A DNA stretch of 64,000 bases from a virus, in the IMG/VR virus record IMGVR_UViG_3300031920_000199; one strand, written 5' to 3'. The notes beneath the pieces were generated by a model. It saw only the letters and a program-made list of their open reading frames with translations. It was not told the origin of the DNA and made no database searches. Every line of letters starts with the position of its first letter. Position 1 is the first letter of the stretch. The translations under genes and the position numbers were made by a program. Below are positions 1 to 64,000 of the stretch, in pieces.

Positions 1-1
1 G

Positions 2-586
2 ATTTGCCGCTCCGACTTCATATTCACCATGGACAGCAAAGACATCTCCAGGGTCATCCGTCCAATCCTGCTTATCAAACAGAAGATACTCCTGCCATAT
101 CTTATGTGAGTGAGTCTCTGCTGTGCCTTCGAAATCAGAGAAGTTAATTATGAACTTGTCTCCTGGAGAAGCTGGGTTCTTAAGACCGATCTTATTAAAA
201 GCCAACAGAAGATACTCTCGGCTGTACTGCATAAGAAGACCGTTCTTGAAGACAAGAGATGCCGTATCCTCAATATCAAATGGAAGATCAATCTCTGTTT
301 CTCCGCCGATAGCTGTCCACGAATATGATTTATGCCAGTGAGGCTGCTCATTCGGGATCCAGTCACTCTCAAGAAATGTGTAATTAAGCCATAGCCTTCT
401 AATATACACTGGTGTATACAGAACGCTCTTGGAGAAATTAGCATGGTAAAGTTCAAGGTATTCCTCGTCCATAACTTGACAGATGGATTCCCAGAACTTG
501 TTGAGCCAACCCTTCTCCTCGTACTCGAGCCAATAGTCGCTCAATGCATTATGCATAAATTGTGGATCAAAACCTTCTACACTCAT
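2..586 (-). CDS. Partial virion structural protein (baseplate wedge-associated), runs off the left edge
   Basis: Hand-translated open frame from ATG 586 (ATGA overlap with baseplate J stop): MSVEGFDPQFMHNALSDYWLEYEEKGWLNKFWESICQV...; no stop to the window edge; position after baseplate J. Confidence 0.6.
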   Translation of the reverse strand, partial: MSVEGFDPQFMHNALSDYWLEYEEKGWLNKFWESICQVMDEEYLELYHANFSKSVLYTPVYIRRLWLNYTFLESDWIPNEQPHWHKSYSWTAIGGETEIDLPFDIEDTASLVFKNGLLMQYSREYLLLAFNKIGLKNPASPGDKFIINFSDFEGTAETHSHKIWQEYLLFDKQDWTDDPGDVFAVHGEYEVGAAN

Positions 587-2571
587 TGCGGCCTCACCTG
601 GAATTGTTCAATTGATTTCGTAAGAGTAAGCGTCCTCGGGACAAACTTGCTTGTCCTGTCAATCTTGACATAATCGAGAGACTCTTGAACAGTTGTACTG
701 CCGTCGATTTCACGGGTATAGCAAGTCATCTTAACTGACACGTCAGATGCCTGGACATATGTGACATTGAAGAACTGGGAGAACTGAATGATATCAGAAG
801 ACTTCAGCGCATCATCGAACTTAATCTCCTTGATATAATGCGTTATTGCCGCTGCTAATTTCGTCTCGTCGATATCTCCCTTATATATTAGCTCCATATC
901 TACAAACGAAGGTATGGCAGACTTCACAAGCAGGCTAGCAGTCAAAATCCTGTTTGTCTCGTTGTCGACAAACTGTTGAGATGAGATGACTGTTGGATCA
1001 GTATTGTATATAAAATCGATCGTAGCGCCAATATAATAGTCTGGACTTGCTGGGTTTGTCTCAAGAAGCCTTATAACAAAGTCATCATCAACAGAGTATC
1101 TAGTATCTGGATCGTTAACAATAATCTCGTAATCAGTACCCTCTACAAGCGTGGCAAGAACATCCCTTGTGATGGGATCGATTGCGGTGACTGACTCAAA
1201 GTTGATTATTGGAAGAGACCATACGCCCTCACTCTCATAGTAGTCTCTTATGATATAATACCAAACACCATCTTCACTCTTTGTAAGATTGACAGGATTG
1301 TCGTCCTGATCTGTTATATTTAACCAGTCGCGCTCAACAGAAGCAATCTTGTACGTTCCCTGGAAAGTACCGTTGACTATTACAATCTGGTCGCTTGTCG
1401 TTGTCTCTCTTACGATGAAGGATGTCTTCAAATCATATATCCTTGACTCTCCAGATCTAAGCTCTCCAGTACGATATGTAGTGTTGATCCTCATGATCTC
1501 AGGTGCATTCTCTATGACCTGGGAAAGGACGGTGTATCCTGTCGTATTGAGATATATATCGACCTTTCCACCGACATGAAGCTGATCTGGGACTGATATG
1601 CCACCAACTCGGTAGAGCACACCAGATCTAGTTTCCGAAAACTGCCTATCTACTGTTATGGTATGCTCCGTAACATGTGTGATTAAATACTGACCTATGT
1701 CAAGTCCATCCATAACGATGAGTGAGTGTCCAGGGCTCACATAATCCGTATAGAAGTTTTTAACATTGTCGGTAAGTATGCCAGGAATGTCGGTGTTATC
1801 GATCGCACCAGTATTTGTTATGGCGATCACGTCAGCTGTTGCCAATGTAAATTCAGCAAGATCCCGCATCATCTCTGGATCACCAAAGCCTATAACATAA
1901 ATCTCTTTGATACCAGTGATCTCTTCTGTCAGGGTACTTACGATACTCTTCTTTGATACAAGGTCCCTAACTGAAATTGCATCCTTCGCTCTTGAGTAAA
2001 GTTCTTCATTCGTATCACTATCAACACCCTCAAAGAACGGAGATGGATTGTTAACCTTTATGACTCCGTCTGGGATATTCGTAGAATATATAACCACATC
2101 TGACGGGACATTATATGCAGTCCCAAGCTCAGCAGCCTCCACCTGAATATCGTAGTAATACAGTAGACCATCATTGTTAATTTCTATCTCTTCTGCGGCA
2201 ATGTAATAGTCTCTGATCGGATTAAAAACAATTCCTTCTCTTGTGCTAAACAGAGAGTCTGTTGTTATCTGAATATCCTGAGGCTCTGTAACATAAATTC
2301 TTACCAATCCATTAGCTTTTCCTCCGCCACGTCTCTCCACAAACATGTTCGCTACCAACATATCCATCTCGTCTTCCAACATGAGAGAATAGTTCTGCAA
2401 CGAAAGGTTTCTCTTGATGATGTTTACCTGGTCGCGGTATGGCTGCATAATGATCGACTGAGGACTTATAAGCATATCTCTGTATGCTGTCCCTTGCCTC
2501 ATGTCAATGTCAGGATAGTTCTCCTGCAACTTTGATACGATGTATTTTTCGATTGGTAGTTCTATAGACAT
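583..2571 (-). CDS. Baseplate J-like wedge protein (T4 gp6/P2 gpJ family)
   Basis: 662 aa; N-terminal DMRQGTAYRDML, RRGGGKANGLVRIY, GVDSDTNEELYSRAKDAISVR, IYVIGFGDPEMMRD motifs typical of baseplate J; follows a gp25-like gene. Confidence 0.8.
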   Translation of the reverse strand: MSIELPIEKYIVSKLQENYPDIDMRQGTAYRDMLISPQSIIMQPYRDQVNIIKRNLSLQNYSLMLEDEMDMLVANMFVERRGGGKANGLVRIYVTEPQDIQITTDSLFSTREGIVFNPIRDYYIAAEEIEINNDGLLYYYDIQVEAAELGTAYNVPSDVVIYSTNIPDGVIKVNNPSPFFEGVDSDTNEELYSRAKDAISVRDLVSKKSIVSTLTEEITGIKEIYVIGFGDPEMMRDLAEFTLATADVIAITNTGAIDNTDIPGILTDNVKNFYTDYVSPGHSLIVMDGLDIGQYLITHVTEHTITVDRQFSETRSGVLYRVGGISVPDQLHVGGKVDIYLNTTGYTVLSQVIENAPEIMRINTTYRTGELRSGESRIYDLKTSFIVRETTTSDQIVIVNGTFQGTYKIASVERDWLNITDQDDNPVNLTKSEDGVWYYIIRDYYESEGVWSLPIINFESVTAIDPITRDVLATLVEGTDYEIIVNDPDTRYSVDDDFVIRLLETNPASPDYYIGATIDFIYNTDPTVISSQQFVDNETNRILTASLLVKSAIPSFVDMELIYKGDIDETKLAAAITHYIKEIKFDDALKSSDIIQFSQFFNVTYVQASDVSVKMTCYTREIDGSTTVQESLDYVKIDRTSKFVPRTLTLTKSIEQFQVRPQ

Positions 2572-2581
2572 ATCTTATTCC

Positions 2582-3004
2582 TCAAATGACAATTATTGTA
2601 AGGTTACTGTTTCCAGCCTTGTTATACACACGAAGCGTAACATACCAAGTCATATCAGCTTCATCAAACGTAATCTCTTCAAGAACGACCTCATCAAGCA
2701 TCTCTGTTTTATCGAGATTGCTTCCCATTTGAGATTCTATAATATCACTTTCCATCTTGTTGATAGATGATGCAACAGTAGTTAATACCTGTTCTTTTGT
2801 CTTTTCGCTGTGTGTCATCGGGAGTGATCTTCTGAGACCAACACCTATATCTGGTGAGAAGATATCCCTGCCTGGGGTACGCTTCAGATACAAAGTAACC
2901 TCTTGAATAAGCTTATTTATACCTCGTGATGTGATGGATAGATTCGTGCTTGTCGAATGTAGGTAATTATACTTGTTAGCTGTAAGCACCTGTATGTCTT
3001 TCAT
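2582..3004 (-). CDS. gp25-like baseplate wedge / sheath initiator
   Basis: 140 aa; RGINKLIQEVTLYLKRTPGRDIFSPDIGVGL resembles the gp25/GPW pattern; immediately upstream of baseplate J. Confidence 0.65.
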   Translation of the reverse strand: MKDIQVLTANKYNYLHSTSTNLSITSRGINKLIQEVTLYLKRTPGRDIFSPDIGVGLRRSLPMTHSEKTKEQVLTTVASSINKMESDIIESQMGSNLDKTEMLDEVVLEEITFDEADMTWYVTLRVYNKAGNSNLTIIVI

Positions 3005-4875
3005 TTTGACACTCCGAAGTGTTTTCCTATATCCTTTATCCAGTTATGGAACGTCTTTATCGATAGTATTTCTTCCTTAGCACTATCCGTTGCTTTCTTC
3101 TGCTGTACCTCCATCGTTCTTGAATTATATCTCTTCTGAAAATTAGTCTTTTCAATTCTGTCCTTTGATAGTTCTATTTTGTCAACAATACTCTGATCTG
3201 TTGACTCATTCACGCACTCCTTTGCTTCTGTCAGCTGCTTGTTCAGAGATCCAGTTGTAGATGCGCTCTGAGCGTCGGAGCTGAATATACCTTTCCAATC
3301 ACCAGTCTTAAATGCGGATGCCACCTTATCAAATCCCATGTCATCTGCCATCCCGCGGATATCAGTTACGATGCTCTTTCCCTCTTCCAGAACAGATGTC
3401 CCTCCATCTTCTCTGAGAGATTTAACAACATCTGGCACGGCCAGAAGGACATCGACTATCAATGATGACTTGTCTAGCTGATCATCAATGATCCTAACAA
3501 TCTCATTCTTTCTCCACTCGATATGCGCAAGACTCGTGTTGACAGATATCTTCTGTGTGCATTCAGAATGAAATCGCCTTAGGTGGAATATAAGATCCGT
3601 CATGCTGGCGGAAGACTCATAGAAATCAATATTACTTAGATCATCACCTATCTCATCGAATATAGTTCTATATCCATCTGGATCGCTTTCAATATAGTCA
3701 TCCAGAACTTTGTATGTATTTTCCATAAGCGCATGTATTACATTAAGCCTCATAATCCATGATGCCATCTTTTTGATTAGTTTGAGTCTAACTCTGCTCG
3801 AGATAGTCTCTTCCATCTCACGTATTATATTCCGTATCTGAACCTGTATGTTGGCTATCAATGTTGCAGCCATGTTGTCAAATCTTGAGTTCTCCAACAG
3901 GTTCTCAGCAAAGTCTTGTATGTTCAGCTTATGCTTGTCTATACCATCCTGAACCTTTTCCAGCCTATCGGTAAGTCTGCCAAGGGCCACCAGAAGAAGC
4001 TGAACCTCAACCATTCCAAAGTCAAGTGCTATGCCACTGTAATCGCTCAAATCTTCTATTGCCAACTTAACGTGGTCATCAGCCTCTTTGAACATACTGT
4101 TATCAAACAGATGCTGATATGTCTTTCTTCTTACTATCATCAGCTTCTGATCTGCTGAATTTAATTCGTCCTTGGCATCAATTATTCTCTGTTTGATATT
4201 TAATCCATACCAGCCTGGATCAAGATGCAGAAACTCGTCATATATCTCTATAACTATTTCCTTTATAGCAACGAGCAGTCCGCGCCTAAGAAGATTCTTT
4301 GTCCCAAATGCTTCTGTGCAGTCCTGCGCTATCGCCCACACACTCTTCGGCTCATGGATGAATGCCAATGCCGTTAGGACTGAGAATTTCTGGAAGTTTC
4401 TATTGTCTTCTCCTATTGCATTAGATCCTATTGTTGCGGCGATACCGAATGTACCTATCACGACCTGCTTCAGACGAGCCTTCGCCGTAGTTGATCCGAT
4501 TATATTACCCATTGACTCAGTTGTATCTTTGTCGGTCTCGCTTGTCTTGTCAAGAACGAAATCCATGTCTGAATTTTCAGCAGACTGAATGTTCCCGCTT
4601 TCCTTTCCTGGGTCGAGAATCTTGTCTATACCAGACCCAAGCAATGCGAGCACTTGGCCTTTGTCCTTATCCTTAATATCGCTAAAGGAGAATGCTGAAA
4701 GACCAGTCGCAAGGATGGTTCCCATCTTCGACTTAACGAACTTCTTTACATTCTCAGTAGCAAGACCCATCTTCTCGAAGAATGTAACATTGTCCGCTAC
4801 GTTTTTAGACTCTTCCTCGACCTGAGCCTCACCCTCCTCAACTAACTGTTCTGCGTTTTCTTTGCAAGTAGCCAT
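3001..4875 (-). CDS. Hypothetical 624-aa helical protein in the baseplate operon
   Basis: Long ORF with overlapping start/stop codons on both sides; no recognisable motif. Confidence 0.7.
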   Translation of the reverse strand: MATCKENAEQLVEEGEAQVEEESKNVADNVTFFEKMGLATENVKKFVKSKMGTILATGLSAFSFSDIKDKDKGQVLALLGSGIDKILDPGKESGNIQSAENSDMDFVLDKTSETDKDTTESMGNIIGSTTAKARLKQVVIGTFGIAATIGSNAIGEDNRNFQKFSVLTALAFIHEPKSVWAIAQDCTEAFGTKNLLRRGLLVAIKEIVIEIYDEFLHLDPGWYGLNIKQRIIDAKDELNSADQKLMIVRRKTYQHLFDNSMFKEADDHVKLAIEDLSDYSGIALDFGMVEVQLLLVALGRLTDRLEKVQDGIDKHKLNIQDFAENLLENSRFDNMAATLIANIQVQIRNIIREMEETISSRVRLKLIKKMASWIMRLNVIHALMENTYKVLDDYIESDPDGYRTIFDEIGDDLSNIDFYESSASMTDLIFHLRRFHSECTQKISVNTSLAHIEWRKNEIVRIIDDQLDKSSLIVDVLLAVPDVVKSLREDGGTSVLEEGKSIVTDIRGMADDMGFDKVASAFKTGDWKGIFSSDAQSASTTGSLNKQLTEAKECVNESTDQSIVDKIELSKDRIEKTNFQKRYNSRTMEVQQKKATDSAKEEILSIKTFHNWIKDIGKHFGVSK

Positions 4876-5573
4876 TATCGATACCTGTCCATTTTTTCAC
4901 CTATGCTTCTCTTAAGCTGACTGACCTTGGAAGGAGAGACTTTTAGTTTCTTTGCGATATCATTACCGCTCAGTTTATTCTTTCCATGAGAACCAATAGT
5001 GTAATCATATACAGACTGCTCTTGTGGAGACAATTCAAAGTAAATGTAATTGAGAACTTCTCTACTGGGGTCGCTGGATATGTATCCAAAGTCGCTCATA
5101 GCATCTGTTGGGGCTATATCCTTTCTGAGTTCCTTATCCATCCTCTCAACTTCCTGTATAGGCCACGATAGCTCATCAGACAACTCTACTTGAGATGGCT
5201 CTCTACCAAACTTCGTCTCAAGATTTGATTTCACGTTGTTGAATGTCTGAATCTTAATCACACGCTCTTCTGGTATATAACCAACGTTCTGCCTGCTGTA
5301 TACATACCTGTTTAGCTTCTTCATCCAGTTCGTTGTGTGAGTTGAGAGCTTTGTATTCCTATCTGGATTGTATGTCTCGAAAGACTTAACAGCCCACTTC
5401 TTTGCTTCCAGGTTAAGAGCAGAGTTTGGTATTGGCGCATTCTTAAACTTATTGACATTAGACTGGATTGTCGGACTCATATAGTCCAGAAGGTCGTTCA
5501 GGTTACCTGGACTGCGATCAACATTCCATTTCTTCCACAGATCCATCTCTTGACTTGCGCTTCTATCTACCAT
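4875..5573 (-). CDS. RNA polymerase sigma factor (sigma-70 family, group 3-like)
   Basis: 232 aa; region 2 (FETYNPDRNTKLSTHTTNW), region 3 (FGREPSQVELSDELSW) and region 4 HTH (LSGNDIAKKLKVSPSKVSQLK). Confidence 0.85.
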   Translation of the reverse strand: MVDRSASQEMDLWKKWNVDRSPGNLNDLLDYMSPTIQSNVNKFKNAPIPNSALNLEAKKWAVKSFETYNPDRNTKLSTHTTNWMKKLNRYVYSRQNVGYIPEERVIKIQTFNNVKSNLETKFGREPSQVELSDELSWPIQEVERMDKELRKDIAPTDAMSDFGYISSDPSREVLNYIYFELSPQEQSVYDYTIGSHGKNKLSGNDIAKKLKVSPSKVSQLKRSIGEKMDRYR

Positions 5574-7542
5574 CGATTATTCCTTTATATTTTTGGATGA
5601 CTCCTTTGACAACGCCTTTCTTATGTTCTTTGCTGAATGACGATACAAAATTATACTCACCACCTTTCCCTGGCACTGAGTAGTCAAACGGATTTGGAGA
5701 TGTCAATCCATCATAAGACCAAGAATTATCGACACCTAGTCCTTTTTCATTCTCTTCCTCTATCTTCATCCCATAATGTTTTTTTACATCTGCGATATGC
5801 GCTATGCTCCTAAATGTAAACTTATTGATGTACTGGTGAACATTCCCGTTCTTTACATTCTCATAATAGTATCCTTCAGATTTACCCTCGAGACTGAATA
5901 GGGTATTGACGATCTCTGCCAGCGTTAGCGACTTTCCGTAACTAAGAGACTGAAGAGAAGAGCATCCAATTAGGTCGTAATATGTATCTGATATAGAGCT
6001 TGGACTGAATGCCTGAGATATGAATGGAGGCATCTTAACATCTGGAACACCAAGAGCCAGAGGTCTTATCATATTGGTATTCACCTGGGTTGAGCATGAC
6101 CCTCCAGCATCTATCGAATGGGTTACAGATAGAACATATCCAGTTACAGAAGCATACTTGTCAAGGTATACAAGTGGAAAGTCTGCAACTATCTGCGGTG
6201 AAAACTTTAGCATAAATGACTGCGTATTGTTTATGAGGGTATACACATCATGCTGATAATTCGACATCATCTTTAGTCTTTCATTCGACTTCAGATCACC
6301 ATCGGTGTCAATTGAGAACAACTCTGACGGAAGCGTTATATTTTGAGCTATAAGAGCACCTTCTATTTCAGACTGAAGATAAAACATCTGATCGTTTGAC
6401 TCTACTGACTCGTTACCAGAAGTAATTGCGCCAGATGGAAGAGAATCTCTTATCTCTGCACCATCCTTAATCCCAAGCTCAAGATTCATCTTATCAGCTA
6501 TCTCGCTTGGTGCAATATATACCGAATTAGATCCAGACTTCTGAGACCCTATTTTCTGGCTTATAAATGATCTTGTGGGTGAATTAAGATAGTTTACGTT
6601 ATTATTAGTGTTCATGCATTGGTCTGGAAAAATAATATTGCTTAATGGCGGAGTAGCGAAATATAATTCTGGCTTCAATATAAACTGAGACAACTCATTC
6701 GTACCTTGATTGTATTTACATGGGCCAATGTTAACATAATTATAGTAAGTCAGCTTTAGCATCTTCTCAAGCAGCGCTGATACTGGTACCTCGCCAGAAA
6801 GGCTATTTCCTATTTGGTCTACAAATGTTTTAAGCTTAACAGCATTAAATATCTGAGTGATCGCCTCATCATTGATTGAATTGAACTTCTTTGAGAACCG
6901 TATCCTATCCGTATGAAACTTCAATAGCGGCATATTGTCAGACCATGAATCTAAAAAAGCATTGCATATCTCTGCCATGGACTGCCTTACATTCTTCTTT
7001 CCAGCTGGTTTTGCATCCGCAGGAAGAGACTCATCGACTCCCTTTTTTACATTTCTTCTGTTCGGGTCGAAATATTTGCTAACCCAGTTAACAAACGACT
7101 GAGCCACAATCTTGAACTCTTTCTGTCCAACAAAAACTTTCTTCGTACTATACTTTGGATCGAACATCTTATGGTTAAAAAGCGAAACCTTTGTTGCCTC
7201 CATGTACGACATATAGTCATTGCACATCAGTGTGAAGCTGGATCCAGCTGGAGTCTTTCCAAACCCATATCCAGTAACTACACCCTCCCAGAGAAGATAC
7301 CATCTAGATCTTGTCGGATTATACTGCAGCCTAGTAATATCATCCTTGTCGCTATCCCAGAAGTATGGACTCTGGTAGAATATATGAACGATGGAAAATC
7401 TTCGTATATTTGGCGCACTAAAAGATGACGGCATGCTTATCGTAGCAGACGACATCTTATTTGCCTCAAATGAGACAGATGCATTCGAGAACGGTATCTT
7501 CTCGCCTTCTAGGTATACAGCAAAGTTGCTTCTTTCAATCAT
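5563..7542 (-). CDS. Putative baseplate hub / tail-tip protein
   Basis: 659 aa with beta-rich N-terminus; late VTGYVLSVTHSIDAGGSCSTQVN segment resembles hub (gp27/gpD-like) proteins; position between tape measure and wedge genes. Confidence 0.55.
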   Translation of the reverse strand: MIERSNFAVYLEGEKIPFSNASVSFEANKMSSATISMPSSFSAPNIRRFSIVHIFYQSPYFWDSDKDDITRLQYNPTRSRWYLLWEGVVTGYGFGKTPAGSSFTLMCNDYMSYMEATKVSLFNHKMFDPKYSTKKVFVGQKEFKIVAQSFVNWVSKYFDPNRRNVKKGVDESLPADAKPAGKKNVRQSMAEICNAFLDSWSDNMPLLKFHTDRIRFSKKFNSINDEAITQIFNAVKLKTFVDQIGNSLSGEVPVSALLEKMLKLTYYNYVNIGPCKYNQGTNELSQFILKPELYFATPPLSNIIFPDQCMNTNNNVNYLNSPTRSFISQKIGSQKSGSNSVYIAPSEIADKMNLELGIKDGAEIRDSLPSGAITSGNESVESNDQMFYLQSEIEGALIAQNITLPSELFSIDTDGDLKSNERLKMMSNYQHDVYTLINNTQSFMLKFSPQIVADFPLVYLDKYASVTGYVLSVTHSIDAGGSCSTQVNTNMIRPLALGVPDVKMPPFISQAFSPSSISDTYYDLIGCSSLQSLSYGKSLTLAEIVNTLFSLEGKSEGYYYENVKNGNVHQYINKFTFRSIAHIADVKKHYGMKIEEENEKGLGVDNSWSYDGLTSPNPFDYSVPGKGGEYNFVSSFSKEHKKGVVKGVIQKYKGIIDGR

Positions 7543-8786
7543 TTTCTACTCGTTGTATTTGTATGGACTGCGTTCTTGGCTTCCGAATTAGCCACAATTA
7601 TCTTATCCAGTGCAAGCATTGTTTCCTTCTCTACATACATCTGGAACGACATGCTAACTCCCTTTGGAGAGTCTGCCGTCTGATTTATATTAATGTTAAG
7701 CAATGCTCCCTCAAGCATCATCTCGTCGAATGTCAGGAGCATCCTGTAGTTATTCTCTGCTACCATTGTACCACGAAGATATCTATTGTATGCATCGAAG
7801 AACTCATCTCTCCACAGCACATTTTCTGCATTTAATAGCGTACCGTTGAACTGATATATCTTTGCCCTCTGGTCATAGAATATAATCGCTGGCTCTCCGA
7901 ATGTTTCTACCACCTGGAACTTCTCTGTATTTGGCCTATTGATACCCTGAAGGATAAAATGATCTGTCTGATACACCTGATCTTCCAGTTTGCTCTCAGC
8001 TAGGATTTGATCCTTTACCCTCTGTATATCTTCAGGATTTGCGTCTGCTGCCTCGAGTATCTGCAGGCGATAGTTCAGGGCTGTCTGGTTGACTTCCTTC
8101 TGTTCTTTCCTGGTGCGCTGAGTAACAGTTATAAGGGCTGGGAAATCTACCTTCCTACCAAGTATAGACATAAGATAATCACGCTTTTGTATTCTAAGCG
8201 GATCTGGCTGGGCCTTCTGGTATACAGATTGATACATTTTGTAATCACCAGTTGCTGTTGATGCAAACATCATACTGCGATATAATTCGTTCGCTTTATC
8301 CCCAAGAATATTGACATATTCTCTAGCCTTCTCTATCGTAGTTTCCAAATCATTATCAACGCGAGCTTGGAACTGCCTCGATAATCCAATGAATGAGCTT
8401 TTTGCTACTTTTACCAGATTTCCGATAATTCCAAGGCTGAGCACATCCTTACCAAGAACCTTTGGAAACGTTTTGCTCTTCTCCGCTTCTTCTTTTATTT
8501 CCCTGGTTATCTTCTGTGTCTTAACGCCCATGTTAACAATAGGTTCTTTCGCAGATGTCTTAAGGTCATTATCGGATGGTTTCGGATCTGAATCTTCTTG
8601 AGATTTTAGCCAGAATCCTGGCTCTACCCTCACGAAAGATCCCTGCAGTGTATTACCTGGAGACCATGACGTGTCAATATCACGTGGACCGAAGCCATGC
8701 TTTCTAGTAAAGTTCCTATCAGTATTTAACGTGCCACTTACATATCTAACGCCTTTATTCTTTAGTTTAACTAGATATTTTGCCAT
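7539..8786 (-). CDS. Putative tail-tube initiator / tail-associated protein
   Basis: 415 aa; C-terminal FILQGINRPNTEKFQVVETFGEPAIIFYDQRAKIYQFNGTLLN looks tube-fold-like; synteny. Confidence 0.45.
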   Translation of the reverse strand: MAKYLVKLKNKGVRYVSGTLNTDRNFTRKHGFGPRDIDTSWSPGNTLQGSFVRVEPGFWLKSQEDSDPKPSDNDLKTSAKEPIVNMGVKTQKITREIKEEAEKSKTFPKVLGKDVLSLGIIGNLVKVAKSSFIGLSRQFQARVDNDLETTIEKAREYVNILGDKANELYRSMMFASTATGDYKMYQSVYQKAQPDPLRIQKRDYLMSILGRKVDFPALITVTQRTRKEQKEVNQTALNYRLQILEAADANPEDIQRVKDQILAESKLEDQVYQTDHFILQGINRPNTEKFQVVETFGEPAIIFYDQRAKIYQFNGTLLNAENVLWRDEFFDAYNRYLRGTMVAENNYRMLLTFDEMMLEGALLNININQTADSPKGVSMSFQMYVEKETMLALDKIIVANSEAKNAVHTNTTSRK

Positions 8787-9061
8787 TATTCTGGAACCTC
8801 ATTAGTCTTAGCATTAAATGCCTCATCAGCCTGACTATTGGGATATCTATCTGCTATCTCCATGAATGACCATAGATCATTATTCGCTGCATTTATTGTG
8901 TTCTTTAGGCTATCCACATCTGCCCCAATACTGTTAACATCGATCATAGTGTTTAGATTTTCTGTAATCGTCAGAGCTTTAAGCATAGCAACATTCTTTG
9001 TTAACAGAAAGTTGTTATCATTTAATAGTGGCATATCATTCTCCTGAGGCAAGCCTCTCAA
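8786..9061 (-). CDS. Hypothetical protein
   Basis: 91 aa, overlaps both neighbours in the tail operon. Confidence 0.55.
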   Translation of the reverse strand: MRGLPQENDMPLLNDNNFLLTKNVAMLKALTITENLNTMIDVNSIGADVDSLKNTINAANNDLWSFMEIADRYPNSQADEAFNAKTNEVPE

Positions 9062-9449
9062 GACCCATCATCTCCAGTACATCAGGTATAATATGATTTA
9101 TATTCTCCTGATCCCTATAGAATAGGAACTCGTCTTTTTTCAGAATAGGACTTAATTCAAGATCTTCCATCTCTGCCAAATAGGCATCATACTCGCCATC
9201 TCTTTCTTCTTCTGTCAAAGGATCATGATAGATAAGCCTGTCTTTTATGTTTGATATGGTAACTGGATTGTCGATATCCCTGGCACCGCTCCTAAGTCTA
9301 TCTATCATCTCTATTGCTCTTGCGGCAGCGAAATACTGAACCTCAACTAAAACCTTTGGCTCTATCCGCATGAATGCTACATTCTGATTCTCCGACAAGA
9401 GCTTATTTGTCTCTGGAGGATCTTTTATCTTATTAAAATCAAGAGCCAT
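9036..9449 (-). CDS. Hypothetical protein
   Basis: 137 aa; strong RBS (GGAGGT) upstream. Confidence 0.7.
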   Translation of the reverse strand: MALDFNKIKDPPETNKLLSENQNVAFMRIEPKVLVEVQYFAAARAIEMIDRLRSGARDIDNPVTISNIKDRLIYHDPLTEEERDGEYDAYLAEMEDLELSPILKKDEFLFYRDQENINHIIPDVLEMMGLERLASGE

Positions 9450-9594
9450 TCTTACCTCCTCGCTTTCTCTTTTTCTTCGGTGCTGTCACAGAGTTTACCT
9501 TATTTACAAGAGCAACAACACTATCCCAGTAAATATTAGACCTCTCTCTGAGCATATCAGTGCCATCCTTCATCATTCTTGGAATTCCATTCAT
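9439..9594 (-). CDS. Small basic hypothetical protein (51 aa)
   Basis: Hand-found; ATG overlaps the tape-measure stop (TAATG); MNGIPRMMKDGTDML...PKKKRKRGGKNGS; fills the gap exactly. Confidence 0.4.
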   Translation of the reverse strand: MNGIPRMMKDGTDMLRERSNIYWDSVVALVNKVNSVTAPKKKRKRGGKNGS

Positions 9595-12500
9595 TATTTA
9601 CCAAGGAGTTTGTTGTTTAATTGTGTTTGCACTTCCATTGCCGCAGAAAATACGAGAAGTGCTTTTCCGAGATCACTTAACACCTTCTGACCTGCTTCAG
9701 AATTGATTACCTCATCGCTGACACCAGCTGTAGCATCAGCACCACCACCAGTCTTGAACATCTCTCCAAGAACTCCTCTAAGAGCACCACCAGCCTCTCC
9801 TTCGATACCGTAATTCTCAAGCGTCCCCATAAGCTCCTTGGCCGTTTCGAGGCCCTTTTTACCGAGAGTCTTCTCCAGCAAACTCCTCGACCCTTCACCA
9901 CCAAGTACCCTCTGTATTGTCTTTATAATTGGTTTATATTTTTCTCCGAGCGCAGCTGTATTTTTAAATATAACATCTGACTTGCCTAATGCTTCAATAT
10001 TTATACCAGCAATACTATTCTTAAACCGCTTGTTTTCATTGTCTGTTGCAATCGTATTTACATCAGTTAGAATAGCAGTTTTTAGATTGCTGTCTCCAGC
10101 TAGTGTATTCGTTCCAGCTCTCAACACGTTAGGAGATAATCTGTTTTCCAGATTAGCCATCTTTTTCCCACCCGCCTGGATAACCTTCCACTCGCCAGAT
10201 CCCTGCATCTTTATAGCCTCTTCTATTTCAAATGCATTCTCTATATACTCCTGCTGTTCTGTCTTTGATAGTTTAACGCCAATTTTTGACTCGTCAGACA
10301 ATACGCTGGCCAATGACTTCTTTGACTCATCTACTCTTATTCCTGCATCATGCATACTTACTGGATCTCGTAGCTTAAGACCAGCCCGAATAAGATTAGA
10401 GTTATCCTTGTCTACAGTGTCAAACTCATCAGTATACGTCTGTATATATTGTTCCTGAGAAAGCGTAGATCCTGGTCCAAGCTTTTTTAAAGTCTCCTGG
10501 TATCCAAGCTCCATTGTTTGCAATATATATTCTGCGTTCGTCATCTTTCCGACAGCGCTCTTTTCACCAAGAGAATCGATATCAACATTCTTCATGTTTC
10601 GCGCAAACGATGAAGTAGACATCGCCCTCTTTGCCACTGATTCGCGTATAGCAGTCCTCTCTTCATCGGTAACGCCTAACTTATATTTGCTATCAAGAGC
10701 TTTTCCATACTTAAGAGCAATAGCCCTTTTTGTCTCTCCAGTTTCAAGATAACCTGTTGGCCTCATCTCTTCTCCAACTCGCCTGTAGTCAGTCATGATA
10801 TTCTCGCTGACTCTGTATTCGCCGCTTTTATACTGTTGCTCCGCAATCTCTCTTGACTCTTTACGCGTAAAACCTCCTGTCGATTTATGCAGTTCATACG
10901 CCCTACCACTCTTCGCGAGCCCCATGTGGATTCGCGAGCCCCTTATTCCAGCTATAGAAAACCCACGACCGTCACCCTTTCTATCTTCAGTCACAAGATC
11001 ATTTACTGCATCATTATAGATACTCCTTGCGTCACCCTCCATTGCCAGCCTTACAGCTGATCCTCCACGACTCCGAAACTCCCTGGCTAACTCACTTGTA
11101 CGACTGCTAAAACTGAATGCCGTCTTGCTGAGATCAACAGGCTCATCAGATCCTCCCAAGTAATATGCACCTTCTGATATCGCACCTCCAATAAAATCAT
11201 AGAAAGGTGACAATGGACCCATCCAACCTTTACTGGCTGCACTGCTTATCTCGTCTCCAGCTCTCTCAATTTTACTCGTTATACCTTTATAGACAACGCC
11301 TCCATACTCACCAGCTGTATCAACAGTAGTTGATACTGCGCCAGACAGAGCTTTTCCGCCTCTCTTTTTCATACCTCCAAAGAACGTGGATATCCTTCCC
11401 TTTTCTCCAAACCACGCCTCTTTATTTTCTGTCATTATCTGAAGCCTCTTGTTTGACTTCTGAACAAGAAGATCCATACTTCTTTGTGTTGCTTCTGGAT
11501 CTATCGATTCTACCATCAATCTAGCCTGTTGCGTATCCATTCCGAATTGCGGAGCCATATTCACAACCATAGCTTTACGTCCTTCTGGCGACATATTTTT
11601 CCAGTCGCTACCGAAGGCAGTCTGTGCCTGATCTGCCATGTACTTAACTTGTAGACTTGAAAGTAACTCAGGCGGTATTGCACTCATATTCTTCTGCATG
11701 TTCATGTTTAGCATCGGTTGCCATGCGATATTTCCAGCATTAGATTGGAGGTTCTGTGTAAACATTCCAGATAGCTGTTCAAACCCTCCACTACCAGAAA
11801 GGTACTTATTCATCCTTGCTGGATCCAACTCGCCCTTGTTGTTAGCAAACGCTCCAAGAATCATTGGCATAGAAGGAGATTGCATGAATTTATTCTGAGA
11901 TTGTAGTATCTGGTTCTGCGCCTCAGCAAGCCCACCGACACCTTCTACGAAATCTCTACCAGCGGCATCTCTCGTCTGGAGATTTCTGGCAGCACCCAGG
12001 GCCTGAGCGCCAAGGTTATATGTAAACTGCTGTGACAGACCAGTTCCCCTAAACATAGCCGAAGAATTCTGTCCAGCGCGATTTATCTCACCAGCCGTTA
12101 AACCTGCCGCTGCTCCGACAGCTCCATAATAGTCTGGGTTAATTAGGGATGGATTCTTACTTGCGATTCTCTGGATTGCCTCATCGAGTGAGACCTCAAT
12201 AGTCTCTGAGAGTTTTACTGCCTTCTTTGCTATTGCTTTGTACCTCTTCACAACATCATCTTCATTTTTAGCGATATCGAAAGTACCCATCTCTGTAGCC
12301 GCGGCAAACATCTTTCCAGTCTGACCAATATTCAAACCTTCAATACCCCTTGTTGCGTCGACAATTTCTCTTGAAGTGCTACCTATCTGATCTTCAGTCA
12401 GGCGTCTTCCCTTCATATATCGCCACGATGTTGTGCGCAACATATCGCCGACTTCTTTTCTCTGTCCGTAAACATTCCTCATATGATCGATACCCATTGC

Positions 12501-13190
12501 TCCTGCAGCTGTCCCGATAGCTCCAATACCGAACCCAGCAACAGCTCCAACAGGACCACCAACAGCAAATCCAGCAGCAGCCATAGTGAATGGTGCCTGC
12601 CATGAAGCTAGGTCTGCAACACCAAATGCTGCTTCTTGACCGACTGCACCCATCCTTGACCTCAAGTTCTGCTTGGCCTGATCCTCGTATTCACTTTTTA
12701 GCATACCCCTTGGTTTATTGAAATATAACCCTTGGCTTACTCTGAGAGATTCTATGAATCCCATATTTTTTGTAGGTTCAATCTGGGGGGCAAATTGAGG
12801 TGGAACATATGAAAGTGGAGGAGTTAACACGTTCCTTACACTCATAAGCCTCGAGGCCATATCTCTAGTTGCAGATGCAGTTACAGCTGCTGTTGACGCA
12901 ACATCCCTGTATGCGCTTGTTAGTGCTTCAGTTGCATACGTTGCTGTTGTCTGCATAGCGGCTGGGACTGCCTGAACTGCAGAAACAACGTTCTGAGTTA
13001 ATGATGTGACGGCTGGTGCAGGGGCAGCGGCAGAGGCAGCACCACCAGACATAACAACTCCAGATAATGGGTTCGACACAGCCATCTGACTGGCCGATCG
13101 AACTGCATCAGCTATAGCAGTAGATACACTTGGACCAAAGTCCATTCCTGGAATACCTGCTGATTGATATGGATCTAATCCTTCTGGCAT
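9594..13190 (-). CDS. Tape measure protein
   Basis: 1198 aa, Ala/Gly-rich and helical with a hydrophobic AAAGFAVGGPVGAVAGFGIGAIG segment; directly after the tail chaperone pair. Confidence 0.72.
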   Translation of the reverse strand: MPEGLDPYQSAGIPGMDFGPSVSTAIADAVRSASQMAVSNPLSGVVMSGGAASAAAPAPAVTSLTQNVVSAVQAVPAAMQTTATYATEALTSAYRDVASTAAVTASATRDMASRLMSVRNVLTPPLSYVPPQFAPQIEPTKNMGFIESLRVSQGLYFNKPRGMLKSEYEDQAKQNLRSRMGAVGQEAAFGVADLASWQAPFTMAAAGFAVGGPVGAVAGFGIGAIGTAAGAMGIDHMRNVYGQRKEVGDMLRTTSWRYMKGRRLTEDQIGSTSREIVDATRGIEGLNIGQTGKMFAAATEMGTFDIAKNEDDVVKRYKAIAKKAVKLSETIEVSLDEAIQRIASKNPSLINPDYYGAVGAAAGLTAGEINRAGQNSSAMFRGTGLSQQFTYNLGAQALGAARNLQTRDAAGRDFVEGVGGLAEAQNQILQSQNKFMQSPSMPMILGAFANNKGELDPARMNKYLSGSGGFEQLSGMFTQNLQSNAGNIAWQPMLNMNMQKNMSAIPPELLSSLQVKYMADQAQTAFGSDWKNMSPEGRKAMVVNMAPQFGMDTQQARLMVESIDPEATQRSMDLLVQKSNKRLQIMTENKEAWFGEKGRISTFFGGMKKRGGKALSGAVSTTVDTAGEYGGVVYKGITSKIERAGDEISSAASKGWMGPLSPFYDFIGGAISEGAYYLGGSDEPVDLSKTAFSFSSRTSELAREFRSRGGSAVRLAMEGDARSIYNDAVNDLVTEDRKGDGRGFSIAGIRGSRIHMGLAKSGRAYELHKSTGGFTRKESREIAEQQYKSGEYRVSENIMTDYRRVGEEMRPTGYLETGETKRAIALKYGKALDSKYKLGVTDEERTAIRESVAKRAMSTSSFARNMKNVDIDSLGEKSAVGKMTNAEYILQTMELGYQETLKKLGPGSTLSQEQYIQTYTDEFDTVDKDNSNLIRAGLKLRDPVSMHDAGIRVDESKKSLASVLSDESKIGVKLSKTEQQEYIENAFEIEEAIKMQGSGEWKVIQAGGKKMANLENRLSPNVLRAGTNTLAGDSNLKTAILTDVNTIATDNENKRFKNSIAGINIEALGKSDVIFKNTAALGEKYKPIIKTIQRVLGGEGSRSLLEKTLGKKGLETAKELMGTLENYGIEGEAGGALRGVLGEMFKTGGGADATAGVSDEVINSEAGQKVLSDLGKALLVFSAAMEVQTQLNNKLLGK

Positions 13191-13483
13191 TCGTCTTGCC
13201 TCATCATAAGTCGTCCGTTATCAGATACAGCCATTTCTAATTTTACGTCCTTGAATGCCTGGAATGCGCTTACCATATTAGTTTCTGCGTGTTTTGTTTC
13301 AACTTCAAGTTGTGGTAGCATCAATCCAGCATGCTTCTTCAATGCCTCGAATGACCCTTCCTTATCTCCATTTAATCCACGTACAATTGCAACGGTTCTG
13401 TGTAAATCTGAAAGACGCTTCCTTCTTAATGCCAACATTACAAATGTCTCTTCAAGGGAGTCGTTCTCTGGAGTCAACCCCAT
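13175..13483 (-). CDS. Tail assembly chaperone, downstream (T-like) part, probably made by -1 frameshift
   Basis: In the -1 frame relative to 13489..14004; that frame is open from the slippery site through SDPISWDRGCLRL into this ORF. Confidence 0.7.
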   Translation of the reverse strand: MGLTPENDSLEETFVMLALRRKRLSDLHRTVAIVRGLNGDKEGSFEALKKHAGLMLPQLEVETKHAETNMVSAFQAFKDVKLEMAVSDNGRLMMRQDECQKD

Positions 13484-13488
13484 TAGCC

Positions 13489-14004
13489 TTAGACAGCCCC
13501 TGTCCCAGCTAATGGGGTCACTAAAGGGTTTTCTACACCAGGGCCTTTGATCATGATTGCCGTTGCTTTGTTGAGTTTCTTGAACTCCTGAACAAGAAGA
13601 ACCTTGACAGCCATGGACTGCTCAGCCATAAATGCTCTTGCCTCCTCTGGTTCATTGAACACCCTGTCTCCAAATGACACAAGAGAGAACTCTAGGATGT
13701 CATCGCCATTCTCTGCGCCGACAAGAATATTTATCCCAGCGTATCCACTTAGTCTCTTTGCTAACTCCTTATCTTCCTTTGACTTAAGAGTTCTAATGAC
13801 CGCATTGACATCTCCATGGATAGCAACTTCATGCCTGATGAATCCATAAGTGAATAACTCAGATATCTTTACGTCTCTATAAGCCTCTATAAATTTCATA
13901 TCCTCCTCTTTTATCTTACCCTTGAGCTCTTTATCTGTCATTACCTTCTCGCCATCAACTTGATCTTCTTCTACATTCGCACTATTTTTTTCTTCTTCTA
14001 CCAT
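13489..14004 (-). CDS. Tail assembly chaperone (lambda gpG-like)
   Basis: 171 aa, acidic; upstream of tape measure; X XXY YYZ slippery site near its 3' end. Confidence 0.7.
   Translation of the reverse strand: MVEEEKNSANVEEDQVDGEKVMTDKELKGKIKEEDMKFIEAYRDVKISELFTYGFIRHEVAIHGDVNAVIRTLKSKEDKELAKRLSGYAGINILVGAENGDDILEFSLVSFGDRVFNEPEEARAFMAEQSMAVKVLLVQEFKKLNKATAIMIKGPGVENPLVTPLAGTGAV
13522..13528 (-). other. -1 programmed ribosomal frameshift heptamer C CCU UUA
   Basis: Codons AAC CCT TTA give CCCTTTA in the correct X XXY YYZ phase; the -1 frame joins the 13175..13483 ORF. Confidence 0.75.
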
Positions 14005-14017
14005 GATAAACCTCTCC

Positions 14018-14278
14018 TCAAAGTGTTACTACTTTGCGCCTTACGCGCTCGAGTGTAATGCTACCATTGTTCTTCTTCACCTCATATATGTAGCCGTCCT
14101 CTAATTTTATTTGCCTGCTAAGAGAGCATTCCCTCTCTTCTATAAGTCTCGAAATTGCCAGATTGATGACTTTGCTTCTGTCTGAGTTATTATCCATAAC
14201 TGTCTTATCGAGCCACTTAAGAGTCTTGTCATCAACCCTCAGGCCTATTTGATTTGTTTTCTTATGTGCAAGGTCCAT
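14018..14278 (-). CDS. Ribbon-helix-helix (CopG/Arc-like) DNA-binding protein
   Basis: Start revised to ATG 14278 (GGAG RBS); NQIGLRVDDKTLKWLDKTVMDNNSDRSKVINLAI fits the RHH pattern. Confidence 0.6.
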   Translation of the reverse strand: MDLAHKKTNQIGLRVDDKTLKWLDKTVMDNNSDRSKVINLAISRLIEERECSLSRQIKLEDGYIYEVKKNNGSITLERVRRKVVTL

Positions 14279-14310
14279 CGGAAATTCTCCTATTGAATTT
14301 ATTACATAAT

Positions 14311-14338
14311 ATTCTATCAGATGTTTGACATTTGTCAA
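14311..14338 (-). promoter_or_regulatory. Sigma-70-type promoter TTGACA-N16-TAGAAT; -35 lies in palindrome TTGACA-TT-TGTCAA (14325-14338)
   Basis: Read directly; faces the RHH gene and the tail chaperone/tape measure operon. Confidence 0.7.
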
Positions 14339-14359
14339 CCGTTAAAACATGTAAAAATA

Positions 14360-14368
14360 TGGTATAAG
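14360..14368 (+). promoter_or_regulatory. Extended -10 promoter TGGTATAAG
   Basis: Same motif recurs upstream of plus-strand gene clusters (18896, 46724, 49451, 49960, 60610). Confidence 0.65.
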
Positions 14369-14407
14369 AAATATAAGGATAGCCACATATATTTCTTTTG
14401 AAAGGAG

Positions 14408-15082
14408 GTGATAACAATGTGTAAAGTTTTTGTTGCTCGTGAGCAGCTAATAAACATGGATGAGGCGAAAAAATGGGGAGAGCCAGTAATCCTCTCGTCT
14501 CATACTGGAAACAATGAGAAGAAAGACGAGAACTATGGTCTTGAGCCTGACCGTATAATCAGGCAGATAGGTCGAAAGCTTATGACTTTCGATACTGAGA
14601 AAGACTATTTGTTGTTGGATGGGCATTTAATTTATAACTGTATCGCTGCAGGAATACTGAGTTTGTTTTACGATCAAATAGATCTTCTCGTATGGAAGAA
14701 GGGATATTGTCACAGAAGACTTACGATCCCTAATATTCTAAAAAAAGAGATAGAGGAAAAACGCGAGAAGATGTATTTTGCGGTCAATGAGATTCACGAC
14801 ATTAAGCTTAATCCATTATTTTACTTTATGGATGTAAATGCTAATGTTGATCCATATGATCCAGAGACTGTATGGCCGCATGTAACAAAGAGGGCACGTG
14901 ATTTTTCAAGCCATGACAGCCTTATCTTATGCGGTTCTACTGTAATGAATATCGTTTCAACTATCTATTTGTCCAGAATGCTTGGTCAGTTCACTATTGG
15001 ACTGCTACATCGTATGACTAAGCAATATACATGGAGGACGCTAACACTTAACAAAGAATTTGTAAGGAGATTATGCAGGTAA
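14408..15082 (+). CDS. Protein with two tandem copies of a ~100-aa alpha/beta domain (possibly Rossmann/CARF-like)
   Basis: TFDTEKDYLLLDGHLIYN..ILS..YCHRRLTI aligns by eye with DFSSHDSLILCGSTVMN..YLS..YTWRTLTL. Confidence 0.6.
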   Translation: MITMCKVFVAREQLINMDEAKKWGEPVILSSHTGNNEKKDENYGLEPDRIIRQIGRKLMTFDTEKDYLLLDGHLIYNCIAAGILSLFYDQIDLLVWKKGYCHRRLTIPNILKKEIEEKREKMYFAVNEIHDIKLNPLFYFMDVNANVDPYDPETVWPHVTKRARDFSSHDSLILCGSTVMNIVSTIYLSRMLGQFTIGLLHRMTKQYTWRTLTLNKEFVRRLCR

Positions 15083-16128
15083 TGCAAAAAGAAAGTCATG
15101 AGGTCTCGCTCGGAGACTCACGGTATTTCATAATCAAAAAGCATAACGGAGTTGCCAAAGCAATACGAGCAGACATATCACTCAGAAAGGTAGATGGTGA
15201 TTTCTGCATGGTTCATGGTAATGCATCAATTACATCAAGTGGCTATAATAAATTGAACCAGATAGCAGGCATATCCGTAATACAGCCGCAGATGATCGGG
15301 GACAAGATGAATCCGATTATCGAGTATGACCCAGACAGCGGCGCAACAACAAAGGTTACCATAAGGAAGGTAGGTGTTGGATATAGTCCAATAGGGAATC
15401 TTTGTGTAATAGACGAGACGGTTTCATTTGATACGGCTGCTTATTTTAAGCAGGAGGTGTTCAAGAAGTGGAAATCTTATCGCCACATGGGAGAGTTCCA
15501 GAACAACCCAAATGAAGATATAGCGAAAAAGGTCTTCGTTCCGATCATCGGCAGATCTGGTATACTCATTGACATGGAGCATCCAGAATCACTAAAGCTC
15601 ATGGCTGATTATCTAAATCGGCAGAAGTTTGCTGAGAGAATAGCTGGTTCAATCGCAAGAAGGAACTGCCTTAAAGCTCATCCAGCAATCGCTACAACGA
15701 CAGTAAAATTCAAAGGAGGAGGTGCTGTCGTAACTGTATATGGATTCAAGCTCGATTACAAACACAGCGAAATTGAATCTATAGTTTCGAATGCTGCCGT
15801 TGGCATTGTAACTGACAATTCAGAACTAATAGAACATCAGACCATAGCTGACTCAGAGGAAGTCGGCATGGAAACTGCATCGTCAGCAGACCCAGAGTAT
15901 GATAGGATAGCTGACAATACAGAAGTTCCAGAAATACAGATCCAAGATAATAAGTCAACGATCGAGAAAATTGTTGATCTTATGCCTGTCGTTGGATCTG
16001 AGACATTTAATGAAATGGTTCCTGATTCCGTTTTCGAGATGGACGATGCGGATCAGAGTAGGATCCTATCGGACCTATGTAAAATCGTCTTCAAGAACGC
16101 AAAGAAACCTATAAACAGAAAGGGATAA
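15073..16128 (+). CDS. Hypothetical protein, possibly ssDNA-annealing/recombination protein
   Basis: 351 aa, acidic C-terminal region; ITSSGYNKLNQIAGISV resembles phage annealing-protein N-termini (weak). Confidence 0.4.
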   Translation: MQVMQKESHEVSLGDSRYFIIKKHNGVAKAIRADISLRKVDGDFCMVHGNASITSSGYNKLNQIAGISVIQPQMIGDKMNPIIEYDPDSGATTKVTIRKVGVGYSPIGNLCVIDETVSFDTAAYFKQEVFKKWKSYRHMGEFQNNPNEDIAKKVFVPIIGRSGILIDMEHPESLKLMADYLNRQKFAERIAGSIARRNCLKAHPAIATTTVKFKGGGAVVTVYGFKLDYKHSEIESIVSNAAVGIVTDNSELIEHQTIADSEEVGMETASSADPEYDRIADNTEVPEIQIQDNKSTIEKIVDLMPVVGSETFNEMVPDSVFEMDDADQSRILSDLCKIVFKNAKKPINRKG

Positions 16129-16133
16129 AGATA

Positions 16134-17396
16134 ATGGCATTGAAAGTAAGCGCTGCATTAGTACAAAATCTTCTTTCGGTTAGATCTGTCGACGTGGTAT
16201 CTGATATCGCGCTAGGTCATACCCTAAGAGGAACAAATTATACTTCGAATGACATTGTGTGTGCATACGATGTATCGAACGTTGATACAATGGTATTCTC
16301 TGACAAGAAAAGAAAAATTCTAAAGTCTAGTTATGAATTCAACAAGCTAAGACCTTTATCACCAGAAGGGAGAAATTATAATAAATTCGTAGATTTAATC
16401 AATGAGGAATCAATCCCTGGACAGGCTGTAACGCTGGCCATAAACACAAGAGGGGTCTCGAAAATATCAGGGCTTAAGATTCGCGTAGTTGATGGTGTCA
16501 GTAGGATTTACGGTAAGATATCTGGTGACATTAAGAAGAACCTGTTTGTGTCTCCTTATGTACTTGTTGTCGACATGGACTACGATACATTTGGAGAGTT
16601 CTGCGATACTCTATGCAGACACATAAACAATTATTTTGACATGAGCCAAGATCGTAGACTCTATAAGATCGGTCAAGTCAAAAAGCTTTGGAGTTACGGG
16701 CAACAGATCACAAATAAAATACCAAATTTAAACCTTGTGATGGACTCCAATCCAGACCTAACATTATCTGATGGTCTCACTATCAATCTAAAGACATTCT
16801 TGTTCTATGTCCAGGTGTATGCGGAGAACAGCAGAACACTCAATCCAGGTATGGGGCTGAATAAAGAATTCACAATCAGCCCAAGAAGATCTAATCGGTT
16901 TCCAGAGAACAAGATATTTGAGAAGCTTATGGAGAACTACAAACCGCTAATAAAGGATCTTCTTGAGACGCTTGAGCGTACTATACATATAATATTCCCA
17001 TATAGAAACAAGTCAACACATCACCTCAAGGATGAATGGCAGCCATATATTGTGGCACTTGGATGCTGCACATCGAGGTACAATATAAATGACAAGACAT
17101 CGTTCCTGAACTGGATCTCATCAGGAGACCGTCTTAATACGGAAACTGGACTCCCGTTGATTGAGAACAGGCATCTTGGGACCGAAAGATACATTCGCAT
17201 TGCAAACGCACAGCGCGACACATTTGTCTCGCTTGATAATCCAAAAATTTACGGTGTAGGATACAACAAACTTAGCCTATATCCGTCAATGAAAGGGACG
17301 AAGGCTCCGAACCGAATTATATACCGATACGACATCATAAACACAAGATCGATATACAGGATATCAGCAAATCCTGTGATACCAAGCCAACTATAA
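16134..17396 (+). CDS. Hypothetical protein (420 aa)
   Basis: Long ORF in an operon; no recognised motif. Confidence 0.7.
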   Translation: MALKVSAALVQNLLSVRSVDVVSDIALGHTLRGTNYTSNDIVCAYDVSNVDTMVFSDKKRKILKSSYEFNKLRPLSPEGRNYNKFVDLINEESIPGQAVTLAINTRGVSKISGLKIRVVDGVSRIYGKISGDIKKNLFVSPYVLVVDMDYDTFGEFCDTLCRHINNYFDMSQDRRLYKIGQVKKLWSYGQQITNKIPNLNLVMDSNPDLTLSDGLTINLKTFLFYVQVYAENSRTLNPGMGLNKEFTISPRRSNRFPENKIFEKLMENYKPLIKDLLETLERTIHIIFPYRNKSTHHLKDEWQPYIVALGCCTSRYNINDKTSFLNWISSGDRLNTETGLPLIENRHLGTERYIRIANAQRDTFVSLDNPKIYGVGYNKLSLYPSMKGTKAPNRIIYRYDIINTRSIYRISANPVIPSQL

Positions 17397-17405
17397 ACAA
17401 TTAAA

Positions 17406-17435
17406 TGGCGAGGCCCAGATTCATGGGTCTCGCCA
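17406..17435 (+). other. Intergenic 12-bp hairpin without U-tract (possible RNA processing/stabilising stem)
   Basis: TGGCGAGGCCCA-GATTCA-TGGGTCTCGCCA, one G-U pair. Confidence 0.6.
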
Positions 17436-17455
17436 CTATTATACGGAGGAACAAT

Positions 17456-18841
17456 ATGAAGCTGATAGATATAGGGAATGACGGATGTGCCGTCATTCGA
17501 GATGATATAAAGCAACATGACATGAAGAAGGTTGAAGTTATTCTAAAAGAGATAAATGAAAACAACAGGTACGGGTTGACATTCTCTCAGATGCTTGCAA
17601 CGAGAGACAAGCTCGATGGAGACAACACGTACACGATTGCAGCCCTAACACGTTTGAGGCAAGAACAGACTGGTCTAGATTTCGAGTACGCCGCAAAAAC
17701 GAAGCGTGGTGCATTCATAAATAAAAACCAGTTCATAGCTGAATTCATAACTGGAGACATGTGCATTGACGATACCATCAAAGATGGCAATCTCAAAGAG
17801 TACATTTCCAGGTATGATGGAAATAGAGATGATATAACGCAGACAAAACAAGGCGTTCTAACCAGGAAGAAGATTGAGAAAAATATCGAGCATAATCTTC
17901 CGATGTTTGGAATTGTGAATATCGGTCAATCTCCTCTGGTAATGCATGTGTTAGACGGAAATCAACGTATCGCGTATAAGTTACGATCGATTGCCGATGC
18001 TATGTGCGCATTAACAAGGATCATATTTGTTAAATATAACATGAAGAAAGGACACGAAGTTGACAACTTCGAGCACCTGTGTGAGTACATCTGGAGGGTG
18101 TATCTCAACAGGAACGAGGAAACGCAGTCTCAGAAGATCGGAGCAGACAAGAGGCTGAAGGATATCATCCCGACGTTTAGGCAACAACTCGTTGCTTTTG
18201 GCTGGAACAAAGATGAGAAATGGGATGACAGAAAATTCAAGCCGCAGTCATCTAGAGAGTCAGACTTCTCTAAAAAGATTCTTACCAACCCAGACATGCT
18301 AAAGATGTGTATGGCTTTATTTCAGGCACATAATAAAGAGCTTAATGTAAAGAGCTTGTCTGTGGTTTTTATACATGCCTCAACGAGCATCGGGAAGATG
18401 ATAAGAATTAAGGGAGGTTGCTGCAAATACGATGTTCAGCCACACATCAACGAGCTTGCAAAGTATTTGGACATGATGGTTGATGTCCAGTCAAGAGATG
18501 CACGGTATAATAAAAGCGTTATGAAGAATGCTGCGTATGCACTTTCGAATCTGGTAGGCATGTCTCAGGGAGTACAAGAGAATAACAAAATCATAGGTAA
18601 GTATCTTACTGAGCTTGTTATGACAGAGGACTTTCTGGATATAGCTCGTATGTCTTGGGTAATGCCAAGAACAAGCGATGGCGGAAGAAACACGATATCA
18701 AATATTGCAACCGCTATGTGTAATTACTGTATTCTAAAAAGTAAGGGTAGCAAGATGAAAAAGGTCCCTTACTTATACAATATAGAAATGGGTGGATTGG
18801 TGTACAATCCAAAGAAGAAAAGCACTGTTGATATTTTATGA
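17456..18841 (+). CDS. ParB/Srx-superfamily (DUF262/DGQHR-like) domain protein
   Basis: HVLDGNQRIAY matches the DGxxR signature; start revised to ATG 17456 after GGAGG. Confidence 0.5.
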   Translation: MKLIDIGNDGCAVIRDDIKQHDMKKVEVILKEINENNRYGLTFSQMLATRDKLDGDNTYTIAALTRLRQEQTGLDFEYAAKTKRGAFINKNQFIAEFITGDMCIDDTIKDGNLKEYISRYDGNRDDITQTKQGVLTRKKIEKNIEHNLPMFGIVNIGQSPLVMHVLDGNQRIAYKLRSIADAMCALTRIIFVKYNMKKGHEVDNFEHLCEYIWRVYLNRNEETQSQKIGADKRLKDIIPTFRQQLVAFGWNKDEKWDDRKFKPQSSRESDFSKKILTNPDMLKMCMALFQAHNKELNVKSLSVVFIHASTSIGKMIRIKGGCCKYDVQPHINELAKYLDMMVDVQSRDARYNKSVMKNAAYALSNLVGMSQGVQENNKIIGKYLTELVMTEDFLDIARMSWVMPRTSDGGRNTISNIATAMCNYCILKSKGSKMKKVPYLYNIEMGGLVYNPKKKSTVDIL

Positions 18842-18852
18842 TTCATAAACAG

Positions 18853-18879
18853 AAAAGCCTCCTAACCGAGGCTTTTTTT
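18853..18879 (+). terminator. Intrinsic terminator
   Basis: AAAAGCCTC-CTAACC-GAGGCTTTTTTT. Confidence 0.85.
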
Positions 18880-18895
18880 AATTTTCATTTTTATC

Positions 18896-18904
18896 TGGTA
18901 TAAA
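18896..18904 (+). promoter_or_regulatory. Extended -10 promoter TGGTATAAA
   Basis: Recurrent motif; 39 bp before the exonuclease ATG. Confidence 0.6.
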
Positions 18905-18942
18905 AAAGATATACAATAACATTTACTTTACAAGGAGGGCTA

Positions 18943-19491
18943 ATGAAAAAGTTGAAACATATCGTTGTGGTTGATGTCGAATCTACATGCTGGGATGGAA
19001 GGCCACCACGAGGTCAGAAGTCAGAGATCATTCAGATTGGAATCTGCACTGTTGATATAAAGAGACTAAAGAAAATCGACAAGCGCAGCATTCTCATAAG
19101 ACCGAAGAACTCAGAGATCAGCGAGTTCTGCACAAAACTGACTGGGCTTGAATACTCAGGATTCTCAAGTGCAGTTGACTATAAGAGTGCAATGGATGTA
19201 CTTATGTATCAGTATAGATCTGATATGAATCCGTGGGCAAGCTGGGGTGACTACGATAGAAGGATGTTCGAGATAATGGCGTCACTACACAAAGAAGCAT
19301 ATCCATTCGGAAGCAGACACTTAAATCTAAAGACTCTATTCGCGGTGTCTCATGGATTAGATAGAGAAGTTGGGATGGAGAAGTCGTTTGAAATAACTGG
19401 GAATAAGATGGAAGGTCGTCATCACGATGGAGCTGATGACGCATGGAATATCGCAACAATACTTATTGAACTGTTGGAGAATATAAGATGA
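18943..19491 (+). CDS. DEDDh 3'-5' exonuclease (ERI-1/KapD-like)
   Basis: VVVDVESTC (ExoI), SWGDYD (ExoII), HHDGADDA (ExoIII). Confidence 0.9.
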   Translation: MKKLKHIVVVDVESTCWDGRPPRGQKSEIIQIGICTVDIKRLKKIDKRSILIRPKNSEISEFCTKLTGLEYSGFSSAVDYKSAMDVLMYQYRSDMNPWASWGDYDRRMFEIMASLHKEAYPFGSRHLNLKTLFAVSHGLDREVGMEKSFEITGNKMEGRHHDGADDAWNIATILIELLENIR

Positions 19492-21419
19492 TCAGACAAA
19501 TAAGCGCAAGGAAGTTTAAAGTTGATTCATTCGATCAGAAACTTACTGGAAGAGATATCTTCGTTGGTGGTAATGGTGTCGGGAAGTCTGCGAGGCTACA
19601 GGCAATCATGATAGCACTTGTTGGATATATCCCAAATGTAGGCAAACTTCCAAATGCAACCATGGGGTATGCACTGGACAGAAAGATGGAACTCGAGCTG
19701 AAATCAGATAGCATAACAATTAATAGGATATTCAGGAAGAAGACATCTAGGAATGGTAAAGTCTCATTCGATAGCACAACTGAGATTCTTCCTTTATCTG
19801 AAGAAGATTCCATTGAGAGGATCGAAGCTCACTTCGGACTTGGATCTGATATGATTGATATCTCAGAGTTTATAAAGATGACATCATCACAAAGGAAAAA
19901 CTTTGTCACGACTCTGTGCTCAAAGCATATAAAGGAATCAAACGTCAAGGTGATGTTATCATCTGTTTGTAATACAGATCTGTGGAATGATGACATGTCT
20001 GATATCGATAATCTGAATGCGATTGAGACATATTATAAGAATGATCTATCTGTCAAAAAGAAGGAGCTTAAAGCTACAGAATCTCACAGGAATCAGCTGA
20101 GGGCGAAGCTGGAAGCAAATACATCACGATCAACAGATGATATCGAGAAGGAGATGAAAGAGGTTGAGGATAAGATAGAGAGCCTCACGAAGGATAGCGC
20201 ATCTATTGACTCTAAAGCTGAGGCTGCTAAAGCACTGCAGTCACAGATTAAGCAGCTCGATTACGATATCAATGTGGCAAATACGGCTCTCAAAGAATAT
20301 CCAGATTCAGAAGCATCCATCCTAAAGATAAAGCTTCAGATGTATAAGGATAGAGAAAACGCTGAAGCCGAGATTAAGAAGAGATCGAATCTTATTGACA
20401 ATATTCAGAATAAGATTCAGGCAGAGAGAGAGAGATACATTCAACTCAAGGCTGAGTATGATCTTATTGTTGACCTCAGAAAGAGGTTCAGTGATGCAAA
20501 TTGCCCTTTTGTAAAAAAGATATGCCCAGAGTCTGACGCTCTTACAAAGTATATCACCGAGAGTGAGTCTCATATGGACGACCTCTCGAAAAAGATAAAA
20601 GCATGTGAGGCAGCTGGAAAGAAATCGAATAGTGATATGCAGGCTGCTGAGAAGATGATAGAGAGCCTGAAGGTAGATCTATCAGATAAAGACACGGTAA
20701 TAAAGAGCGCTGAAGATAAGATCGCATGGCACAAGAATACAAAGCCTGGGATTGAAGCAGAACTAAAGAAGAAGATGGATGATCATAAGTCTATCCAAAC
20801 TCTAGTCGCTGATATGAATATCGTCGCAAAGGATGATTTCACATCGGCTATCGCCGCTCTTAAATCCAGAAGGGTTAATCTCCAGGGAGAACTAAAAAAG
20901 GTCGGAGAAGCCAAGAACTTCATGGTTGAATCCGAGAGGGTTAACATGAAGATAGACACAATTGAGGAGGCGATCGAAAAAGCAAACGAGATCATTGCGT
21001 TTGTTGTTACAGATCTTAAGGCTGGAATTGTTAAGAAGATACACAAGCCACTCGTCGATGAATTAAATAAAGTCCTCAAGTGTGTGAACGAGGAAGCTGT
21101 TATAATGATTGAACGCGACAACAAGGACGTCTTTGATATCTGCCTAAAGAAATCAGGTGGCGTTGCGAAGTTTGAAGTTCTGAATACTGGTCATCAGGTC
21201 ATACTTGCAACAGCATTCATCATTGCATTGCAGAAGCTAAGTGAAGCAAAATGCAAGGTGATCCTGATCGAAGCAACAGATCTGAATGATAAGTATTTTG
21301 GAATGTTATTAAGCGCTCTTGATGAAATGGGCAAGGGTATTGATAACGTGGCTATTGCAAGATTAGATTATATCCCAACGCAAGATAATCTATGGGAAAT
21401 ACATGAACTTAATGATTGA
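19488..21419 (+). CDS. SMC/Rad50(SbcC)-like ATPase
   Basis: Walker A GGNGVGKS, long coiled coil with central CPFVKKIC hook-like motif, C-terminal ABC-like half (LNTGHQ, VILIEA). Confidence 0.82.
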   Translation: MIRQISARKFKVDSFDQKLTGRDIFVGGNGVGKSARLQAIMIALVGYIPNVGKLPNATMGYALDRKMELELKSDSITINRIFRKKTSRNGKVSFDSTTEILPLSEEDSIERIEAHFGLGSDMIDISEFIKMTSSQRKNFVTTLCSKHIKESNVKVMLSSVCNTDLWNDDMSDIDNLNAIETYYKNDLSVKKKELKATESHRNQLRAKLEANTSRSTDDIEKEMKEVEDKIESLTKDSASIDSKAEAAKALQSQIKQLDYDINVANTALKEYPDSEASILKIKLQMYKDRENAEAEIKKRSNLIDNIQNKIQAERERYIQLKAEYDLIVDLRKRFSDANCPFVKKICPESDALTKYITESESHMDDLSKKIKACEAAGKKSNSDMQAAEKMIESLKVDLSDKDTVIKSAEDKIAWHKNTKPGIEAELKKKMDDHKSIQTLVADMNIVAKDDFTSAIAALKSRRVNLQGELKKVGEAKNFMVESERVNMKIDTIEEAIEKANEIIAFVVTDLKAGIVKKIHKPLVDELNKVLKCVNEEAVIMIERDNKDVFDICLKKSGGVAKFEVLNTGHQVILATAFIIALQKLSEAKCKVILIEATDLNDKYFGMLLSALDEMGKGIDNVAIARLDYIPTQDNLWEIHELND

Positions 21420-21443
21420 CAAATGATGTAAATAACTTACAAT
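21416..21443 (+). promoter_or_regulatory. Promoter TTGACA-N16-TACAAT
   Basis: Read directly; upstream of the helicase cluster. Confidence 0.7.
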
Positions 21444-21511
21444 TAATTAGAAGCTAGGCGGGCTTGAATTGTTCAAGTTCGTCGTGCTTCTCTTACCAGA
21501 AAGGGAATCAG

Positions 21512-21697
21512 ATGGACAATGTTTTAACAACCAGAGAAGCAGAAGTAGTCAAAAAGGTAAAGAAGCAGTTTAGGATGGATCAGTACGAGTTTACAAAGGA
21601 TGATAAATGCGATGGCATTGGCCTGCAGATAGGCGGAGATCACATCGTCCTCGACCAGGACTCAAGAAATCGCATTGTCAAATTCAGGTTAAACTAG
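21512..21697 (+). CDS. Small hypothetical protein
   Basis: ATG 21512 after AAGGGA; 61 aa. Confidence 0.55.
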   Translation: MDNVLTTREAEVVKKVKKQFRMDQYEFTKDDKCDGIGLQIGGDHIVLDQDSRNRIVKFRLN

Positions 21698-21708
21698 GAG
21701 GAACATCG

Positions 21709-24462
21709 GTGCTTAATCCAGAACAGAAGAAGGCTGCTCACAGCCTTAATCCAGCCATCGTCACAGCAGGTCCTGGCAGTGGTAAAACAAAGACCCTCAT
21801 TGAGAGGGTCGCTTTTTTACTTGACAATAAAGTATCACCACAAGAGATTCTCTGCTTTACCTTCACAAGGGGGGCCGCAAAGGAAATGAAGGAGCGGCTA
21901 GAGGAGAGATTCAGCATAGATGGCCTAACAGTAACAACAATCCACTCATTCTGCCTAAGCCTAATTAGAGAAGGGTATGATCTACTTGGGTTTAAAGAGC
22001 ACATCCTGACATACGACGATACAGATAGTAAAGATCTAAAGACAATAATCGCCAAGGAAAATAAGTGGGAATATAATGCTCGAAACGAAGAGAAGTCAAA
22101 AGACATCGAGAAGATCAGTAAGGAATATCTATGCCGTCTTCGCGAATATAATGCTGTGAACTTTGACCAGATGCAGGAGTTCGCTATCAATCTATTCAGA
22201 AAAGGGCATATGAGGCATATCCAGAGCCAGTTCAGATATATCATTGTTGATGAGATGCAAGATACGTCTGACGTAGACTTCGAGCTCATAAAGCACATAG
22301 CCAAGAAACATAGGAATGTATTCGGAGTAGGCGATATAGATCAGTGTGTTGTAAAGGGAACGCTCGTAGATCTTCCAGATGGCAACAAAAAACCTATCGA
22401 GCTTATAAATGAAGGAGATGAGATTCTCTCCTGCTTCGGATCTGGTAAGTTTCGAAAATCGACCGTCTCTTATCACAAGAAGTCAAAATCAAACAATATA
22501 GTTCGCATAGAACTCGATAATGGATATGTCTTAGAATCAACACCAGACCACACTCATTTCGCTGGATACGTTACGGGACACACGCCAGAAATGCATGTCG
22601 TATACCTAATGTATAAAAACGGACTTGGGTTTAGGACTGGTGTGTCTGGAACATACGCAAAATCTCAATACAAACCGAGATTGGGCATATCCGTGAGATG
22701 CAATCATGAGAAGGCAGATGCCCTTTGGGTGATTTCATCGCACAATAATGATCTCGATGCGAGATACGAAGAAGCTCGTATTGCGGCAAAGTATGGACTC
22801 ATAAAGCTTCCGTTTGTTGCCAGAAAATCGAAAACACAGGCGAACGGAAACCTGTCTGGAAGCCAGGAGCACCTAGACAGACTGTTCGGCGAGTTTGGCA
22901 GCAATGGGTACAAACTACTTTTCGATAATAAATTGAGATTTGATGAACCACATATAATACCATCTGGATACACAGCATCTGACCACAAACGAAGAGTACT
23001 TAATATTATTCTTTGTGGTGACTGTAGAGGTAAGTATCCAACGCATAGAATCTCATTCAATTTCTTTGACGCAGATACAAAAGAGGCACTCGAGTCTCTT
23101 GGTCTGAACATTAGATCAGCAGGAAAAGGCAGGAAAAGTATGAGATTCGAGACGTCTAATTCCAGCATGAAGGAAATACATAGGATAGCAAATCTAATTG
23201 CGTCAAGGATTGATGTTGTTGTAAAGCAGTCAATCAGACTTGCGTCATACGACGGAGACAGAAATTCTCTCCCAATGACATATGCATCATCCGTAAGAGA
23301 TGGAATGGTTATGGCTTGCAGAGATGGAAAGTTCCACGTTGTCAAGTCTGTTGAGCACATCAATGGTGATTTCGAGGTATATGACATCAATGTAAATAAA
23401 TCACATAACTTCATCGCAAATGGAATTATTACCCATAATTGCATCTTTGAGTGGAGAGGTGCAAACCCTGGACTCATTAAACTACTCGAGAAATATAATA
23501 AGGATGGGTACAATGTAGAACTCACGAAGAGCTACAGATGCCCACAGAAGGTTCTTGACCTATGCAATACTCTGTCAATGACAAAACTTGTATCCTGTGT
23601 TGGTGATGGCGATGATCCAGTCTTCAATGAATTTGACTGCATCGAAGAGGAGGCTGAGTCAATCATGGATATATGCAACGCAGAGAAACCGAAGAGTGTC
23701 GGAATTTTATGCCGCACAAACAAGATACTCTCTTTCATCTCCAGCTACTTTGTAGAGAGAGGATTTGTACACCATGTCGTTGGTGACAAGATCAAGATGA
23801 TAGATGATCCTGCAGTTCGCTTATTTAATGCGTTCATAAAGGTATGGCATAACCACAAGGATTACTTGCATTTCTTCAATGTTATGCCTATACTATATAA
23901 TAACATACCGACGAGACAGATACGCAGAGTAAGATCAAAGTCGGTTATTGAAAACAAGACATTGCTTGAGGTAGCCAGGGATGACTTCGACATGTCTATA
24001 TTCGACTACGGTAGCAACGACTTCGTTGATCTGGTTTCTGATCGCCTACACAAGTGGTACACGGAAAGATCAATGCTCACAAAGGCAGCAACAATTAGAG
24101 CATACCAGAACTTTATAAATGAATGGTTTACTAATAATCCAGGGGCAGATCTCGAAGACTTCGTATTCTATCTGAGCGATCTTAATGTTACTGAAGACAG
24201 CCACCAGGAGGTTGAAGAGAACCCGATAAATATGCTGACTATTCATGCATCAAAGGGTTTGGAGTTTGACTACGTCTTCATTCCGCAGATGAATAAGAGA
24301 GCATTCCGATCAAATGATAGGAACGTAGTATTTGTTGCTATGTCACGAACGAAGAAGAAACTCCATATGTCATACTCAAAGTTTGTCTCATATGGAGAGG
24401 TCATGAAAGAGATAACCCCAAGTATCTTCTTGGAAGATATGAATTTGTTAAACAGGAGATAA
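21709..24462 (+). CDS. uvrD: UvrD/PcrA-like SF1 helicase containing an intein
   Basis: AGPGSGKT, CFTFTRGAAKEM, TTIHSF, IVDEMQD, VGDIDQ|..|CIFEWRGA, KSYRC, LTIHASKGLEF; start revised to GTG 21709 after AGGAGG. Confidence 0.92.
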   Translation: MLNPEQKKAAHSLNPAIVTAGPGSGKTKTLIERVAFLLDNKVSPQEILCFTFTRGAAKEMKERLEERFSIDGLTVTTIHSFCLSLIREGYDLLGFKEHILTYDDTDSKDLKTIIAKENKWEYNARNEEKSKDIEKISKEYLCRLREYNAVNFDQMQEFAINLFRKGHMRHIQSQFRYIIVDEMQDTSDVDFELIKHIAKKHRNVFGVGDIDQCVVKGTLVDLPDGNKKPIELINEGDEILSCFGSGKFRKSTVSYHKKSKSNNIVRIELDNGYVLESTPDHTHFAGYVTGHTPEMHVVYLMYKNGLGFRTGVSGTYAKSQYKPRLGISVRCNHEKADALWVISSHNNDLDARYEEARIAAKYGLIKLPFVARKSKTQANGNLSGSQEHLDRLFGEFGSNGYKLLFDNKLRFDEPHIIPSGYTASDHKRRVLNIILCGDCRGKYPTHRISFNFFDADTKEALESLGLNIRSAGKGRKSMRFETSNSSMKEIHRIANLIASRIDVVVKQSIRLASYDGDRNSLPMTYASSVRDGMVMACRDGKFHVVKSVEHINGDFEVYDINVNKSHNFIANGIITHNCIFEWRGANPGLIKLLEKYNKDGYNVELTKSYRCPQKVLDLCNTLSMTKLVSCVGDGDDPVFNEFDCIEEEAESIMDICNAEKPKSVGILCRTNKILSFISSYFVERGFVHHVVGDKIKMIDDPAVRLFNAFIKVWHNHKDYLHFFNVMPILYNNIPTRQIRRVRSKSVIENKTLLEVARDDFDMSIFDYGSNDFVDLVSDRLHKWYTERSMLTKAATIRAYQNFINEWFTNNPGADLEDFVFYLSDLNVTEDSHQEVEENPINMLTIHASKGLEFDYVFIPQMNKRAFRSNDRNVVFVAMSRTKKKLHMSYSKFVSYGEVMKEITPSIFLEDMNLLNRR
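22345..23439 (+). mobile_element. Intein (365 aa) in helicase motif III
   Basis: Starts CVVKGTLVDLPDG, ends HNFIANGIITHN followed by Cys; removal restores DQ-CIFEWRGA. Confidence 0.92.
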
Positions 24463-24464
24463 GA

Positions 24465-24797
24465 ATGATAAAGGACGTGCCAGCGAACATCAGCAACAAA
24501 CTCGCAATAAGGGATATCGGTCTTAGCGGAGATAACCTAAGGGTTGTCTTCGATCTGTACTCGATGAAAGGCATGCAACTGAACGATGAGTCTATCGTCA
24601 GAATGATACCACTCTCTCAGCTGTCAGAATTTAAGCAAGCGGATGCGGCGAAACTCTACAAAAATGACAAGTCTATTGCAAAGGTTAAGTACGAAGATAA
24701 CGATCACCTTGTTAGAAGCACAGATCCATTCTTTATCATTGCAAAAGAATTTGTTGATATCGCAACAAAGACAGCATCGGAGTTCTTGAATAAATGA
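24465..24797 (+). CDS. Hypothetical protein
   Basis: 110 aa, operon continuity. Confidence 0.65.
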   Translation: MIKDVPANISNKLAIRDIGLSGDNLRVVFDLYSMKGMQLNDESIVRMIPLSQLSEFKQADAAKLYKNDKSIAKVKYEDNDHLVRSTDPFFIIAKEFVDIATKTASEFLNK

Positions 24798-25183
24798 TGA
24801 TTAAATTCACGATACCTAACACACTGCCAGACCTGAATCAGATAATAGATATTGCCAAGAAGAAGGCTGGTAAGTATGCTGCGTATCGTGAACTAAAGAA
24901 GAGCTGCGACATAATAGTGATGGCGGCCTGCCCAAACACAGACTACCTAATCACATACATAGACCATATCGATATAATGTGGATATGCCCAGACGCAAGG
25001 AAAGACAAGGACAACGTAAGGGCAGGAATCAAGTTCATACAAGACGGTATGCAGGGAAAAATACTATCCAAAGACGGGTATAATAATATTGGAACATATA
25101 GTGACGATTTTAAGATCGATCGAATGAACCCGAGGATCGTCGTCACACTACTCTTCAGGCCTGAAAATACGGAGAAAAGATAA
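24794..25183 (+). CDS. rusA: RusA-like Holliday junction resolvase
   Basis: LPDLNQII..., RKDKDNVRAGIKFIQDGM, DGYNNI pattern. Confidence 0.72.
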   Translation: MMIKFTIPNTLPDLNQIIDIAKKKAGKYAAYRELKKSCDIIVMAACPNTDYLITYIDHIDIMWICPDARKDKDNVRAGIKFIQDGMQGKILSKDGYNNIGTYSDDFKIDRMNPRIVVTLLFRPENTEKR

Positions 25184-25356
25184 TGGAAGAGATGAGCAAG
25201 TACGGTGTTGAATGCAAGTGCAATCATGAGGAAATGGTTAAAGACATGGAAAAGAAGTCTTCGCTTCTGAATGATGCAAAATCTATATCCACAAAATGCC
25301 TAAGTTGTGGCAAAACCGTTAAGGCTGAAAAGCCAAAGGAGAATGAGACTGAATGA
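25183..25356 (+). CDS. Small Cys-rich protein (57 aa)
   Basis: Hand-found; CKC and CLSC motifs; TAATG and ATGA overlaps with neighbours. Confidence 0.55.
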   Translation: MEEMSKYGVECKCNHEEMVKDMEKKSSLLNDAKSISTKCLSCGKTVKAEKPKENETE

Positions 25357-26318
25357 TTTTTGAGTTCTTAAAGGATGTCGAACCACCAGTAAAGCTAGGA
25401 ACCGACATCGACGTGATTAAGAATAAGCTCTTTGAATTAGAGAAGAGCGTATATAATGAAAGTGAGCAGATGGTAGACCTGAAGTTGCAAGAGGACTGCG
25501 TTATGCTCACAAAGACATCTGATAAGCCACACAAAATATTGAAACCCGCCTTCGACCAATTGCTGAACAGGGCAAAGATACCACTGTCATACGCATATGA
25601 TATACCGTTCGACATGCTGCTGTACAATCTCGAGAGACGTTGCAAGCAGAAGAACAGAATGTTGCTTGTTCGAACTCGCGCATGCGTGGACGAGCCAAAT
25701 GACATCATAAGAGCAATCCTTACTGAGAGATACAATATATTACAGAACTCCCAGTGCTTCCATGAGTTCAAGGAAGTAATCTGCTGGGCATCAATGTCAA
25801 TAAGTGAGTCATGTATAAATGAGAAGTTCTTCAGAGTTATAGCGAGCGGATCAAGCAAGATAGATGATGAGGTAGCAACTGGTCTTGAGATGATGAATGG
25901 AGAGACAGGATGGTGCAGTCTCGAACTAAACACCATTCTTAAGACAGAAAAGACATACATGATCGTTGCAGATACAAAGAACACAACCAGATTCAACCTC
26001 AAGATGGTGCACCTCCAGAAGGACATCAAAGATAAAATGCAGGATCACGCAAAGAACATCATCAACAACCTAGAGATATTCAAGACTTATGTCGCGAACT
26101 CTCGTAAGTCGGATATGCTGATGAGGGATGTTATGAAGGTACGTGACCGCATGGATGTCGTAGTTGGTCGCCAGGAGACAAGGGATCTTGTTGAGCAGCT
26201 GAAGGACAAGAACAAGTTCGATGCTGCAAAGATGCTTGCAGAATACGCTGATGATTTGAAGGACATAGAGAAACAGAGAATGACAAAAATATGTGCTGGT
26301 TCTCTGATTGTGTCTTGA
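25353..26318 (+). CDS. DUF932-like phage protein
   Basis: AFDQLLNRAKIP, LLVRTR, RAILTERYNILQN resemble that family (recalled). Confidence 0.5.
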   Translation: MIFEFLKDVEPPVKLGTDIDVIKNKLFELEKSVYNESEQMVDLKLQEDCVMLTKTSDKPHKILKPAFDQLLNRAKIPLSYAYDIPFDMLLYNLERRCKQKNRMLLVRTRACVDEPNDIIRAILTERYNILQNSQCFHEFKEVICWASMSISESCINEKFFRVIASGSSKIDDEVATGLEMMNGETGWCSLELNTILKTEKTYMIVADTKNTTRFNLKMVHLQKDIKDKMQDHAKNIINNLEIFKTYVANSRKSDMLMRDVMKVRDRMDVVVGRQETRDLVEQLKDKNKFDAAKMLAEYADDLKDIEKQRMTKICAGSLIVS

Positions 26319-26342
26319 CAAATATCAATACTTCCATATAAT
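26315..26342 (+). promoter_or_regulatory. Promoter TTGACA-N16-TATAAT
   Basis: Perfect hexamers, 16-bp spacer. Confidence 0.8.
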
Positions 26343-26343
26343 T

Positions 26344-26385
26344 GTAAGTGAGGGTGGAAATAGTTCTTCCCTCACTTGCTTTTTT
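26344..26385 (+). terminator. Intrinsic terminator overlapping the promoter start site
   Basis: GTAAGTGAGGG...CCCTCACTTGC-TTTTTT. Confidence 0.75.
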
Positions 26386-26399
26386 ACTATGGAGCTATA

Positions 26400-26780
26400 A
26401 TGACTAGTGGAACTACGTTTTACCTTGGCAATGGTTATAAAGCCATCATCGCACTTGTACCAGAAGATATAAAGATGAAGCTTAATCTTATGTCGAATGA
26501 TATATCATGCAGTAAGCAGGAAATGTATAGGGATATCTTCCAGGACTTCATCGACAATCAGGACAAGTATAACATATTGTACCCAGTCGGCGACAAGCAG
26601 ATAACGGTGTATCTTCCAAAAAAGATGCACAAGAAGTTAAAGGGAATCTCAATCATCAAGAAGGACATATACTTGAAGGCACTCGTGTCTTCTGTTATCA
26701 TATCTTATTTCAAAGATCGGAGTCTGATTGAAAAAGGCAGAAAAAGCATTCTCGGAAGAAACCAAGAAACTGCTACTTAG
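26400..26780 (+). CDS. Hypothetical protein (possibly duplicated RHH-like)
   Basis: Start revised to ATG 26400 after GGAG. Confidence 0.55.
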   Translation: MTSGTTFYLGNGYKAIIALVPEDIKMKLNLMSNDISCSKQEMYRDIFQDFIDNQDKYNILYPVGDKQITVYLPKKMHKKLKGISIIKKDIYLKALVSSVIISYFKDRSLIEKGRKSILGRNQETAT

Positions 26781-27096
26781 AGTAGCTAGATACAGATGCC
26801 AGAATCCTGATTGCCACGCCAGAAACAACCTCACCTTTCATCACATGCAGAAGAGAAGCTCTCAAGGAAAAGACCTAAGTTGTATTAGGAATGGGTGTGT
26901 CCTATGCCAGGAGTGTCACATGAGAGCAGAGAATCCATCGAGCGATTCAGAGCGATGGAAGTTCTCTGCCGTCAATACGTTGAGATGGCAATCAATCGGT
27001 GAGAAGGAGCGCGACCATCTAATATGGGAGAATGAATCTGGCATAAAAGACTGGAGTATGTTTTACATCAATGACGGAGAAAACAATGACATCTGA
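26728..27096 (+). CDS. HNH endonuclease
   Basis: CQNPDC..LTFHHM..NGCVLCQECH. Confidence 0.85.
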   Translation: MKKAEKAFSEETKKLLLRVARYRCQNPDCHARNNLTFHHMQKRSSQGKDLSCIRNGCVLCQECHMRAENPSSDSERWKFSAVNTLRWQSIGEKERDHLIWENESGIKDWSMFYINDGENNDI

Positions 27097-27382
27097 TTAT
27101 ATTGTTGACGTAATTTATCTATGCATCAAGGGAGATTCGAGCTATACACTTTACAGAAACGATGTTTTGCTGGTAACAAAATTAAATATTGAGAGTATCG
27201 CAGAAGCGCTTACCTGGGATATAATTCCGAAATCATCATCAAAAAATATGGCGGATGAGATCTGTGAGGATATCATGAAAAAGCTGTTAACACTATCCGA
27301 CAAGGCCTGGGTAATGACACATTACTATATTAAAAAATACGTCTTGCGGAACACTTCATATAATTACAACTATATCTCGTGA
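27071..27382 (+). CDS. Hypothetical protein
   Basis: 103 aa ORF in operon. Confidence 0.5.
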   Translation: MTEKTMTSDYIVDVIYLCIKGDSSYTLYRNDVLLVTKLNIESIAEALTWDIIPKSSSKNMADEICEDIMKKLLTLSDKAWVMTHYYIKKYVLRNTSYNYNYIS

Positions 27383-27401
27383 GTTATTTATATATTTTCA
27401 C

Positions 27402-27429
27402 TTGACAGTCACTTGTCCAGTAGTATAAT
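27402..27429 (+). promoter_or_regulatory. Promoter TTGACA-N16-TATAAT
   Basis: Perfect hexamers, 16-bp spacer. Confidence 0.8.
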
Positions 27430-27475
27430 AATTACAATTTTACAATTACAACGTATACTCGCAGGGGAGAAGACG

Positions 27476-27898
27476 GTGCATATATGGCGACTATGTAAAA
27501 AATGTATGACACTAAAAGTAAAGCATATTGAGTTTTATAAGATATCAAAATGCAAAGGTGGATACGACCCACAATGCAAGGATTGCCGAAGAGAGACACG
27601 CAGAGAAAACCCCCGAACGTACAGATCATCAAAACCAAAGATAACAAAAATCGAATCAATATACTCACCAATCATAACAAAGGGATTATCAGATAAAGAG
27701 ATTTCACTGGCATCAAGTAGACGATGCATATCATGTAAAACAGAGATGGATTCCGATGGTGTTAATGCAGGTGCCGTTAGGTGCATGGAATGCATCTCGT
27801 CAAAGAAGACTCGGCCAATAAAGGCCAATGAATTAATTGATGATTTCGCACAGGTCATATATGTTGACCCAAACTATTTTAGAGAGGATTATATTTGA
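27476..27898 (+). CDS. Zinc-finger protein
   Basis: CKKC..CKDC and CISC..CMEC pairs; GTG start after GGGGAG. Confidence 0.6.
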   Translation: MHIWRLCKKCMTLKVKHIEFYKISKCKGGYDPQCKDCRRETRRENPRTYRSSKPKITKIESIYSPIITKGLSDKEISLASSRRCISCKTEMDSDGVNAGAVRCMECISSKKTRPIKANELIDDFAQVIYVDPNYFREDYI

Positions 27899-28638
27899 AG
27901 ATAGAGCAGATACTACCAGCACCGATTATAACCATAATAGATTACTTCATTGATCACGAAAAACACTCCTCACGATACAACCCAAAATACCTCGCTTGGA
28001 ATATAAAAGTAGACGACTATAATCTAAGTGATAAGCACTATAAAGAATTTAGATTAGATCCAAAGTGGGATAATCGATGGGATGAGTATGAGGAAAGAGG
28101 CTGTGATATATTTTCTCAGATCTGCCAGGGTGGTCTTGGATTCGTTGGTGATAAGAAAACAAGGGACTTCGACTGGACCGTCTATCCTGGGAAAGAATTT
28201 GACTATACTCTATGGCAAAGCGGTCGGTCTGGAGGATGGCTTATACTTACCATGTTTGAAGATAAGGAAATGAAAAACTTCGATATATGCGACGACCTAA
28301 GAGACACATACGATATAGAATGTGACTATACGTTATCAAATCTTAGCGATGATACGCAAGATGATTATATAGGAACAGGAGAGTCTGCTGGTGTACGTGG
28401 CATAATTGACAGAATACTTGATAAATATGTTACAATGTACAAATTCTGCAAGAGCCTTGATGAATTCAATGCGAGCGAAGAGTATCTATACCAACTCGCA
28501 AGCCATAGGCAAGAAAAAGAATTAGAGTGGAAGGACAGAATAGAAGAGATAAAAAACACCCGTAAAAAGAATAGAATTGATCGGGATAATAGAAAATTTC
28601 TACTGTATTTATTTCCAAAGGAGGAGCTATGTCTTTAA
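27895..28638 (+). CDS. Hypothetical protein (247 aa)
   Basis: Long ORF; contains WQSGRSGGWL. Confidence 0.7.
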   Translation: MKIEQILPAPIITIIDYFIDHEKHSSRYNPKYLAWNIKVDDYNLSDKHYKEFRLDPKWDNRWDEYEERGCDIFSQICQGGLGFVGDKKTRDFDWTVYPGKEFDYTLWQSGRSGGWLILTMFEDKEMKNFDICDDLRDTYDIECDYTLSNLSDDTQDDYIGTGESAGVRGIIDRILDKYVTMYKFCKSLDEFNASEEYLYQLASHRQEKELEWKDRIEEIKNTRKKNRIDRDNRKFLLYLFPKEELCL

Positions 28639-28871
28639 ACAGCTTTGATGATTTGATGAATCATGTTGGTCACAAGATGGAGTGTGTGTCGTATGGATGC
28701 AACGATGATCCAGACAGCATATCCATTGAATGCCTGTCGTGCGGCTCAGTTCTCGCAGACTTTAATAACCCAGCTCGCGAGGAGGTATGCAATAGGTGTG
28801 GGTGTGATCTTGACACAGATGGTTCATGTCCAGAGTGCGCGACAAGCCATTCTGGAAGGATAAATCAATGA
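28629..28871 (+). CDS. Small double zinc-ribbon protein
   Basis: CVSY..CLSC and CNRC..CPEC. Confidence 0.65.
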   Translation: MSLNSFDDLMNHVGHKMECVSYGCNDDPDSISIECLSCGSVLADFNNPAREEVCNRCGCDLDTDGSCPECATSHSGRINQ

Positions 28872-29140
28872 ACATAGAGCCAATAACGCCACTTATGGTA
28901 TGGTGGCTCCCAAACGTTGAGACTTCTAATAACAGACCTGTCTTCATGAGGTATGTGTGGAACATAAGAGAGGCGATGTCTGTATATACAACACTTTCCG
29001 ATTATGATTCTTATCTCGGAAAGTTGATAGATTCAAATGTCGGTTGGCTCAAATCATTCGAAGGCGGAGAGTGGGTAGAGTGGCATGACGAATGTGGTAA
29101 CGATATAGGGGAGGTTACAGATACAGACCCAGAATACTAA
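28868..29140 (+). CDS. Hypothetical protein
   Basis: ATG 28868 overlapping the upstream stop. Confidence 0.6.
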   Translation: MNIEPITPLMVWWLPNVETSNNRPVFMRYVWNIREAMSVYTTLSDYDSYLGKLIDSNVGWLKSFEGGEWVEWHDECGNDIGEVTDTDPEY

Positions 29141-29152
29141 AAAGGAGTCAAA

Positions 29153-29362
29153 GTGAAGGTAATTAAAATAGATGTAGCGCTTGCGCTTGGAAGATATCCA
29201 AGAATGTTTATTGCATCGGATGGAGTTTATATTGGCACTGGTAAAGACGAGAAAAATATTCAGTGGAAGATTCATAAAGAAATGCCGTTTCTAAACCAGA
29301 TGATTAGCTGGAGGACAGTCTGGATAAGGGACGCAAAGGAGAGATCATGTATGAAAAATTAG
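29153..29362 (+). CDS. Hypothetical protein
   Basis: GTG start after AGGAG. Confidence 0.55.
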   Translation: MKVIKIDVALALGRYPRMFIASDGVYIGTGKDEKNIQWKIHKEMPFLNQMISWRTVWIRDAKERSCMKN

Positions 29363-29535
29363 TTCTTGTCGAGTTTAATAATACAGAACCATTTGTGGAG
29401 AAACATATAAGCGAAGAAGAGATAACAATGGATAGGATTGTAAAGAACATTGAGTCCCGCGAAGAAAAGGTATGCTGGGACAGGGATTCAATAACAATAC
29501 TTGAAAATATCGAAACTGTAAATCTTGATGGATGA
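29347..29535 (+). CDS. Hypothetical protein
   Basis: Last gene before the convergent terminator. Confidence 0.55.
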   Translation: MYEKLVLVEFNNTEPFVEKHISEEEITMDRIVKNIESREEKVCWDRDSITILENIETVNLDG

Positions 29536-29540
29536 AAAAT

Positions 29541-29569
29541 AAGGGGTAGCCCTGTTGGCTACCCCTCTT
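29541..29569. terminator. Hairpin between convergent operons (probable bidirectional terminator)
   Basis: AGGGGTAGCC-CTGTT-GGCTACCCCT. Confidence 0.75.
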
Positions 29570-29639
29570 CCACAGTTTCTTATTCAGAAAGAGTGGGCCA
29601 TGCTATATAAACGCAAAGAAGAAAGAAGCTTTTTTTAGC

Positions 29640-30374
29640 TTACAGCGGCCAAGGAACACCAATATTCTTGGTTGGCTGAACGAACGAGCCCTTCAGATCA
29701 ACAGGATTGACCTTCTCGAACTGAGCATTCACACCTTCAGCAATAATTACACTGTTAGCATTAACGTTAAACTGGTGCGCCTGCAGATATACATTGCTTA
29801 GGTACACCGCGCCATACGGCTTCTGATCACCAGTGGCCAGCCACATCATGATACCGAGAGGCTTGTCGAAGAGATCCGACGCAAGGTTGATAAAGAAGTC
29901 CGTGTTATTCTCTCTCGATCCACCGCCAGAAGATCCAGGAGCATCATAGATATTCGGAGTTCTGTTCGGATCATCGAGAACACCATTCTGGTCAGCATTG
30001 TGGATATCCTGCGCACCCATCCGATCGGACGGATAGTAGGCATACATCACACGCAACAGAGACGGACCATGGAATAGTACACGCCCAAATGTCAGAGAGT
30101 TGATCGTTCGGCCAGGAAGGAAATACGGTCTATTAGATCCAACCTCAAAAATAGTTTGAAGACCTTTATTTTGCCCAATACCGACGTTGTCAACAACACC
30201 GATCGGGTACAGTGAATTCCAGTTTGCCCCAATGTCTTCCTTCCTCGGGGGACCAGCTGCGATTAAAACGCTCTTCGCGCTTATGAACTCGTGACCCTGA
30301 ATATTGTCCTGGACATGCTGTGTCGCAAATTGCCAGTCATTTATACCTTCAGTGGTTTCTGGACTAACAGCCAT
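29640..30374 (-). CDS. Tail tube protein
   Basis: Follows sheath; IGVVDNVGIGQNKGLQTIFEVGSNRPYFLPG pattern of contractile-tail tubes. Confidence 0.78.
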   Translation of the reverse strand: MAVSPETTEGINDWQFATQHVQDNIQGHEFISAKSVLIAAGPPRKEDIGANWNSLYPIGVVDNVGIGQNKGLQTIFEVGSNRPYFLPGRTINSLTFGRVLFHGPSLLRVMYAYYPSDRMGAQDIHNADQNGVLDDPNRTPNIYDAPGSSGGGSRENNTDFFINLASDLFDKPLGIMMWLATGDQKPYGAVYLSNVYLQAHQFNVNANSVIIAEGVNAQFEKVNPVDLKGSFVQPTKNIGVPWPL

Positions 30375-30401
30375 CGTTATATCCTCCTAAATGGATTAAA
30401 T

Positions 30402-32720
30402 TTATACGATAATTTTAACCTTGATATAGTTACAAGGATACGGAACATCTACTTCACACTCAACGATGATCTGATCCTTCTGGTTCTCGTCCTGGTAGAT
30501 CTTCGTGACCTTACCATCTATCAATACGCCATCTGTAACCTGACGTGTCAAGACCGAGTCTGCTATCATGTTGATGTGTCTGATAAACTGTTCGGTAATG
30601 TTATTTTTACCGATGAACTTACGAAGCGTATCGCGCATGAACTTCGCTGTATGATCGATTACCTTCGTAATGCTCAGCTCGCGACGCTCGATTGTTGAGA
30701 CGTCAGTTGATATCTGCATTCTGCAGTACGGAGCCACTTCTGGTTCATCCTGCGAAATGATATATGTTCCACCGCCAGCCATAATGTCAAGCTGTGTTGG
30801 TGAGAAGTAACGGTTACCGTAGAGAATTTCCCGAACATCAACCATTGGCTGATTCGTGTGAGGAATCTCTGGATCCCACTCGTTTACCTGACCAACAACA
30901 ACAGATCCCTGGAAGTATCCATTAAGATTCGCACGATCAATGACCACGTCGTCCCAATCAGTATAATCACTTAGGTAATTTGACGGCCATATATTATACA
31001 CACGGCGGCTTCCGAATGCAGCAGAGTAGGATGCGACATGTTCTGCCTGACCAGTCTTGTCAAGTGGCTTCGTCTCAACTACGAATTCCAGCGATACTTG
31101 GCTTCCTGTAAGTCCAGGAGACACGAGTGTAACCTGCGTATCACTGTCAATTCTAAGGATCCGAGCACTGGTTTCGTCTGCTAAAACGATATAGTCTCCA
31201 ACAAGGACACCAGATGTATTGAAGTTTGATCCAGCGGACGAGAATACCAGACCGCTCGTATCTGTGACACCATCTACGTTCACCAACTTCTCTGTCTTGA
31301 TATACAGAGGGCTGTTGATAAAGCAGATACGCTCGTGCTTAGAGTACATATCGCTCTGGGATGAAACATGAGCAGCCCACAGCTGATTGACTTCTGCGTC
31401 CTGAGAGAGAATACTCAGAGCATAGACCTCTTCTGACTCGAGAAACTCAGCTGCTACGCTATGAGCCTCTGAAGTATCTGCAGATACACAAGTAACGTAG
31501 AATGGTCGATCCGTTACCTGGGCAGTCAGGAATGCCGCATACGCAACCTCGTTCTCTGGATGAATCAATCCGACTTTTGCCTCGATGTCGTTACCGTTAT
31601 TGATTGTAACCAGCGACCCTACATTATCTGTTCTGAGGGCCTTGTAGCTAACAAGGATGTCGCCAGTCATCTCATTGTTGATATCGACGACATTGTATAC
31701 CTGGGCACCAGAGGAAGCCAACTTGCGATCGACCCGATAGTTAATTCCAGTGGCCGTCGCTGTCATATTCGTGTCGAGCTTAAGATTATTAGAATCGGTA
31801 ACCTCAATGACTCCATACTGACCTGCGTCAGCTCCACTCTCGATAACAACAACATCTCCTATCGTTAGACCAAGAGTATTGAAGTCGACTGTAGCATCAG
31901 TGAATACTTCACTCGTTGCCAATGTCTGTCCATTTAAATCAGACTCGACTCTTGACATATCAACTTCTAACTGCTTGTCACTCAAGATCTTATCAATCTT
32001 GTAGTCACCAGCATCGATACCAGTGATTATTCTTATAAACATCCCAGGCACAACGCCGTCATCCAGGAAGTCACCGCTGTTGTCAGCAAAGACAGATACG
32101 TCAGCACCAACACGGTAATCAAGAGCCGTATCTCCAGTGAATCCCGTGAATCCCGTCCATGCAGTTGCCTTGACAGTCAACTGAGTTTCGCTATCAACAG
32201 ATTCGATCTCGTATACACCAGCGTCTAAGCCAGCGCCCATGATCGTAAGTCTTTGCCCAACAACAACTCCACTCGTTATGAATGTAGCCGTTCCATCTGA
32301 GAATATTCTTGTTGCCGCCGTTGTAACGCCATTTCCAGCATTTATCGGCTGGTATGTATTTACTGTGGTAGTTATTCCAGTCGTTGCAGCATCAGTAACA
32401 TCCCTCTGAACTGTAATGTTTGACTCGACATTGACTGAATCGGCATCTGCCGTAAAGTCTGTCGGAGAAACATCAAACTTTCCAAGGAGGTTTTCTAATG
32501 CGACCATAACGCTTGCAGTATCAATCACAGCTCCAGATGTAAGGAGTGGATATGAATACTCTGTCGCGCTTCCGTCGTATGCTCCTGCATTCTGTTGGTA
32601 TTCCAGCTGACGATTAATACCAACTATGCACGCAACTAGAGCTGGCACAGCTAGTGTTGCCTGCTCTTCCTCGAATACCTGTTCCACAAAAGCATCTGGT
32701 TTCGGTATCTGCGTTCCCAT
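30402..32720 (-). CDS. Tail sheath protein
   Basis: 772 aa; N-terminal PDAFVEQ, C-terminal RELSITKVIDHTAKFMRDTLRKFIGKNNIT...VPYPCNYIKVKIIV typical of sheaths. Confidence 0.9.
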   Translation of the reverse strand: MGTQIPKPDAFVEQVFEEEQATLAVPALVACIVGINRQLEYQQNAGAYDGSATEYSYPLLTSGAVIDTASVMVALENLLGKFDVSPTDFTADADSVNVESNITVQRDVTDAATTGITTTVNTYQPINAGNGVTTAATRIFSDGTATFITSGVVVGQRLTIMGAGLDAGVYEIESVDSETQLTVKATAWTGFTGFTGDTALDYRVGADVSVFADNSGDFLDDGVVPGMFIRIITGIDAGDYKIDKILSDKQLEVDMSRVESDLNGQTLATSEVFTDATVDFNTLGLTIGDVVVIESGADAGQYGVIEVTDSNNLKLDTNMTATATGINYRVDRKLASSGAQVYNVVDINNEMTGDILVSYKALRTDNVGSLVTINNGNDIEAKVGLIHPENEVAYAAFLTAQVTDRPFYVTCVSADTSEAHSVAAEFLESEEVYALSILSQDAEVNQLWAAHVSSQSDMYSKHERICFINSPLYIKTEKLVNVDGVTDTSGLVFSSAGSNFNTSGVLVGDYIVLADETSARILRIDSDTQVTLVSPGLTGSQVSLEFVVETKPLDKTGQAEHVASYSAAFGSRRVYNIWPSNYLSDYTDWDDVVIDRANLNGYFQGSVVVGQVNEWDPEIPHTNQPMVDVREILYGNRYFSPTQLDIMAGGGTYIISQDEPEVAPYCRMQISTDVSTIERRELSITKVIDHTAKFMRDTLRKFIGKNNITEQFIRHINMIADSVLTRQVTDGVLIDGKVTKIYQDENQKDQIIVECEVDVPYPCNYIKVKIIV

Positions 32721-32737
32721 CTTAATCTCCTAATAAA

Positions 32738-33370
32738 TTATGGATCTGTGTAGTATTCTTCTGCTTGCTTCCCGCTAGGCAGTTTGCCTCCATAGTTAAT
32801 ACTTATTCCAAAACTATTTACAAGTACTCCCTCTGGTGTAACCTTCCATGAATTTTTGAGGTATAATCCTATAATCACTGGAACCACAGACAAATCTATC
32901 TGCGAATCAGAAGATACAATGGCCTCCTCTCCAATCGATACTGAAGCGACATCGAATATCTCTTTCAATGATTTCAGCTCGTGAGAGAAGAATTGTATGC
33001 ATTGAAACACAACAGATGCCAGGAACTCAGCTTCCAGGCCATTCCTCGAAAAGCAGTTTATTCTCAAAGAAGTCGACAGGAGGTCAGAATATGACTTGGC
33101 TCCTGTCTTCCAATCCATGCTTGAGAACTGATCTATGGCAATCTTCTGCCACTGTATCGGTGCCCTGGACAATATAAGAGCAGGTCGTTTTTCGACCTCT
33201 TCCAGGTTCTCCGTATTTGAATCCATGATAAGTATTTTTGTAAGCGTGGTATCTAACTGCCACAGAAAATCATTTCCGAGCTTACCGTTTGTTCCGTACA
33301 ACTCCTCCTGGCCAAATAGCCTCTGGAGAAACTCTAGAATTCTGTCCTTTACGACATCTGTATATATCAT
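32738..33370 (-). CDS. Tail terminator / sheath stabiliser-like protein
   Basis: Upstream of sheath; KRPALILSR..INCFSRNGLEAEFLAS pattern. Confidence 0.6.
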   Translation of the reverse strand: MIYTDVVKDRILEFLQRLFGQEELYGTNGKLGNDFLWQLDTTLTKILIMDSNTENLEEVEKRPALILSRAPIQWQKIAIDQFSSMDWKTGAKSYSDLLSTSLRINCFSRNGLEAEFLASVVFQCIQFFSHELKSLKEIFDVASVSIGEEAIVSSDSQIDLSVVPVIIGLYLKNSWKVTPEGVLVNSFGISINYGGKLPSGKQAEEYYTDP

Positions 33371-33708
33371 TAATATCTCGAGTGTACATTGTTTTGCCCA
33401 TAGACATTATTTGATGACAATGTCGTCTGTTTAATAACGTCCTTTGCATTCTTTGACAATGCTGGCTTTCTAAGAGCCAAACCAAACAACGTACCAATAG
33501 AAGCTCCAGCGAGTGGGCCACCAACATAAGCAGTTTTCTTACCAGCTTTTGCAGCAGCCTGAAGTAATTTCTGTATTGTCGTTCCAGCCTTCTTCGCGGC
33601 AAGACCACCACCAGTAGCACCAAGAAGTAGACCTATAAATGCAGGGTCCTTAAGGATAGAGTCTTCTGCTGTTTTAATCTCTTCTCTAAATCCATGCATG
33701 CAGTTCAT
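33370..33708 (-). CDS. Small K-x-A-motif virion-associated protein
   Basis: MNCMHGFREEIKTAE leader followed by Gly/Ala/Lys-rich helices. Confidence 0.6.
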   Translation of the reverse strand: MNCMHGFREEIKTAEDSILKDPAFIGLLLGATGGGLAAKKAGTTIQKLLQAAAKAGKKTAYVGGPLAGASIGTLFGLALRKPALSKNAKDVIKQTTLSSNNVYGQNNVHSRY

Positions 33709-34133
33709 CTTTTTTGCCTTATCTGAACGCCAGGATACTCTTGCTCAACTTTTAACATGCCAGCCTCGACATATTTTTTAGCTGTTATCCCAGCATGTTT
33801 CCATTTACCATTCAAGAACGATCTTAGTGTTGCCTTCCTATATATGATCTTTCCACCTACATTGATCGGGACTACCTTGCCAAGCAAATACCACATAATG
33901 TGAGCTGGCTTTCCATCGTTCTGAGTTTCCGCATAACCAAGATCAGACGTTATGTAAATAAAGCTTCCTACTGTATATGCTCTTATGCTGTCTCTCAGTT
34001 TACCAGTAGGAGATTTGAATATACCAGCCGTCATGTAATCTTTTATATTCTTCGTTGCCTTCTGGGCAATGTCGCCTGATTCATGCAGTCCTATTGGCGC
34101 ACCATTCTTGGTTATCTCGAAGACCTTTATCAT
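33705..34133 (-). CDS. Neck / tail completion protein (HK97 gp10-like)
   Basis: PTGKLRDSIRAY, YAETQNDG motifs; synteny. Confidence 0.6.
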   Translation of the reverse strand: MIKVFEITKNGAPIGLHESGDIAQKATKNIKDYMTAGIFKSPTGKLRDSIRAYTVGSFIYITSDLGYAETQNDGKPAHIMWYLLGKVVPINVGGKIIYRKATLRSFLNGKWKHAGITAKKYVEAGMLKVEQEYPGVQIRQKR

Positions 34134-34315
34134 TTTTTCATCAGCTTGCCGACTAAGGTCTTCTTGGATCCAGTCAACATCTTATGTACTTTCAATCCAC
34201 CAGCAAGACCAGCACCAGCAAATAGTAGTTTTCTAATTCCGCTTATAGTATCCTTCTGCTTTTGCGCCCTATTGTGCTCATACAGAATAATGTCCATTCT
34301 AGTAGGACGAGACAT
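34130..34315 (-). CDS. Small Gly-rich basic protein
   Basis: 61 aa, overlapping neighbours. Confidence 0.5.
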   Translation of the reverse strand: MSRPTRMDIILYEHNRAQKQKDTISGIRKLLFAGAGLAGGLKVHKMLTGSKKTLVGKLMKK

Positions 34316-34536
34316 TATACTTTACCAATCTTTAGCTTAGCATTAATTGTGTTAAGCTGATCTACCGTAGCGACTGCCTTCTCTTTTCCGCCAACAGCTC
34401 GGTCCATAGCGTTTAGCATGTTGCTATTTACGCTCTTACTTCCGAACCTACTCTGCGCATACTGCTTGTACTCACGAACGCTCATTTTCCGTTCACCATT
34501 TACGGACGCCATTTTTTCATAATTTTCTTGCGACAT
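34315..34536 (-). CDS. Small K-x-A-motif protein
   Basis: MSQENYEKMASV; 73 aa. Confidence 0.55.
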   Translation of the reverse strand: MSQENYEKMASVNGERKMSVREYKQYAQSRFGSKSVNSNMLNAMDRAVGGKEKAVATVDQLNTINAKLKIGKV

Positions 34537-34559
34537 AATATGTTCCTTTCAGCTATTTA

Positions 34560-34700
34560 CTAATCGTCTTCTTTTCTCTTATTACCAATGTTTGATGCGG
34601 CAGAAGCCAATGCAAGGCTAAGTTGTCCAGCAACCTGAGCTGGCTGCGTTGCCTTTTGCCGATTGGTTTCAAGCTCATATTCTGATCGCTCCTGCTTCAT
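34560..34700 (-). CDS. Small hypothetical protein (46 aa)
   Basis: Start revised to MKQERSEY after AAAGGATAGG. Confidence 0.4.
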   Translation of the reverse strand: MKQERSEYELETNRQKATQPAQVAGQLSLALASAASNIGNKRKEDD

Positions 34701-34701
34701 C

Positions 34702-35058
34702 CTATCCTTTTTGCAAAGTGTCAAGTTTACTCGATCCAACGCCAATACCAGCGCCAAGCAATGAACCAATTAGCATTCCTTTTTTCCTATTCATTCTGTA
34801 TGGCCTAAAGAATTTGTGTTTTTTAATAGCGCCTTCAAGGGCAAGAGAAGCCTTAAGGGCAGCTGGTCTTGATTTTTTATATCTTAACAGGGCACTAACC
34901 AATGCGCGAGCCTTGAGAACCTTCCTTCCTTGCTTCCCAGTCATCTCTCCAACTTTCTTTCCAGCAAGCCCACCAGTAGCACCATAGGCAGATCCATAGA
35001 AGATATCTTTCTTGCTTAACAGTGGTTTATTTTTATTATCTCTTTTATTCTTTGCCAT
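34702..35058 (-). CDS. Highly basic Gly-rich protein
   Basis: 118 aa; two GxxxG-rich hydrophobic segments. Confidence 0.6.
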   Translation of the reverse strand: MAKNKRDNKNKPLLSKKDIFYGSAYGATGGLAGKKVGEMTGKQGRKVLKARALVSALLRYKKSRPAALKASLALEGAIKKHKFFRPYRMNRKKGMLIGSLLGAGIGVGSSKLDTLQKG

Positions 35059-35060
35059 TA

Positions 35061-35882
35061 CTACGCTCCTTGGTTTGTAATTGAGGCAGATCTCTTTGTT
35101 ATATTTGGAACTTCGTCTGTCAATCCAACATATGGTAGTTCATACTCTATGTCAGAATGGTTTACTCTTTTTAATTGCAACATTTGATGAACAGGTATCC
35201 TTCTCTTCTCAGTTTGACTCTGCTGAACAACCCTCCACCGCTTTGTCCCAGATTCTATAACAATGTCTTTTGGGCTTAGAAGTGGATAATTGCTCATCCA
35301 TGCTGCTATGTTATCAGGCTGAAGTTCAAAGCCAGCCTGTTGTATCATCTTCTGTGACGGATTGAAGTTTACCCTTGTAGCAATCGGACCAAAGTATCCA
35401 TTCACAAATCCACCGTTGAAGCATACTGGGCAGTTGGATATCCGCTTCCTCATTTTAATGTAATCAAAGCAGTTCGTACAATACTGACCGTATGTCTTGA
35501 TCAAGTATGCTTCGCAGAGTGCCCCAACTTTCTTTCTAAGCAGTAGATCGTTTCTTCTTATGATCTCTGCAGCCTCAAGATCTGGTTTTTCTGGTAACCA
35601 GGCTGAGCTCGAATCCTTGTAGTTATCTGTATCCGCGGTCTCAAATGCCCTTATTATATAAAAGAACTTTCGGTACTTATTTTTTAGGCTGACGTCCGCA
35701 TCATGATAAACGAACTTGTCAACAAGATCTATGATCGGGTTAAATGGACCCTCTGGAGATAGAGACCGCATAACCCTAAAGGTATAGTTGGAAACATCTT
35801 CCGTAGTTGGCTTAATCTTCCAGCTAACCGTAAGATATTTGAGGTTATAGAAATCGACTTCGACATTATATGTATCGAGCAT
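35061..35882 (-). CDS. Head closure / neck protein with Zn motif
   Basis: CTNC..CPVC..GGFVNGYF, PLLSPKDIVIE..RWRV; synteny. Confidence 0.55.
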   Translation of the reverse strand: MLDTYNVEVDFYNLKYLTVSWKIKPTTEDVSNYTFRVMRSLSPEGPFNPIIDLVDKFVYHDADVSLKNKYRKFFYIIRAFETADTDNYKDSSSAWLPEKPDLEAAEIIRRNDLLLRKKVGALCEAYLIKTYGQYCTNCFDYIKMRKRISNCPVCFNGGFVNGYFGPIATRVNFNPSQKMIQQAGFELQPDNIAAWMSNYPLLSPKDIVIESGTKRWRVVQQSQTEKRRIPVHQMLQLKRVNHSDIEYELPYVGLTDEVPNITKRSASITNQGA

Positions 35883-35887
35883 AACAT

Positions 35888-36388
35888 CTATTTCCCTCTT
35901 CTACTGCCAAACATATAACCACCACCACCAACAGAACCAACAGCTGCAGCGCCGCCGAGACCCTTTTTAAGAGTGCTAAATCGTTTTGAAACAGCAATAT
36001 CCTTGGCAACACCAAGAGCACCCTTGACTCCCATCTTCTTATTACCAAAGCTAATCGCCTTACCACCTTCAACAGCCTGGCGTCCGAACTTCTTTCCAGC
36101 GGAAAGAACCTTGCTTCCGATTCCCTTAACAATAGAACCAATGGCAGCATCCTTTTCTACTTCGCTTCTGAAACCTCTCATTATATGTTTATTCATAATA
36201 AAATCTCCTGCAACTTTTTCTGGTAAACCTTTGTGTTTTGTCGTGGCAAATCCACGAATATCTTTTGCTGTCATCGACTTAGCCATCTGTCTTGCTGGAC
36301 CAAGAAGTTTAGACTTTGGTATATCACCCTTCTTGGCGGCATATGCCATTCCCATGGCCCTCTGCTGACTCTTACTAACTGACGGCAT
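35888..36388 (-). CDS. DUF3008-like N-terminal domain fused to a K-x-A linker and cationic Gly-rich tail
   Basis: MPSVSKSQQRAMGMAYAAKKG...MAKSMTAKDIRGFATTKHKGLPEKV matches the DUF3008 pattern (recalled); start revised to 36388. Confidence 0.65.
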   Translation of the reverse strand: MPSVSKSQQRAMGMAYAAKKGDIPKSKLLGPARQMAKSMTAKDIRGFATTKHKGLPEKVAGDFIMNKHIMRGFRSEVEKDAAIGSIVKGIGSKVLSAGKKFGRQAVEGGKAISFGNKKMGVKGALGVAKDIAVSKRFSTLKKGLGGAAAVGSVGGGGYMFGSRRGK

Positions 36389-36402
36389 TACTGTCTCCCA
36401 GA

Positions 36403-36870
36403 TCAAATTGTTGAGTATTCAGAAGGAACACCGCCCCACCCATTTGCTATATTGATTGTTCTTTTAATCTGGATCTTTTTTGTCTCATAATTTCTTACAA
36501 ACATATTTATCCATTGAGAATACTCATTAGCCTTGTCTGATGTCGCCACGTGGATACCGCCGTCATTATAATTCAATCTGTTTCTTGACATTAATATTCC
36601 AGCTGAGATCAGAATTTCAATGACAGCACCCTTTGTAAGCAAGTTTCTACTTGGGTGAGTATCAAATGTTACAGGAGCTATTGGTGGGGGTGTTGTATTC
36701 CAATCATCCAAAGAATCCTCAAGTGCCATTCTGACCTGAGAAGGAGATGACTCTTTTCCGTCAAGAAGCTGATTGACAGAGGCATCATCCCTAAGGAACT
36801 TAGTTACCCTCTGTATGAGGACATTTGGAACCTGAGGGATATCTTGAGGTGAAAGAGGAGTTTCGCTCAC
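36403..36870 (-). CDS. Head-tail connector / adaptor
   Basis: Helical, 155 aa; two genes after the major capsid gene; RLNYNDGG motif. Confidence 0.6.
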   Translation of the reverse strand: MSETPLSPQDIPQVPNVLIQRVTKFLRDDASVNQLLDGKESSPSQVRMALEDSLDDWNTTPPPIAPVTFDTHPSRNLLTKGAVIEILISAGILMSRNRLNYNDGGIHVATSDKANEYSQWINMFVRNYETKKIQIKRTINIANGWGGVPSEYSTI

Positions 36871-37460
36871 GCCGACATAATCCTTTCAATTTCATCAACT
36901 ATCATATCAAGGCCTTTCTTGCGCGTTTTGATATCAACACCGATCTCATCTCCGACCTTACGTAGCTGCTCAAGATTCATTGTATCGAGCTGATCTTTAC
37001 CGAAAAATCCAGCTGGTTTACTTTCTATGAACATCAGAGCTTCTTTGCTTATAACTGGAGTAACAGCTGCAGTATCTTCAGTCTTTTCATCGGGAGCGTT
37101 TTCATTCTGTGGTTCTTCTGGTTCTTCTGGTTCTGTCGGTTCTGTTGAGGCAGGAACTTCTTCCTCTTGCGGTACTGGTGCTTCGACTTCCTCTTGAACT
37201 ACAGGAGCGTCAGTAACTGCAGGAGCGTCAGGGACTATAGGAGCGTCAGGGACAGGCACTGCTACTTCTTCCTTCTTCTCAGGTTTAACGTCATCGTCTC
37301 CGTGTATAACACCATCAATAGATATGGCTCTTGATCTCCATAGCCTCATGATGCCTTCATCAATTTCTGAATCGTCCATTGTGATCGTTCGTCCAGCTGT
37401 TAACATTCTGAACTTCGAAGACCCAACGTTTGTGAGCGCCTTTATCTTCTTCAGTGCCAT
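36867..37460 (-). CDS. Acidic Pro-rich protein with C-terminal Rho-N/HeH-like helix pair
   Basis: PDAP/EEP repeats; QLDTMNLEQLRKVGDEIGV; directly after the capsid gene. Confidence 0.55.
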   Translation of the reverse strand: MALKKIKALTNVGSSKFRMLTAGRTITMDDSEIDEGIMRLWRSRAISIDGVIHGDDDVKPEKKEEVAVPVPDAPIVPDAPAVTDAPVVQEEVEAPVPQEEEVPASTEPTEPEEPEEPQNENAPDEKTEDTAAVTPVISKEALMFIESKPAGFFGKDQLDTMNLEQLRKVGDEIGVDIKTRKKGLDMIVDEIERIMSA

Positions 37461-37495
37461 CGGATGTTCCCTTTCGAAATATTATAAATTCTTAG

Positions 37496-37533
37496 AAAAA
37501 AGACAGAGGAGAGGAATAATCCCCTCCCCTATC
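37496..37533 (-). terminator. Terminator after the major capsid gene
   Basis: Minus strand GGGGAGGGGA-TTAT-TCCTCTCCTC then GTCTTTTTT. Confidence 0.75.
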
Positions 37534-37549
37534 ATCACCATTTGTTGTA

Positions 37550-38440
37550 TTACGGAGTGGAGAGAACGATCTCGGCAGCGGCTTTAACATTGCCGATACC
37601 CATCGCGATATCTTCCCAACTCTGAAAACTGATAAGATTGGCGACTTTGTCCACCCAGAACTTCGTCTGGTTCAGGATAAAGAAGTTGCCAAGGAACTGC
37701 GGGGCTGTAAATCCGTAGAACCTACCTTCTGCTACGATATCGCCCTTGATCGTGGTGACAAGCTTGTAACCCAGAAGGGTATCATACTTGTAACCATCAA
37801 TCACTACTTCGCTTGCAACCTTATCACCAAAGGAATTTGCATCCCAAGCGAGAATATCACTGAAGTCATGCTGAGTCATCAGAATGACGTCCAGCTTCAG
37901 TTGCGCGCTCGTGATAACACGAGACAGAGCGGAGATGCCAGTCTTTTCGACTGTTGTATCAGAGATCGTCTGGGTCTGACCACTTGATGTGATCGCCATT
38001 GCCAGATAGTCCATGAAGCGACTATCTTCGATCTTCTGAATGTCCTTCACCGAGTTCTCTTCGATGATCTTCGTAATCGGCATGTCATAAGACAGAAGTT
38101 CCTGCTCTGTCTTCTGATACTTTTCAGAAGTGATGGTAAAGAAATAAACAGTATACCGCTCGCCATTGATATACCTTGCTTCTGGCTGACCTGCGAAAGA
38201 GATCGGCATTGCCTGGCTATCAGGTTCCTTATCAATGATTTTTACCAAGCCGTCGTGATCCTCAGACCGCTGGCAATCATCTTTTGTAACCATGACAGGT
38301 GGCATAATTCTGCGCGCAAACGATAGTTCGCGAAGCTTCTGGCGCACAAATGCACCGCCAGCTTCAGCAAGTTTCGCCCGTTCCTCTGGATTGTCCAGAG
38401 AGGCGCGGAAAAGATCATTAAGAATAGATGCGTTTTCCAT
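37550..38440 (-). CDS. Major capsid protein (HK97 fold)
   Basis: 296 aa; FVRQKLRELSFARRIMPP, KDIQKIEDSRF, YDTLLGYKLVTTIK; follows decoration and scaffold genes; own terminator. Confidence 0.82.
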   Translation of the reverse strand: MENASILNDLFRASLDNPEERAKLAEAGGAFVRQKLRELSFARRIMPPVMVTKDDCQRSEDHDGLVKIIDKEPDSQAMPISFAGQPEARYINGERYTVYFFTITSEKYQKTEQELLSYDMPITKIIEENSVKDIQKIEDSRFMDYLAMAITSSGQTQTISDTTVEKTGISALSRVITSAQLKLDVILMTQHDFSDILAWDANSFGDKVASEVVIDGYKYDTLLGYKLVTTIKGDIVAEGRFYGFTAPQFLGNFFILNQTKFWVDKVANLISFQSWEDIAMGIGNVKAAAEIVLSTP

Positions 38441-38476
38441 TTACAAACCTCCTTTGGGGGGTTCAAAAGTTATTGT

Positions 38477-38920
38477 TTACAGACCAGCGACCACGACAGG
38501 AACGTCGATTGCATACTTCAGCTTACCATCAACAGGTGCGCCGAGGCAACGCCCAACGATAATATCTGAGCCGTCAGTACCATTAACAACTTTACCACTC
38601 TCAATTTTAAGAGCAGTATCGAGTGCATATGTACCACCGACGTTATAACCATCGATACCAACTTCGACGATCAGCTTGCCGTACACACCCGTGAGCGAAC
38701 CCGTGGGCAGACTTGCACTTGCATCCAAAACATCAGGCCGTTCCATCCCTGCAAAGCAGAGAAAAACAAGCCGATGCGCATTCGTAGCTACGATTGCTTT
38801 ACCACTGGAATCAAGAGAAAACCACATGCTGGTGCTAACAGCAACACCAGTTGCAGGCTCTCTATTTATTACGCCAGCTTTATCGTAGCCAGTTTCAATA
38901 TTGATGTACTTTTTTGCCAT
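38477..38920 (-). CDS. Capsid cement / decoration protein
   Basis: 147 aa, beta/Gly-rich, immediately upstream of the capsid gene. Confidence 0.6.
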   Translation of the reverse strand: MAKKYINIETGYDKAGVINREPATGVAVSTSMWFSLDSSGKAIVATNAHRLVFLCFAGMERPDVLDASASLPTGSLTGVYGKLIVEVGIDGYNVGGTYALDTALKIESGKVVNGTDGSDIIVGRCLGAPVDGKLKYAIDVPVVVAGL

Positions 38921-38923
38921 CGA

Positions 38924-39310
38924 TTAGCCTCCTTGGTTAGACATCAAAAACTCAGTTAACGGATCAGCATCTCCAATATCAATACTGGCCTGCTTAATAT
39001 TGCCAAGACCACTATTGACCAAGCGAGCGAGCTCCAACTCCTCCTTGGGTTTTTCTGCGCCTAACTTGATAATCGCATCAACCTTTTCAGAAATATCTGT
39101 TGAGTCGATTTCGCCCTCAGCTGCCAACTTACAGGCGAGTTCGTAGGCGTGGATTTTACTTTTAAGACCACTGTTCTCTTCTGCGGTCTTTTTTAATTCA
39201 TCAGCATTCTTGTCACGCTCTTCCGCAGTCTTTCGAAGCATACATGCTGCCTGCTTCATAACTTCCTTTGTATCAATATCCCCTAGAGGATGTTCGTTTT
39301 TTTCTGACAT
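38924..39310 (-). CDS. Scaffold-like coiled-coil protein (K-x-A-rich)
   Basis: Six K-x-A motifs in 128 aa; C-terminal DPLTEFL. Confidence 0.55.
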   Translation of the reverse strand: MSEKNEHPLGDIDTKEVMKQAACMLRKTAEERDKNADELKKTAEENSGLKSKIHAYELACKLAAEGEIDSTDISEKVDAIIKLGAEKPKEELELARLVNSGLGNIKQASIDIGDADPLTEFLMSNQGG

Positions 39311-39312
39311 TT

Positions 39313-39630
39313 TCAGCTCTCCCTAAAATGATTATGAAAACATTGGGAAGATATGCCAGACGAATCAATCTTCGACAGGGTATCAACGATAGTCGCTCCG
39401 ACTGCCATCTTCTTAAGACTATTACTTGCGACCTTCTCTGTTTGTGTATGATGTATACGATGTATATCTTCAGAAAGATGCTCAAGAATCCGAGCCATCT
39501 TCTCATTCTCATTAAGCTCATGCGTCTGTGGCTCTGGTTTTGCTTCAGCTATCTTTTGCTGGTCAACAGAATTAATAGCATCGCTTCCGAGGATGTCGTC
39601 CAATATCATCTGAATAGTTGGCATAATCAT
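39313..39630 (-). CDS. K-x-A-motif protein
   Basis: KIAE, KMAR, KVAS, KMAV. Confidence 0.6.
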   Translation of the reverse strand: MIMPTIQMILDDILGSDAINSVDQQKIAEAKPEPQTHELNENEKMARILEHLSEDIHRIHHTQTEKVASNSLKKMAVGATIVDTLSKIDSSGISSQCFHNHFRES

Positions 39631-39866
39631 CCTCCTTTCCGAGACAGTGATTGTCTCCGCTGGCTGACAAAGGCATTACGCATCGCATTGTTCTGACGCA
39701 TAAGAGCTACAATCAACCTACGCTGACCCTGAATAGCAGCTCCAGCCTTGCTTGCTAAAGCCCTGGTTCTCTTCTTTTGCTTTGACTTTCCAATTGCATA
39801 ACCACCAACACCAGCACCACCTACACCAAGAGCGCTAAGCAACGGTACTATAGGGACTCTTGCCAT
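39627..39866 (-). CDS. Small protein with hydrophobic Gly-rich N-terminus and basic tail
   Basis: GGAG RBS; 79 aa. Confidence 0.55.
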   Translation of the reverse strand: MARVPIVPLLSALGVGGAGVGGYAIGKSKQKKRTRALASKAGAAIQGQRRLIVALMRQNNAMRNAFVSQRRQSLSRKGG

Positions 39867-39885
39867 TTTTACGCTCCTAAAATAC

Positions 39886-39914
39886 TCCCGCCTACCAATT
39901 AAATGGAGGCGGGA
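39886..39914 (-). terminator. Intergenic hairpin, probable weak terminator
   Basis: TCCCGCCT...AGGCGGGA arms; GTATTTT follows on the minus strand. Confidence 0.5.
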
Positions 39915-39930
39915 ATGATTGTGCCAGTTA

Positions 39931-40332
39931 TTACATAATAGAAGAAAGCTTGCTAGTCAACGTCGACTCGCCTTCTCCAGAAAGCTCGTCAACAAAGCTA
40001 CGAGCCATGATGCGACCTGCAGCATCCAGTTCAGATGCGGTTCTCTCATCTTCATCTTGGCCATCTTCGAGAACAATCTCTCCGCTCTCAACCTTATCAA
40101 CGACATCTGCTGCCGTAGCAAGCTTCTGCTCTGCAGATTCAAAATCGATACCTTCGGCATCTAACAGATCACAGGCTTCAGCAAGCTTCGTGCAATCTTC
40201 ATCTGTGAATTCTGCTTTATCGATGATTCCTGCGAGTTTCACTGCTTCCTGCTCCGCTCCAGCTTTAACATCAGCTGCTGTGTGTTCGACTTCGCCGCCG
40301 TACACTTTATTGTACAGATTTGCAAGACTCAT
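39931..40332 (-). CDS. Acidic scaffold-like protein
   Basis: KLAG/KLAE/KLAT; AAGRIMARSFVDEL. Confidence 0.65.
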   Translation of the reverse strand: MSLANLYNKVYGGEVEHTAADVKAGAEQEAVKLAGIIDKAEFTDEDCTKLAEACDLLDAEGIDFESAEQKLATAADVVDKVESGEIVLEDGQDEDERTASELDAAGRIMARSFVDELSGEGESTLTSKLSSIM

Positions 40333-40386
40333 TGGTTATTCTCCTTCTGTATAAAACGTTAAACAAATAAAAATGCCGACAATAGA

Positions 40387-41076
40387 TTAGCGAGTCGCAG
40401 GAGCTGTCTTCTGACCGCTAGTTGCCGTTTCAGTTACCGTCAGATTATTTGGTACTTCCTGAGGATCCTGACCCTTAGACGCCACATTAGCAGCCTGGAC
40501 AATGCTCTTCACTACCTGAACCACGTCTTGGGATGTGGTCGGGCTCGATGGAGACTTGGCTCCATCTTCCTTCTTAGCCTGACTCAGCGCAGCTGATCCA
40601 TCCTGAACAATATCATTCATCGGTGTTGGAACATTTGCTGCACCAGCGCCAATGCTTGATTCAAAATTTGCGACTGTATCAGCAACGCCATATCCGCCTT
40701 CTGCCAGCTTCATTTCTTCGATGAAACCGCGAGCCATGAAGCGACCAGTTGCGATTGCTTCTTCGGCTTCTTTCATCTCTTCAGCAAGCTTTTCTCCTGC
40801 TTCAGCATCTTCTACAAATGCAGACAGAGCCTGGATCTGTGCAGGCTTCAGAGAAGCTGCTACTTTCGCCAAGAGTTCTGCAGCTTCTTTGCTATCGCCA
40901 TCAGCAGGTGCCGCAGGTGTCGCAGGTGCTCCAGGTTCCGCAGGTGTCACAGGTGCCGCAGGTGCAGCAGGTGCCGCAGTTCCATTACCATCTTCTTCGC
41001 CAGCGAGCTTCGTCTCCTCGCCCATCATAATGGCGAAAAGGTCTTCAACTGTCTGAGTATTTTCGCTAACAGCCAT
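40387..41076 (-). CDS. Acidic Ala/Pro-rich scaffold-like protein
   Basis: 9-bp GCAGGTG-core repeats (AP-rich linker); ATGRFMARGFIEEMKLAE. Confidence 0.65.
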   Translation of the reverse strand: MAVSENTQTVEDLFAIMMGEETKLAGEEDGNGTAAPAAPAAPVTPAEPGAPATPAAPADGDSKEAAELLAKVAASLKPAQIQALSAFVEDAEAGEKLAEEMKEAEEAIATGRFMARGFIEEMKLAEGGYGVADTVANFESSIGAGAANVPTPMNDIVQDGSAALSQAKKEDGAKSPSSPTTSQDVVQVVKSIVQAANVASKGQDPQEVPNNLTVTETATSGQKTAPATR

Positions 41077-41086
41077 CGTTTTCTCC

Positions 41087-42823
41087 TTACAGATTATAAA
41101 AACCGTTTACAATTGCTAGATCAATAATATCGGGTGGCGCATCACTGACCAGTGGCCACGTAATAGCCTTCCGCATTCTGAGCTCACTATCGACTGTTGA
41201 GCTCTGTTCACATGACGCCTTCTTCATTAGTCGAGCCGCGCCTAAAAAAGATGCTAAGCTTAAATACGCAGGATGTTTAACAAACTGCATTCCGATGTCT
41301 CCAGGAACTTTCCCTTTTGTCCGAAACTGCTCCTCCTTATGTGCTTTTACAAAATAAGGAAGTGTAGAAACGCCGAGAGCGGACAGTAACTTCTTCGGAG
41401 CAGACATATCTTTCAATCCTTTCAGATTTAAAGCAGCTGTCTTTTCCAATTGGTTCTTGACCTTTCCGACGCCAGCAGCAGCAACGGCACCCAGAAGCGC
41501 AGTTATGATAGGCTTCTTCTGGGCTGCATCAATGAGAAAACTCCCTGGTAGCTTAAGGATCTTTGACCTATACAAATCGAGGATGGCGGCTACGGTAGCG
41601 ACGGTTGGCAGACCCTTGGAGACCAGGTCCTGCTGGAGAGTCTGATCCTTATAATCGACTACAGGATTCTGGCTCGCTAACTTCACCACCCGCATCCGAA
41701 GAGCAGGTCTATAAGAGCTCCTATCCACCATATAAGGCTTTAGCATGGATATGATCTTATCGCTAATCGATTCGGAGTCGATAATTGGAGTTACATCTTC
41801 TCCGCCTTTCGATTTCAAGATAATGATCTTTTGAAACTCTCTTGGCTTAAGTACCATACCCATACCAGTAATTGTCGAGAGAATATTGCGAAGCGGGAAT
41901 GCCGCCATATCCCCAAGGGTTCTATCTGGTAGACTGGGCTCCAAAGAACATATCTTTGGTATCAGAGACACGAAAGCCTTCATAACATCCTGGTTCGGCT
42001 TTTCGGTCTTTACCTCTTCGACTGGAATTTCTTTCTTTATCTCAGCCGACTTATCTTCAGCTCGCTTAGGCTCTTCGACTCCTAGCGCATCAGCTATAAA
42101 AACTGATGGCACAACCACCTTCGAGCTTGCGACTTTATCCATCACGTAAGAAGCCTGCTCAGCTGGTTTAAGAACAAAAGAGATGTCAAAGAACCTGGGA
42201 TATTTATTGATGGCATATACTTTCCTACCATCTGTTAAAGTCTGATTCATTGCGTACTTAAGATGTTCGCAGTAGTCGTCACGCTTCTTTGCCTGATTCC
42301 CGCAGATACTGCATTCATCATAAAGTACTTTGCATCCCATTGAAACAGGGATTGCACGGCCAGATTCAGCCTTCTTTACTAAATCTGCATCTTTCTTTCT
42401 GTCGATAAAAGTTACGAGCTGAACTCTGTCCATTCTATCGTTATATGTGGAAAATGCAACCTTTTCTCCAACAGCAAGATTAATGTCTTTGTTCACGTGA
42501 TGCTTGAATGGGTATGCATACTTTACGAAAGTCTTATATCCGTAGTCCTGAATTCTAGGAGTGCCTACTTCAATTGGAGCTTCATGGGCAAGTACGTCTG
42601 ATTCGAAATAATCACCGTTGTTATTTGAACCCCAATTGGAACCACCGAGAGCGTTTATGTGGATATAAATGCCATCTTCGCGAGGCTTTAGTGTGCTTAC
42701 GAACTTAACAATATCATCATTAACAGAGGCACACTTATACATAAAGTCGTCATGCATATCAATTACAGAGACAAGTGGTTCGTCTCCAAAGTAACCTGGA
42801 TCTGTTGTTATGAGTTTATACAT
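41087..42823 (-). CDS. Putative prohead maturation protease (HK97/assemblin-like) with Zn finger and C-terminal extension
   Basis: NNNGDYF, PFKHHVNKD (His), PVSMGCKV (Ser), CSICG..CEH, FFDISFV..PA; upstream of scaffold and capsid genes. Confidence 0.65.
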   Translation of the reverse strand: MYKLITTDPGYFGDEPLVSVIDMHDDFMYKCASVNDDIVKFVSTLKPREDGIYIHINALGGSNWGSNNNGDYFESDVLAHEAPIEVGTPRIQDYGYKTFVKYAYPFKHHVNKDINLAVGEKVAFSTYNDRMDRVQLVTFIDRKKDADLVKKAESGRAIPVSMGCKVLYDECSICGNQAKKRDDYCEHLKYAMNQTLTDGRKVYAINKYPRFFDISFVLKPAEQASYVMDKVASSKVVVPSVFIADALGVEEPKRAEDKSAEIKKEIPVEEVKTEKPNQDVMKAFVSLIPKICSLEPSLPDRTLGDMAAFPLRNILSTITGMGMVLKPREFQKIIILKSKGGEDVTPIIDSESISDKIISMLKPYMVDRSSYRPALRMRVVKLASQNPVVDYKDQTLQQDLVSKGLPTVATVAAILDLYRSKILKLPGSFLIDAAQKKPIITALLGAVAAAGVGKVKNQLEKTAALNLKGLKDMSAPKKLLSALGVSTLPYFVKAHKEEQFRTKGKVPGDIGMQFVKHPAYLSLASFLGAARLMKKASCEQSSTVDSELRMRKAITWPLVSDAPPDIIDLAIVNGFYNL

Positions 42824-42854
42824 ATTAGTTTATACATATTAGTTTATACATATT
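42813..42854. repeat. Three perfect tandem copies of 14-mer AGTTTATACATATT spanning the protease start codon
   Basis: 42813-26, 42827-40, 42841-54. Confidence 0.95.
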
Positions 42855-42865
42855 ACCTTATACTC

Positions 42866-43201
42866 TTATTTATAGAGGCCTCTTCTTGACAATCTCATTA
42901 TGTCTGGAGTATCAAAAGGACCCTTCGGTTCTTTAACAGACATCAATTTCTTTGGGGTTATAGACTTACGTGCCCCCTTTGCGGTTGATGTTACCATGGT
43001 ACGTGGATCAGTCACGCCAATAATCTTTGCACGAACTGGAAGCTTCTTCGTTTTACCAGCGATCGTTCTAAGTGTTTTACCTACCCAGCCAGCATCCTTC
43101 GCCAGCTCTGGTGCAAGAGCAACAATCAGACGGATACGCTGATCAGAAGAGGCAAGCTTGTCTAGTTCGTCCAAGAAAGAATTCAAAAGTATTTCATTCA
43201 T
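42866..43201 (-). CDS. K-x-A-motif basic protein
   Basis: MNEILLNSFLDELDKLAS leader. Confidence 0.65.
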   Translation of the reverse strand: MNEILLNSFLDELDKLASSDQRIRLIVALAPELAKDAGWVGKTLRTIAGKTKKLPVRAKIIGVTDPRTMVTSTAKGARKSITPKKLMSVKEPKGPFDTPDIMRLSRRGLYK

Positions 43202-43208
43202 ATCTCAC

Positions 43209-43877
43209 CTAAATCTCTGTTTCTGTTGATGTTGTGGGTGCCATCCCAACCATTGTCTTTGCAACATCACCAACGGTCTTCGCCATAGCAGATGCACGCT
43301 GAGGAGGTCCGATTATTCCAGTTTGGATCTGAATCAAGTCTTTAAGGAGCGGATATTCAAGTCGACCAAATTCATGGGCATGCTGAAGTGCCGTCTGAAG
43401 AACATTCCTGTCCCCAGCCACTGTTGGTGTAAAGTATTTTATGGTTTTGAAATAGCTATCTATGTTGGGATCTTTTCTGAGATTAGGATTTTTGTTCATG
43501 ATCTCTTTGAAGTTCATGTTTGCACGTATGTTTGACATTCCCTTCTGTATAGCAGATGATGCTGACGACAATGCGATAAGACCAGTCGCGGCAGCAAGGC
43601 CCTGTATAAGAGGATTGCCCTTCATTCCAGCAAGTCCACCAGCGATAATATTTTTGACTGTCTTCTCTTTACGAGTAGCATTCTTCTTCATTTCCTTAAT
43701 TGGTGGCAATCTTCGGATGGCTGATGCTACTTTATCGCAATCTTCTGGAGTGAAATCATTCTTAATCAGGACAAACTGAATATATTCACAAAGCTCGCCT
43801 GGTCCTTCAGCAACCTTCTCCATGATCTGAGATCTTACTTCATCCAGATCACCCTTAAATTCCTGTGGTATAAGCAT
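43209..43877 (-). CDS. K-x-A-motif virion-associated protein
   Basis: EKVAE, DKVAS, KKNAT; Gly-rich hydrophobic helix. Confidence 0.65.
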   Translation of the reverse strand: MLIPQEFKGDLDEVRSQIMEKVAEGPGELCEYIQFVLIKNDFTPEDCDKVASAIRRLPPIKEMKKNATRKEKTVKNIIAGGLAGMKGNPLIQGLAAATGLIALSSASSAIQKGMSNIRANMNFKEIMNKNPNLRKDPNIDSYFKTIKYFTPTVAGDRNVLQTALQHAHEFGRLEYPLLKDLIQIQTGIIGPPQRASAMAKTVGDVAKTMVGMAPTTSTETEI

Positions 43878-43887
43878 TTAGTATCTC

Positions 43888-44226
43888 CTATCGTGGAACT
43901 GGAATATTTCTCGCCAGATCCCTTAGTTGAGCCTTCCCTCGCAACGGTGCCGAAGTCTTATAGGCTTTTGCCATATCAGATGCAAGGAAAGTTCCCGTAA
44001 CGCCAGCGCCAATCGTAGCTCCAGGATGCTTCCAGGCAAACCCTCCGACGCCCTTGGCAGCTTTTCCTGCAAGAGGAAGAGCCTTCTTGGCGGCAAAGAT
44101 ACCTGCTTTACCTGTTCCGAGCAATGCTTTTGCACCAAACCTTAGAGCGTGACCAACAAAAGCGGTCTTCTCATCCTGGCGAGTGCACAGCGCTCTGATA
44201 AGGTTGAGTTGGGCTGTCGTTCTCAT
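43888..44226 (-). CDS. K-x-A-motif cationic amphipathic protein
   Basis: DEKTAF followed by Gly/Ala/Lys-rich helix; start uncertain. Confidence 0.55.
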   Translation of the reverse strand: MRTTAQLNLIRALCTRQDEKTAFVGHALRFGAKALLGTGKAGIFAAKKALPLAGKAAKGVGGFAWKHPGATIGAGVTGTFLASDMAKAYKTSAPLRGKAQLRDLARNIPVPR

Positions 44227-45133
44227 TAAGAATATTCTTTATGTAATCGTCACGTTGTACAGAACCACTGATATCTTCAATTTTCCCTTTGATGATGTTA
44301 ACACCGCTGTCCATCATCCACGTAGCCCTTCTCAGTTTATCCTCGTCATCAAGATTACCTCCAAGGGTATCAACCCCCTGGATTAGCGGATGTCTGTTAT
44401 TGATGACGGTTACCTTATTTGAGGTTGGCAACGCTTTATCTGATTCAATGACCTGATCGATTACGTTTGTCGGGTCTCCTTGAGCAAGCTTCTCGTGAAT
44501 CCCAAAGATGCCCTGATCTCTCAGGTCTTTATATATATTTGCGAATAGTGGTTTTATATCGTGTTTGGAGTGGTTTAGTGCTATTCCTGCAATCTTGTGG
44601 AAGTCTTCACCCATTAGAACCATCTGCTTTACTATATAGTGGATATCTCTTTCAGATGCTTGCTTCTTCATCGTATTCTCATATGTACGATGCCTAAGCT
44701 CTATTTTAGCATTACTAACCTGTCGTCTTAACTTCGACGCAACCTTAACCTTCTCAGCAACTTCTGGCTCGTTAGATATGCTTTTAACGCCAAACGATGA
44801 GTTGATCTCTTCAGAGCTGGCTGTTTTTTTGATGTTTGGTGTTGACTTATAATCAAGATGTGATTGCTCAAGGGAGATACCCTCAAGCTCAGATGCGACC
44901 TTTGCTGGTGTGGCGATATCAAAATCCAACGCCTTGTCACGATTGGTAGGAAATATGGAATTGTAAGTCGCGAGATTTGCTACCTCACACACCCTTTTAA
45001 TTTGCGTAGGATTTAGATCATTCTCAACAGCGAGCTTTGCTATTTCGCTATTTAATCCTAAACCAGATTTTAGGTATGTTGACGCGGCCTGCTTGCCCCA
45101 TTCTCCAAATCTTGAAGGTTGGATTGATGGCAT
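44171..45133 (-). CDS. First gene of the head operon, K-x-A-rich protein
   Basis: 320 aa, eight K[QLVTI]A motifs; GGAGG RBS. Confidence 0.75.
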   Translation of the reverse strand: MPSIQPSRFGEWGKQAASTYLKSGLGLNSEIAKLAVENDLNPTQIKRVCEVANLATYNSIFPTNRDKALDFDIATPAKVASELEGISLEQSHLDYKSTPNIKKTASSEEINSSFGVKSISNEPEVAEKVKVASKLRRQVSNAKIELRHRTYENTMKKQASERDIHYIVKQMVLMGEDFHKIAGIALNHSKHDIKPLFANIYKDLRDQGIFGIHEKLAQGDPTNVIDQVIESDKALPTSNKVTVINNRHPLIQGVDTLGGNLDDEDKLRRATWMMDSGVNIIKGKIEDISGSVQRDDYIKNILNENDSPTQPYQSAVHSPG

Positions 45134-45182
45134 GTCTGTCCTCCGTGATTAAACCATTGATATAGAAGGCTTTATTGAAGAA

Positions 45183-45210
45183 ATTATAATATATGCTAGG
45201 AGTTTGTCAA
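45183..45210 (-). promoter_or_regulatory. Promoter TTGACA-N16-TATAAT driving the head operon
   Basis: Perfect hexamers on the minus strand, 50 bp before ATG 45133. Confidence 0.8.
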
Positions 45211-45307
45211 CTCTATTTATCGTAAAAAACTATTTATTTTTAGGTATAAGATATATGTCAGAGTAAATAGTAATCGCTAATTTCTATGTTTCATAGCAAA
45301 TAGATTC

Positions 45308-45316
45308 TGTTATAAT
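45308..45316 (+). promoter_or_regulatory. Extended -10 TGTTATAAT just upstream of the structured array (second candidate AGGTATAAG at 45242-45250)
   Basis: Perfect TGn-TATAAT; predicted start about 45323, just before unit 1. Confidence 0.55.
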
Positions 45317-45330
45317 GACAATTTATAACA

Positions 45331-46695
45331 TCATCGATATCGATATAAACAGGAGATACTCCTGTCAAGATTGTAAGTGCAGGATATATTTTCATCGACA
45401 TGAAGATGCATTGTGAAGCATGCTCCTAGTCATATCGATAAATTTGGTTATTGGATATCGAAGTTAATTATGTGAATGATACATTCACGTGGATAAATGA
45501 TTGTTTTTTTTATGGAATCGCTCCTTCGTATATCAGGATAATACCCTGATCTAGAAGCTGCCAGTTCTTATATTGGATATCGAAATCGCAGTTGCTACAG
45601 CTGCACTGTCTGTAGATTAGACCAATCTATATTACCATGAAGACGAGGCGCGTCTGCAACGCTTTTCTTCTTCAGGTTTATGATTATTAATTTAGGATAT
45701 CGAGTTCATTGTGGATGGTACATCCACTCAGTTAGGCAAGGTTGAATACATGGTAATCTCATCTCAACGAGACCGATAAAAAGGTCCTGTAAAGATGAGA
45801 TATTTATCACCATATTTGGATATCATCGAGTTTATAGTCGTTACGACTATGAGGAGTAAAAGAGAAGTATTTATAGAGGATCCCGCCGCCTCGTGATAAA
45901 ACATAACGGCCCGTCGGCGGGATCCTTTTTCTATATTACATTATTGGATGATCCGAACAAATGACTGATACAGTCATGCAGAATCACACTTAGCAGATTA
46001 TTCCGCTCACGCGATGCCGTTACATATCGCCTCCGCGGATGCTCATTATCTACTTAGGGATCATATCATAATCGAAACCGTGACTGTTACAGCCACACAG
46101 AGTTGTTATATAAGACATTTATTAACAACCTGGTCTTACGCATTCTGCGAGACCAGGTTATTAATTATTGATTTGGATTATGGATCACTTAATCGAAGGA
46201 GTGGTTGTTACGACCACAGAGTAGCATTGGATAGACAGTATCTCCACCATGACTGGTAGTCGACCTTTGGTCGCCTCACGCACAGAGATACATATATTTT
46301 GGATTAAGAAAAATCATCTCCGATCGGATGAAAATTCGTACATGATACATGTGCGACGATACCAAGCGATGAGTTATCTTTTAGCTCGGCTGCGGCAGCT
46401 CTATTCTATAGCTGCCGCAGCGGTTAATAATTATAATGGATCGGAAATTTTAATGTGGAACTGATGGAGCTGGTACAGCTTCACCGATTTACGCAACAGT
46501 GTTATCCAGATTGCCGAGCACCGCCTCCTCTGCGAAGAGGAGGAGCTCACAACTGATAATCACATTTAGCACATTATGGAATATGAAGATGTAACATCTT
46601 CGCCTGCGGACCTAAATCCAGACATTTTATAGACTATATAGGCAGGGCACGCATCTCCTGTAGGTCGAGCCGTGCCCAAGGAATTAGTCTTATTA
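45331..46695 (+). ncRNA. Array of 11 structurally conserved ~124-nt units (uncharacterised ncRNA array)
   Basis: 7-bp stem/triloop hairpins start at 45349, 45472, 45588, 45711, 45834, 45961, 46080, 46201, 46338, 46466, 46585; GGAT..TCGA leaders; second variable hairpin in each unit; no credible ORF. Confidence 0.8.
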
Positions 46696-46723
46696 TCTGT
46701 CTACTGCATATGTGCGAAAAATA

Positions 46724-46732
46724 TGGTATAAT
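46724..46732 (+). promoter_or_regulatory. Extended -10 promoter TGGTATAAT
   Basis: Recurrent motif AAAATATGGTATAATAATAATA. Confidence 0.7.
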
Positions 46733-46864
46733 AATAATAGAGACCAAAACGTTTACACATGAAAGGAGGTGAGAATTATAATCTGATGCGTGGTGTATTA
46801 TATGTTTTTGAGTGGCTTCTAAAATTATAATCTTATATATTGAAGATAGGAGAATAAATGAAAT

Positions 46865-47353
46865 ATGTTGATACCGTCACTGTTTATTAAGGTGAACCAC
46901 GACATAGACGTGGTTGAGAAAGAGTTGGGCAAGCAGGTGAACTGGCTCTACTATAGGGGAATGCGTCCCCAGACAAAATCGTATTCGTTAATGATTTACC
47001 TTAATAAATTTGATGACCGTTACAGGCTAACCAAAGAAAGATTAAACTTCTTGGATGGTATAGAGTTCTTGGCCTCTGTACGAAAGCAGAATTCAAAAAT
47101 ATTATGGCAGACATACATTAAGCTTAAAGTGGAAACGGTCATCTTCGGTGACCTCATGTCTGCAAAAACAATGCCAGCCAGAGATGATAAGGCTGAGTAT
47201 GAGAAAGCTAACAACTTTCTTCGCTGGTTTCTTTCCATCGAGTCGCTGGGAAGAATGGGAGACGTTCCTAAGGCGGAGAGATTTGACAGAATTATGCGGC
47301 AATATAACAAAAACATTAGACTCGTTCATCCAAAAGAAGGTATCGAGTGCTGA
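46865..47353 (+). CDS. Hypothetical basic protein (162 aa), apparently monocistronic, next to the array
   Basis: Promoter at 46724 and terminator at 47374. Confidence 0.7.
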   Translation: MLIPSLFIKVNHDIDVVEKELGKQVNWLYYRGMRPQTKSYSLMIYLNKFDDRYRLTKERLNFLDGIEFLASVRKQNSKILWQTYIKLKVETVIFGDLMSAKTMPARDDKAEYEKANNFLRWFLSIESLGRMGDVPKAERFDRIMRQYNKNIRLVHPKEGIEC

Positions 47354-47373
47354 TATTGAGAGGAGGCGAAATC

Positions 47374-47398
47374 GCGGGGTTAACCACCCCGCTTTTTT
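47374..47398 (+). terminator. Intrinsic terminator
   Basis: GCGGGGT-TAACC-ACCCCGC-TTTTTT. Confidence 0.85.
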
Positions 47399-47542
47399 AA
47401 CTATGAAGATGATGAAGCTTATTTACCAATCCGATCCAGTTGCAATCATATGCCTATCAAGAGACAGGTATATAGTTTTTCTAATACATCACAACAAAAA
47501 AATATTGTGGGAACCACTAAAAAGTTCCATGGAGATATTAAG

Positions 47543-47758
47543 GTGAAATGCTATGCGCTAAAGATTTCAACAACAACAAAGATGGATAATGATAAGCAAG
47601 AGATATATCATAAATCCTTAGTATCAATGAGATGCACAATACCTACAGGAGGTAAAAATCTTTTGGCAAAGAGAGATATGATAATACAACTCGGTAAAGA
47701 TGTCGAGTGCTTTGGATGGTTAATGTATGACTGGTTCGAGGACAAAAATGGATATTGA
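47543..47758 (+). CDS. Hypothetical protein
   Basis: GTG start after GGAG (ORF track starts at 47450). Confidence 0.5.
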   Translation: MKCYALKISTTTKMDNDKQEIYHKSLVSMRCTIPTGGKNLLAKRDMIIQLGKDVECFGWLMYDWFEDKNGY

Positions 47759-47957
47759 GAAAACAGTAAAAAATAGCCAGCGACTACGCCTTAAGTTCTT
47801 TATATGTGAGAAGACTGGCAAAACAATCCACGCAAAAACATGCGTGAAGAGCTGCGATATATATCCGATATGCGAAAGATTAAATGACCTCGTCAAAAAC
47901 CATCTACTTGGAGTGGACCATGCAATTCACAGGAAAAATAAAAGAGGTAAAGGGTAA
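47748..47957 (+). CDS. Small Cys-rich protein
   Basis: FFICEKTG..CVKSCDIYPICE. Confidence 0.55.
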   Translation: MDIEKTVKNSQRLRLKFFICEKTGKTIHAKTCVKSCDIYPICERLNDLVKNHLLGVDHAIHRKNKRGKG

Positions 47958-48528
47958 CATGATCACGATCCTCGTTGATAACAACGAGAACATGGAAGTC
48001 GTGGCTACACATGCAAAGCGCCTTACTAACAAGCTCATAACTGTATTCGCTGACCATGAGTACAAGACAACTATTCTTCAGAGGGTAAAACTCCAAGGCA
48101 TAATTAATGAGATGGCCAAGAATATGGATATAGACACTGACCTAATTAAGACAAAGGTCGTGGAGGAGTTTATAAGACGCAAGTACGGTATCGAAGAAAT
48201 GTTCGATGGAACAAAAGAGGAAACATCATTGATGATAAATGGCCTACAGGAATTCTGTGATGAACAAAATATCAGTGTCTCGAGCACACCAGAAGATGCG
48301 AAGGAGATTGACAAGCTAATCAACGGATCCAATAAATATCATACCTGTGCAATCTGCGGAGAGCCAGGTGAAACGATATCAATAAAGGATCTCAATTCAA
48401 AAATAATATCCGAATGGAAGGTTGGGTACTCACATATAACACTATGCGATAAGCACTATATGGAAGCCATAAACAAAGGCATCGAGTTCTTCAAGACTCA
48501 TATGCTGATTAAGAAAAGGATAATATAA
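47920..48528 (+). CDS. Hypothetical protein with C-terminal Zn finger
   Basis: CAICG..LCDKHY; start revised to 47920. Confidence 0.65.
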   Translation: MQFTGKIKEVKGNMITILVDNNENMEVVATHAKRLTNKLITVFADHEYKTTILQRVKLQGIINEMAKNMDIDTDLIKTKVVEEFIRRKYGIEEMFDGTKEETSLMINGLQEFCDEQNISVSSTPEDAKEIDKLINGSNKYHTCAICGEPGETISIKDLNSKIISEWKVGYSHITLCDKHYMEAINKGIEFFKTHMLIKKRII

Positions 48529-48665
48529 ATGAACATAATTCCGATGAGCGATGTAGCAATGGATCTATCTATAGATGTGGCCACCATGATATGTGACCAC
48601 ATATAGCATTGTGACCACGAAGAGATTATCGATGTTTTAAATATTCTTGGTTTAAATAAGAGAGA

Positions 48666-48923
48666 ATGCGTAGAGAACTACCAAACGGCACTACGTGCAT
48701 TAAAAATGATATGAAGATAGAGAATATTGATTCTATTATAGAGAACCTTGAAGTAGATCTGCAATCATATATATCAAAACATATGAGAGAATCTGAATTC
48801 AAAACATTTATTCTGGCTTCTGAAGAGATAAAGATTATGCGTAAGAAAGAGGCCTGCATGATAGATAAGTACATTGTCATACTAAGGGAGCTTAGAATAT
48901 ATGAAGATAGAAATAATAAATAA
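48666..48923 (+). CDS. Hypothetical protein
   Basis: ORF in operon; start uncertain. Confidence 0.45.
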   Translation: MRRELPNGTTCIKNDMKIENIDSIIENLEVDLQSYISKHMRESEFKTFILASEEIKIMRKKEACMIDKYIVILRELRIYEDRNNK

Positions 48924-49164
48924 ACTATTGATATCAAAAAAGAATATCAAGAGGAACTATTCAGACTATGATATAAAGACTGGAGGCTACATATACTTTA
49001 ATGCTATGATACAGATTAGCTACAAGATGAAAACTTTTTATGAAGTCCTTATTGATATTACTGTATCATTAGACGCGCCGAACTGGAAGCGATTCAAAGG
49101 ACGTCCTTCAAGTTCTGGACAGAAGTATTTCTATCTTCTATACAAGAGGAGTGTAAAGAATTGA
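48901..49164 (+). CDS. Hypothetical protein
   Basis: Overlapping operon ORF. Confidence 0.5.
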   Translation: MKIEIINKLLISKKNIKRNYSDYDIKTGGYIYFNAMIQISYKMKTFYEVLIDITVSLDAPNWKRFKGRPSSSGQKYFYLLYKRSVKN

Positions 49165-49430
49165 AAATATTTAATTATCGTCAGACAATGATTCTATACG
49201 AAAGGCATCTCGAGAGATGCTGGGTAGCAGAGGAGTTCATGGCTTTTATGTATGCCGATGGTGGAAAAGATTTCAAGTCAAGACTGTTCAGGCTCATATT
49301 ACAGGCAGACCAATCAAATCTGAGTAAGATTGAAAAGGGATTCCCCACGCATGTATTTCTAAAGAAACAATATATAAAATTCGGTACTGAATGGATACAG
49401 AATAGGTACAGGACTAGCTGGCCAAGGTGA
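49161..49430 (+). CDS. Hypothetical protein
   Basis: GGKDFKSRLFRLILQADQSNLSKIEKGFP. Confidence 0.55.
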   Translation: MKIFNYRQTMILYERHLERCWVAEEFMAFMYADGGKDFKSRLFRLILQADQSNLSKIEKGFPTHVFLKKQYIKFGTEWIQNRYRTSWPR

Positions 49431-49450
49431 GTAAAAAACACACGTCAATA

Positions 49451-49459
49451 TGGTATAAT
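49451..49459 (+). promoter_or_regulatory. Extended -10 promoter TGGTATAAT
   Basis: Recurrent motif. Confidence 0.7.
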
Positions 49460-49496
49460 ATAATAAAGCATCAAAACCATTTTAAGGAGATAGACC

Positions 49497-49709
49497 ATGG
49501 AAATGATCATCTGCTTGTATGTATTTGCAGGACTGATTGTATCGGGGATCTGTCTCCCTGTGTATTATGAAGAGATCTACGAGGAAGAGGATGATGATAA
49601 CTGGAAGTCTGTTATTCTGGCCGCAGTATTAGCATTTCTTATCTGGCCATATATAGTGGTCAATGATATCATCCTTGAAAAAAACTTCGGAAGCGTAAAT
49701 GAAGTATGA
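49497..49709 (+). CDS. Small two-helix membrane protein
   Basis: Two hydrophobic segments around an acidic loop; AAGGAG RBS. Confidence 0.65.
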   Translation: MEMIICLYVFAGLIVSGICLPVYYEEIYEEEDDDNWKSVILAAVLAFLIWPYIVVNDIILEKNFGSVNEV

Positions 49710-49795
49710 ATCCCGCGGGGCTAGACCGTGAAACAATCACGAACTACAATCATCAATGGATTGGGTTTCGCGGTCTTTGCTCCGTTCTTATATTC

Positions 49796-49820
49796 AGGCC
49801 ACCACATGTGGCCTTTTTTT
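49796..49820 (+). terminator. Intrinsic terminator
   Basis: AGGCCAC-CACAT-GTGGCCT-TTTTTT. Confidence 0.8.
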
Positions 49821-49849
49821 AGTTACCCAAAACAATTATTATTTTTATC

Positions 49850-49877
49850 TTGACTTACAATTATAATCTTTTACAAT
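49850..49877 (+). promoter_or_regulatory. Promoter TTGACT-N16-TACAAT
   Basis: Upstream of the replication initiator. Confidence 0.65.
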
Positions 49878-49959
49878 CAATGGTTCGCCTCAAATTTGGA
49901 GGGGGCCGAAGCTAAATTGTTTTATATCTTGTGGTTACGATAAGACAACCCACTAAATA

Positions 49960-49968
49960 TGGTATAAG
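49960..49968 (+). promoter_or_regulatory. Extended -10 promoter TGGTATAAG
   Basis: Recurrent motif, 46 bp before the initiator ATG. Confidence 0.65.
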
Positions 49969-50013
49969 ATAATAAAGAAAGCTTGTTCACGCCAACAATA
50001 AACGGAGGATCAT

Positions 50014-50871
50014 ATGAGGATACCAAAAAATAGCAAGGGCCTTGAGCCGTCCTTCCAGTTCTATCCAGCGGACTGGCTAGGTGATCATAATCTACAATCT
50101 TGTTCGTTAGAATCGATTGGATTGTGGATAAATCTGATGTGTATCATGCACAATAACAAAAAGTATGGGCACTTAACTCTGAATGGATCGATCCCGAATG
50201 ATCAAAAAATCTCAAAGATTCTCGGTATTGCCACCAAAAAATACAAAAGAATCATGAAAGAACTTGCCGTTTCTGGGGTACCTGGAGTGACAAAAGAAGG
50301 CATGCTATATAGCAAGAGAATGGTTGCTGACAAAGAACTTAGGTCAAAATTCAATGACAAACAGAGGTCTAATTCAATGAAAAGGTGGGATAGATCTGGG
50401 ATATCCCAAACTGATGCCAGTGGGACAAAAAAAGAGGATGCCAAATCATCCCCTTCTTCTTCTTCTTCTTCTTCTTCTTCTTCTTCCTCTTCAGGTAAAG
50501 AAGTAAAGAAGGATAATTACGAAGAAGACCGCAAGGAAATAATAATCTATTTCAACAAGATCGCTGGGACAAAGTACAGGCATAACTCAAAGGCGATATC
50601 AGGCATGATTAACGCACGTCTTAACGAAGGTCACACAACAGATGACCTTAAGATGGTTATCGATAAGAAATCTGTTGAGTGGAAGGACGACCTGAAGATG
50701 AAGAAGTTCTTCAGACCAATAACGCTATTTAATTCAGAAAAATTCGAAACGTATCTCAATCAACCTCTAGTAATTCCAGAGAGTAAAACAACTTCTACAA
50801 TAAAAAGCGTACTAGATCGGTTCAAAGATGATCCAGAAGACGCAAAGGAGGTAACAGCAGATGTTGTCTAA
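50014..50871 (+). CDS. Phage replication initiator (N-terminal wHTH, poly-Ser linker, conserved phage C-terminal domain)
   Basis: PSFQFYPADWL..IGLWINLMC; ARLNEGHTTDDLKMVIDKKSVEW..RPITLFNSEKFETYLNQ. Confidence 0.85.
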   Translation: MRIPKNSKGLEPSFQFYPADWLGDHNLQSCSLESIGLWINLMCIMHNNKKYGHLTLNGSIPNDQKISKILGIATKKYKRIMKELAVSGVPGVTKEGMLYSKRMVADKELRSKFNDKQRSNSMKRWDRSGISQTDASGTKKEDAKSSPSSSSSSSSSSSSSGKEVKKDNYEEDRKEIIIYFNKIAGTKYRHNSKAISGMINARLNEGHTTDDLKMVIDKKSVEWKDDLKMKKFFRPITLFNSEKFETYLNQPLVIPESKTTSTIKSVLDRFKDDPEDAKEVTADVV

Positions 50872-51511
50872 ATCAATATTTGGAAAGGGTCTTGGTGTTC
50901 TCATGGCCACGTTTGGTACACCAGAACACATGACAGAAGCAAAGAACCAGGATATATGGTATGAGATCTTCAAGGACGCGAGTGACAAGGACTTCATGGA
51001 CGGAATAGCATTTTGCGTAGATAACTGCAAATTCTTTCCGAAGCCATCAGACATAAAAGAGGTTTACAGAAACAAGGGATGTCCAGATGAATCAGAGGCA
51101 TGGATCGTAGTCAAGGATTATACATACAACAAGCACGAAAGAGATGTCCTGAATCTACCACCAATACTCCAGAAGGTAATAAACGCCATGGGCGGAATGT
51201 ATTACCTGAAGTCCAGGAACTGGGAGGATGAGGAGAAGTACATCAGGAGAGACTTCACAAGCACATACAAGGACATACTCCAGTCTGCGGCCAGGGACCC
51301 AGAGTATCTTAAATTCGTTGACGGAAACAGCTTAACAAATACAGATCGTGGGGCAAAGCACATCGGATCAATACTTGGCGACCAGAACAAACACATAGGC
51401 ACAGCGGATCTTCCACTTACTGATGACGAGAAGAAACAGAACCTAATCACGCAGCTCATGAAGGAGCGTGGTGAAGAGGTTATGGAGGAGATAAATAACA
51501 GCGGTTCTTGA
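50861..51511 (+). CDS. Helicase loader/inhibitor-like protein (DUF6475-like)
   Basis: FFPKPSDIKE, EAWIVV, VINAMGGMYYL, RRDFTSTY; follows the initiator. Confidence 0.65.
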   Translation: MLSKSIFGKGLGVLMATFGTPEHMTEAKNQDIWYEIFKDASDKDFMDGIAFCVDNCKFFPKPSDIKEVYRNKGCPDESEAWIVVKDYTYNKHERDVLNLPPILQKVINAMGGMYYLKSRNWEDEEKYIRRDFTSTYKDILQSAARDPEYLKFVDGNSLTNTDRGAKHIGSILGDQNKHIGTADLPLTDDEKKQNLITQLMKERGEEVMEEINNSGS

Positions 51512-51838
51512 ATGGGGAAGTTTATAACATTAATTAAGGATTACGAAATGTTTGATAAACCAATAACTAAAGAAGAACTCTTCGAGTGGATGAAGAATAA
51601 GATTCCGATCGATCAGGCAGGAGAGTATCCTGACGATAGCGGGAATTATGAGAGGTATTTAATTTATGAAGTCGACGACAAAGGAACAACTCGTCTTTTT
51701 AAGGTAGAATTCTGTGATGATTGTCCTTATTCGCGCTGGGAAGAAGGTAAAGGTTTTACAGATGATTATCGACCAAATGAAGTTGTGAAGCGTGTGGAAA
51801 TGGTAGAACAAATAACCTATGATTACAAGAATTGTTAA
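51512..51838 (+). CDS. Hypothetical protein
   Basis: 108 aa ORF. Confidence 0.6.
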   Translation: MGKFITLIKDYEMFDKPITKEELFEWMKNKIPIDQAGEYPDDSGNYERYLIYEVDDKGTTRLFKVEFCDDCPYSRWEEGKGFTDDYRPNEVVKRVEMVEQITYDYKNC

Positions 51839-51863
51839 ACATGATTGATGACATTGATGATAT

Positions 51864-52133
51864 ATGTCATTGCGATTGCTAAACGAAAGGCGGTGGATGG
51901 TGATATATATAATTCCAATCGTTTGCATTTTAACCACGTATAGCATTTGTATGGCTATATGTATTAGGCGCATGGATAAAAGGCTTGATAAGGTAGAAAT
52001 TATTAACAAAGAACTTACGTCTGTAATTCGTCTAATCGGATCTAGCAAGTGGGATTCGTGGTGTGAGGAGGTTGGATGCCCTGAGGCAAAAAATAAACAT
52101 ACTAATTTAGTGCAAATGAGAGGAAGGCGGTGA
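51864..52133 (+). CDS. Hypothetical membrane-anchored protein
   Basis: One hydrophobic helix; start uncertain. Confidence 0.5.
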   Translation: MSLRLLNERRWMVIYIIPIVCILTTYSICMAICIRRMDKRLDKVEIINKELTSVIRLIGSSKWDSWCEEVGCPEAKNKHTNLVQMRGRR

Positions 52134-52373
52134 ATGGTGATAAAGAAAGAAACAATTGCGGTAAAGCGTATGTGTGGAACGGCAGGATGGTGCGGACGAG
52201 TCAATGGCAAGCCCGCATTAACACTGTCGTACTACGGAGGAGCAACATTGTGGGTTTACGATGGTGAGTGGAATGACGTTATTAGAGAGAACGGACTGAA
52301 TAGATTACATGAAATAATGGGAATAGGTTATGAAGATAGCGAACAGGATATTTTACTAAAAGGAATTGACTGA
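52134..52373 (+). CDS. Hypothetical protein
   Basis: Adjacent operon ORF. Confidence 0.55.
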   Translation: MVIKKETIAVKRMCGTAGWCGRVNGKPALTLSYYGGATLWVYDGEWNDVIRENGLNRLHEIMGIGYEDSEQDILLKGID

Positions 52374-52491
52374 TGCCTCGTTTTGTAGAAATAATTATCA
52401 ATACAATTTTATTATTAGCCCTCCTTGGGTTATGGAAGGTAATTGAAATTATCCTATGGGTATTCACATTTTGAGAAAGGAAGCACGCAAT

Positions 52492-52719
52492 ATGAATGAA
52501 GACACAAAGGATCTGCTGGATTTATGTAGATTAAACCAAATGGAAGATAACAAGGAGAATTGGGTTGGTACGAAAGCGGATCGAGAAGAACACCAAAAGG
52601 CAATAGACTTTGCAAAGAATAGGAGTATCCTCCGAGTGGAGTACTCGCAACCACCAGTACCGAATAATGATCTAATCGAAGATCACGAGAAGGTAGGGGA
52701 TGATGATAATACAGATTAA
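52492..52719 (+). CDS. Hypothetical protein
   Basis: ATG after AAAGGA. Confidence 0.5.
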   Translation: MNEDTKDLLDLCRLNQMEDNKENWVGTKADREEHQKAIDFAKNRSILRVEYSQPPVPNNDLIEDHEKVGDDDNTD

Positions 52720-52848
52720 AGTATCAAAAGAAATCGCCGATAATTATGAAAAAATTGATGATGATTTAGCGATAGTGGATTTTAAAGAAGACCCAAAGTC
52801 ATGGTTAGACGGATCTGAAATTGTAATTAAACGAGAGGAAGGAGTTGA

Positions 52849-53241
52849 TTGATGAAGGTAGATGAATTACTTGAAGATAAAAATACAAATCAAGAAAAGC
52901 TTATCGATTCTGTAGGTAAGCTATTAAAAAGGATTCATATGTGGAAAGGCGGAACGGCTGAAAGTGTAGAGGTTTTAGCCATTGCGAAAGAGTGCGAATT
53001 TGTACTTAGGGATTACAAAGAAAGTCGGTATGAAGTGGCTGTTAATGATATTGAAAATAAGATAAGGGAACTCAAAAAGTTTGTGCAACCTATATCAGAA
53101 GATAAGCCTCGAAACGACTATGAAATCGGATTTGATCATGGGGAAATTGGTGCTTACACGACGATTCTGGATTGGATGTACTTTTACAAAAAGAGAAAGG
53201 CGGTGACAAGTGACGGTAGATTTAAAGAAAACGCATATTAA
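52849..53241 (+). CDS. Hypothetical protein
   Basis: 130 aa after AGGAG. Confidence 0.55.
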   Translation: MMKVDELLEDKNTNQEKLIDSVGKLLKRIHMWKGGTAESVEVLAIAKECEFVLRDYKESRYEVAVNDIENKIRELKKFVQPISEDKPRNDYEIGFDHGEIGAYTTILDWMYFYKKRKAVTSDGRFKENAY

Positions 53242-53736
53242 AGCTCTTCTGAAATTTATTGGCCCAATGCCAATTGGAGGCAAACATCAAAGTATTGTGT
53301 GCGAGAAAGATTGGGAGAGAGTATTCCTGATGTATATTAGCTTACGTGATCAACTCAGGGAATCAGGCAAGGAGACTGATTAGGTAAAAAATGTTAAATA
53401 AAAATCAATTAGAATGTTACTTTGTCGCCAAAAGCTGCTTGTGCCAAAAACTGTAGATGTCTTGAGTTACGCGAAAAGTCAGACGCACGTCAGATATTAC
53501 ATATTGCGACTCTTAAAAAATTATTGTCTTGTAACGTATGACTAGGAAAGGTTATTAATTATGGAAGCATTAATTTCGACAGTGATAACTTTTTCATTTG
53601 GTGCTCTTGTTGGGTTGATACTTAGCAATGTGCTAGACAGATTCGATGTGCTTTATACATGCCCAAGATGCCAATGGAGCAAGTGGTCGTATGATGAAGC
53701 AAAAAAAAGAAATAATGATTTTAAGGAAGATTAAAC

Positions 53737-54336
53737 ATGGGAAATTTTACGGTATCTGAACCACTAAAGATTATACCAAAAAGACCTCCTGCACCTTGCG
53801 GACAGGGTGGAGTAGGAATAAGCAACCAGACTAAAGAAGAGCCGCACATGGTAAAGACACCTTGGTCGGAAGAGAATGTAACGAAGTTAATAGCGAGGCA
53901 GCAGAATCCGACCATGCATGAGTATACATGTGGCGGAGCTGACTGCCTTGGAGTATTGATTCCGACAACGAATGGTTGGAAATGTCCAGACTGTGATTAC
54001 AAACAGGATTGGTGCCATGCATCAGATATTAACGAATGTGAAACCATTTTGCGGAAAGGTGGCAGGCAAGTGACACGGAAACAAGTAAGCGATGTTGATA
54101 TCGATGATGCCCTAAAAGACCTTGCTGGACACCTATCGTTCCGACTCAATCAAAAGGGTAAGGGATCACTGGCATCATCCCACGAAATCCTCGGATTGGC
54201 AACAGAAGAGCATTTTGAACTCATTGAAGCTGTCAAGTCAGATAATCCAAGAAGGGTAAAAGAAGAGCTTCTTGACTTAGCAGTTGCATGTGTATTCGGA
54301 TATGCGTGCATTGATGGTAGCTACACTGACTGGTAA
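53737..54336 (+). CDS. Zn-ribbon protein in frame with a MazG-like NTP pyrophosphohydrolase domain (internal GTG start 54070)
   Basis: C-terminal HEILGLATEEHFELIEAV..VKEELLDLA (EExxE..EExD); CGGADC..CPDC upstream. Confidence 0.6.
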   Translation: MGNFTVSEPLKIIPKRPPAPCGQGGVGISNQTKEEPHMVKTPWSEENVTKLIARQQNPTMHEYTCGGADCLGVLIPTTNGWKCPDCDYKQDWCHASDINECETILRKGGRQVTRKQVSDVDIDDALKDLAGHLSFRLNQKGKGSLASSHEILGLATEEHFELIEAVKSDNPRRVKEELLDLAVACVFGYACIDGSYTDW

Positions 54337-54352
54337 AAGAAGGCGGTGAATA

Positions 54353-54568
54353 ATGGATAAGATTGAAGATGTAATTTGTGAGCATTGCGAAGTCGAAAGC
54401 GAAGATGAAAAAGAAATCAAACTTGTTTTTGGGGCAATAAAATCTGGTATAAATCATGCCAAAAAGACAGTACAAGGAATGGGAATTGATATGTGTATGG
54501 TTGAAGTAATTGCTCAAATGGCAGCAACTGATGCAGTAAAATGCTATATTGAACAGAAAGGAGCTTAA
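54353..54568 (+). CDS. Hypothetical protein
   Basis: Operon ORF. Confidence 0.55.
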   Translation: MDKIEDVICEHCEVESEDEKEIKLVFGAIKSGINHAKKTVQGMGIDMCMVEVIAQMAATDAVKCYIEQKGA

Positions 54569-54750
54569 TGATGACAGTTGACGAATATATTATTATAACA
54601 CTAAAAGGCGATGAGGCTGAAGCGTTAAAGATTGCACTCGGAAAACAGAGCAACGCAGACCATAAATCATGGGGTCTGAACTCATATGCTCGGGAATTTC
54701 TTACAGAACTTTATGACGCTTTACCATTTAGAGAGGATGTGAATGATTGA
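54568..54750 (+). CDS. Hypothetical protein
   Basis: Operon ORF. Confidence 0.55.
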   Translation: MMTVDEYIIITLKGDEAEALKIALGKQSNADHKSWGLNSYAREFLTELYDALPFREDVND

Positions 54751-55289
54751 TGGGAAATAAAGAGAAGAGATTCAGTCGGCTTTATGTTAACATGTTTATG
54801 GGCCTTCAGAGGAAGAAGGACGGCGAAAATAGCAGATGTGTTCGCCATGTAATCAACCACGATCGCTCTGAAGATTTAAAGATATTCAAGTCTAAGCTTC
54901 GGATACTCGGAGGTATTTGGAGGATCCATGAAACAGTAAATAAGAGAGATTGCGCTAAGGCAATGAAGTGGCTTCAGAAAAAGATGATAGACAATCCAGA
55001 TATTGCTTCCAATATTGATACTTGGTGGCGTACTGCCCTGTTACAAAAAGAATGTATCTATGGTGATAAGCAGTTCATGCTTGATGTTGACGCTGAGCGG
55101 GAAGATATCGTAGCTGGTATAATCAGCATGCTCCCCCCTGGCACCCAATACAAAATCAAGACTCCAGGCGGATGGCACTTTGTTGTTGATCCATTCGATA
55201 CTAGAGAGCTAATAAACGATTACGGTGAGTTAGTTTCTCTTCATCGAGATGGATATTCGTTTGTGGAGATGGTTGGTAATTCACAATAA
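54747..55289 (+). CDS. Hypothetical protein (possible primase-polymerase-like fold)
   Basis: FMLDVD..KTPGGWHFVV resembles the AEP DxD/TPxGxH motifs (weak). Confidence 0.5.
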   Translation: MMGNKEKRFSRLYVNMFMGLQRKKDGENSRCVRHVINHDRSEDLKIFKSKLRILGGIWRIHETVNKRDCAKAMKWLQKKMIDNPDIASNIDTWWRTALLQKECIYGDKQFMLDVDAEREDIVAGIISMLPPGTQYKIKTPGGWHFVVDPFDTRELINDYGELVSLHRDGYSFVEMVGNSQ

Positions 55290-55314
55290 TTAAATTAACA
55301 CCGAAAGGAAGTGT

Positions 55315-55545
55315 ATGGTGATATACAAAGATGGAGAAGAGGTTAACGTCGGAAATGGAGTAACGTTCAAGCTTGGCGGAAAAAAAGAGAAGGCAAAATG
55401 GTATAATAAAATTGGATGCTTTATTGGCTATCATTTGTGGAGATGGAATATTCTTCGTGACGAAGAGGGGATCATGCATGTTAATTTAGATGACAAGATA
55501 CCTGACTCTGCACGATGCGACTGGTGCGGAATATATTACAAATAA
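55315..55545 (+). CDS. Small Cys/His protein
   Basis: CFIGYH..CDWC. Confidence 0.55.
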   Translation: MVIYKDGEEVNVGNGVTFKLGGKKEKAKWYNKIGCFIGYHLWRWNILRDEEGIMHVNLDDKIPDSARCDWCGIYYK

Positions 55546-55580
55546 TAAATAAAATATTTTGATTTTGAGAAATGAGGTGA

Positions 55581-55820
55581 ATGATGGGTACTAACAAGAT
55601 GTACAATATATGTCCAGAGTGCGGCCTTGAATCGCCTAATACCCTTTGGTGTCGATGTACTTTAGACGGTCGGACTTGTCCGAATGATCATAATTGGCAT
55701 CGGTGCCATGCTCATGGAATCAGGGTGTTTGGATCTAACGGGCATAAAGGTGCTATCGATGGGTGTACCTGCCACTTAAGACAGAAAACTAAAAACGAAG
55801 AGATGAAAGGTGGTGAGTGA
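55581..55820 (+). CDS. Small Cys/His-rich protein
   Basis: CPEC, WCRC, CPNDHNWHRCH, CTC. Confidence 0.6.
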   Translation: MMGTNKMYNICPECGLESPNTLWCRCTLDGRTCPNDHNWHRCHAHGIRVFGSNGHKGAIDGCTCHLRQKTKNEEMKGGE

Positions 55821-56755
55821 TGGAATTAGAGATAAGATGCAATAAATGCAAAGGGCATGGAAGTTACGAGGTGTATTATCGGAAAGAAGAAATTACAGCA
55901 GAAGAAGAAACCCCTCTCACGTCTTTGGAACGGTATGATCTTCTTATGGGGAACACGAAACCAAAAACTATAGAAGTCACCAAAATTGAAGATATTGAAA
56001 TCGGATTAGTAGAAGATTTTATTGATAAGGTTGATGACAAGATGTTTGTCAAAAACGAAACATGCAAAGATTGTGAAGGAAGTGGAGTTACGCGAATATG
56101 TGTCAGCTCTAGGGATATTCCTCCTGAAATTCCGATCAGGAAGCCGAATCAACTCAAGGTTGACAAGGAGAGAGCATTAAAGTTTTTTAATGGCATTAGC
56201 TCTTCTGTAACTAGAGCAACATTAAATTACTTCTCTAGTTTTTCATCGGAAGATCTTATTGATTTCATGATAGAATTTTCTACTGATAATAGATGTGAAG
56301 ATAAGGAAATTATGATGGTAGAAATATTACTAAAGATTCGTTCTACCTCCAAAGATAAAATATTTATCTCGAGTAAATTTTACATGATGTTATCAGACGC
56401 ATTGTTTTTCATTACAAGGAAAAAGAATTACGATACAAATATTTATCTTTTCGCCATGCTGGACCCAGATAGTCCACAGTCAATCGGTGGAACAAGAAAA
56501 ATTGCCTTTGACGGAATGATGAATCCTAAAACCGCAATGGATCCACTTTGGGGACAGAAAGTTATTCAGGATTTGCCAGCAGTATCTTTCGAAGAAACAA
56601 ATGATAGAAAGTTACTATTAGGAACTCTTATGTCGAGATTTTTCAAAGCATATTATTCCGATGCTTATCGGTATACTGGAACAACAAATCAAAGTATACT
56701 TAAGGTATATTCCAATCAGGATTTGCTAGAAAAACTAGAGATTGTTGATGATTAA
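55817..56755 (+). CDS. Hypothetical protein with split DnaJ-like Zn motif
   Basis: CNKCKGHG and CKDCEGSG. Confidence 0.65.
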   Translation: MMELEIRCNKCKGHGSYEVYYRKEEITAEEETPLTSLERYDLLMGNTKPKTIEVTKIEDIEIGLVEDFIDKVDDKMFVKNETCKDCEGSGVTRICVSSRDIPPEIPIRKPNQLKVDKERALKFFNGISSSVTRATLNYFSSFSSEDLIDFMIEFSTDNRCEDKEIMMVEILLKIRSTSKDKIFISSKFYMMLSDALFFITRKKNYDTNIYLFAMLDPDSPQSIGGTRKIAFDGMMNPKTAMDPLWGQKVIQDLPAVSFEETNDRKLLLGTLMSRFFKAYYSDAYRYTGTTNQSILKVYSNQDLLEKLEIVDD

Positions 56756-57059
56756 AATGAAAGACATTATAACATATCATGACTGCAAAAAAGATACTGT
56801 CAGAGAAGACTCTATTTATTATAATAAATTCCAAAAAAAGTGGGGTGTTTTAACGGGCGAGGTTATCTATTGTCCGATGTGCGGAATGCTAATGACAGAT
56901 AAGAAAGACCATCAGTGTAAAGATAATGACGGACATTCATATTATGTTATTTATAATTGTATTGCTAAAAAACATTTAACGTTCTCTCGACACGATGTCA
57001 ATTATTGCAACTTGTGCGGAGAATATGTCAAAGGGAAGGATGGAAACGATGAAAAATAA
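56742..57059 (+). CDS. Duplicated Zn-ribbon protein
   Basis: Two similar halves ending YCPMCG / YCNLCG. Confidence 0.6.
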   Translation: MLMIKMKDIITYHDCKKDTVREDSIYYNKFQKKWGVLTGEVIYCPMCGMLMTDKKDHQCKDNDGHSYYVIYNCIAKKHLTFSRHDVNYCNLCGEYVKGKDGNDEK

Positions 57060-57282
57060 ATTAAGAGTACATGTCAGTCCATTAACAAACACTATATTTG
57101 CTGGTAAGATATTAAAGGATGGATCCTGGGCTACTGGCAAATGTGATGTGACAATGGATTGCATCATGGCTGTGGTAGAGCATGCGTTAAAGTTTGGAAA
57201 GCCTGTTATTGTTTCTAAACTAGACGGAACACCAGAATTCAAAATAACAGTTGATCGGTTAGTCGAGAAAGGCAAAAAATGA
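57049..57282 (+). CDS. Hypothetical protein
   Basis: LRVHVSPLTNTIFAGKILKDG; start revised. Confidence 0.6.
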   Translation: MKNKLRVHVSPLTNTIFAGKILKDGSWATGKCDVTMDCIMAVVEHALKFGKPVIVSKLDGTPEFKITVDRLVEKGKK

Positions 57283-57620
57283 AAGTTAAAGTAGGAAGCG
57301 AAATTTATTTTGGAGAAATTGAGCCAGTTATGGCTATTTTGTCTGATAAGGATAAAGAGAATATCAAGAACATGGGAACTGAAGATACAAAGTATTGTTC
57401 ATTTCCAGATTCCATGAGGGGTGAAAGTTGTATCGACGAATTTATGAATACGGATAAGCCGCCTAAGCCACCGCTAAATCGATTTATTAGAGAATGCGAT
57501 ATTGGTAATTCTGTAGATGAGATGTGTCCATTTTGTGGTAGTTCCTTTAGGAGAACGTGGCACATTTTCAAGACAAATAAATGTGTAAATCCTGAGTGTA
57601 ATAATTTCTGGAATAGATGA
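57279..57620 (+). CDS. Hypothetical protein with C-terminal Zn ribbon
   Basis: CPFCG..CVNPEC. Confidence 0.6.
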   Translation: MKVKVGSEIYFGEIEPVMAILSDKDKENIKNMGTEDTKYCSFPDSMRGESCIDEFMNTDKPPKPPLNRFIRECDIGNSVDEMCPFCGSSFRRTWHIFKTNKCVNPECNNFWNR

Positions 57621-57627
57621 GAGGTAG

Positions 57628-57969
57628 ATGATGATGAGTAAGATCACAAATGTTATAATTTGGATATTCTGGATTGCTTACGCAATATTCACTATTTATG
57701 TTATATTGTTATTATATGAAGAACGTTCACAAAAAGCGCACAAGGAGACAGAGATGGGCGGATGTGAAACACATTGCAGAAAGTGTGAATTAATTGAGGC
57801 GAAAATTAAAAAGAGGCGTGGCGATGAAGATGATTATATTAACAGTGGTTTACGTAGCGTTGCAGATTTTAACAAAGGACGGCTTGACGCATACAAAGAG
57901 ATGCTGGAGTTTATCAGGGAGTATGTCCCGATCCCGTGTCACGAATGCGAGAAGGCCGAGGGTGAATGA
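57628..57969 (+). CDS. Hypothetical protein with N-terminal hydrophobic helix
   Basis: Operon ORF; may be two genes read through. Confidence 0.45.
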   Translation: MMMSKITNVIIWIFWIAYAIFTIYVILLLYEERSQKAHKETEMGGCETHCRKCELIEAKIKKRRGDEDDYINSGLRSVADFNKGRLDAYKEMLEFIREYVPIPCHECEKAEGE

Positions 57970-58169
57970 TGAATTGCAAATGCGAGAAATATAGAAACGA
58001 ATTACTTTCCGTTGTGGAAGCGCTTGATTTGTCAGGTGTTGCAATTTCTAAGCACGGCCCACTTGGTACACCGCCAAGCGAGTTGGTCAGATTAGTTTTA
58101 GAGCAAAAAGATTTGGAGATTGGCGCATTAAAACATGGGTTAAAAAAATTGACGAAAGATGGTGACTAA
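57966..58169 (+). CDS. Hypothetical protein
   Basis: Overlapping operon ORF. Confidence 0.55.
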   Translation: MMNCKCEKYRNELLSVVEALDLSGVAISKHGPLGTPPSELVRLVLEQKDLEIGALKHGLKKLTKDGD

Positions 58170-58474
58170 TGGGCGAGCTATGGGATGGGGCTGAATCTAT
58201 ACCGCACAAAGAGTATAAATCATGGATGATCTGGCAGAATGGATCGTACACAAACGGGTGTCCATGGATAGAGCTTATTGCGGTTTACACTGACGAAGAG
58301 GTAGCTAGGCGTGTTGCACGGGACATCCGTAAAATTGCCATGCCAGAATTCAATGCGATCCATAAAGGGATGATGATTCACAGTATCGAGGTTGAGCCAA
58401 GGGTTTTGAATCATCGGTATGCGTTAGGGTTTAGGGAAATGGAAGCTGGTATGAGAAAGAAAGGTGGTAAATAA
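58169..58474 (+). CDS. Hypothetical protein
   Basis: Overlapping operon ORF. Confidence 0.6.
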   Translation: MGELWDGAESIPHKEYKSWMIWQNGSYTNGCPWIELIAVYTDEEVARRVARDIRKIAMPEFNAIHKGMMIHSIEVEPRVLNHRYALGFREMEAGMRKKGGK

Positions 58475-58699
58475 ATGAAACTAATAATTTTAATTGTATG
58501 CACATCTATATTGATGTTAGATAAAGCTATATTCTTAACATTTCTTGTCTTGAAATTAACTGAGTACATAACCTGGTCGTGGTGGTGGATAACATCTCCT
58601 CTGTGGATTACTATATTGTCATCTATGTCTATTTTAATATTTCAAGCCACTAACAAGAAATCGAGAAAGATTCATTTAAGAGGAAAAAAAAGGAGATGA
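58475..58699 (+). CDS. Small membrane protein
   Basis: FLVLKLTEYITWSWWWITSPLW hydrophobic motif. Confidence 0.65.
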   Translation: MKLIILIVCTSILMLDKAIFLTFLVLKLTEYITWSWWWITSPLWITILSSMSILIFQATNKKSRKIHLRGKKRR

Positions 58700-58978
58700 A
58701 TGATGCACGAAAAACTACAAGAGTTTGCAAGGGGAGAATTAAAAAGATTACTGAATAAACTACCTGATAGTCAGCAGGATTTATTTATACGATGTTATTC
58801 AAAAGTACCCAGCTTAGATATTAATAAAGTTATTGATTCCATTGAAGATTTTAAGTTAGAATCTGCAATGAAGCTGGTGGAGCGATCCATAGTAAAATTC
58901 GAGCTTGATAATAATAACTTGTCAACACGGCAAGAGATAAATGTTGACAAACTTGTCAACACCAATTACGGAGATTGA
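58700..58978 (+). CDS. Hypothetical protein
   Basis: Operon ORF. Confidence 0.55.
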   Translation: MMHEKLQEFARGELKRLLNKLPDSQQDLFIRCYSKVPSLDINKVIDSIEDFKLESAMKLVERSIVKFELDNNNLSTRQEINVDKLVNTNYGD

Positions 58979-58979
58979 T

Positions 58980-59183
58980 ATGGATCTTAACAAAGAACAT
59001 ATCGCAATTTTAGACCACACTTTATACCGTGCTCCAGGTTCTAGATATTGCGGTGATAGTGACGAGATGCAAGAGCTATGCAAAGAAGGCCTGATGAAGT
59101 GCATAGGGAAGGTATCATTTTGCCCAGACAAATACTTTGGGATAACTCAGAATGGACGAAAAGCTTTAGAATCCTGCCAATAG
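58980..59183 (+). CDS. Small wHTH-like protein
   Basis: MQELCKEGLM..YFGITQNGRKAL. Confidence 0.5.
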   Translation: MDLNKEHIAILDHTLYRAPGSRYCGDSDEMQELCKEGLMKCIGKVSFCPDKYFGITQNGRKALESCQ

Positions 59184-59201
59184 GCATAGAGAGAGGTATT
59201 A

Positions 59202-59969
59202 ATGTTTGATAAAGAAAGAGCAGGAACAGGAACACGCGAATGGGCCGAGATCACATTTAATTGCTGTCGCGGATGTTCAAACAATTGCCTATACTGCTAT
59301 GCGGCTCATAATGCTGACCGATTCAAGCAGAAGCTTCGGGAGGACTGGCAAAACGAAGAGTTTACAAAGAATGCGGATATCAAGTCATACCCTGCAAGGG
59401 ATGGTATTATAATGTTCCCAAGCAGTCATGACATAACTCCTTTCAATGTTGACCAGTACATCCGTATTGCAAAGTTGATGCTAGAGAAAGGTAATCATCT
59501 ATTGATTGTATCGAAGCCACGGATGGAGTGCATCGCAAAAGTTATGGTAGGATTAGAACGATGGAAAAGTCAGATACTATTCAGGTTCACAATTGGAACA
59601 ATAGTCGAAAGCAAATCCCTCTTCTGGGAGCCAGGAGCACCATTGCCAGAAGAGAGACTTGACTGTCTAGAGATTGCCTTTAAGGATGGCTTCGCTACAT
59701 CAGTATCAAGTGAGCCAATGTTAGCAGGAAGATACGGCGCAACAGAAGTGGTTAATACTGTTTTTCCTATGGTCACAGAATCAATTTGGATAGGAAAAAT
59801 GAACAAAGCCCTGCTAAGAGTTGACAAGGTTTTCAAGCCGTACGTTGATGAGATCATGAATTTACAAAGTGACTCTGAAATCTTATTAATGCATGATGAT
59901 CTCAAGGACAACCCAAAGATCAGATGGAAAGATAGCATAAAAATGGTTATCAATAAGGAGAAGACATGA
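59202..59969 (+). CDS. Radical SAM protein
   Basis: CSNNCLYC (CxxxCxxC); FWEPGAP..ERL..L; TSVSSEPML. Confidence 0.88.
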   Translation: MFDKERAGTGTREWAEITFNCCRGCSNNCLYCYAAHNADRFKQKLREDWQNEEFTKNADIKSYPARDGIIMFPSSHDITPFNVDQYIRIAKLMLEKGNHLLIVSKPRMECIAKVMVGLERWKSQILFRFTIGTIVESKSLFWEPGAPLPEERLDCLEIAFKDGFATSVSSEPMLAGRYGATEVVNTVFPMVTESIWIGKMNKALLRVDKVFKPYVDEIMNLQSDSEILLMHDDLKDNPKIRWKDSIKMVINKEKT

Positions 59970-60178
59970 AAGTAAGTGAAGGTCAAAGACTTAAGGTGAA
60001 CCACTCCAGATCAGGCAAATGGGAAGGGGTGGCGACTAAGGATTTCGATACAGAAGAAGAATTTTATCCAATTAAATTGGATCAAGACGAACCAGTTCAT
60101 GGAATGTCGACTGCCTGGATACGCGGAGATAATATGCCTTGCAGGGATATCTTCTGCAAGTTATCGTTTATTGAATAG
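59966..60178 (+). CDS. Small SH3-like hypothetical protein
   Basis: Beta-rich, 70 aa; ATGA overlap. Confidence 0.55.
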   Translation: MKVSEGQRLKVNHSRSGKWEGVATKDFDTEEEFYPIKLDQDEPVHGMSTAWIRGDNMPCRDIFCKLSFIE

Positions 60179-60221
60179 GAAGCATAACAATGGTTGACTA
60201 AACCATAAGGAGATTTCGAAC

Positions 60222-60593
60222 ATGGCAATTGCGCAAGAAATAATTGCGGACATAACGAAGTTCATGCTTAATGCAGACGATGAAAGAAGAAAAGATTGGG
60301 AAGGATGCGCTGCATGCTTTCATGACGAACTAGTTGCGTACCTCACAGTAAAATACGAATCAGATGCAGAGAGTAAAGATCTGATCGATCCAATTAAGAG
60401 CCAAATGATTGACGTAGAAAAGATAAGAACTGCGGTTGCAGACTATATGCAGACAGAAGGATGTAGTTGCTGCAGAGGTGTTGATCACGAAAAGAACCAA
60501 GGTGTCATAGGTGAGATGCTTGGTGTTGAAAGGTATGATGATGATAGCGGTTGGAACTTCTCGATATACAAAACAGATAAAGACCCGATATAA
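60222..60593 (+). CDS. Hypothetical protein
   Basis: AGGAG RBS; may be two fused small genes. Confidence 0.55.
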   Translation: MAIAQEIIADITKFMLNADDERRKDWEGCAACFHDELVAYLTVKYESDAESKDLIDPIKSQMIDVEKIRTAVADYMQTEGCSCCRGVDHEKNQGVIGEMLGVERYDDDSGWNFSIYKTDKDPI

Positions 60594-60609
60594 AAAATGT
60601 TATAAATTC

Positions 60610-60618
60610 TGGTATAAT
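60610..60618 (+). promoter_or_regulatory. Extended -10 promoter TGGTATAAT
   Basis: Recurrent motif. Confidence 0.7.
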
Positions 60619-60671
60619 AATAATAAGAACCAAATATTAATCTCAATCTTAACCTTTTTCAGGAGTAAGTT

Positions 60672-61418
60672 ATGGCAAGTAATGTGAAGTTGAATCAGAT
60701 AGTATCAGTAGAAAAAGGAGTGAAGTCCCGTCATCACTCCATGATATCGAAGTTGCATCATGCATCGGGTCATGATCAGTTGTTTAATGGTCTCAACAAG
60801 AATTACCAGCCTCTCGATGAGGATGGTCACAAACTCCCCGAAGAATCAGTCGTTGTTCAGTGTTGCTGTGAAAGATCGATCGAGATGTTCAACGCATCGA
60901 TATGCGAACTATTGGACACAGTTTCCACGAAAGACTTTGGAAACGCCAATGCAGTAGCAGACATTGTCCTTGAGGACGGAACGATAGTACTCAAAGCTGT
61001 TCCACCGACATTCCTGCTGTTCCTCGAAAAAGAGCTGAATAACATCAGTACATTTATCGAGGAGCTTCCTACTCTTGATCCCGCAGAAGAGTGGTCAAAA
61101 GATGAGGGATCTGGGTTGTTCAAGTCGAAGGAACGTCAGACCCAAAAGACCAAAAAGATAGAGAAACCCGTAACCCTTTACGAAGCAACAAAGGAGCATC
61201 CCGCTCAGACACAGCTCGTCACGTCTGATGAGCTAATCGGGTACTGGTACCAGATAAAGATGAGCGGTGCAATGCCGAAGACAAAAAAGAAAGAGCTTCT
61301 GGACAAGACAGCTGGAATGCTAAGAGCTGTCAAGTTCGCCAGAGAAGCGGCGAACAATACTGAGATCGAACGGAAAAGTAAAATAGGCGAGAGTGTGCTG
61401 AAGCACATTTTCGGATAA
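60672..61418 (+). CDS. Conserved uncharacterised protein (family recalled as DUF7873, unverified)
   Basis: KLNQIVSVEKGVKS..YQPLDEDG..LPEES..FLLFLEK..LPTLDP..ATKEHPAQ..KFARE.AN; resembles a widespread actinobacterial/phage family. Confidence 0.75.
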   Translation: MASNVKLNQIVSVEKGVKSRHHSMISKLHHASGHDQLFNGLNKNYQPLDEDGHKLPEESVVVQCCCERSIEMFNASICELLDTVSTKDFGNANAVADIVLEDGTIVLKAVPPTFLLFLEKELNNISTFIEELPTLDPAEEWSKDEGSGLFKSKERQTQKTKKIEKPVTLYEATKEHPAQTQLVTSDELIGYWYQIKMSGAMPKTKKKELLDKTAGMLRAVKFAREAANNTEIERKSKIGESVLKHIFG

Positions 61419-61422
61419 GATT

Positions 61423-61564
61423 CAGGGCAAGCTGATACTCAAACTTAGACTGAATAGAGTTGTCGTTGCAGGTTCGAATCCTGCCTCCCGCACTATATGT
61501 GGGAGTGGCGGAACTGGCATACGCGCCTTAAATGGTGACAACATCAACTTCAGACTATTCCCTG
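61423..61564 (+). ncRNA. Y RNA (YrlA)-like RNA 1 with circularly permuted tRNA-like domain
   Basis: T-arm GCAGG-TTCGAAT-CCTGC (61468-84), acceptor CTCCCGC/GTGGGAG closed by loop ACTATAT, then D-arm-like TGGCGGAACTGGCATACGC; closing stem GTTGTC/GACAAC; ends CAGGG/CCCTG. Confidence 0.72.
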
Positions 61565-61577
61565 AAAACTCAGCATT

Positions 61578-61733
61578 AGTTGCGTCATTCTCTCGATCGC
61601 CAGTATTCATCTTGACCGAGATGAGGGTTCAAATCCCTTCACCCCCTCTATATGGGGATGTAGTCCAACGGTAGGACGCGGTCACTCAGAGCTAAGAGCT
61701 GGCTACAACGTCGTGAATGACTTAAATGCAACT
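61578..61733 (+). ncRNA. Y RNA (YrlA)-like RNA 2 with circularly permuted tRNA-like domain
   Basis: T-arm GAGGG-TTCAAAT-CCCTT, acceptor CACCCCC/GGGGATG closed by TCTATAT, D-arm GTCC-AACGGTA-GGAC; stems TGACCG/CGGTCA, GCCAG/CTGGC, GTCATTC/GAATGAC, AGTTGC/GCAACT. Confidence 0.75.
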
Positions 61734-61797
61734 GTCGATGAAATTCCTAGCGTTTCACTTCTAATGAAAAGTTGCTAGGGCTTTTCTATTGACGCCT

Positions 61798-61838
61798 GAG
61801 TAGGGGGAGAAGGATACTCTCCCCCTGCTCCTTTTTTT
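61798..61838 (+). terminator. Intrinsic terminator
   Basis: GAGTAGGGGGAGA-AGGATAC-TCTCCCCCTGCTC then C and T7. Confidence 0.9.
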
Positions 61839-61936
61839 AGAAGGTAGGTTTGTATTGAAAACAATATTCTGAAGGAAATCGAATCATACGGAAGGAAAAA
61901 AGAATGAGTTTTGCTGGTATGGAAAGTGAGGAATAG

Positions 61937-62116
61937 ATGAAGAAAACATTAGCCTTCATAAGGAAACATTGTTTTAAGGCTATACCACTCGAACAAGATA
62001 GTTATTTATACGTATGTACATTTTGCGAAAAGAAAGATTGGCTAATCGATGATATTAAACACAAGAGAACATGCGATGTTGGCAAAGTTCTGAAGGAAAT
62101 TAAATCATGCGTATGA
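61937..62116 (+). CDS. Small Cys/His protein (59 aa)
   Basis: Hand-found; CTFC..HKRTC. Confidence 0.5.
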   Translation: MKKTLAFIRKHCFKAIPLEQDSYLYVCTFCEKKDWLIDDIKHKRTCDVGKVLKEIKSCV

Positions 62117-62571
62117 CAAAGAGGCTAAAGGCAGCAATGAAGCAATACTTTTACAACCGCAGGAATAAGAACCAGACAGAGGTCGACAGAGCTTGCGACA
62201 TTGATTATATCATTGATGCATTGCCAGGGAGTTGTATTTGCTTTGACGATGCAGACGATGTCCTCTACCTATCATGGATGAAGAGCAAAGAAGATGGAGG
62301 TGGAATGAGCCTACTTGGTAATTGTATTGTAACAATGCACTCATCCAGGAACTACTGGAAGATGGTTGTATGCGATAATCCACCCAATGAGGAAGTTGGG
62401 ATTACATGTAAATACTCAGGAGATGAGTCAGATGATTTCTGGAAAAAAATAAACTCGATTGATGATAACGATCGTCAGGCCGCATATGCAATGGGATCTA
62501 TGCTACGGGACCTCGAGGTTAAAGTTCTGATGTTCATCAACGAAAGGATAAAGGAGGTAAGCCATGACTGA
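62107..62571 (+). CDS. Hypothetical protein
   Basis: 154 aa ORF. Confidence 0.55.
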   Translation: MRMTKRLKAAMKQYFYNRRNKNQTEVDRACDIDYIIDALPGSCICFDDADDVLYLSWMKSKEDGGGMSLLGNCIVTMHSSRNYWKMVVCDNPPNEEVGITCKYSGDESDDFWKKINSIDDNDRQAAYAMGSMLRDLEVKVLMFINERIKEVSHD

Positions 62572-62788
62572 GTTCTGGGGCAGGGAGGCATGCCCAAAAT
62601 GCAACGTTATCAACTGGTATCATCTTGGTAATTCTGACGCTGATGGAACGAAACAGGATTACGATGGCGCAGAGTGTTGGTCATGTAATCATAAATGGCT
62701 ATTCCCAGAGCCATATGATGATGATTTAAAACCTGAAGATGCACATTTAACTGAAGGACAAAAAAAGGAGGACATACATGAAGTCTAG
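62564..62788 (+). CDS. Small Zn-ribbon protein
   Basis: CPKC..CWSC; GGAGG RBS. Confidence 0.65.
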   Translation: MTEFWGREACPKCNVINWYHLGNSDADGTKQDYDGAECWSCNHKWLFPEPYDDDLKPEDAHLTEGQKKEDIHEV

Positions 62789-62953
62789 CGTAGAGGAAGT
62801 AATTTCGATGGAATGCGATAATTGCAAGGAGCCTTTAGGACTATGCGATGGTTGTGACGATATTTTGCACATTGGCGATTTTGTTTCGTGTGAGGATGAC
62901 TATCACTATTGTGAGAATTGCTATAATCGCAACAAGAAAAAGGAGATAAAAAA

Positions 62954-63133
62954 ATGAGCCACTTAACTGACAATAGCCCCATGCCTTTCGGCAAACACAA
63001 AGGGGTGAAGATGGAAGATGTGCCAGCAAAGTATCTTGACTGGCTGGATGGAGAGGGGATTAAGGGTCCTGTAAAAGATTACATAGACAGCGTTAGAGAA
63101 ATTCTAAATGCGGAGATGGAAGATGATAATTGA
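62954..63133 (+). CDS. DUF3820/ExoX C-terminal-like small protein
   Basis: Hand-found; MPFGKHKGVKMEDVPAKYLDWL. Confidence 0.7.
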   Translation: MSHLTDNSPMPFGKHKGVKMEDVPAKYLDWLDGEGIKGPVKDYIDSVREILNAEMEDDN

Positions 63134-63419
63134 GACTGTCTACGAGATGAGAAGGCGACCTGGTATTATTCCAGTAGCTCTCTGGACGTCTGGCGGGATA
63201 TATATTTTTGATATGGCAGGTGGTATACACATCGCTATTCGCAAAGAGGACTTTGCCGAATGGCATAACCATTTCATGTCTAGGTGCATATATAAGATGA
63301 ATAATGTTAAAAGCCTTGTGTATCAGACAAGATTTCTTTTGATTGAAGAAAGCGCTATGTCGCGTGTAAAATCGATCAAATTCATGAAGAGCATTTATGA
63401 AGATTGGAGTAAGATATGA
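63123..63419 (+). CDS. Hypothetical protein
   Basis: Start revised to ATG 63123. Confidence 0.5.
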   Translation: MIIETVYEMRRRPGIIPVALWTSGGIYIFDMAGGIHIAIRKEDFAEWHNHFMSRCIYKMNNVKSLVYQTRFLLIEESAMSRVKSIKFMKSIYEDWSKI

Positions 63420-64000
63420 AAGACGATAAGACTGATAAAATAACATCAGACCATGTTTATAAAGCAATAAAGGATAAGTTCAGTGACCCACAGAGATACG
63501 CTACTATGTCTGAGGTCAACTGCGGTACTGGGTATGCTGGAAAGTCATGGATAGACGCCCTTGTGATAAGTCTATGGCCATCAGATGGTCTTCACAGAAT
63601 GGCGTTTGAAATAAAAGTAAGCAGGGCTGACTTCCTTTCCGAGATGAAGAAGCATGCAAAGAATGAGTTCTTTAGGGAGCACTGCCATGAGTTCTGGTAT
63701 GCAACAGCCAAGGGCGTTGTGAAGAGTGATGACGAGATCCCAGAGGGTTGCGGCTGGATGTGTATGCGTGGGAAGAATCAGCTCGTCATACAGAAGCAAG
63801 CACAGAGGAAAGCAGATGTCCTGAATGACGACCTATTCATCGCATCTATCGCAAGATCATGCTTCAACGCCCAGGGTAACCAGAGAGAGATACTAGAGAA
63901 TGAGATAATGAATAGTCCTAATTTTAAGTCGAAGAAAGCAGTGTGCGAAGCTGTAAGATCATTTATTAAATCAAGGGGTGGTGGATACTGGAACTCCTTC
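63416..64000 (+). CDS. MmcB-like PD-(D/E)xK nuclease-fold protein, partial
   Basis: Hand-translated: WIDALVISLWPS..AFEIKVSRADFLSE..CHEFWYA..EIPEGCGW; runs off the right edge. Confidence 0.75.
   Translation, partial: MKDDKTDKITSDHVYKAIKDKFSDPQRYATMSEVNCGTGYAGKSWIDALVISLWPSDGLHRMAFEIKVSRADFLSEMKKHAKNEFFREHCHEFWYATAKGVVKSDDEIPEGCGWMCMRGKNQLVIQKQAQRKADVLNDDLFIASIARSCFNAQGNQREILENEIMNSPNFKSKKAVCEAVRSFIKSRGGGYWNSF

Follow-up and report, generated by a model that had tools for sequence, protein, structure and literature searches.

A Conserved Tandem Array of Structured Units with a Fixed Hairpin Handle in the Early Region of Uncultured Phages

Introduction

At the head of the early region of an uncultured phage, a 1.4-kb gene-free stretch is made up of 11 tandem units of ~120 nt that share one fold and differ in sequence. 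Homologous arrays are found at the same place in five other uncultured phages, bringing the collection to 65 units over six lineages, with 3 to 21 units in each. What is secure is a new, conserved, tandemly arrayed structured element in which a small hairpin handle is fixed and the remainder is free. As to function, our best guess, a tentative one, is that the array gives rise to a multivalent protein-binding early RNA; this reading is ranked first, and its main rival is that the units are retron-like templates. The window, as the term is used below, is the whole 64-kb stretch of viral DNA that was analysed.

The Array and Its Genomic Setting

Structural genes on the minus strand border the array on one side, and early and replication genes on the plus strand on the other; it lies at the point where gene orientation switches and the cumulative GC skew has its minimum. 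The structural side of the window encodes a tail sheath and a baseplate J protein, which makes the phage a myovirus; among the early genes is that of a DnaD-like initiator, at 50014. A sigma-like factor is also encoded, and the largest ORF is 1198 aa long. The arrays occupy 1.4 to 2.9 kb of compact phage genomes, the contig from which the window is taken being 68 kb long.

When the full 64 kb was scanned for hairpins of 7 bp that close a 3-nt loop with a G-C pair, 31 sites came up. Eleven of these fall within ~1.3 kb, spaced 116–137 nt apart, while the other 62.7 kb hold 20 which are scattered, weaker, all imperfect and without a common loop. The scan reproduced the starts of the 11 array hairpins, their stem and loop lengths and their G-C closure exactly as the first-pass annotation had given them (Table 1, P2 column entries), and likewise the spacings, the loops (ATA, ATA, CTA, GTA, TTA, ATA, TTA, TTA, ATA, GTA, and TAA in units 1–11) and the TG-loop-CA form of 8 of the 11. 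The array is thus genuine and far beyond chance. The interval had been described as ORF-free, which holds in the sense that only short ORFs, of 81 aa at most, are present; these are not conserved frames, the array being too diverged from its closest relative. Its end has to be moved from 46695, the limit originally proposed, to ~46714 because unit 11 closes there.

Architecture of the Unit

The same annotation had placed a leader of the GGAT...CGA type before each hairpin. A repeat search revealed inverted repeats ~100 nt apart in which the sequence preceding one hairpin pairs with the sequence preceding the next, and the supposed leader turned out to be the two strands of a long-range closing helix, P1: TTGGAT is the P1 3' strand of unit n and ATCGAA the P1 5' strand of unit n+1, and in the motif TTGGATATCGA singled out earlier the 3' strand of one unit directly meets the 5' strand of its successor. 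Each unit thus forms a closed multi-branch domain, with borders other than those drawn before.

Curation of all units yielded a single rule, by which the P1 5' strand is followed by a G, usually five nucleotides and then P2, the 7-bp hairpin with its G-NUA-C loop. A conserved G(A) stands three nucleotides after P2 and leads into an A/C-rich linker, one long hairpin of free sequence (P3, present in every unit) and an AU-rich tail that ends in UU(U/A)G; the P1 3' strand comes next, just ahead of the following unit. Both P1 strands end in G at the inner end of the helix. P1 was found in most units. Its sequence differs from unit to unit, from GATATC/GATATC to the helices listed for units 6–10 in Table 1, and in relatives includes CTTTGTAT/ATACAAGG, GCCATT/AATGGC and ATGCAGATCAT/ATGATCGGTAT; some of the helices are non-palindromic. 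Within an array, pairing is better between cognate unit borders than between non-cognate ones, with mean helix scores of 13.1 and 10.4 (Mann-Whitney p = 2e-12).

Cut at the P1 borders, the ten complete units of the window measure 117–134 nt, and all 11 modules span 117–145 nt. The unconstrained minimum free energy (MFE) fold of the ten excised units either is the P1/P2/P3 fold or lies within ~1–3 kcal of the fold in which P1 and P2 are enforced; in unit 1 the two folds are identical. Folded as a whole by MFE, the array does not resolve into clean unit domains, and the two strands are not distinguished, z being −6 to −19 on both. At the shortest junctions (units 1–5 and 10/11) a single hexamer serves as a P1 strand of both neighbors, so that not all P1 helices can form at once. 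The junction cores are palindromic (GATATC, CATATG, CGATCG), the repeats at the junctions of the window are imperfect and 14–32 nt long, and TRF reports no tandem repeat.

Table 1. Features of the array and its surroundings, in window coordinates.
Feature	Coordinates	Strand	Remarks
320-aa gene	44171..45133	-	Divergent; synteny anchor
Sigma-70 type promoter of the 320-aa gene	45210-45183	-	Perfect match, predicted from sequence
Extended -10 promoter TGTTATAAT	45308..45316	+	First hairpin ~33 nt downstream; array transcript presumed to start here, activity predicted
Unit 1	45334..45461	+	128 nt; P1 45334-45341 / 45454-45461; P2 45349-45365; long hairpin between
Unit 2	45451..45584	+	P2 45472-45488; P1 strands overlap those of units 1 and 3 (GATATC palindrome)
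Unit 3	45572..45705	+	P2 45588-45604, one U.G pair
Unit 4	45696..45824	+	P2 45711-45727
Unit 5	45822..45952	+	P2 45834-45850; P3 GC-rich, ~14 bp, followed by a T run
Unit 6	45948..46064	+	P1 ATGATCC / GGATCAT; P2 45961-45977
Unit 7	46066..46183	+	P1 TCATAATC / GATTATGG, non-palindromic; P2 46080-46096; P3 with one C.A mismatch
Unit 8	46188..46308	+	P1 CTTAATC / GATTAAG; P2 46201-46217
Unit 9	46316..46448	+	P1 ATCTCCGATC / GATCGGAAAT; P2 46338-46354
Unit 10	46451..46576	+	P1 TAATGTG / CACATTA; P2 46466-46482; handle near-identical in L369
Unit 11	46570..46714	+	P2 46585-46601, loop TAA
Probable P1 of unit 11, CACATTATG / CATATGTG	46707-46714 (3' strand)	+	Assigned by eye; 5' strand shared with the 3' strand of unit 10
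Second extended -10 promoter TGGTATAAT	46724..46732	+	Between the array and the next gene; predicted from sequence
Tiny ORF MRGVLYVFEWLLKL	46786..46830	+	14 codons; strong Shine-Dalgarno ahead
P0009 gene	46865..47353	+	162 aa; first gene after the array; candidate partner

Conservation in Related Phages

Relatives of the divergent 320-aa gene led to three of the homologous arrays. One is in IMG/VR (L001, 47% identical) and the others are in metagenome assemblies (loci L369–L375); upstream of these genes, on the corresponding strand, L001 carries 21 units, and L369 and L373 carry 11 each. With BLASTN, set for near and for distant matches, the region has no counterpart among 50,697 phage records. 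DNA scans with single and paired junction motifs, run on collections of viruses, metagenomes and genomes, gave little besides chance matches, the L001 contig being the only array carrier among the matches listed.

In L369 the 320-aa gene product is 72% identical to that of the window. Only parts of the two arrays permit a unit-by-unit alignment, and in these the handle is kept and the P2 stems are fully compensated, as in unit 11 (GAAGATG-TAA-CATCTTC in the window, AAAAGTG-ATA-CACTTTT in L369). Stems that vary with compensatory changes had been read from the window alone, and the comparison with L369 bears this out. P3 is replaced outright between the two phages, and the linkers have likewise diverged. 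The proposal of a shared handle with variable cargo splits into two: the handle is conserved in all six lineages, while the putative P3 cargo differs between close relatives.

Of the 54 curated units that were aligned, all have G7 and A10, 53 have C11 and 49 have U9; position 6 is a pyrimidine in 49 and position 12 a purine in 50, and a G is found at −6 in 35 and at +4 in 45. Pairing is seen in 98% of P2 cells, with six of the seven pairs changing on both sides. This count is circular in that pairing served to select the units; the selection took no account of the loop, the flanking Gs or the spacing.

A covariance model of the 39-nt handle (the hairpin plus its flanks), referred to as R1, gives the 11 units of the window 22–33 bits, and the next best match on either strand of the window scores 16.9 bits. 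In 779 kb of unrelated DNA there were two matches at 18.6 bits and none higher, and in six distant relatives of the 320-aa gene (L377–L382, 23–41% identity) R1 found no array. Two further arrays, L386 and L387, were predicted solely from the presence of a gene of the P0009 family described below; R1, which had not been trained on them, then found 8 and 3 units in ORF-free DNA upstream of that gene and co-oriented with it. These units obey the G-N5-P2-N3-G rule, and in the independent L386 array the G that follows the P1 5' strand is present in 6–7 of the 8 units. The L387 array lies at a contig end and has CATATG instead of GATATC as its junction palindrome.

P0009 and Neighboring Genes

The first gene after the array encodes P0009, and homologs of P0009 follow the arrays of L369, L001, L373, L386, and L387, so that this is the first gene after every array; the homolog behind the L373 and L001 arrays is 212 aa long. 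An exhaustive profile search of 1.84 billion representative proteins yielded only six proteins, two of which are giant, repetitive and probably spurious, while two others were new and led to L386 and L387. The P0009-family gene and the array co-occur in 6/6 lineages and are both absent from the distant relatives of the 320-aa gene, a co-occurrence which may be plain synteny since all six phages are related.

P0009 has no Pfam, PHROG or fold match and matches no toxin family. A first AlphaFold model reached a pLDDT of 45; in a second run one of five models reached 80 and the others ~42. Foldseek gave no significant match in the PDB and only a weak YbjN-like match in AFDB, and neither a sequence profile search of the PDB nor the ESM Atlas returned anything. 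Peptides related to the tiny ORF ahead of P0009 are encoded at the same place in L369 and L386. In L373 the early region behind the array contains AcrVA2-like and Lar-type genes, which fit a host-takeover or anti-defense setting.

Promoters and Strand Signatures

An extended −10 promoter is predicted 20–35 nt before the first unit in 5/5 arrays with a visible start; TGGTATAAT is the counterpart of TGTTATAAT at this place in L369, L001, L373, and L386. A second promoter, TGGTATAAT or TGGTATAAG, recurs in the interval between array and gene in L369, L386, and L387. From these motifs we infer that the array is transcribed, and the plus strand, with its dedicated promoter, is the likely transcript. 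The sequencing runs in which the stretch occurs are all DNA runs, from marine sediment.

The mismatches carried by the helices also bear on the strand. On the plus strand, the non-Watson-Crick oppositions of P2 are G.U in 23 cases and A.C in 4, an excess that fits a fold of the sense strand. For P3, unit bodies were folded with Watson-Crick pairs only and single mismatches inside helices were counted; here the plus strand shows A.C 14 and G.U 2, in a full spectrum of UU 12, CA 11, UC 8, AA 7, CU 6, GG 4, CC 4, GA 4, AC 3, AG 2, GU 1 and UG 1. The same Watson-Crick-only procedure applied to P2 gives G.U 9 and A.C 1, and the difference between P2 and the bodies is significant (Fisher p = 3.5e-6). 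Composition predicts an A.C to G.U ratio of only ~1.2 to 1 in the bodies. Written for the complement, the P3 spectrum becomes G.T 14, G.A 14, A.A 12, T.T 7, C.T 6, G.G 4, C.C 4 and A.C 2, roughly the order of DNA mismatch stability in nearest-neighbor data. The internal mismatches of P1 (G.U 5, A.C 3) are uninformative on strand.

Folding energies point in the same direction. In 44 of 59 units the complement of the body is the more stable strand, and P2 is more stable in the sense strand in 23 of 31 informative cases. Shuffled bodies reproduce about half of the difference in energy between sense and complement, part of which is therefore due to composition; the remainder has p = 0.008. P3 hairpins thus look as if selected on the strand opposite to that of P2, a strong hint and not a fact, because the sample is small and the signal was found after several other tests. 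The P3 spectrum fits the complementary strand, which a simple model with P3 as RNA cargo does not predict.

Comparison with Described Families

The first-pass annotation recognized no described family and proposed a search of Rfam, which agrees with it: Rfam 15 has no match in the window at the gathering threshold, and at E ≤ 10 only six chance-level matches, the best at E 0.28. Four of the weak Rfam matches, at E 0.28–4.6, were to C/D-box RNAs and are taken as chance, and that candidate was rejected. A tRNA cluster was rejected as well, since ARAGORN finds no tRNA or tmRNA gene, Rfam has no match to either and no cloverleaf is present. There is no hammerhead core (CUGANGA...GAAA) to the eye, no tandem G.A that would make the end of P1 a kink-turn or loop E, and the idea that the array is a set of 11 separate sigma-70 promoters was also discarded.

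CRISPR had been dismissed from the outset for lack of identical repeats. No identical repeats are found in the array, and the window has no convincing Cas family: none at E ≤ 1e-4, the sole Cas-like match being a sub-threshold C2c1 wedge domain (E 0.0028, 18.2 bits against a cut-off of 27). The view that this is no ToxI-type array also stands up, as near-identical short tandem repeats are missing, with only the imperfect junction repeats of 14–32 nt in their place. A small gene does lie downstream in 6/6 arrays, and no match to a ToxN/AbiQ/CptN-type endoribonuclease is seen in Pfam, PHROG or fold searches. In PADLOC nearly all matches among those listed (25 of 54 families) are to GajB helicase models. 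No description of such arrays was found in the literature. The array is a new kind of element, filed as such because it lacks a defining feature of every family considered.

Possible Functions

If our best guess is right, the plus strand of the interval would be transcribed very early as a non-coding unit of its own, and the RNA would be a string of 11 self-contained modules. The invariant corner of each module (the end of P1, the G, P2 and the second G) would form a common handle, with the P2 loop as Y-G-N-U-A-C-R and a free stem, and the handle may be the binding site of one protein, repeated 3–21 times per phage. The best candidate for this protein is P0009, small, clade-specific and encoded directly after every array. 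Made at the very start of infection, the array might act as a scaffold, a sponge or an antidote; in one relative it precedes the region with putative anti-defense genes. Some observations sit badly with the multivalent-RNA model. It leaves unexplained the A.C excess of P3 (14 vs. 2 G.U) and the greater stability of the complement (44/59), and the P1 hexamers shared at several junctions count against it.

Both P3 observations are what the retron-like reading addresses. Here the units would be msr-msd-type RNAs whose reverse transcriptase is unlinked, unrecognizable or supplied by the host: P1 would be the a1/a2 stem, the G after its 5' strand the priming G, P2 the hairpin recognized by the polymerase, and P3 with the AU-rich tail the template, from which, starting at the UUUG beside the P1 3' strand, a small hairpin DNA would be copied. 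At the onset of infection, 11–21 different DNAs of this sort would be released, e.g., as decoys for host immune systems that sense or cut DNA. The grammar of the unit matches a retron ncRNA point by point; to our knowledge, the retron is the only system in which one part of a unit acts as RNA and the next as complementary DNA. The apparently opposite selection of P2 and P3, the agreement of the P3 spectrum with the stability of DNA mismatches and the freedom of P3 sequence even between close relatives also speak for this reading. Against this stand the enzyme and the statistics. No RVT_1 domain is found in the 60 window ORFs of at least 120 aa (64 of the 68 kb of the contig) and no reverse transcriptase in the PHROG matches, in the L001 contig (28.9 kb), in the gene tables of L369, L386, and L387, or in what is on record for ~27 kb behind and 9 kb ahead of the L373 array (gene tables of L373, L384, and L388). 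Rfam offers no match, and the asymmetry amounts to 16 informative mismatches with p ~0.006 once composition is allowed for, found after several other tests. We consider the retron-like reading unlikely, though it comes next after the multivalent RNA.

The other rivals each fail a tested point. It is improbable that the units are guide or antisense small RNAs in which every linker or P3 would pair with its own target in host or phage: two hairpins joined by a single-stranded A/C-rich linker are a layout shared with many small RNAs, but the linkers have no above-chance complementarity to the other 62 kb of the phage (best E 0.27), and linkers and P3 are not conserved between close relatives while the handle is. 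An element acting as DNA, i.e., a replication origin, a packaging site or an insulator between the structural and early operons, would suit the switch of gene orientation, the skew minimum and the palindromic junction cores; it is just as improbable given the strand-specific tolerance of G.U in P2, the covarying non-palindromic pairing of borders ~100 nt apart, the combination of free stems with fixed loops and the conserved promoter that reads into the array. Still less credit goes to hairpin promoters, in which P2 would be extruded as a plus-strand DNA hairpin for an N4-like, hairpin-specific RNA polymerase and leftward transcription would give antisense RNAs carrying the P3 of the previous unit. 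N4 early promoters have a stem of 5–7 bp and a 3-nt loop with conserved loop bases, a geometry which P2 shares, and this arrangement would account for a sense signature in P2 beside an antisense one in P3. Nevertheless, no RNA polymerase of the single-subunit or virion kind is among the 60 window ORFs, the largest being of the 1198 aa given above; the phage, a myovirus, encodes a sigma-like factor; the predicted start has no conserved nucleotide, the covariation of P1 goes unexplained and the conserved host-type promoter has the opposite direction. Least probable of all is a self-cleaving or RNase cassette, in which the junction nucleotides would be a small catalytic core or an RNase site cutting at the unit borders. 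The units do abut exactly (TTGGAT|ATCGAA) and ~8–9 conserved nucleotides surround a multi-helix junction, but no Rfam ribozyme matches even at E 10, and the few conserved positions lie for the most part in a single hairpin loop.

The array is predicted to be promoter-driven, is gene-free, keeps its fold and a few nucleotides while the rest changes, and travels with an otherwise unique protein, a pattern that reads as the signature of an undescribed, dedicated RNA-protein (or RNA-DNA-protein) system. Should the handle bind a host or phage protein, the array would represent a new kind of viral multivalent RNA; should the hairpins be copied into DNA, retron-type biology would extend to viral arrays unlinked from a reverse transcriptase, and if such an enzyme turns up, the array would be a new RT-unlinked, multi-template retron variant on the side of the virus. 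In either case the handle would be a compact, sequence-tolerant module.

Parallels with Known Systems

Among known systems, the retron ncRNA (msr-msd, e.g., Retron-Eco1/Ec86) is close in layout: the ends of the unit form a closing stem, a conserved G follows its 5' strand, a short fixed-loop hairpin near the 5' end is succeeded by a long hairpin of free sequence, and the short hairpin appears selected on the sense strand and the long one on the complement. In contrast to a retron, none of the six arrays has a neighboring reverse transcriptase, and the window contains none; the arrays consist of 3–21 tandem units instead of one, with neighbors that share or abut their closing strands, and do not match the Rfam msr model. 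The hairpin promoters of the phage N4 virion RNA polymerase likewise have stems of 5–7 bp that vary and 3-nt loops whose bases are fixed; here, in contrast, such a polymerase is absent, the 11–21 copies have no genes behind them and the hairpins lie within a long-range helix. Phage tRNA clusters too are built of tandem structured units of ~100 nt with paired ends in an early region, but those units fold into the cloverleaf that is missing here.

Type III toxin-antitoxin systems (ToxI-ToxN, CptIN, TenpIN) share with the arrays the succession of promoter, tandem RNA units and a gene for a small protein (90–212 aa), and, by analogy, the idea that one protein may bind each unit. Type III antitoxin repeats are short (36 nt in ToxI) and near-identical, whereas the array units are 100–270 nt long and alike in structure only; array and gene are separated by a promoter and a tiny ORF, not by a terminator as in the type III systems. 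In the sponge RNAs of the CsrB/RsmZ type, finally, one long non-coding RNA repeats the same small hairpin-loop motif, as the array transcript would; there the motif is a GGA loop, whereas in the array it is G-NUA-C on a 7-bp stem, set in a closed and far larger module.

Unit junctions and the downstream peptide gene

At three junctions of the array, one palindromic hexamer, GATATC, serves as the strand of the closing helix P1 for both neighbouring units, so that the closing helices of adjacent units are mutually exclusive. A shared hexamer also occurs in units 9–14 of the related phage L001 and in L387, where it reads CATATG; other junctions contain GATC or CGATCG. Alternative folding may account for the shared junction hexamers, as may processing or a site that acts at the DNA level.

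Between the array and the gene for P0009, the 162-aa protein encoded directly after it, lies a 14-codon ORF with its own promoter. Related peptides are found in the equivalent position in L369 (MRAVLYVFEWLQKL) and in L386 (beginning LRGVKYLWEYAKK), and the product may be a leader peptide or a micro-protein.

Features of the window other than the array units
Feature	Position	Strand	Details
Sigma-like gene	4875-5573		
UvrD-type helicase gene	21607-24462		interrupted by an intein
578-aa gene	41087-42823		
Tandem repeat	42809-42874		14-nt unit TATTAGTTTATACA, 4.9 copies; between two structural genes
Sigma-70 promoter	45183-45210	minus	perfect consensus (TTGACA, 16 nt, TATAAT); ahead of 320-aa gene
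Extended -10 promoter	46724-46732		of 14-codon ORF
14-codon ORF	46786-46830		MRGVLYVFEWLLKL; from sequence; strong Shine-Dalgarno and extended -10 promoter upstream
DUF7873 gene	60672-61418		DUF7873 match, E 4e-83
Junctions with a shared P1 hexamer	45451-45462, 45573-45584, 45693-45703		unit junctions

Genomic surroundings

The 320-aa gene, divergent from the array, is the first gene of the structural block, and its promoter, judged by eye, is seemingly also kept in L369. A perfect sigma-70 promoter is unusual for the late operon of a phage with a sigma-like gene. R1, the covariance model of the 39-nt handle, has no match just after the DUF7873 gene.

Counterparts of the 578-aa gene contain inteins in the metagenome locus L375 (940 aa) and in L373 (1315 aa). 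The L373 phage carries, about 6–27 kb past its array (loci L384/L388), a long run of small early genes, which includes AcrVA2-like, SEC-C, two DUF6948 and Lar restriction-alleviation genes together with an AAA ATPase, DUF5131 and SSB. These loci lie on a contig of 155 kb, and the L373 phage may therefore be much larger than the phage of the window.
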